From the NCBI GenBank assembly GCA_964428845.1, contig CAYRZH010000008.1, forward strand, positions 1-22,599: 22,599 nucleotides of DNA, written 5' to 3'. Each line of letters begins with the position of its first letter. Positions within the stretch are counted from its first letter, which is position 1. The position numbers were made by a program, and so were the translations under genes. Of the stretch, positions 1 to 22,599 are shown piece by piece. The notes below the pieces were generated by a model that was not told where the DNA came from, searched no databases, and worked only from the letters and a program-made list of their open reading frames with translations. This DNA is from an uncultured Candidatus Saccharibacteria bacterium (GTDB lineage Bacteria > Patescibacteriota > Minisyncoccia > Phycocordibacterales > DATGWK01).

Positions 1-253
1 CCTCGGGAAGATTTCTTGCCATGAGCCCAGCGTGAACTTCACGAGACAGTGTCACCACACGATGGCCCAAGATAGCTTCCCCACCCACCAATGTTGCGAC
101 ATCGGTAGCAGTAATTCCGGCAGTAGCAAGATGAGCCACTGTTCCACCCGAACCATAGAGCACAAAACCGAGTTCGATGAGACCCTGGGCAAAATCGATA
201 ATCCCCTGATCCTTATTGAAAACAGAAAGAAGCGCAACCTTTTGTCTGCTCAT
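1..253 (-). CDS. Partial CDS (start codon at 251-253, runs off window start): PurH-like N-terminal MGS-like / IMP cyclohydrolase domain
   Basis: Reverse-strand translation from ATG(251-253) gives MSRQKVALLSVFNKDQGIIDFAQGLIELGFVLYGSGGTVAHLATAGITATDVATLVGGEAILGHRVVTLSREVHAGLMARNLPE. The pattern ALLSV.DK.GI..FA..L...G..L.S(T)GGT...L and the later block resemble the N-terminal MGS-like domain of bifunctional PurH. The ORF table missed it because the window edge truncates it. AAGGA/GGAG lies upstream of the start on the minus strand. It could be a stand-alone MGS-like protein rather than true PurH. Confidence 0.5.
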   Translation of the reverse strand, partial: MSRQKVALLSVFNKDQGIIDFAQGLIELGFVLYGSGGTVAHLATAGITATDVATLVGGEAILGHRVVTLSREVHAGLMARNLPE

Positions 254-416
254 TTCCTTCACTCCCATTTCAACGATCACCGTAGGAAAGCCCTACGAGC
301 TTACGAGGGCCATACCCTCGATTGAATTCCGAGGTTAATACTATTCAGAACCAACCAAAAAGCAAGAAAAATCTTGAATTCAAGGTGTGATTCGGATATC
401 ATGAAGCACTATAAGA

Positions 417-498
417 GCCGAGGTGGCGAAATTGGCAGACGCACTTGCCTTAGGAGCAAGCGGGGTAACCCATGGAGGTTCAAGTCCTCTCCTCGGCA
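417..498 (+). tRNA. tRNA-Leu, anticodon TAG, long variable arm; CCA not encoded
   Basis: Cloverleaf folded by hand. Acceptor GCCGAGG(417-423) pairs with CCTCGGC(491-497), discriminator A498. D-stem GCG/CGC with a large D-loop (AAATTGGCAGA). Anticodon stem CTTGC/GCAAG with loop CTTAGGA, anticodon TAG at 451-453. 13-nt variable arm CGGGGTAACCCAT. T-arm GGAGG-TTCAAGT-CCTCT. The 3' flank is CAA, not CCA. Confidence 0.8.
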
Positions 499-536
499 CA
501 AGATTTTGGGCGTAAGAATCCCGTAGGAACTAGTTA

Positions 537-564
537 TTGACTTTTATAATTATCCTGATACAAT
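537..564 (+). promoter_or_regulatory. Candidate sigma70-type promoter (TTGACT-N16-TACAAT) upstream of the SPFH gene
   Basis: TTGACT at 537-542, 16-nt spacer, TACAAT at 559-564. Followed by a short hairpin GCGGGC-agatc-GCCCG (565-580) and an AAAAGGGG RBS before the GTG start at 622. Confidence 0.35.
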
Positions 565-621
565 GCGGGCAGATCGCCCGTTCTTCGACATAACCAACAC
601 CCAAACAAAAGGGGTATTAAC

Positions 622-1995
622 GTGTTCAAGTGGCTCACAAACTCATGGCCATGGAAATGGATCAAAACCCTTAGGAGAAAACAACCGCCGGCACCAGTGC
701 CTCCGGGCCCCTTGCCTTCAGTGACTGCGCCAGTAGCACCTGCCTCGGTAGTTCCGACATCGACTGTTCCTGCCGCCCCTTCTCCCGCACCTTCGGCAAC
801 TCCCGTTCCCTCCCCCGTTCCGACCTCGACAGGTGTTCCATTGGAAGATGACCCCCCGCCACAACCTTCACAGCCTTATTCTCTCGACTTTTTCTGGGAA
901 ATTGTGACCAAGACTTGTTTCGCACTTCTGGTTCTAGACGTTATCATCGGTGTACTTGTGGGACTGCTAACATCAGATCTTCAGACCGGTATAACCACCG
1001 GAGGTCTGATGCTTCTGTTCCAGATTATCTATGCCGTCCTAAGCATCAGAAAAATCGGGGAAAATGAGAATGGTGCACGCCTCTTTTTTGGCCGCCCGAT
1101 TAACAATCTGGTGTCCGGTCCAGCGTTTGTTCCTCTGCTTGTAATGAAGCTAATCAAAGCACCAAAAATCATCGTCCAGCTAGAGATCCCCACTGACCCG
1201 GAGTTCATCTATCGAGCTTCGACAGATGGGTCTCACATCCCCCAGGAATTGGTAGACGCCGGGTACAGGCCTCCGATCAGAACCACGTTCGCTAAGGACC
1301 CCAACTCCAATGAGCCGCTAAGGCAAGAGCTAACGGCAGAAGTTGTACCGGTTGTGCAACTTTTTGTTCACGATCTATGCATATTCCTCGGAACAATCGG
1401 TTCATTTGAGAAGTTGAGAAGACAGATAGAAGATACGTGTGTGGCATTTGCTAACCAACAGCTCGCGAGAAAGGTGCTAGCCGACGTTAGGAAGGATCTG
1501 GGGAATGAAAATGTTGCCCTGCGAACGGAAATCCGTAGGGCAATTGGAAACTGGGGCGTCACTCTGAAAACGGCACTAATCAAGGAGATTCGACTCTCCC
1601 ACGCTCTAAACACATCTATCCAGAGCGCTTCGGATGAAGCAGCAAAGGCCTTGGGAGCAATTATCAAGGCCAAAACACTCAAAGCGACAACCGAACTCGA
1701 AGGCCGAGGTAAGGGTGCTGCAGAGAGAGCGGTTCTGCGCGGAAGGACGACAGGGCTCAAGGACATGGCCAAGAGGCTCAAGGTCCCGATGCCGACAGTT
1801 CTTGGTGCAGAGGTCGCGAGGGATGTTGCAAAAAATCCAGGTCAAACAGTAATCCTGGGAGGAGAAGACGGTTTTGCCGATTTCGCAAAGATCGCAGCCG
1901 GAGTTGGAGGAGCGCTAAAGGGTATGGGAAAACCGAAATCCACTCCCCCCGCCTCCTCTATCACACCACCAACGACTCCCCCTTCGACAACGTGA
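622..1995 (+). CDS. SPFH/band-7 (stomatin/prohibitin/HflK-C-like) membrane protein with ~95-aa proline-rich N-terminal extension and P/T-rich C-terminal tail; GTG start
   Basis: GTG at 622 sits 8 nt after AAAAGGGG. The product has a Pro/Ala/Ser/Thr-rich N-terminus, then one or two TM helices (CFALLVLDVIIGVLVGLL...GGLMLLFQIIYAVLSI). It continues with an SPFH-like core (FFGRPINNLVSGPAFVPLLVMKLIKAPKIIVQLEIPTDPE ... IRRAIGNWGVTLKTALIKEIRLSHALNTSIQSASDEAAKALGAIIKAKTLKATTELEGRGKGAAERA), which matches the WG(I/V)xVxxVxIxDIxxP...AERxxxAxIxxAEGE pattern of band-7 proteins. C-terminus is PKSTPPASSITPPTTPPSTT. Confidence 0.7.
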   Translation: MFKWLTNSWPWKWIKTLRRKQPPAPVPPGPLPSVTAPVAPASVVPTSTVPAAPSPAPSATPVPSPVPTSTGVPLEDDPPPQPSQPYSLDFFWEIVTKTCFALLVLDVIIGVLVGLLTSDLQTGITTGGLMLLFQIIYAVLSIRKIGENENGARLFFGRPINNLVSGPAFVPLLVMKLIKAPKIIVQLEIPTDPEFIYRASTDGSHIPQELVDAGYRPPIRTTFAKDPNSNEPLRQELTAEVVPVVQLFVHDLCIFLGTIGSFEKLRRQIEDTCVAFANQQLARKVLADVRKDLGNENVALRTEIRRAIGNWGVTLKTALIKEIRLSHALNTSIQSASDEAAKALGAIIKAKTLKATTELEGRGKGAAERAVLRGRTTGLKDMAKRLKVPMPTVLGAEVARDVAKNPGQTVILGGEDGFADFAKIAAGVGGALKGMGKPKSTPPASSITPPTTPPSTT

Positions 1996-2022
1996 TGTGT
2001 TTCAAACTGTTCTTTGATCGAT

Positions 2023-2050
2023 CCCGGCCCGCGCTGGGGTCTTTTTTTAT
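2023..2050 (+). terminator. Rho-independent terminator after the SPFH gene
   Basis: CCCGGC(2023-2028)-ccgc-GCTGGG(2033-2038) stem with one G.U pair, followed by gtcTTTTTTTa. Confidence 0.55.
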
Positions 2051-2060
2051 CTCATGCTCC

Positions 2061-2088
2061 TTGACTTTTTTCTAAACAATGCTAATGT
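2061..2088 (+). promoter_or_regulatory. Candidate promoter TTGACT-N16-TAATGT for the 2140 gene
   Basis: TTGACT 2061-2066, TAATGT 2083-2088. GGGAG RBS at about 2126-2130 lies 9 nt before ATG 2140. Confidence 0.35.
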
Positions 2089-2139
2089 ATGCAAGGAAAC
2101 AAACATTGACATAAACAACTGTAACCGAGGGAGTATCGG

Positions 2140-3042
2140 ATGACATCAATCATTGGTCCGGTCGTAGTGGGAATTGTTCTTGGGTGTATTGTGATTCTTA
2201 TAAGAATCCTCGACAAACCGAAAGTGATGACAGATACGGATGGCAAGGTGAGGGCAACGCCAGTCAGTGCTCGTGGAGATGAACCAAAATCAGCACTGGA
2301 AAAGATGGCTGAAGGGTGGAATAAAATCAGGGCAAATATGAGGTTCCTCTACCCCGTGTTTGTTCTTGTTCCCTACTATCTGACAGCCATTGTCTTGTAT
2401 CACTACAAGTCAGTGCTATGGGAACCATGGCCGAAGAATCGTCTGCTCTTTTTCGTGCTCATCCCGGTAGCTCTTTTGATCCCAGTCGGGATTAGAGTAA
2501 CAACTCCTCCCGAAAAGAAGGGGAGAAGAAAACTACCGCTGGCGTTGAGCTTCGTGTTCCTTGGTTCTCTTGTCTACTTTGCCCTTGAGAAGTACTCGGA
2601 AACTGAATGGGGATCCCGGTACGTAGCAAGACTCGAAGACTCTTACGACAGACACCTCGCCACAAAAGCAGAGGCAACCAAACCCCCGCGCTGGCTATGG
2701 ACTAATACAGTGCCGACGGGTGTCAAGCTGAAGAGGGGGGCTGAACATTCTTCAGCCTCCCCACCCTATGTGGCACGGATTCTCGCCGATGACGATGTCC
2801 TTTTCGAGTTTGTCTACTTTTACCCACACAGCTTCGAGGCCAAGTTGCAAGTGGCCCACTTCAGGTGGCCTAAGGCATCTGACCCACTAAAGGGAACCTG
2901 GAGTAAAGTCAACCCGCCCGACAAGGGTGAATGGTACCTCGCACCAAACGGAGCTGGAAACGGCTACGTGGGTTGGTTCACTTCAGAGGATGCTGGGGGC
3001 GACAAGATCGTCATGTGGCTTTACCAGGACCCGGCGAAGTAG
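2140..3042 (+). CDS. Hypothetical integral membrane protein (about 4 TM helices plus ~150-aa C-terminal soluble domain)
   Basis: ORF with RBS. Hydrophobic helices: IIGPVVVGIVLGCIVILIRIL, FLYPVFVLVPYYLTAIVLY, LLFFVLIPVALLIPVGI, LALSFVFLGSLVYFAL. Then a hydrophilic C-terminal region (…GEWYLAPNGAGNGYVGWFTSEDAGGDKIVMWLYQDPAK). No family recognised. It sits directly after the SPFH gene, so an NfeD-like partner is possible but unproven. Confidence 0.55.
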   Translation: MTSIIGPVVVGIVLGCIVILIRILDKPKVMTDTDGKVRATPVSARGDEPKSALEKMAEGWNKIRANMRFLYPVFVLVPYYLTAIVLYHYKSVLWEPWPKNRLLFFVLIPVALLIPVGIRVTTPPEKKGRRKLPLALSFVFLGSLVYFALEKYSETEWGSRYVARLEDSYDRHLATKAEATKPPRWLWTNTVPTGVKLKRGAEHSSASPPYVARILADDDVLFEFVYFYPHSFEAKLQVAHFRWPKASDPLKGTWSKVNPPDKGEWYLAPNGAGNGYVGWFTSEDAGGDKIVMWLYQDPAK

Positions 3043-3073
3043 GTGAGGCAACAGTGCTAAGTTTGATCGCGAT

Positions 3074-3101
3074 GAGCGGGACCTGGTCCCGCTCTTTTTT
3101 T
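3074..3101 (+). terminator. Rho-independent terminator after the 2140..3042 gene
   Basis: GAGCGGGA(3074-3081)/TCCCGCTC(3087-3094) perfect 8-bp stem, loop cctgg, then TTTTTTT (3095-3101). Confidence 0.6.
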
Positions 3102-3156
3102 AATATAATAAACCCCGAGCTAGCTGGGGTGTGCGTTTTCGGCTCTCCTTCTGTCT

Positions 3157-3192
3157 GTTTTTTACAAAACAAAACTGCCCTCTTTAAGGCAG
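3157..3192 (-). terminator. Rho-independent terminator (minus strand) ending the pilin-like gene array
   Basis: On the minus strand: CTGCC-ttaaagag-GGCAG followed by TTTTGTTTTGTAAAAAA. Plus-strand coordinates: stem 3175-3179/3188-3192, U-tract 3157-3174. Located downstream of the stop at 3250. Confidence 0.5.
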
Positions 3193-3249
3193 CTTTGTCC
3201 TTGTCCTATTTTCCCACCAAGGATTCTCCGAGGATCTCTCTCCAAATAT

Positions 3250-3540
3250 TTACCTAAAAATCCAGCTCGGCAGACCAAACGACCCACCTGTCCCACTATC
3301 GATCCCGAACGTGCCAAGAATGATTTTTATAATCCCAAACACAGAGATCATAATGAACATCCCAATAATCCCCCACATTATATTGCGCTTACCCTTTTGC
3401 CGAGCATCTTCACTACCAGCATTACCGATAAACTGAACTAGCCCCCAGAAAAAGACGATGAGCGCAACCACAAACAGGAGACCAATGAGGGGATTGAGGA
3501 TAAATTTATTTATCCCAAAGAGAAGCTGGTTCAAATTCAA
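3250..3540 (-). CDS. VirB2/TrbC-like putative T4SS-type pilin paralog 1 (96 aa; lacks N-terminal signal peptide)
   Basis: Shares the conserved core of the array: LIGLLFVVALIVFFWGLVQFIGNAGSEDARQKGKRNIMWGIIGMFIMISVFGII. That is hydrophobic helix, then GxxExxRxKGK loop, then second hydrophobic helix. It starts directly at the mature-like N-terminus (NLNQLLFGINKFI) with no signal peptide. Confidence 0.6.
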   Translation of the reverse strand: MNLNQLLFGINKFILNPLIGLLFVVALIVFFWGLVQFIGNAGSEDARQKGKRNIMWGIIGMFIMISVFGIIKIILGTFGIDSGTGGSFGLPSWIFR

Positions 3541-3551
3541 ATTAGAGGTTG

Positions 3552-3905
3552 TTAACGATTAACACTAGGAATTGACTGGTTTGATGGTACGGTCCCTAAA
3601 TCGAGAGCCTCTTGAAGCCATCTCACAAGGCCCCAGACCGAGACTATGACAAAAAGGGCGACTATACCCCAGATCATGATGTGCTTGCCCTTGCCTCTCT
3701 CCTCTTCATCACCAGACGCAAGAATGAACTTTGCAAGACCCCAGAAGAAGTATAGGAGGGCGATAGCGCCAACAATTGGGATCAGAAGTTCAATAATGTT
3801 TCCAAAAGAATTCACTAGCTCTTCGAGATTCCCGAGTTGGGCATTGGCAACAGCCGGCAAGACAGTCATAAGAAGTAGAGCTCCTAAAATCAATGTTTTT
3901 TTCAT
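3552..3905 (-). CDS. VirB2/TrbC-like putative T4SS-type pilin paralog 2 (117 aa)
   Basis: Signal peptide MKKTLILGALLLMTVLPAVANA|Q. Then IIELLIPIVGAIALLYFFWGLAKFILASGDEEERGKGKHIMIWGIVALFVIVSVWGLV, a two-helix hairpin with a charged loop. Confidence 0.7.
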   Translation of the reverse strand: MKKTLILGALLLMTVLPAVANAQLGNLEELVNSFGNIIELLIPIVGAIALLYFFWGLAKFILASGDEEERGKGKHIMIWGIVALFVIVSVWGLVRWLQEALDLGTVPSNQSIPSVNR

Positions 3906-4010
3906 TTACTTTTCTTTTTAAATAATAATTACAAATATAAAGCGACCTTTTTTAATATTTTTACACCCACTAATGATACTACAACACAGAGCGGGTACAA
4001 TGTGTAGTTA

Positions 4011-4388
4011 TTAACAGTTTGCGGTACCTGGAGGGCAAAATGTCCCCGAAGGAAGAGTCATTGGTACGCTGTCTAGAAGAGCCTCTTGGATGAAGAAGAC
4101 AATACCCCATATCGAGACTATGACAAACAGGGCGGCTATACCCCAGACCATGATGTGCTTGCCCTCTTCCCTGGCTTTCTCGTCTCCGGCATGCAAGATA
4201 AGTTTTGCGAGGCCCCAGAAGAAATATAGGAGAGCGATGGCGGCGACAATTGGAATAAGCAGATCGATTATCTCTTTGGCTCCATTGATAAGTTCTTTTA
4301 TACCAGTAAAACCCTGGGCCAGAGCAACATTTGCCCAGAGAAGATAGAAAAATATGCTAAATACAATTTTTTTCATATTAAATTTCAC
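4011..4388 (-). CDS. VirB2/TrbC-like putative T4SS-type pilin paralog 3 (125 aa)
   Basis: Signal peptide …LWANVALA|QG. Core IIDLLIPIVAAIALLYFFWGLAKLILHAGDEKAREEGKHIMVWGIAALFVIVSIWGIV. C-terminal CPPGTANC Cys pair. About 85% nt identity to paralog 2 across the core, by eye. Confidence 0.7.
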   Translation of the reverse strand: MKFNMKKIVFSIFFYLLWANVALAQGFTGIKELINGAKEIIDLLIPIVAAIALLYFFWGLAKLILHAGDEKAREEGKHIMVWGIAALFVIVSIWGIVFFIQEALLDSVPMTLPSGTFCPPGTANC

Positions 4389-4776
4389 GTGTTGGTAAAC
4401 GCGGTATTCCTAAGTTGCTAAAACCAAATTCTCCCTGTAGAAACTCGATGATTCCCCACACGGAGACCAATACAAAAAGAGCAATAATCCCCCATTTCAT
4501 TATCTGCTTGCCCTCTTCTCTGGCTTTCTCGTCCCCGGCCCTCAAGATAAACTTTGCCAACCCCCAAAAAAATACAAGCAGAGCGATGCCTATCACAAGA
4601 GGGAGAGCAGAATAAATAAGATCAGTGAAGACCAAAAAAACATCACAAAGTGATTCGGGTGGAGTCCGGACAGCACAATCCGACGGGAAAGCAAAAGTTA
4701 AGGTTGGTAAAAAAAGAGTAAAGAGTATCACCAAAAAACGCGAACTAAAAAACACTATAGATTTCTTATTGATCAT
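4378..4776 (-). CDS. VirB2/TrbC-like putative T4SS-type pilin paralog 4 (132 aa)
   Basis: Signal peptide …LPTLTFA|F. Mature N-terminus contains a Cys pair (SDCAVRTPPESLC). Core LPLVIGIALLVFFWGLAKFILRAGDEKAREEGKQIMKWGIIALFVLVSVWGII. Overlaps paralog 3 by 11 nt. Confidence 0.7.
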   Translation of the reverse strand: MINKKSIVFFSSRFLVILFTLFLPTLTFAFPSDCAVRTPPESLCDVFLVFTDLIYSALPLVIGIALLVFFWGLAKFILRAGDEKAREEGKQIMKWGIIALFVLVSVWGIIEFLQGEFGFSNLGIPRLPTREI

Positions 4777-5189
4777 GATGGGATTGGAGAAGTCGGACTA
4801 CATATAGCAGGAGCGATTTGGCAGACTGTGTTCTGGATAGCGAGAGCAATAGCCCAAGCACCAAGAAGTACGGCCGCCCCGACTACTACCCACAGAAACG
4901 TATGCTTGGCTTTCTGGAGCTTGGTTTCATCACCCCCCGCGGTAACAAAAAGAAAACCAGAGTAGATTATGAAAAAAACGACAACGACGGCCCCGATCGG
5001 CAAAACAACATTCTCCAAAACTTCTTTTACAAAGGCGTAAATACTAGTTACGTTGTTTGCTAGAGGATTCTGAAGCTTCGGTGGGTCTCCGGCATTGTAT
5101 TGTCCCGGCTGTGCCAAGATAAGTGCGGCAGGAGACACAGCAAGAAGGAAAATACTTAGAGAGAAGAAAATGATCTTAAAGACTTTCAT
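4773..5189 (-). CDS. Divergent VirB2/TrbC-like pilin paralog 5 (138 aa)
   Basis: Signal peptide MKVFKIIFFSLSIFLLAVSPAALILA|QP. Core VLPIGAVVVVFFIIYSGFLFVTAGGDETKLQKAKHTFLWVVVGAAVLLGAWAIALAI. C-terminal CQIAPAIC Cys pair. Shares a 4-nt ATGA overlap with paralog 4. Confidence 0.65.
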   Translation of the reverse strand: MKVFKIIFFSLSIFLLAVSPAALILAQPGQYNAGDPPKLQNPLANNVTSIYAFVKEVLENVVLPIGAVVVVFFIIYSGFLFVTAGGDETKLQKAKHTFLWVVVGAAVLLGAWAIALAIQNTVCQIAPAICSPTSPIPS

Positions 5190-5283
5190 CGGGATAATTT
5201 TAACAAATACAAGCCACTACAGCAAAGGCTCAAAAGCTACAGAGAGTCGCCAGGAGCTTCTTTTGGATAGACCTCGGCAGGAC

Positions 5284-5733
5284 TTAGTTGAACCTCTCAA
5301 GCAAGTCGTAATAACTACAATTTGGATCGGCTGGGTCACAGAGAAGCGCGCTCGTAATCGTTCTTACTATGAGCCAGGCTGTGAGGACAAAGATAAAACC
5401 AATGAGAACTTTGGTAAATATCTCCTTGGCTTTTGAGACCTGCCCCGCATTCCCCGCCGCCGTAAGAAAAAGATAGCCTGCATAGGCAAAGGCTATGGCA
5501 GACAGGGGTATGGAGATCGAGATAAAGAAATTCATGATGTTGTGCGCCAGCCTAAGGAGCGCGGCAAAATCACACTTAAGACCCTTGCCATCGATACTCA
5601 CGCCATCACATGGAACAATAGGACCCGGTGACACACTTTGACCAAAGACGGTCGGAGCCACCATAAAAGCCAAAAGTACAACCGGAACAATGATCAGAAA
5701 AACTTTTCTTAAATTTATGATTTTATTTTTCAT
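5284..5733 (-). CDS. Divergent VirB2/TrbC-like pilin paralog 6 (149 aa)
   Basis: Signal peptide …LAFMVAPTVFG|QS. N-terminal CDGVSIDGKGLKC Cys pair. Core IPLSAIAFAYAGYLFLTAAGNAGQVSKAKEIFTKVLIGFIFVLTAWLIV. C-terminal CDPADPNC Cys pair. Overlapped 11 nt by the upstream SBP-like gene. Confidence 0.65.
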   Translation of the reverse strand: MKNKIINLRKVFLIIVPVVLLAFMVAPTVFGQSVSPGPIVPCDGVSIDGKGLKCDFAALLRLAHNIMNFFISISIPLSAIAFAYAGYLFLTAAGNAGQVSKAKEIFTKVLIGFIFVLTAWLIVRTITSALLCDPADPNCSYYDLLERFN

Positions 5734-7027
5734 TTAAAAGAAGATTGAGTTCAGAACTCGCCTTCGAGATTGCCTCTGTGGGCATAGCCCTTCCGCCAGT
5801 CACCGACTCTATCATTTCTCTAAACACATTTTCTGTTTTCGACACCTCTGGAGAAAGCCAGCCACGAGCCTGGATGGCACCATCGTAGAAAACCGAAGAA
5901 AAAGTACCGGTGGGCTTGTTCAGAAGAAGACTCCTGTGGACTGGCGGCAAGCCGGTAGCCTTGCTCAATTCGGCGATGGCCGCCGGGGTAGTCATGAGCA
6001 TCGCCGCCTTGAATGCGCCGATAATATTTTTTGAATTTTTGGGTACCGCAAGCCCGTTCATCCGGCCGAACGTAATGACCCGTGGTGAATCCTTGGATTG
6101 GAGTATAGGGGCTACGTCGAAGTTTAAATTGGGATTCTTCTGTCTCAAGTCTTCTGCTTCTGAAGCAAAACCGAAGTAAAGCGCTAGATTACCAGAAAGA
6201 AAGAAGCTTTTTGAGGATGGCAGCGAGCGGTTCCAAGAATAAAATGGTTTAAGTGGGTTTGAAAATTCGGTATAAAAACTTAGGGCTCTGATAGCTGGTG
6301 GTACTGGAAAGTTTAGCGGGCTGTTAAAAATATTATCGAAGGAATTGTTCTCCCTGCGAACCACGATGGGACTCCCCGCCTGCATAGTGAGAAGACTGAA
6401 AAGCTCCAAGGCATGAGTGACGTTCCCGTATTCACCGAGGGCAACCGCGCTTTCGGTGATATTTAGATTGTTATCTTTTTTGGTCAGTTTTTCCGATAGA
6501 TCGTATAGTTCACTCCAATTCTTGGGTGGGATACTGATACCTGCACTAGAAAAAGTATCTCTGTTCCAATACATAACCATCGGATCTACCGTAAAAGGCA
6601 GAGCTATGGCGCCATCGCTCTTGAGGTAGATTTCTCCTTCTTCTATAAAATTCTCTTTAAATTTCCTCTCCGAGTAGCTTTCAAAAGGAATTGTCACTAC
6701 TTTATCTTGATGTTTAACTATAGAATTTTCAGCCAGGAAGAAAAGGTCCGGACCACTTTGCGAGGCGAGCGCCTCGATGAAATCCTCATCGAACGTCGCT
6801 TCGTTCTTTTCTACGTATGCTATGGCAACAGTCTTATCTGAAGAAATCTTAGAATCTCGCAGAAACCTATCAAACCTCGCCTTCTCCATCGTGCCCCAGA
6901 CAACGACACTTCCAAAACTGTTGGACGGTCCACTTCTTCCCCCAAATGCAAAAATAAGAACTCCAATAACAATAAATACCGCGAAGGCTCCGATAAGCAC
7001 CCACTGGAAAATTGACATTTCTTTCAT
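5723..7027 (-). CDS. N-terminally TM-anchored extracellular solute-binding protein family-1-like (sugar-ABC SBP-like) protein; no cognate permease/ATPase in the window
   Basis: N-terminal anchor IFQWVLIGAFAVFIVIGVLIFAF. The motif MVMYWNRDTFSSAGISIPPKNWSELYDLSEKL resembles the MalE-type SBP signature (YNKDLF..AGL..PPKTWDEL). Length of 434 aa fits an SBP. Confidence 0.5.
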   Translation of the reverse strand: MKEMSIFQWVLIGAFAVFIVIGVLIFAFGGRSGPSNSFGSVVVWGTMEKARFDRFLRDSKISSDKTVAIAYVEKNEATFDEDFIEALASQSGPDLFFLAENSIVKHQDKVVTIPFESYSERKFKENFIEEGEIYLKSDGAIALPFTVDPMVMYWNRDTFSSAGISIPPKNWSELYDLSEKLTKKDNNLNITESAVALGEYGNVTHALELFSLLTMQAGSPIVVRRENNSFDNIFNSPLNFPVPPAIRALSFYTEFSNPLKPFYSWNRSLPSSKSFFLSGNLALYFGFASEAEDLRQKNPNLNFDVAPILQSKDSPRVITFGRMNGLAVPKNSKNIIGAFKAAMLMTTPAAIAELSKATGLPPVHRSLLLNKPTGTFSSVFYDGAIQARGWLSPEVSKTENVFREMIESVTGGRAMPTEAISKASSELNLLLNEK

Positions 7028-7047
7028 ACTTTTATTATATCTCTATT

Positions 7048-14969: not shown

Positions 14970-16130
14970 ATGCTTACAAAAGAAAAGGTTTCGGAAGTAG
15001 AAAAAAAGGTTCAAACAGAAGAACCAAAAGAGGATCTGAACGAAAAAGAAGAAAAGGAAATAAAAGCCAAAAAAGATTCACCGATGACAAAGTTCTTGGC
15101 GGAAACCAAGACCCCCCCATCCGTTGGTGACCTCATTGAAGGCACAGTTATTGCCGTAGAAAAAACTTCTGTTTATGTGGATATTCCTCCGTTCGGCACG
15201 GGTATCATTTTCGGTAGAGAGTTTATCAATGCCAAGGATGTTATCAAGAAGATAAACCCAGGCGACGGCATCGCTGGCAAGGTTGTTTCTATAGACAACG
15301 AGCATGGATATATCGAAATTTCTCTCAAAGAGGCTCGCCAGGCCCTTATCTGGAACGAAGCTGAAGAAGCAATAAAAAGTAAAACTATTTACGAACTTCC
15401 TGTCCAAGACGCCAACAAGGGCGGACTTATCCTCGCCTGGCAAGGGTTAAGTGGTTTCCTTCCGGCTTCACAGCTCAAAACCGAGCACTACCCTCGTGTA
15501 ACCGACGGCGACAAAGACAAGATTCTCGAGGAACTTAGAAAACTTATCGGCCAAAAAATTTCTGTCTCTATCATAGGCGCTCTGCCAAAAGAAGGTAAAT
15601 TGATTTTCTCTGAAAAGAATCCTGAACTTAAAAACAAAGAGAAAATTATCGGTAAGTACACTATTGGAGAAGAGGTTTTGGGCGAAGTGACAGGACTTGT
15701 GGACTTCGGTGTATTTGTAAAGCTCGAGGAAGGTCTCGAGGGTTTGGTGCATATTTCTGAAGTAGATTGGGCACTCGTTGAGAACCTCAAGGTTATGTTC
15801 AAGGTTGGCGACAAAGTTCGAGTAAAAATTATCGAGATCAAGGACGGCAAGATTTCCCTTTCTATAAAAGCTCTCAAACCAAATCCTTGGATAGAAGCTG
15901 AAAAGAAATATAAAAAAGATGACGTGGTTGCCGCAGTCATTATCAAATTCAACAAACACGGGGCCCTTGCTTCTATAGAAGAAGGCGTGGCTGGCCTAGT
16001 TCATATTTCAGAGTTTGGAAATGAAACCAAAATGCGAGAGAAACTTTCTCTAGGAAAGAGCTACACATTCAAAATCACTCTCTTTGATCCTAAAGAGCAA
16101 AAGATGACGTTGTCTTTTGTGGAAAAATAG
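14970..16130 (+). CDS. rpsA: 30S ribosomal protein S1 (short form, four S1 domains)
   Basis: Acidic and Lys-rich N-terminus, then four OB/S1 repeats of about 70 aa each. They are GDLIEGTVIAVEKTSVYVDI…, GGLILAWQGLSGFLPASQL…, GEEVLGEVTGLVDFGVFVKLEEGLEGLVHISEV… and DDVVAAVIIKFNKHGALASIEEGVAGLVHISEF…. Start may be the later Met (MTKFLAE). Confidence 0.75.
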   Translation: MLTKEKVSEVEKKVQTEEPKEDLNEKEEKEIKAKKDSPMTKFLAETKTPPSVGDLIEGTVIAVEKTSVYVDIPPFGTGIIFGREFINAKDVIKKINPGDGIAGKVVSIDNEHGYIEISLKEARQALIWNEAEEAIKSKTIYELPVQDANKGGLILAWQGLSGFLPASQLKTEHYPRVTDGDKDKILEELRKLIGQKISVSIIGALPKEGKLIFSEKNPELKNKEKIIGKYTIGEEVLGEVTGLVDFGVFVKLEEGLEGLVHISEVDWALVENLKVMFKVGDKVRVKIIEIKDGKISLSIKALKPNPWIEAEKKYKKDDVVAAVIIKFNKHGALASIEEGVAGLVHISEFGNETKMREKLSLGKSYTFKITLFDPKEQKMTLSFVEK

Positions 16131-16167
16131 AATTTTCCACGGGCAATAGTACTCGCGATAGTACTTG

Positions 16168-16761
16168 TTACCCCCTGTTAAACTCTCCCATCGCTTTTTC
16201 GCGGTCTTCGGTGACAAGCATCTCCAGAGCCGCCGGAACTTTCTTGAAAACCTTTTTAAGGGCGTCGTGTTCGGCTGGCCGAAATTTCCCCAAAATAAAC
16301 TTATCTACCGCTTCGTCACCTGAAGGCTTTTTTGTCTTTCCAGACGGAGTTGTCGGTGAAATGCCTATTCTGATACGAAGAAATGCCTCGGTTTTCAAGG
16401 TTTTGATAATAGACTCAAGTCCTTTGTGACCTCCGGAACTCCTATTCCAAGATATTTTCATCCTTCCTACTGGCAAATCTAGATCATCATAGATTACGAT
16501 GAGTTTTTCTGCGGCCTTTTTACTCTTTATCACTGCCGCAGCCGACAATCCAGATTTGTTCATAAATGTCTCTGGCTCTAAAAACAATACCCTCTCGTTC
16601 TTTACCTTGCCTTCCGACGCTAGAGCCTTCATCTTTTTGTCCTCTTTCCAGTCAGATAGACCAAAACTCTTCCGAACATACTCGAGTGTCATGCGACCGA
16701 CGTTGTGCCGCGTCTCTTTATATTCCTCACCTGGATTTCCTAGGCCGATTATGACGTACAT
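16168..16761 (-). CDS. pth: Peptidyl-tRNA hydrolase
   Basis: MYVIIGLGNPGEEYKETRHNVGRMTLEYV matches the Pth N-terminus (GLGNPG…TRHN(A/V)G). Start moved to the internal Met at 16761 (197 aa). The ORF-table start at 16812 adds 17 non-conserved residues. Confidence 0.85.
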   Translation of the reverse strand: MYVIIGLGNPGEEYKETRHNVGRMTLEYVRKSFGLSDWKEDKKMKALASEGKVKNERVLFLEPETFMNKSGLSAAAVIKSKKAAEKLIVIYDDLDLPVGRMKISWNRSSGGHKGLESIIKTLKTEAFLRIRIGISPTTPSGKTKKPSGDEAVDKFILGKFRPAEHDALKKVFKKVPAALEMLVTEDREKAMGEFNRG

Positions 16762-16792
16762 GGTTTCGATTGTAACATAAAACACCAAAAAC

Positions 16793-16821
16793 TCTTGTGT
16801 CAAACGCCCCAAGGTAATACA
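16793..16821 (+). promoter_or_regulatory. Candidate promoter TTGTGT-N17-TACAAT giving a near-leaderless lepB transcript
   Basis: TACAAT ends at 16821. lepB ATG is at 16832 with no Shine-Dalgarno sequence. Confidence 0.3.
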
Positions 16822-16831
16822 ATGTACGCCA

Positions 16832-17443
16832 ATGGACGAACATTCTCACAGTAAAGATAGGAAATTGTCAGAAGATGGAGGAGATAAGAAAGCTAAAGGT
16901 GGTTTTTGGAGTGAAATAATAAAGTTTACACTGATCGCGGTCGTCATAGTCGTGCCCATTCGAGTGTTTATTGCCCAACCCTTCATTGTCTCTGGAGCTT
17001 CAATGGATCCTACCTTCAAAAATGGTGAATATTTGATTGTTGACCAGTTGAGTTATCGCCTCGAACAACCAAAAAGGGAGTCTGTGATCATATTTAGATA
17101 CCCAAAGAAGCCCAGCACCTTCTTTATAAAGCGTGTCATCGGTCTGCCTGGTGAAAAAATAGAGATAGAGAAGGGTGTGGTGAAAGTAATAAACGAAGAA
17201 AATCCAAAAGGTTTTATCCTCACGGACGATTACGTCGATCCCAACAACAAAAAATATGATGACTTCGAGATCGACCTAGGGAGCGAAGAATATTTTGTTA
17301 TGGGAGACAATCGACTCGGTAGTCTAGACTCAAGGGCCTGGGGACCAGTGAAAGAAGATTTGATTATCGGCCGACCGATCATTCGAGTATTACCATTCGA
17401 CAAAGCATCTATCTTCCCTGGTGCTCTAGAAGAAGCGAATTAA
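16832..17443 (+). CDS. lepB: Signal peptidase I (S26A family)
   Basis: N-terminal TM segment, catalytic Ser box GASMDPTF, Lys box KRVIGLPGEKI, and box E GDNRLGSLDSRAWG. Confidence 0.9.
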   Translation: MDEHSHSKDRKLSEDGGDKKAKGGFWSEIIKFTLIAVVIVVPIRVFIAQPFIVSGASMDPTFKNGEYLIVDQLSYRLEQPKRESVIIFRYPKKPSTFFIKRVIGLPGEKIEIEKGVVKVINEENPKGFILTDDYVDPNNKKYDDFEIDLGSEEYFVMGDNRLGSLDSRAWGPVKEDLIIGRPIIRVLPFDKASIFPGALEEAN

Positions 17444-17462
17444 ATTCCCATTTACAAAAATC

Positions 17463-18677
17463 ATGAGAGACAAGACGAAAGAAAAATATTCGGAAGAAGC
17501 GTCTTACGCCCTCAAAGATCTAGACAAGGCCGCCGAGGTTGCCCTTTTCTACGGATTCACTCCTATCAAATCGCTCCGGGTAAACAAAGAAGACCTAGAC
17601 AAAGCAGACACCTTCAGAGAGGAGAAGAGAATAACTGAAAACAGAAACGATATCTTCCCACAGCCCGAAGAAAAAATCTCACTACTTAGAACATGCTTAC
17701 AGTGGAATCTTTTCGAACGAGAACTGCCGATAATGATCTATTATAAAAGACCTCTTGGGGGCAGCTTGGATAGGAAATCTCCAAACGAGTTTCATTGTGG
17801 CCTAGATATAATCGGTTCGATTTCGAGTATTTGCGAAGCAATCGCGGTTAAAACGGCTTACTCTATACTTTCCGACCACGGATACAAGGATCTTACTGTA
17901 GACATTAACAGTATTGGGGACAAAGATTCTATTTCACGGTTCGAGTCAGAACTTAGCTCGTTCATAAGAAAAAATGTTGAATCCATACCAGCAGAACTTC
18001 GGCCCGTATTTAGAAAAAATCCTTTTGAAGCCATTCTCTCCCGTCACAAAGATTGGACCGAATCTAAGGGGCGCTTACCACAATCCATGAGCTCTCTGTC
18101 AGAACCGAGCATAAATCATTTCAAAGAAGTCCTCGAGTACTTCGAATCTTTAGATATCCCTTATCGTGTAGCCCACGATCTCGTTGGCAGTCGACACTAC
18201 TGTTCCCATACGATCTTTGAAATAAAAGACAGTCCTCCCGAAGGTACCGAGAGCACGGTGTTTGCTGTCGGAACCAGACACAATCACATATCAAAGAAAA
18301 TTGGCTTCAAAAAAGATATTCCAATCATGAGCGTCAACTTGAGATTTAAGAAACCAAAAATTGCGCCCAAAATATTTTTCAGAGGCAAACTACGCCCAAA
18401 ATTTTATTTCATTCAATTTGGTTCAAGGGCAAAACTCAAGAGCCTTATTGTGATCGAAACTCTAAGACAAGCCAGGATACCTGTCCACCACTCTCTCACT
18501 CACGACCAGTTTGTGGGGCAACTATCAAACGCCGAAAAGAAAGGTTCATCTTTTGTCATTATTATGGGACAGAAAGAGGCCATGGATAATACTGTTGTTG
18601 TAAGACATGTAGCCACCCGCATCCAGGAGACTGTCCCGATCTTCGATCTAGCAAAGTATCTAGTCAAACTAAAATAG
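17463..18677 (+). CDS. Histidyl-tRNA synthetase-like class IIa protein with C-terminal anticodon-binding-like domain; catalytic motifs appear degenerate
   Basis: Overall colinearity with HisRS. …LTVDINSIGDKDS… is compared with …VTLELNSIGSLEA…. The C-terminus SFVIIMGQKEAMDNTVVVRHVATRIQETV resembles the anticodon-binding domain (VVIIGE.E…V.VKDL.TGEQ). The motif-2 region is YYKRPLGGSLDRKSPNEFHCG instead of …FRYERPQKGRYRQFHQ.G. Motif 3 is GTRHN instead of GGRYD. Family assignment is from memory of HisRS motifs. Confidence 0.45.
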   Translation: MRDKTKEKYSEEASYALKDLDKAAEVALFYGFTPIKSLRVNKEDLDKADTFREEKRITENRNDIFPQPEEKISLLRTCLQWNLFERELPIMIYYKRPLGGSLDRKSPNEFHCGLDIIGSISSICEAIAVKTAYSILSDHGYKDLTVDINSIGDKDSISRFESELSSFIRKNVESIPAELRPVFRKNPFEAILSRHKDWTESKGRLPQSMSSLSEPSINHFKEVLEYFESLDIPYRVAHDLVGSRHYCSHTIFEIKDSPPEGTESTVFAVGTRHNHISKKIGFKKDIPIMSVNLRFKKPKIAPKIFFRGKLRPKFYFIQFGSRAKLKSLIVIETLRQARIPVHHSLTHDQFVGQLSNAEKKGSSFVIIMGQKEAMDNTVVVRHVATRIQETVPIFDLAKYLVKLK

Positions 18678-18721
18678 AAGTAATTCCCCTACTTGATCGA
18701 TACGAAACCCTATGTTAGGAT

Positions 18722-18967
18722 GTGCAAACTATGATAAATGTTGAGGTTTCGAGAAGCCAAAACGAAAACAACCTAAGCCTTTTAAAGAGGTTCACTCGTC
18801 GTGTCCAGGGGTCTGGAATTCTCCCACGCGTGCGCTCCAAAAGGTATAACTCAAGAAACCGCTCCGAATACGTCAAAAAGAAGCAAACCCTAAAGGTTCT
18901 CGATAGAAGGAAGAATGTAGCCGAACTCATAAAGCTTGGCAAAATGCCAGAAAAATCTTCCAAATAA
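18722..18967 (+). CDS. rpsU: 30S ribosomal protein S21
   Basis: LKRFTRRVQGSGILPRVRSKRYNSRNRSEYVKKKQ resembles S21 (LRRFKR…GVL.EVRRREFYEKP…RKR). GTG at 18722, or more likely ATG at 18731. Confidence 0.65.
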   Translation: MQTMINVEVSRSQNENNLSLLKRFTRRVQGSGILPRVRSKRYNSRNRSEYVKKKQTLKVLDRRKNVAELIKLGKMPEKSSK

Positions 18968-18968
18968 A

Positions 18969-19358
18969 ATGGAGGTAGGTAGAAGTCTCTCGATAAAAAG
19001 TCTAGTAAAAGGCAAGCTTCCTCGTTTACCTTTTGTGGAGATGAAAAACACCGTGCTCGGCCCATCATACGAGCTTAGTCTTGTATTTATAGGAAAGAGG
19101 CTTTCCAAAAAATTAAACAAAACTCACAGAGGAAAAGATGCCCCTACAGACATCCTAAGCTTCGCTTTAGGCAAGAATTCTGGAGAAATATTTATTGATA
19201 TCTCAACTGCAAAGAAGGAAGCCGGCCGGTTTGATAGAAAACTCCAAAACTTTATAGGGTTCCTCTTTATCCACGGCCTATTTCATTTGAAAGGTTTAGA
19301 TCACGGTAGTACAATGGACAAAGAGGAAGAAAAAATAAGGAGAATCTTTGGAATCTGA
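18969..19358 (+). CDS. ybeY: Endoribonuclease YbeY (rRNA maturation factor)
   Basis: PTDILSFALGKNSGEIFIDISTAKKEA… and the zinc motif HGLFHLKGLDH (H…HGxLHLxGxDH). Start chosen at ATG 18969, immediately after the rpsU stop. The ORF-table start at 18936 overlaps rpsU in another frame. Confidence 0.8.
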   Translation: MEVGRSLSIKSLVKGKLPRLPFVEMKNTVLGPSYELSLVFIGKRLSKKLNKTHRGKDAPTDILSFALGKNSGEIFIDISTAKKEAGRFDRKLQNFIGFLFIHGLFHLKGLDHGSTMDKEEEKIRRIFGI

Positions 19359-19382
19359 ATTTCAATTCTTGCTCCTAGAGCA

Positions 19383-20558
19383 ATGGCAAAAAAAATAGCA
19401 GTTGGCATAGACGTTGGCACAAATAAAATAAAAGTTGTCGTAGCGGAGAGTGCCGACGACAAAGAGGTACCGAGAGTTATCGGTACAGGTTTTGCCGAAT
19501 CCAAAGGTCTTCGTCACGGATATATTATCAATTCCACTGATGTTACAAAGGGTCTCAAACAAGCGATTAGTCAGGCAGAGTCAGCAAGCGGAATCAAAAT
19601 TCGAAAAGCTTTTCTATCAGTAGGAGGAATTGGTTTGAGCAGTATTACCACCCAGGGTTCGATGATGATTTCACGCGCCGACTATGAAATTGATGACTTG
19701 GATATAAAAAAAGTTTTTGAAGTTTGCGAAAAAGAAATCCCCCAATCATTCCTACTAAATCGAAAAATTATTCACACTATTCCACTACAGTACAAACTCG
19801 ATGGGAAAATTGTTCTCGGTAAGCCGAAAGGAATGAGGGGTATAAAATTTGAATCAAAAATCCTCTTTATTTCCTGCCTTGAGCGCCATCTTCACGACCT
19901 CATCGAGGCAGTAGAAGAAGTGGGTGTTGAGGTTACAGATGTGATGGCTTCTCCACTAGCCGCGAGTCTGGTCACCCTCTCGAAAACCCAGAAAATCGCC
20001 GGTTGTGCTCTAGTGAACATAGGAGCCGAAACGCTTACCATCGTCATTTTTGAAAACAATTTACCGATTTCGCTTCAGGTCTTTTCTATGGGTTCGACTG
20101 ATATAACCAATGATATTGCTTTGGGTTTCAGAATTCCTCTAGATGAAGCAGAACATTTAAAACTCGGCGGTATAAGTACGGCAAATTACCCGAAGAAAAA
20201 GCTCGATGAAATTATTGAGGCGAGGCTTTCTGACATGTTCGAACTCATAGAAACTCATTTGAAAAAAATTGGTCGGGCAGGCCTTCTCCCGGCTGGCATA
20301 ATCATCACCGGTGGAGGTGGTGGTATAACTTTTATAGAAGACTTAGCCAAAGTTTCCCTTCATCTACCATCCAAGGTTGCCTCTATCCAGATCGGCGATG
20401 GTGGAAAGAGTCCGTTCAATGATTCTTCTTGGTCAGTAGCCTATGGTTTGTGTATTTTCGGACTGACAGCCGACCCGCAAGGCACTGTCAGCGTAAACAA
20501 TCTTTTCAAAGAAATGTTCAGAAAATCGAAGAATTTACTGAAGCAGTTCTTGCCATAA
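19383..20558 (+). CDS. ftsA: Cell division protein FtsA
   Basis: MAKKIAVGIDVGTNKIKVVVAE actin-like phosphate-1 motif. About 390 aa. Adjacent to ftsZ. Confidence 0.9.
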   Translation: MAKKIAVGIDVGTNKIKVVVAESADDKEVPRVIGTGFAESKGLRHGYIINSTDVTKGLKQAISQAESASGIKIRKAFLSVGGIGLSSITTQGSMMISRADYEIDDLDIKKVFEVCEKEIPQSFLLNRKIIHTIPLQYKLDGKIVLGKPKGMRGIKFESKILFISCLERHLHDLIEAVEEVGVEVTDVMASPLAASLVTLSKTQKIAGCALVNIGAETLTIVIFENNLPISLQVFSMGSTDITNDIALGFRIPLDEAEHLKLGGISTANYPKKKLDEIIEARLSDMFELIETHLKKIGRAGLLPAGIIITGGGGGITFIEDLAKVSLHLPSKVASIQIGDGGKSPFNDSSWSVAYGLCIFGLTADPQGTVSVNNLFKEMFRKSKNLLKQFLP

Positions 20559-20610
20559 ATACAAGTTTCTAGGCCACTTATATCGCTTCCCAAAGAGATC
20601 ACTGTCAAGT

Positions 20611-20638
20611 GTTTCTTTGCTGGCGCCCTGTGATATTA
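20611..20638 (+). promoter_or_regulatory. Candidate extended -10 promoter (TGaTATTAT) in the ftsA-ftsZ spacer
   Basis: ttgctggcgccctgTGaTATTATagag. Extended -10 is TGnTATTAT. The -35 is weak. Confidence 0.3.
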
Positions 20639-20660
20639 TAGAGCCACTTAATTTAAAAAC

Positions 20661-21818
20661 ATGCCACAAGTCAAACCAGAAGTAGAGGCTTTCGCAAGAA
20701 TAAAGGTGCTCGGTGTGGGCGGTTCTGGGAAGAATGCAGTAAACCACATGATCAACTCCAAAGTTCGGGGCGTAGAATTTATTGCAGTCAATACGGACGC
20801 ACAAGATCTCCATAATACTCTCGCAAAAAAGAAGATACATATCGGGAAAAATTTGACCCGAGGCTTGGGGACCGGAATGAATCCCGAACTTGGCAAGCGC
20901 GCAGTCGAAGAAACACAGGAGGAGCTCCAAGAGGCCATCAAAGGAGCAGACATGGTTTTCATAGCAGGAGGTGCTGGTGGTGGAACATACACTGGTGCGG
21001 CACCTCGCATTGCCCAGATTTCTAAAGAGCTTGGTGCCCTCACCGTCGGAGTCACGACCAAGCCATTCTTCTTCGAAGGTCTACAAAGAATGAGAATAGC
21101 AGACCAGGGTATAGAGGAGTTAAGAACATCAGTCGATGCCATTATCGTTATTCCAAATGATCGCCTCTTGAGTGTGGTCACGAAAGAGACGACAGCAAAA
21201 ACAGCTTTTGCGATGTGTGACGATGTACTCAAGCAGGCAGTTGAGGGTATCTCCGATCTCATTACAACTCCAGGTATTATCAATATAGACTTTGCCGATA
21301 TCAGATCAATCATGGAAAACGCCGGGCCCGCGCTTATGGGAGTGGGAAGTGCCGATGGCGAAAAAAGGGCTGAAGAAGCAGCCAAAATGGCCATCAATTC
21401 CCCACTTCTCGAGCTCTCGATCGCGGGAGCTAAAGGTGTTCTGTTCTCAATCGCTGGTGGTGACGACCTGACAATGTTTGAGATCCAGGATGCAGCGAAA
21501 GTAATAACAGAGTCCGTTGATCCAAACGCCAAGATTATTTTCGGTACAGTAAGAAGCGACCGCCTCAAGAAGAACGAGGTCAAAATTACCGTCATTGCCA
21601 CTGGATTCCCAGAAAATTTAGTTAAAAAATCACTTTTTAATCAGGAAACCAAAGTGGCAGAAGATTCAAAGAAAGGCAAAATCTACAACTCCATCCCTAC
21701 AACCCCAGGAGTAAAGGACATTCCCGTAGAGGAGAAGAAAATCGGCGGAACAACCGAGGAAAACGAAGACGAGTGGGGAGCTGTCCCGGCGTTCCTAAGA
21801 AGGTCAAAACTAAAATAA
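20661..21818 (+). CDS. ftsZ: Cell division GTPase FtsZ
   Basis: IKVLGVGGSGKNAVNHMI, the tubulin signature GGAGGGTYTGAAP, and TVGVTTKPFFFEG…IIVIPNDRLL. Confidence 0.95.
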   Translation: MPQVKPEVEAFARIKVLGVGGSGKNAVNHMINSKVRGVEFIAVNTDAQDLHNTLAKKKIHIGKNLTRGLGTGMNPELGKRAVEETQEELQEAIKGADMVFIAGGAGGGTYTGAAPRIAQISKELGALTVGVTTKPFFFEGLQRMRIADQGIEELRTSVDAIIVIPNDRLLSVVTKETTAKTAFAMCDDVLKQAVEGISDLITTPGIINIDFADIRSIMENAGPALMGVGSADGEKRAEEAAKMAINSPLLELSIAGAKGVLFSIAGGDDLTMFEIQDAAKVITESVDPNAKIIFGTVRSDRLKKNEVKITVIATGFPENLVKKSLFNQETKVAEDSKKGKIYNSIPTTPGVKDIPVEEKKIGGTTEENEDEWGAVPAFLRRSKLK

Positions 21819-21830
21819 GTAAAGTTTAGA

Positions 21831-22599
21831 ATGGTCTATGATCTCGCAATTTTGGGTGGAGGACCGGCAGGCGTAGCCGCTGGTGTTTATGCTTCGCGAA
21901 AAAGACTGAAAACTATTTTTATTACCCCTGATTTCAACAGCCAAAGTTCGGTGTCAGAGGATATTCAGAATTGGATAGGTACTGTCTCTATACGTGGCGA
22001 AGATTTTGCCGCAAATCTAAAGAAGCACCTGCTTGCTTACGCTGAAGATGTGGTAACGATAAAAGAGGGTGAAGCCGCAGAATCTATAAAAAGAGCTGGT
22101 AAAAATTTCTTGGTAAAGACAGACCAAGGGGAGTATGAGACGAGGACTGTACTAATCGCTTCAGGAAGCCAAAGGAGAAAACTAGAAATTCCTGGCGCAG
22201 TAGAGTTTGACAACAAAGGACTGACTTACTGCGCCTCTTGTGATGGGCCACTTTTTGCAGATAAAGATACCGTAGTCATCGGTGGTGGCAATGCCGCTTT
22301 TGAGACCGTAGCCCAATTACTGGCCTATGCCAAAAGTGTCACTCTTCTAAATCGAAGCTCAAGTTTCAGGGCAGACCCAGTGACTGTATCGAAGATCGAG
22401 AAAAATCCTAAAGCAAAATTGATAAAAAATGCCCTGCCATTAAGGGTTGAGGGGAATAAATTTGTGGAAGCAATTGTTTATAAAGACGCAAACACTGGAA
22501 ATGAGAACCGCTTGCCGGTCCAAGGAATTTTTGTCGAAATCGGCCTTATCCCTACAACCTATTTTGCAAAAGATGTAGTTCAGCTCAATAAATATGGCC
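21831..22599 (+). CDS. Thioredoxin-disulfide reductase-like FAD/NAD(P)-dependent oxidoreductase (partial, runs off window end)
   Basis: FAD motif ILGGGPAGVAAGVYA, redox-active CASCDG, and NAD(P)H motif VVIGGGNAAFE. Confidence 0.75.
   Translation, partial: MVYDLAILGGGPAGVAAGVYASRKRLKTIFITPDFNSQSSVSEDIQNWIGTVSIRGEDFAANLKKHLLAYAEDVVTIKEGEAAESIKRAGKNFLVKTDQGEYETRTVLIASGSQRRKLEIPGAVEFDNKGLTYCASCDGPLFADKDTVVIGGGNAAFETVAQLLAYAKSVTLLNRSSSFRADPVTVSKIEKNPKAKLIKNALPLRVEGNKFVEAIVYKDANTGNENRLPVQGIFVEIGLIPTTYFAKDVVQLNKYG

Follow-up and report, generated by a model that had tools for sequence, protein, structure and literature searches.

The six consecutive minus-strand genes at positions 3250 to 5733 of the window, i.e., of the whole 22,599-nucleotide stretch analysed here, encode, as judged from their sequences, paralogous pilin-like proteins of the VirB2/TrbC superfamily (PF18895, T4SS_pilin), which form a chromosomal distal pilin array typical of the lineage. 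Comparison with related genomes identifies the array as a fixed set of four ancient classes, designated A to D, rather than six interchangeable copies, a layout that had not been spelled out before. VirB2-like pilin arrays in Patescibacteria have already been published (Wang 2023; Quiñonero-Coronel 2025), and the array of the window is a further instance of them. We consider it fairly probable that its products make up a mixed filament or channel at the cell surface, assembled by a distal type IV secretion system (T4SS) for host contact. The contig that constitutes the window carries chromosomal housekeeping genes of an ultrasmall bacterium of the Paceibacteria (Patescibacteria/CPR), and the G+C content of the array equals that of the neighbouring housekeeping genes. 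The six products, of 96 to 149 residues, are encoded exactly where the preliminary description of this DNA had placed them. They are listed here in the order of transcription:

5284 to 5733, minus strand: pilin copy 6, class A, array position 1; 149 aa, signal peptide VFG|Q, PF18895 33.5 bits.
4773 to 5189, minus strand: pilin copy 5, class B, position 2, TrbC/VirB2-like; 138 aa, signal peptide ILA|Q, PF18895 29.3 bits.
4378 to 4776, minus strand: pilin copy 4, class C (middle, variable in number); 132 aa, signal peptide TFA|F, PF18895 42.8 bits.
4011 to 4376, minus strand (4011 to 4388 with the upstream GTG start): pilin copy 3, class C; 121 aa from ATG, signal peptide ALA|Q, PF18895 44.4 bits.
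3552 to 3905, minus strand: pilin copy 2, last class C copy and penultimate gene; 117 aa, signal peptide ANA|Q, PF18895 56.2 bits, the best score of the array.
3250 to 3540, minus strand: pilin copy 1, class D, terminal gene; 96 aa (94 aa in the NCBI gene call), TTG start, PF18895 35.9 bits.

All six copies exceeded the gathering threshold of PF18895 (29.3 to 56.2 bits versus 26.6 bits), so the resemblance is far beyond chance, and the pilin identity that had been proposed from the sequence is borne out by profile search. The tandem paralogy expected of PF18895 pilins was found as well, with six genes at pairwise identities of 21 to 68%. The proposed common core of a helix, a short charged loop, and a second helix was recovered in every copy by alignment and hydropathy analysis, and AlphaFold models of copy 2 agree with it. 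Specifically, hydropathy peaks of 2.2 to 2.8 were obtained for both helices of each copy, and each loop contains two to four lysine or arginine residues. For copy 2, AlphaFold predicted a hairpin for the full-length protein (mean pLDDT 79.8) and helices of residues 3 to 40 and 45 to 78 for the mature domain (mean pLDDT 82.5), with pLDDT values of about 90 for the two-helix hairpin core. Sequence identity is distributed unevenly: copies 2 to 4 are 55 to 68% identical to one another (copy 4 shares 68% with copy 3 and 55% with copy 2) and contain a 194-nt DNA repeat of 60 to 74% identity, located at 4078 to 4271 in copy 3. Copy 1 shares 40 to 50% identity with these three, and copies 5 and 6 only 21 to 29% with all others.

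Signal peptides were called from their n-, h-, and c-regions and the AxA rules. The earlier claim that all six proteins carry a cleavable signal peptide holds for five, which possess a lysine-rich n-region, an h-region, and the cleavage sites listed above, and fails for copy 1, which starts at the mature domain and contains only two hydrophobic segments. Copy 1 does not appear to be a truncation, because a leaderless terminal gene is kept in 48 of 57 related arrays; its N-terminal motif, FLxKxxxxILNPxIxLxF, is conserved in class D. The signal peptidase I gene noted earlier at 16832 is indeed present and is syntenic in relatives:

16832 to 17443, plus strand: signal peptidase I (LepB), presumed processor of the five leader-bearing pilins; Peptidase_S26, 147 bits.

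Given the AxA-type sites, these five pilins are presumably processed by LepB, and the ORFs of the window include no TraF-like peptidase.

Profiles of classical conjugative pilins matched more weakly. On PF04956 (TrbC; gathering threshold 27.9 bits), copy 5 scored 25.9 bits (E = 1.2e-5) and copy 6 scored 12.7 bits, both below threshold, and copies 1 to 4 gave no match. Among 53 class B orthologs, all of which matched PF18895, 46 matched PF04956 at E <= 1e-3, with a best value of 6.6e-9. These class B matches indicate homology of the sequences at the level of the superfamily and not membership of the window proteins in the TrbC family. Similarly, five copies reached 24.5 to 34.8 bits (E = 1e-8 to 1e-5) on NF045849, the NCBIfam model for a pilin-like conjugal transfer protein, all below its equivalog cut-off of 40 bits, and copy 6 did not match this model. 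The best sequence match of the array profile in the PDB, the pKM101 pilin TraM (8cw4), was not significant (E = 0.13), and in structure searches the pilin hairpin did not stand out from the hundreds of helical hairpins of other kinds.

Small size and two transmembrane helices would also fit proteins of the holin or bacteriocin immunity type, and there were a weak PDB profile match to the lactococcin-A immunity protein (E = 0.63) and one match to a PHROG of unknown function (E = 0.003). Yet neither a holin nor an immunity family appeared among the Pfam, PHROGs, and NCBIfam matches of the six copies, and the array lies in a housekeeping chromosome, neither in a prophage nor in a bacteriocin locus. 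Type IV pilus (T4P) pilins are equally disfavoured, as no match to N_methyl (PF07963) and no class III leader of the G|FxxxE type was found and the leaders are of the type I AxA kind. It is thus almost certainly wrong to regard the six proteins as unrelated small membrane proteins of any of these kinds. The preliminary description had envisaged that pilin models might fail and such a family fit better; the outcome was the opposite.

The class structure emerged from about 80 related genomes (80 species-level loci), of which 57 complete arrays, each of five to eight genes, were used for class analysis. In these 57 arrays the gene order is fixed as A, B, C(n), D, and the classes have distinct consensus sequences. 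Class A is characterized by a cysteine pair, C42 and C54, in the outer N-terminal segment (at least 90% conserved), class B by its TrbC-like character, and class D by the missing leader. In 55 of 56 other arrays the class A protein had its best match at position 1, in 54 of 56 the class B protein had it at position 2, and in 44 of 56 the class D protein had it in the terminal gene. Class C comprises two to five recently duplicated copies, closer to each other than to their orthologs in other genomes, with a conserved membrane core and divergent, variable outer tails. In one relative (L035, 9747 to 16259), the class B ortholog is fused to an adhesin ectodomain of about 2,000 residues; a signal peptide and He_PIG, cadherin, PKD, and fn3 domains precede the C-terminal class B pilin domain, which suggests that the pilin N-terminus faces outward.

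Antigenic or host-range variation has been proposed for the VirB2 paralogs of Bartonella and Anaplasma and suggested for those of Patescibacteria (PMC12102498). In its general form, this would mean that tandem amplification of a single major pilin gave rise to the whole array and that the variants can replace one another. Class C agrees with such a history in its recent duplications (55 to 68% identity, common DNA repeat), in its copy number ranging from two to five among genomes, and in differences concentrated in the tails that face outward. Classes A, B, and D, however, are ancient, single-copy, and fixed in position over 57 genomes; A and B are only distantly related to the rest, D is leaderless, and neither a conserved gene order nor an internal promoter of this kind is what free amplification would predict. 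Variation can thus account for class C only, and as an explanation of the whole array we regard it as quite improbable.

The promoter in question lies in front of the penultimate gene, and a terminator-like hairpin follows the last:

3906 to 4010, minus strand: AT-rich intergenic gap of 105 nt (73% A+T) with a putative internal promoter.
3165 to 3192, minus strand: terminator-like hairpin ending the operon, CTGCC-TTAAAGAG-GGCAG then TTTTGTTTTG, read from the sequence.

In 91% of the 57 arrays, the penultimate gene is separated from the one before it by 60 nt or more, whereas the other intra-array gaps have medians of 7 to 18 nt, and a -35/-10 architecture recurs at this site in relatives, which points to a conserved internal promoter. 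The putative copy in the window consists of a -35 hexamer TTGTAC (4000 to 3995), a 16-nt spacer, and a -10 hexamer TATCAT (3978 to 3973); these hexamers are weak and were not listed by a generic promoter scan. Downstream, a 5'UTR motif GGTCGCT occurs at 3947 to 3941, of which GGTCG aligns over 16 genomes. Neither an RNA structure nor an Rfam family was found in the 105-nt gap. Many relatives have a DnaA-box 9-mer at the internal promoter, and this 9-mer is absent from the promoter gap of the window. Two AT-rich gaps with internal promoters had initially been postulated; the second, of 94 nt (5190 to 5283), has 53% A+T, the window average, and the promoter assignment stands for the 105-nt gap alone. 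The terminator-like hairpin is weak, with a 5-bp stem; the scan total was not above that of shuffled sequences, and the scan lists the same hairpin on the plus strand.

The initial proposal of translational coupling through overlaps of 4 to 11 nt likewise stood in part. Copies 5 and 4 overlap by 4 nt (ATGA), but the 11-nt overlap of copies 4 and 3 is a start-codon artefact that needs the upstream GTG at 4388 (125 aa); the ATG at 4376 (MKKIVF...), which is the start in the NCBI gene call, leaves a 1-nt gap. A real 11-nt overlap exists between the start of copy 6 and the gene upstream of the array, whose stop lies at 5723. This gene and the one preceding it are:

5723 to 7027, minus strand: orphan transmembrane-anchored solute-binding protein (SBP)-like gene of the sugar (UgpB/MalE) type; PF01547 67.6 bits and PF13416 60.6 bits, both above threshold.
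7048 to 7608, minus strand: class I SAM-dependent methyltransferase (MTase), first gene of the MTase-SBP-pilin block; Pfam Methyltransf_31/11/25.

The SBP has a single transmembrane segment at its N-terminus, and in the PDB it comes closest to MBP1 (4r9f), UgpB, and maltodextrin-binding proteins. In family match, extracytoplasmic location, and membrane anchor it resembles the SBPs of carbohydrate ABC transporters (UgpB, MalE, MBP1), from which it differs in lying directly upstream of, and being translationally coupled to, a pilin array and in lacking a nearby permease or ATPase: neither the window nor the four related contexts with full annotation contained an ABC_tran or BPD_transp gene. The array follows the SBP gene in essentially all of the 80 species-level loci, in 68 of the 80 the MTase gene comes immediately before the SBP gene (median gap 10 nt), and the conserved context reads lepB-pth-S1-MBL-gyrA-MTase-SBP. 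Since the entire neighbourhood is syntenic in the clade, the linkage of MTase and SBP to the array could be historical rather than functional; a functional link of the MTase to the pilins is conjectural.

No T4SS machinery was detected in the 22.6-kb contig or within 10 kb on either side of four related loci (full Pfam tables), and T4SS genes were absent among the scanned representatives of recurrent downstream gene clusters in other loci. The preliminary description had likewise listed no VirB4, VirB6, or VirD4 gene in the window, and no ORF contains such a domain; it placed the apparatus elsewhere or considered it absent, and the relatives point to the former, as VirB4 was scored in three of four named genomes bearing the block (Tables S1 and S3 of PMC12102498). 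The fourth, scored VirB4-negative, is a draft assembly. In GCA_000996025.1, the virB4 cluster comprises genes 156 to 162 and the distal VirB2 gene is gene 409, about 250 genes apart. In the literature, a pilin near virB4 is given for 1,135 of 1,948 assemblies, with pilins away from virB4 also counted as members, and Table S3 of PMC12102498 gives only one to three members for such distal arrays. In relatives, the virB4 clusters include a PF18895 pilin of their own, and the T4SS may therefore not take its substrate from the distal array.

This last observation bears on another reading, in which the MTase-SBP-pilin block is a self-contained envelope module without a T4SS. The hairpin proteins would remain in the membrane or self-assemble, in either case as a hetero-oligomeric platform or pore with the transmembrane-anchored SBP as its partner, and the module would serve in uptake or in adhesion to host surface glycans. 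The absence of T4SS genes near the array in every context examined, the SBP without a cognate transporter nearby, and the VirB4-negative genome are compatible with it, as are the tight coupling of the SBP gene to the pilin that follows it (n = 74; median stop-to-start distance 3 nt, with an overlap in 22%) and the persistence of the block where adjacency to gyrA is broken (L001, L088). Its weight is reduced by the HMMs, which place the proteins in conjugative pilin families, by the clade-wide synteny that can explain the linkage, and by an analogous Saccharibacteria array that lies inside a T4SS cluster and is essential; moreover, SBPs working with two-helix hairpin proteins are not known. We consider this reading unlikely, though conceivable.

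For the favoured reading, assembly by a distal T4SS, we propose the following course. Five copies would pass through Sec and lose their leaders to signal peptidase I, and the leaderless sixth would insert directly into the membrane. Each pilin would fold in the membrane as a two-helix hairpin whose termini both lie outside and whose basic loop lies inside; the membrane pool would then be extracted and polymerised by a chromosomal monoderm-type T4SS (VirB4/TrsD/VirB3/VirB6), encoded near dnaA in relatives, into a surface filament or channel for host-cell contact. Classes A, B, and D, as single-copy, position-specific orthologs, are probably minor, initiating, or adaptor subunits, of which B can bear an adhesin. 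Class C is recently duplicated and evolves concertedly, and its last copy and class D, located behind their own promoter, are probably abundant, major subunits, which makes copy 2 a candidate major subunit. The MTase and the orphan SBP would be co-transcribed with the array and may add host-glycan recognition. To our knowledge, a pilus of PF18895 proteins has not been visualised in any organism. [quoted passage not shown] Southlakia epibionticum is essential (PMC10633639). As regards PF18895 pili, the wording of PMC12857230 goes no further than "potential to elaborate conjugative pili."

The closest known systems are the arrays of other Patescibacteria, such as that of the T4SS locus SEML1_0006-0019 of Ca. 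Southlakia epibionticum ML1 and the "Sec-secreted array" of Ca. Nanosynbacter lyticus TM7x. They belong to PF18895 too and share tandem divergent paralogs in six or so copies, a Sec leader, the two-helix hairpin, a monoderm CPR host, and a chromosomal FATA-like T4SS without relaxase. In a survey of 441 arrays, 2 to 11 genes with a mean identity of about 25% and a maximum of 54% were reported, with the highest abundance in Microgenomatia and Saccharimonadia (PMC12102498). The present array differs in its distance from virB4, its host class, Paceibacteria, and its lepB-to-SBP context. TrbC (RP4), VirB2 (Agrobacterium), and TraM (pKM101) of PF04956 share the leader peptide, two hydrophobic helices, and the short basic loop, and likeness extends to the TrbC matches of class B and the TraM hit described above. 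These pilins form a VirB4-dependent extracellular pilus with phospholipid and undergo terminal processing or cyclisation. Here, by contrast, five of the six copies miss the TrbC model, the host is monoderm, a TraF-type cyclase, VirB5, and an outer-membrane core are lacking, and instead of one major pilin there are several distinct classes. Mbov_0395 of Mycoplasma ICEs (NF045849) and PrgF (MPF-FATA), which co-matches PF18895 (Table S3 of PMC12102498), share a hairpin domain of about 80 residues and the monoderm T4SS setting, but are single-copy genes in ICE or plasmid transfer modules and not part of a chromosomal multi-class array; NF045849 scores here lie below the cut-off. The initial statement that such pilin genes are typical of Gram-positive T4SS loci does not hold, as these loci are generally described without VirB2 (PMC12102498, PMC12857230). 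Finally, the amplified VirB2 paralogs of the Bartonella Trw and the Anaplasma/Rickettsiales T4SS also lie in tandem, and their exposed parts vary, which is believed to widen the recognition of host surfaces; they are variants of one class, encoded next to their machinery in diderm pathogens of eukaryotes, whereas three of the four classes here are ancient and non-interchangeable.

The A-B-C(n)-D order, the leaderless terminal gene, the coupling to the SBP, and the internal promoter are not described in the published work on Patescibacteria arrays. A more far-reaching view, which we put forward as very doubtful, is that the distal MTase-SBP-pilin block of Paceibacteria represents an organelle locus in its own right, of a kind not described before. 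Its product would be a hetero-polymeric filament of four non-interchangeable VirB2-like classes, with A and B as an initiator or tip pair (B being able to carry adhesins), C as the variable major subunit, and D as its leaderless partner; the sugar-type SBP would serve as a host-glycan sensor or lectin, and the major-subunit promoter would be under DnaA control, exerted at the consensus DnaA box that many species have just upstream of the -35 hexamer. If this were true, an obligate epibiont would, through DnaA, adjust production of its organelle for host contact to its replication state.

The open reading frame (ORF) listing reproduced the coordinates of six successive genes in the array, all on the minus strand.

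Pilin genes of the window, by coordinate
3250-3540, minus strand: copy 1, 96 aa, TTG start
3552-3905, minus strand: copy 2, 117 aa
4011-4388, minus strand: copy 3, 125 aa with the GTG start, 121 aa from the ATG at 4376
4378-4776, minus strand: copy 4, 132 aa
4773-5189, minus strand: copy 5, 138 aa
5284-5733, minus strand: copy 6, 149 aa

The preliminary description of these genes as paralogs sharing one core was confirmed, with corrections, and its pilin interpretation is supported. In the alignment, the six proteins have in common two hydrophobic helices joined by a short loop (A-G-D/S-E-x-x-R/K-x-x-G/A-K), and their N- and C-terminal parts are variable. A signal peptide had been proposed for all six. 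In five copies, hydropathy and cleavage-site analysis revealed a signal peptide of the classical type I, starting with MKK, continuing with a hydrophobic stretch, and ending at the cleavage sites ANA/Q, ALA/Q, TFA/F, ILA/Q, and VFG/Q, whereas the N-terminus of copy 1 is located at the point where the mature domain of the other copies begins. Copy 3 more likely starts at the ATG of position 4376 (MKKIVF...), in agreement with the NCBI gene call (121 aa). With this start, the supposed 11-nt overlap between copies 4 and 3 becomes a 1-nt gap. Thus, of the overlaps of 4 to 11 nt described previously, the 4-nt overlap of copies 5 and 4 stands; an 11-nt overlap is located between the upstream solute-binding-protein-like (SBP-like) gene (5723-7027, minus strand) and copy 6. 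Copies 2 to 4 share a 194-nt DNA repeat with 60 to 74% identity, and the G+C content of the array (0.42 to 0.46) is in line with that of its housekeeping neighbors.

All six proteins scored above the gathering threshold of the Pfam family PF18895 (T4SS_pilin), with 29.3 to 56.2 bits versus 26.6. Copy 5 reached 25.9 bits for PF04956 (TrbC/VirB2), below the cutoff of 27.9, and consistent subthreshold matches for five of the six copies were obtained with NF045849, described in NCBIfam as a pilin-like conjugal transfer protein of Mycoplasma integrative and conjugative elements (ICEs). The top match in a PDB profile search was the pKM101 pilin TraM, but with an E value of 0.13; a lactococcin immunity protein appeared in the same search with an E value of 0.63. 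That the array consists of unrelated small membrane proteins is hardly credible, and this identity was rejected because all six proteins exceed the PF18895 threshold and no holin was present among the PHROGs matches of the array proteins.

Related loci were collected by a profile scan of genomes with the upstream SBP-like protein, which returned at least 570 relatives, 80 loci being kept; the relatives are assigned to Paceibacteria, Parcubacteria, Zambryskibacteria, Yonathbacteria, Taylorbacteria, or Minisyncoccia. The same block, i.e., a methyltransferase (MTase) gene, the SBP-like gene, and five to eight PF18895 genes on one strand, recurs throughout the loci from both searches, where the 80 loci are conditioned on the SBP-like protein and the reverse, pilin-based direction comprises only four look-ups on long contigs. 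The 57 complete arrays contained five (n = 8), six (n = 27), seven (n = 21), or eight (n = 1) genes. The gene most similar to copy 6 stood at position 1 in 55 of 56 arrays, that most similar to copy 5 at position 2 in 54, and that most similar to copy 1 at the end of the array in 44; copies 4, 3, and 2, which are closer to one another than to most cross-genome matches, correspond to variable positions in the middle. These position-specific best matches define the array as a fixed series A-B-C(n)-D, represented in the window, in order of transcription, by copy 6 (class A), copy 5 (class B), copies 4 to 2 (class C), and copy 1 (class D).

Each class has features of its own. Class A displays a near-invariant Cys pair in the outer N-terminal segment. 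Class B is the TrbC-like class, PF04956 being matched by 46 of 53 orthologs. Class D proteins lack a leader and are short, with 78 to 102 aa in the majority of arrays, and their N-terminus FLxKxxxxILNPxIxLxF is conserved. In class C, the membrane core is kept (15 to 21 of 23 residues per helix) and both outward tails are divergent. Pure antigenic or host-range variation, if taken as the explanation of the array, would account for this class only, and we regard it as distinctly improbable. The related array of locus L035 encodes a 2,170-aa protein (L035:9747-16259, plus strand) which features, from the N to the C terminus, a signal peptide, He_PIG, Big_9, cadherin, PKD, and fn3 repeats, and a class B pilin domain (residues 2087 to 2166); judged from its sequence, it is a putative pilin-anchored giant adhesin. 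Its domain order indicates an outward-facing N-terminus of the mature pilin, to which an adhesin can be attached. In the same locus, the class A gene (L035:8105-8959) codes for a low-complexity N-terminal extension of roughly 170 aa.

The SBP-like protein (434 aa) is a clear family-1 SBP (PF01547, 67.6 bits) and possesses a single N-terminal transmembrane (TM) anchor. Its nearest solved relatives are of the MBP1, UgpB, and MalE types, and its best 120 homologues all show at least 47% identity. A gene for an ABC partner was found in none of the annotated contexts. The gap between the SBP-like gene and the first pilin gene has a median of 3 nt and is at most 30 nt in 84% of the loci, with overlapping genes in 22% (n = 74). 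The MTase gene (7048-7608, minus strand), encoding a small class I SAM-dependent enzyme, is located directly upstream of the SBP-like gene in 68 of the 80 loci, at a median distance of 10 nt. In loci L001 and L088, genes are inserted between gyrA and the MTase gene, and the MTase-SBP-array order is unbroken. The MTase might modify a pilin or the SBP-like protein. Note that the lepB-pth-S1-MBL-gyrA neighborhood is wholly syntenic in the clade, with gyrA 62 to 81% identical, so that linkage alone is no proof of shared function.

Internal promoters had been suspected in two gaps described as AT-rich. This applies to the 105-nt gap (3906-4010; 73% A+T) preceding copy 2, the penultimate gene, a gap that is conserved and carries a putative promoter, but not to the 94-nt gap (5190-5283), whose A+T content of 53% equals the window average. 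The latter was rejected as a promoter, as it is not AT-rich, not conserved (the median being about 10 nt there), and devoid of convincing hexamers. The gap preceding the penultimate gene is long across the 57 arrays, with a median of 101 nt and at least 60 nt in 91%, versus medians of 7 to 18 nt for every other intra-array gap. The penultimate-gene gaps carry a predicted promoter, TTGnnn-N16/17-TATAAT, and a linear 5'UTR motif, AAnGGTCGYT. In an alignment of the window with 15 loci, the motif (AAnGGTCG(Y)T) is positioned about 35 to 45 nt upstream of the penultimate start codon, the window version being GGTCGCT (3947-3941, minus strand); it may serve as an operator, mark the region of transcription start, or bind a protein. 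The corresponding elements of the window are as follows.

Candidate transcription signals of the array
4000-3995, minus strand: -35 candidate TTGTAC, weak, resembling that of the closest relatives L014 and L015
3978-3973, minus strand: -10 candidate TATCAT, weak, resembling that of the closest relatives L014 and L015
3192-3165, minus strand: terminator-like hairpin 3' of copy 1

A generic promoter and terminator scan of positions 3000-7700 gave no signal above shuffled sequences and missed the weak internal promoter of the window. For the 105-nt gap and the 5'UTR, Rfam, single-sequence folding, and alignment folding yielded no RNA family or structure (z = +0.9; 0 consensus pairs). In cultured Paceibacteria, T4SS pilin genes, two of them neighbors, rank among the five signal-peptide genes with the highest expression (Kuroda et al. 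2024, PMC10936435), which fits a strong internal promoter ahead of the final class C copy and class D.

A count of exact copies of the DnaA-box consensus TTATCCACA gave 16 in the penultimate-gene gaps (6.07 kb in total) versus 14 in the remaining 1.02 Mb, corresponding to a roughly 190-fold enrichment. With at most one mismatch, the box is present in 33 of the 57 gaps (e.g., L043:12875-12975, L058:12932-13031, and L028:13189-13280, among loci L007 to L086), 5 to 6 nt upstream of the -35 region and in either orientation, differing by subclade. It is absent from the equivalent gap of the window, and window-wide matches are at chance level (65 versus 62 ± 8). This pattern suggests that pilin expression may be under DnaA-dependent control in many Paceibacteria, the window not included.

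The window is a complete NCBI contig of 22,599 bp, and the rest of it is housekeeping in character, with gyrA, a SAM methyltransferase, an MBL-fold protein, an rpsA-like S1 gene, pth, lepB, an aminoacyl-tRNA synthetase, ybeY, ftsA, ftsZ, and tRNA-Leu. Two regions deserve separate mention. A 939-aa ORF (11912-14731, plus strand; 916 aa in the NCBI call) encodes a full-length major-vault-protein homologue (MVP_shoulder, 2e-22; Vault_3; Vault repeat), odd as a vault-shell protein is for an ultrasmall Candidate Phyla Radiation (CPR) cell. It lies on a G+C-rich stretch (0.52 to 0.54 versus about 0.43), and its homologues, about 40% identical, are found in Myxococcota, Bacteroidota, Riflebacteria, and other phyla, the one close relative (67%) being on a 3.1-kb contig. 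Neither this ORF nor the adjoining 188-aa ORF (11161-11727, plus strand) was found in any of the 80 syntenic loci, which points to their insertion between the genes for the MBL-fold protein and S1. On its downstream side, the array is faced by two convergent genes. One (622-1995, plus strand), syntenic in at least 12 loci plus L087 and L088, encodes an SPFH/Band_7-like protein of 457 aa whose N-terminus is Pro-rich, and the other (2140-3042, plus strand) a four-TM protein of 300 aa with no family match and no counterpart in the 80 loci. As both reside in DNA of about 0.50 G+C beside tRNA-Leu (417-499), they may form a second island. Recurrent TM-anchored proteins of about 360 to 400 aa, without a Pfam match, are likewise encoded immediately downstream of and convergent to the related arrays (e.g., L014:14641-15825, L064:9977-11152, and L055:14014-15093, all minus strand) and form clusters of 34, 19, and 5 loci; by eye, a flotillin/SPFH-like repeat is seen at the C-terminus of the cluster-0 representative.

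As described before, no T4SS ATPase or channel protein is encoded among the genes of the window. In Ca. Southlakia epibionticum, the T4SS cluster is essential and contains a series of predicted pilins (Wang et al. 2023, PMC10633639). A survey of 3,035 genomes with PF18895, PF04956, and other profiles reported 441 arrays of 2 to 11 VirB2-like genes (mean identity, 25%), pilins near virB4 in 1,135 of 1,948 assemblies, and, for Paceibacteria, a location of virB4 close to dnaA (Quiñonero-Coronel et al. 2025, PMC12102498). In its Table S1, three of four named genomes with the same block as the window are VirB4-positive, and its Table S3 places pilin-VirB4-TrsD-VirB3 of GCA_000996025.1 at genes 156 to 162, with one distal "VirB2" at gene 409. 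Hence, of the two options left by the preliminary description, an apparatus elsewhere or absent, the former holds for the relatives, where the machinery has its own pilin. When Table S3 (GCA_000996025.1 and GCA_000996035.1) is compared with locus L036, the survey has one to three distal "VirB2" genes versus five to eight tandem PF18895 genes by the present HMM, indicating that arrays remote from virB4 are under-counted in Paceibacteria.

The best-supported explanation, which we consider probable, is that the pilins would be exported via Sec, five of the six copies being cut by LepB, and would enter the membrane as hairpins, from which a distal T4SS would extract and polymerize them; the product would be a filament or channel of mixed composition on the cell surface, serving contact with the host. 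Classes C and D would provide the abundant subunits, and classes A and B would be specialized. Of this picture, the family, the topology, the class structure, and the conservation of the promoter are shown; the assembly, the class roles, and the function of the SBP-like protein are inferred. The tight coupling of the SBP-like and pilin genes, together with the presence of a pilin in the virB4 cluster itself, would also suit an SBP-pilin envelope module working without a T4SS, a reading that we find rather unlikely.

A large part of bacterial diversity belongs to Patescibacteria, whose cells live attached to other microbes. A T4SS with an unusual pilin array is essential in the sole species tested, and the window supplies one more array of this already published kind; what is added here is the order of the four classes, together with the leaderless class, the two companion genes, and the regulatory region. 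As the comparison shows for Paceibacteria, the array is an ancient set of four subunit classes in a given order, has a promoter of its own, and is accompanied by two conserved genes, and the question of why there are so many pilins becomes testable in terms of a major subunit, class B as adhesin carrier, class D as assembly partner, and regulation by DnaA.

Follow-up and report, generated by a model that had tools for sequence, protein, structure and literature searches.

Introduction

In classical pilins such as those of the F pilus and the T-pilus, the termini lie on the extracytoplasmic or outer face and are surface-exposed, and the ends are protected by head-to-tail cyclisation (VirB2, TrbC, TrhA) or by N-acetylation (TraA). 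In type IV pilins, for example Pseudomonas PilA, a disulfide-bonded D-region carries a Cys-bracketed variable surface loop.

VirB2-like pilin arrays have already been published for Patescibacteria. In total, 441 'VirB2 arrays' have been catalogued across this group, with 2-11 divergent hairpin pilins per array (PMC10633639; PMC12102498; PMC12857230), and in the Saccharibacterium Ca. Southlakia epibionticum ML1 a six-gene PF18895 array (SEML1_0014-0019) is essential (PMC10633639 and its supplement; PMC12857230). Of 1948 assemblies, only 1135 have pilin genes close to virB4 (PMC12102498), so association with T4SS genes is no absolute criterion for PF18895 pilins. According to reviews, an extracellular filament has been shown for no Patescibacteria VirB2-like protein (PMC12857230). 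Tandem VirB2 paralogs with diversity concentrated in the termini are also found in Anaplasma, Bartonella and Rickettsiales, where, in animal pathogens, they have been interpreted as a means of evading immunity or varying host range; the diversity of the Anaplasma paralogs is located at the N- and C-terminal regions, one of which is described as 'preceding an N-terminal cysteine' (PMC3556328).

Here, we describe an array of six PF18895 genes, types 1 to 6, carried on a 22,599-nucleotide stretch of DNA that was analyzed as a whole and is henceforth referred to as the window. Like the Southlakia array and other Patescibacteria arrays, it combines PF18895 membership, a weak PF04956 match in some copies, tandem divergent hairpins and a monoderm host. 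However, the Southlakia array lies in a T4SS gene cluster, whereas the window array follows a solute-binding-like gene adjoining gyrA and consists of six orthologous types that keep a fixed order in many genomes. It differs from the arrays of Anaplasma, Bartonella and Rickettsiales in its conserved positional orthologues, a tail dN/dS well below 1 and its paired Cys. An initial annotation had interpreted the Cys-bracketed termini of these proteins as disulfide loops on surface-exposed pilin tips under diversifying selection. The observation concerns a real, non-random sequence feature, but the evolutionary interpretation proved largely wrong. We consider it fairly probable that the locus encodes a conserved set, made up of a solute-binding-like protein and six ordered VirB2/TrbC-like subunits with disulfide-stapled tails, rather than antigenic variants.

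Materials and Methods

Related loci were found using an alignment that combined type 5, the type 5 orthologues and the window copies of types 3 and 4. The resulting sample of relatives comprises 499 distinct proteins from 87 loci.

Organization and family assignment of the array

The six tandem genes, located on the minus strand at positions 3250-5733, all match Pfam PF18895 (T4SS_pilin, VirB2-like) above the gathering score of 26.6 bits, with scores of 29.3-56.2 bits (Table 1), which identifies their products as VirB2-like pilin-family hairpins, in agreement with the pilin identity proposed earlier. Type 2 is the most TrbC/VirB2-like copy and the only one in the window to match PF04956 (TrbC; 25.9 bits, E = 1.2e-5, below the cut-off of 27.9); precomputed PF04956 matches exist for its orthologues. 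Five of the six copies additionally match NCBIfam NF045849 (Mbov_0395 family, pilin-like proteins of Mycoplasma ICEs, 80-residue model) over the hairpin core with E = 1e-8 to 2e-5, although none of these scores (24-35 bits) reaches the curated cut-off of 40 and the model covers neither the tails nor the Cys pairs. For the Patescibacteria T4SS, a monoderm ancestry has been proposed (PMC12102498), with which the NF045849 matches agree. Searches by fold and against PDB sequences gave no confirmation of the VirB2 relationship, and the type 2 profile had no match among PDB sequences even at E ≤ 10.

Table 1. Features of the cassette and its surroundings (window coordinates)
Feature	Position	Strand	Remarks
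Membrane-anchored solute-binding-protein-like gene	5723..7027	-	434 aa, no Cys; first gene of the cassette
Pilin type 1 (copy 6)	5284..5733	-	149 aa; PF18895 33.5 bits (cut-off 26.6)
Type-1 N-tail loop CDGVSIDGKGLKC	5572-5610	-	in N-tail of 5284-5733
Type-1 C-tail loop CDPADPNC	5317-5340	-	in C-tail of 5284-5733
Pilin type 2 (copy 5)	4773..5189	-	138 aa; PF18895 29.3 bits
Type-2 C-tail loop CQIAPAIC	4800-4823	-	in C-tail of 4773-5189
Pilin type 3 (copy 4)	4378..4776	-	132 aa; PF18895 42.8 bits
Type-3 N-tail loop (D)CAVRTPPESLC	4645-4677	-	in N-tail of 4378-4776
Pilin type 4 (copy 3)	4011..4388	-	125 aa from GTG start; PF18895 44.4 bits
Type-4 C-terminal loop CPPGTANC	4014-4037	-	C-terminus of 4011-4388; second Cys is the last residue
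Pilin type 5	3552..3905	-	117 aa, no Cys; PF18895 56.2 bits
Pilin type 6	3250..3540	-	96 aa, no Cys, no signal peptide; PF18895 35.9 bits
GC-rich hairpin with T-run	3074..3094	.	between the cassette and convergent gene 2140-3042 (+)

For type 4, an alternative ATG start would give a protein of 121 aa. Type 5 has the most conserved helices of all types (mean identity 62-65%) and is a candidate for the major subunit. Type 6 is the final gene of the cassette; beyond it, the GC-rich hairpin forms a terminator-like site that may serve the convergent plus-strand gene. A scan for promoters and terminators yielded counts not above those in shuffled sequence.

Genomic context and a possible membrane complex

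The solute-binding-like protein matches Pfam SBP_bac_1 (2.4e-18) and also SBP_bac_8, its similarity to the UgpB/MalE-type binding proteins of NCBIfam being weak. Its gene overlaps the start of the type 1 gene by 11 nt, and a homologue is found directly upstream of the array on the same strand in 76 of the 87 loci. Genes for VirB4, VirB6 or PrgI were detected neither in the 22.6-kb window nor within 10 kb in six syntenic loci (L001, L004, L006, L008, L010 and L011), and any link of the array to a type IV secretion machine would therefore be putative.

An unlikely alternative is that no extracellular pilus is made and that the six hairpin proteins, together with the solute-binding-like protein, build a membrane hetero-oligomer (6 x 2 = 12 helices) acting as a pore or uptake complex, with the Cys loops as ordinary extracytoplasmic staples. 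The constant, translationally overlapping coupling of the solute-binding-like gene to the array, the lack of VirB4 and VirB6 nearby and the fixed, ordered set of copies are all in line with such a complex, and chains of 6-8 hairpins behind one signal peptide fit poorly with free polymerisation of single subunits. On the other hand, the proteins have Pfam homology to TrbC/VirB2-type pilins, and the six-gene array of Southlakia sits inside a T4SS cluster (PMC10633639). Moreover, neither the window nor the flanks of the six loci that have gene tables contain an ABC permease or ATPase partner, and direct evidence for a pore is lacking.

Topology of the hairpin proteins

Hydropathy analysis shows two hydrophobic helices and a short charged loop in all six copies, five of which, type 6 being the exception, start with a signal peptide of the Sec type with an A-x-A↓Q-like site. 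In the relatives, K and R make up 22.7% of the inter-helix loop, versus 4-5% of the tails. The signal peptides and the K/R-rich inter-helix loop thus place both tails on the extracellular side. An AlphaFold2 model of type 1 has helices at residues 56-91 and 96-131, both Cys loops being modeled with low confidence (block means ~47-70 pLDDT). There are also proteins in which one signal peptide precedes 2-13 hairpins on a single chain, and these argue for different hairpins sitting side by side.

Agrobacterium VirB2, RP4 TrbC and F TraA (PF04956) likewise have a long signal peptide and two hydrophobic helices connected by a basic loop; the window proteins differ from them by their sub-threshold PF04956 score, the lack of a match to solved pilin sequences and their paired Cys, a candidate end-stabilising device. 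The type IV pilin D-region is alike in working, in that a Cys-bracketed variable surface loop is mounted on a conserved pilin scaffold. Fold and biogenesis, however, are unrelated: type IV pilins consist of one N-terminal helix and a globular head, whereas the window proteins have two TM helices, carry Sec-type signal peptides and lack the G↓F-T-L-I-E motif. A class III signal peptide (G↓F/M-x-x-x-E) combined with a single N-terminal helix is absent from the window sequences.

The five Cys-bracketed strings reported in the initial annotation are all present on the minus strand (Table 1), and together they account for every Cys, 10 in total, of types 1-4. By hydropathy, the signal peptide, both hydrophobic helices of the core and the inter-helix loop are free of all 10. 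One of them, C44 of 4378-4776, the second Cys of the type-3 loop, borders the hydrophobic stretch on its N-terminal side, in or at an amphipathic helix preceding TM1. The tails represent ~28% of the four Cys-bearing proteins, and by our own arithmetic the probability of finding all 10 Cys there under a uniform distribution is ~3e-6. Together with the distribution of Cys and K/R in relatives, this upholds the earlier view that the Cys segments are located outside the TM helices, in extracytoplasmic tails. In type 1, the signal peptide is followed by two helices that are flanked by a Cys pair in either tail; the N-tail loop CDGVSIDGKGLKC fits the motif [LI][IV][PV]-C-[DGN]-G-x(n)-C-x-[FYW] and immediately precedes the amphipathic helix.

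Orthology and rates of evolution

The order solute-binding-like gene followed by types 1-2-3-4-5-6 is monotonic in 76 of the 87 loci, and at least types 1, 2, 3, 5 and 6 are present in 57 of the 87; the loci were retrieved by patterns from the cassette itself, and the fixed order is valid for this clade only. By bit score, each window copy is nearer to its positional orthologue than to any sibling, with 51-71% identity to the nearest array (L001). Among 5.8 billion proteins, the nearest relative of the window's own lineage is 58% identical, and the databases contain no strain-level relative of the window. The six genes are an ancient, fixed, ordered and differentiated set common to many related genomes.

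Alignment confirms a core conserved among paralogs with tails that are unalignable between them. Mean pairwise identity is 14-35% in the tails versus 45-65% in the core, non-synonymous sites evolve ~2.3 times faster in the tails, and indels are concentrated there as well (142 unaligned residues versus 1 in the core). Rough estimates of dN/dS, with dS near saturation (1.3-1.7), are ~0.15-0.18 for the tails, 0.06 for the core and 0.26 for the signal peptides; with dS this close to saturation, individual loop sites may be under positive selection. In near-identical population copies of relatives' arrays from different samples, there are zero SNPs in the array.

Such rapid tail change would suit the interpretation of the initial annotation, according to which interchangeable surface pilins carry disulfide loops under diversifying selection for antigenic variation or changing receptor and host specificity. 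The same speculation has been offered for Patescibacteria arrays (PMC12102498), and the Anaplasma VirB2 paralogs are hypervariable in comparable regions (PMC3556328). In addition, the loop between the invariant type-1 Cys ranges from 4 to ~20 residues, and type-4 C-tail pairs take differing positions by lineage. We nevertheless regard this interpretation as improbable. The six ancient types keep the same order behind the same upstream gene, the window copies group with positional orthologues instead of siblings, tail dN/dS stays below that of the signal peptides, and the near-identical copies show no array SNPs. What stands of the earlier description is that the termini change faster than the core and that some loops, as in type 1, vary. 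Several other Cys loops are conserved rather than variable among orthologues, an outcome that had been named as contrary to diversification; an example is the type 2 motif [LVI]C[QE]IAPxLPxC. By their distribution, the Cys frameworks are type-specific and inherited among orthologues. Such inherited frameworks, together with loop drift under what would be relaxed purifying selection, point to distinct subunits rather than antigenic variants.

Cysteine pairing in the tails

Among the 499 relatives, the Cys frequency is 1.48% in the N-tail and 0.93% in the C-tail, compared with 0.12% in TM1, 0.14% in TM2 and 0 of 6487 residues in the loop. Tails are thus ~10 times enriched and the cytoplasmic loop is Cys-free. 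N-tails with zero, one and two Cys number 391, 8 and 97 (Poisson expectation for one and two: 139 and 30), and C-tails 457, 10 and 31 (expectation: 65 and 5). This tail enrichment, the absence from the loop and the near-exclusive pairing argue for intramolecular disulfides, which, judged by parity and location, the Cys pairs most likely form. In a second sample of 150 global representatives, cores have 0.35% Cys versus 2.5% outside, with even counts again in excess. Of 109 other exported proteins encoded in these loci, 89 are free of Cys; the Cys-bearing ones have even numbers in 14 cases and odd numbers in 6, against 81 even and 139 odd for cytoplasmic-like proteins in those loci (Fisher p=0.007). 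This even-Cys bias of exported proteins is the signature of a disulfide-forming lineage. Against disulfides, no DsbA/DsbB/VKOR-like gene was found in the window or the flanks examined, and many of the organisms carrying related loci derive from groundwater, which may be anoxic. A gene for a TraF- or TrbF-like peptidase did not turn up in the window either. Paired-cysteine tails had no pilin-related match in the full text of the main Patescibacteria T4SS papers, and neither the pairing rule nor the link to a solute-binding gene was found in the literature searched.

Pairing differs by type. In type 1, C42 and C54 are invariant in 24 homologues down to 41% identity, and the N-tail pair is present in 60 of 63 orthologues, its second Cys at a fixed 15 residues before TM1 in 60 cases, while the enclosed loop varies in length and sequence. 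The type-1 C-tail pair is rare (4 of 63 proteins), and CDPADPNC occurs only in the closest relatives (P0001-P0004). One clade of type 2 orthologues, which includes L001, L006, L008, L013, L014, L016, L020, L089 and others, has conserved the C-tail motif [LVI]C[QE]IAPx(2-5)C. In type 3, an N-tail pair is found in 20 of 78 orthologues (zero, one and two Cys in 56, 1 and 20). In type 4, C-tail pairs occur in 10 of 86 proteins at differing positions, and CPPGTANC is lineage-specific, being missing from the closest orthologue, that of L001. Type 6 orthologues have Cys in 0 of 82 N-tails and 2 of 82 C-tails.

Two other roles for these Cys were considered and rejected. Acylation of the first type 3 Cys as in a lipoprotein was suggested by several orthologues that read ...AAVC or ...AASC directly after the signal peptide, but is disfavoured by -1/-3 residues that are mostly unfit for a lipobox and by strict co-occurrence of this Cys with the second one. 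A cross-link between the N- and C-tails of type 1 (pseudo-cyclisation) is less parsimonious, as 56 of 60 orthologues have the N-pair without the C-pair, while types 2 and 4 show C-pairs that arose on their own.

We judge it highly improbable that the Cys pairs are metal ligands or cross-links between subunits. Oligomerisation could gather pairs from several subunits, a single C-terminal Cys (LGGPxCP) is conserved in one type-2 clade, and some proteins have 3 Cys, which are unable to pair fully within the chain. Nevertheless, Cys are gained and lost pairwise and co-occur strictly in the same tail, their variable spacing (2 to 30 residues, mostly 4-15) is atypical of metal sites, no conserved His, Asp or Glu stands next to the pairs, and two ligands per site are insufficient for a stable metal centre. 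An origin of the pattern by chance in six small, hydrophobic ORFs, as might be argued from only 10 Cys in four window proteins, is refuted by the parity and location statistics of the 499 proteins and the 150-protein sample and by the type-1 pair, and is of negligible probability.

Conclusions

The reading we favour, a conserved set of differentiated subunits, can be stated as a model. The region would make up the distal portion of a chromosomal operon that is conserved in Patescibacteria of the Paceibacteria/Parcubacteria type and is predicted to produce a membrane-anchored solute-binding-like protein and then six differentiated PF18895 hairpin proteins, types 1 to 6. Types 1 to 5 would be exported by a Sec-type route, signal peptidase I apparently cutting at the A-x-A↓Q-like site, and each protein would insert as a two-helix hairpin, its K/R-rich loop facing the cytoplasm and its two termini exposed on the outer side. 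On the exposed termini of types 1 to 4, the same-tail Cys pairs, most likely intramolecular disulfides, would staple a short loop beside the helix ends, thereby stiffening or protecting the ends and presenting a defined surface loop. The Cys frameworks are found in almost all type 1 proteins and are gained and lost pairwise in types 2 to 4; loop length and sequence may drift under relaxed purifying selection. The six paralogs would then act as non-interchangeable subunits of one assembly, either a heteromeric pilus or a membrane conduit, in which the solute-binding-like partner may have a role.

Few envelope systems have been shown to be essential to the epibiotic life of Patescibacteria, and VirB2-like pilin arrays belong to them. 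With six conserved ordered types, paired tail Cys in four of them and an array that in this clade would be co-transcribed with an orphan solute-binding-like gene, the picture of "variable pilins" gives way to testable structural predictions, namely that the assembly is heteromeric, that its stability depends on disulfides and that it may be linked to uptake. A third protection of exposed pilin termini, beside cyclisation and acetylation, is suggested by the pairing rule. Finally, and as a long shot, the cassette might build a VirB2-like tube or pore of heteromeric composition, its ends stapled by disulfides, with the solute-binding-like protein capturing host-derived molecules for uptake. If so, each repeating unit would contain one of each of the six subunit types, as the fusions of 6-8 hairpins hint, and Parcubacteria would possess an organelle dedicated to acquiring nutrients and encoded separately from any T4SS cluster.

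Pilin cassette and its surroundings

All six paralogs (6/6) match Pfam PF18895 (T4SS_pilin) above the gathering score. Type 2 also scores slightly below threshold on PF04956 (TrbC/VirB2), and five of the six copies match NF045849 (Mycoplasma ICE pilin-like) sub-threshold. A profile of the six copies matched 70,438 representative clusters at E ≤ 0.001; fold and PDB searches with the pilins gave no informative match. The array is surrounded by housekeeping genes (gyrA, methyltransferase, pth, lepB, hisS, ftsA, ftsZ, tRNA-Leu), with no VirB4 or VirB6 among the genes of the window and no thiol oxidase or T4SS gene found in the window or the flanks examined.

In line with the initial annotation, alignment of the paralogs reveals a conserved hairpin core and tails that are unalignable between copies, and all five quoted Cys-bracketed peptides are present at the positions tabulated. 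These peptides hold the 10 Cys of types 1 to 4. In a hydropathy scan, 10/10 lie outside the signal peptide, core helices and connecting loop, one of them at the N-terminal edge of a hydrophobic stretch.

Features of the pilin cassette, its neighbours and their counterparts in related loci
Feature	Coordinates	Strand	Remark
Band_7/SPFH-like and unannotated membrane protein genes	622-1995 and 2140-3042	+	Convergent to cassette
Counterparts in L001	7694-10121		
Counterparts in L004	2646-4447		
Counterparts in L008	4201-7129		
Pilin ORF, type 6	3250-3540	-	No Cys
Pilin ORF, type 5	3552-3905	-	No Cys
Pilin ORF, type 4	4011-4388	-	Cys-bearing; in initial annotation
CPPGTANC, type 4	4014-4037	-	
Pilin ORF, type 3	4378-4776	-	Cys-bearing; in initial annotation
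CAVRTPPESLC, type 3	4645-4677	-	
Pilin ORF, type 2	4773-5189	-	Cys-bearing; in initial annotation
CQIAPAIC, type 2	4800-4823	-	
Pilin ORF, type 1	5284-5733	-	149 aa; Cys-bearing; in initial annotation
CDPADPNC, type 1	5317-5340	-	
CDGVSIDGKGLKC, type 1	5572-5610	-	
Membrane-anchored SBP_bac_1 protein	5723-7027	-	434 aa; Cys-free; directly upstream, 11-nt overlap with first pilin gene
Vault-protein-like gene	11912-14731	+	939 aa

Homologues of the solute-binding-like gene occur in L001, L006, L008, L010, L011 and L013-L092, often overlapping the first pilin gene. The gene is an orphan: neither an ABC permease nor an ATPase is encoded in the window or beside the cassette in the six loci for which gene tables are available. 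Elsewhere in the window, one protein carries major-vault-protein domains (MVP_shoulder, 2.1e-22; Vault_3, 6.4e-10; Vault repeat; Band_7). Its gene, unexpected in a Patescibacteria-type genome, lies in a stretch with a GC content of 0.52-0.54 versus about 0.41-0.47 over most of the window, and may have been horizontally acquired.

An ordered set of pilin types

Syntenic contigs reached via type-1 homologues share the layout of the window: gyrA, sometimes a methyltransferase, the solute-binding-like gene, 5 to 7 pilin genes and then convergent genes, one of which is often Band_7-like. Related genomes repeatedly have two genes downstream of the cassette and convergent with it, one for a weakly Band_7/SPFH-like protein and one for a membrane protein that lacks annotation. 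MAGs of Zambryski-, Taylor-, Wolfe-, Campbell-, Nomurabacteria and other Paceibacteria/Parcubacteria are the source of the related loci, which assigns the window to the same section of the Patescibacteria.

Judged by bit score, every copy in the window is closer to its positional counterpart in L001 (51-71% identity) than to any sibling in its own array. Using one HMM per array position, 530 pilin ORFs were typed; they come from the window plus 92 related loci, which together amount to 87 non-redundant loci. Of these 87, 76 keep the types in the monotonic order 1-2-3-4-5-6. The solute-binding-like gene lies directly 5' of the array on the same strand in 76/87, the exceptions being mostly truncated contigs. 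Six is the most frequent array size (41 loci), followed by seven (21 loci). Monotonic order and positional orthology together indicate that the paralogs are ancient and differentiated, not recent duplicates, within this clade; because patterns derived from this cassette were used to collect the loci, the fixed order holds for this clade only.

Topology of the pilins

A Sec-type signal peptide is found at the start of five of the six copies, ending for example in VFG↓Q, ILA↓Q, ALA↓Q or ANA↓Q; an A-x-A↓Q end is present in 169 of the 297 signal-peptide-bearing relatives. The signal peptide puts the mature N-terminus outside, and the two transmembrane helices that follow put the C-terminus outside too. 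Among 499 relatives (distinct pilins from the loci), K+R make up 22.7% of the inter-helix loop versus 4-5% of the tails, which fits a cytoplasmic location of the loop. Outside termini and a K/R-rich loop thus make the Cys-bearing tails extracytoplasmic. By hydropathy and topology, the Cys segments fall outside the transmembrane helices, and the extracellular position initially proposed for them stands. An AF2 model of type 1 comprises a signal-peptide helix and two long helices, with the Cys loops at low confidence.

Because Gln very often directly follows the predicted cleavage site, the mature N-terminus could be pyroglutamate; Agrobacterium VirB2 is likewise cleaved ahead of Gln. Type 6, the shortest copy and the terminal cassette gene, has no signal peptide; membrane passage of its N-tail must therefore do without a leader that is cleaved off.

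Cysteines are paired and type-specific

In the 499 distinct proteins, Cys frequency is 1.48% in the N-tail, 0.93% in the C-tail, 0.49% in the signal peptide, 0.12% in TM1, 0.14% in TM2 and nil in the cytoplasmic loop (0/6487 residues). The number per tail is nearly always 0 or 2: N-tails with 0, 1 and 2 Cys number 391, 8 and 97 (Poisson expectation 139 for one, 30 for two), C-tails 457, 10 and 31 (65 and 5). Pairs are distributed by type. An N-tail pair occurs in 60/63 type-1 proteins, its second Cys at a fixed spot directly ahead of an amphipathic helix, and in 20/78 of type 3; type 2 has C-tail (14/83) and N-tail (16/83) pairs, and type 4 a C-tail pair (10/86). Types 5 and 6 have essentially no Cys (type-6 orthologues: N-tail 0/82, C-tail 2/82). 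One type-2 clade (L025, L027, L028, L045, L050, L051, L059, L070) has a single conserved Cys in a C-terminal LGGP[AVSI]C[PA] and no pair there, an N-tail pair sometimes bringing the total to three; the single Cys may serve an intermolecular bond or a modification.

A global sample of 150 representatives has 0.35% Cys in cores versus 2.5% outside, with even counts in excess. Most other exported proteins of the same loci lack Cys, and those bearing it are skewed to even numbers relative to cytoplasmic-like proteins (p=0.007 by Fisher's test, from crude gene calls). A skew to even Cys numbers in exported proteins is the established bioinformatic signature of disulfide-forming lineages.

Tail divergence and selection

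Mean pairwise identity between orthologues is 45-65% in the helices versus 14-35% in most tail segments, and indels are nearly confined to the tails (142 unaligned residues versus 1 in the core). Across 24 homologues with identities as low as 41%, C42 and C54 of type 1 do not vary, and the loop between them ranges from 4 to about 20 residues. The type-2 C-terminal loop sequence [LVI]C[QE]IAPx(2-5)C is kept throughout one clade; the type-4 CPPGTANC and type-1 CDPADPNC loops of the window copies are lineage-restricted. The hypervariability ascribed to the termini applies to tail evolution relative to the core and to type-1 loop length, but not to the Cys frameworks or the type-2 loop sequence.

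Nei-Gojobori dN/dS for 11 independent close locus pairs was 0.06 in the core, 0.15 in the N-tail, 0.18 in the C-tail and 0.26 in the signal peptide, values that are rough because dS is near saturation (1.3-1.7). Arrays of near-identical copies from different samples (L001/L002/L003; L011/L012) differ by 0 SNPs, a comparison of other loci, as no close relative of the window's own lineage was found in databases. The tail ratios and the absence of SNPs speak against the diversifying selection initially suggested for these surface pilins; on sequence comparison, the tails appear to be under relaxed purifying selection with conserved Cys staples. Single sites may be under positive selection. Outside the arrays, L001 and L002 (2239-2292) show 11 mismatches in gyrA, and L001 and L003 (3870-3939) 8 in the methyltransferase gene; mostly non-synonymous and clustered no more than about 60 bp from contig ends, these look like assembly-end artefacts rather than true variation.

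Comparison with published arrays and proposed mechanism

Patescibacteria arrays with 2-11 VirB2-like pilins are already published, and their variability was suggested to aid host adaptation (PMC12102498). In Southlakia epibionticum, six PF18895 genes form an essential array that is located within the T4SS cluster (PMC10633639; PMC12857230), whereas the present array sits among housekeeping genes. In Anaplasma, the VirB2 paralogs are hypervariable in their terminal regions (PMC3556328). Term searches of these papers and a library search on VirB2 and disulfides returned no mention of paired Cys on VirB2-like pilins, of solute-binding-gene linkage of pilin arrays or of a fixed six-type pilin order.

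Sequence comparison shows that the genes belong to the pilin family, that the tails are extracytoplasmic, and that the Cys are strictly paired, specific to type and conserved; the following model is inferred. Each Cys pair would form an intramolecular disulfide, stapling a short loop beside a helix end. Classical VirB2/TrbC pilins protect their termini via cyclisation and F-pilin via acetylation; the window pilins would differ in stabilising theirs with putative disulfide staples.

Natural polyproteins, single chains with one signal peptide and 2-13 tandem hairpins, account for the majority of the 150 top representatives (P0025-P0174), for instance P0025 (820 aa, 8 hairpins), P0026 (555 aa, 6 hairpins) and P0038 (227 aa), the last with a further Cys pair in its C-tail. 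Their topology is compatible with alternating out-in-out helices, and they support a side-by-side arrangement of the pilin types. The six types are probably distinct subunits of one assembly, which may be a pilus or a membrane complex and whose exposed pilin termini disulfide staples would stabilise.
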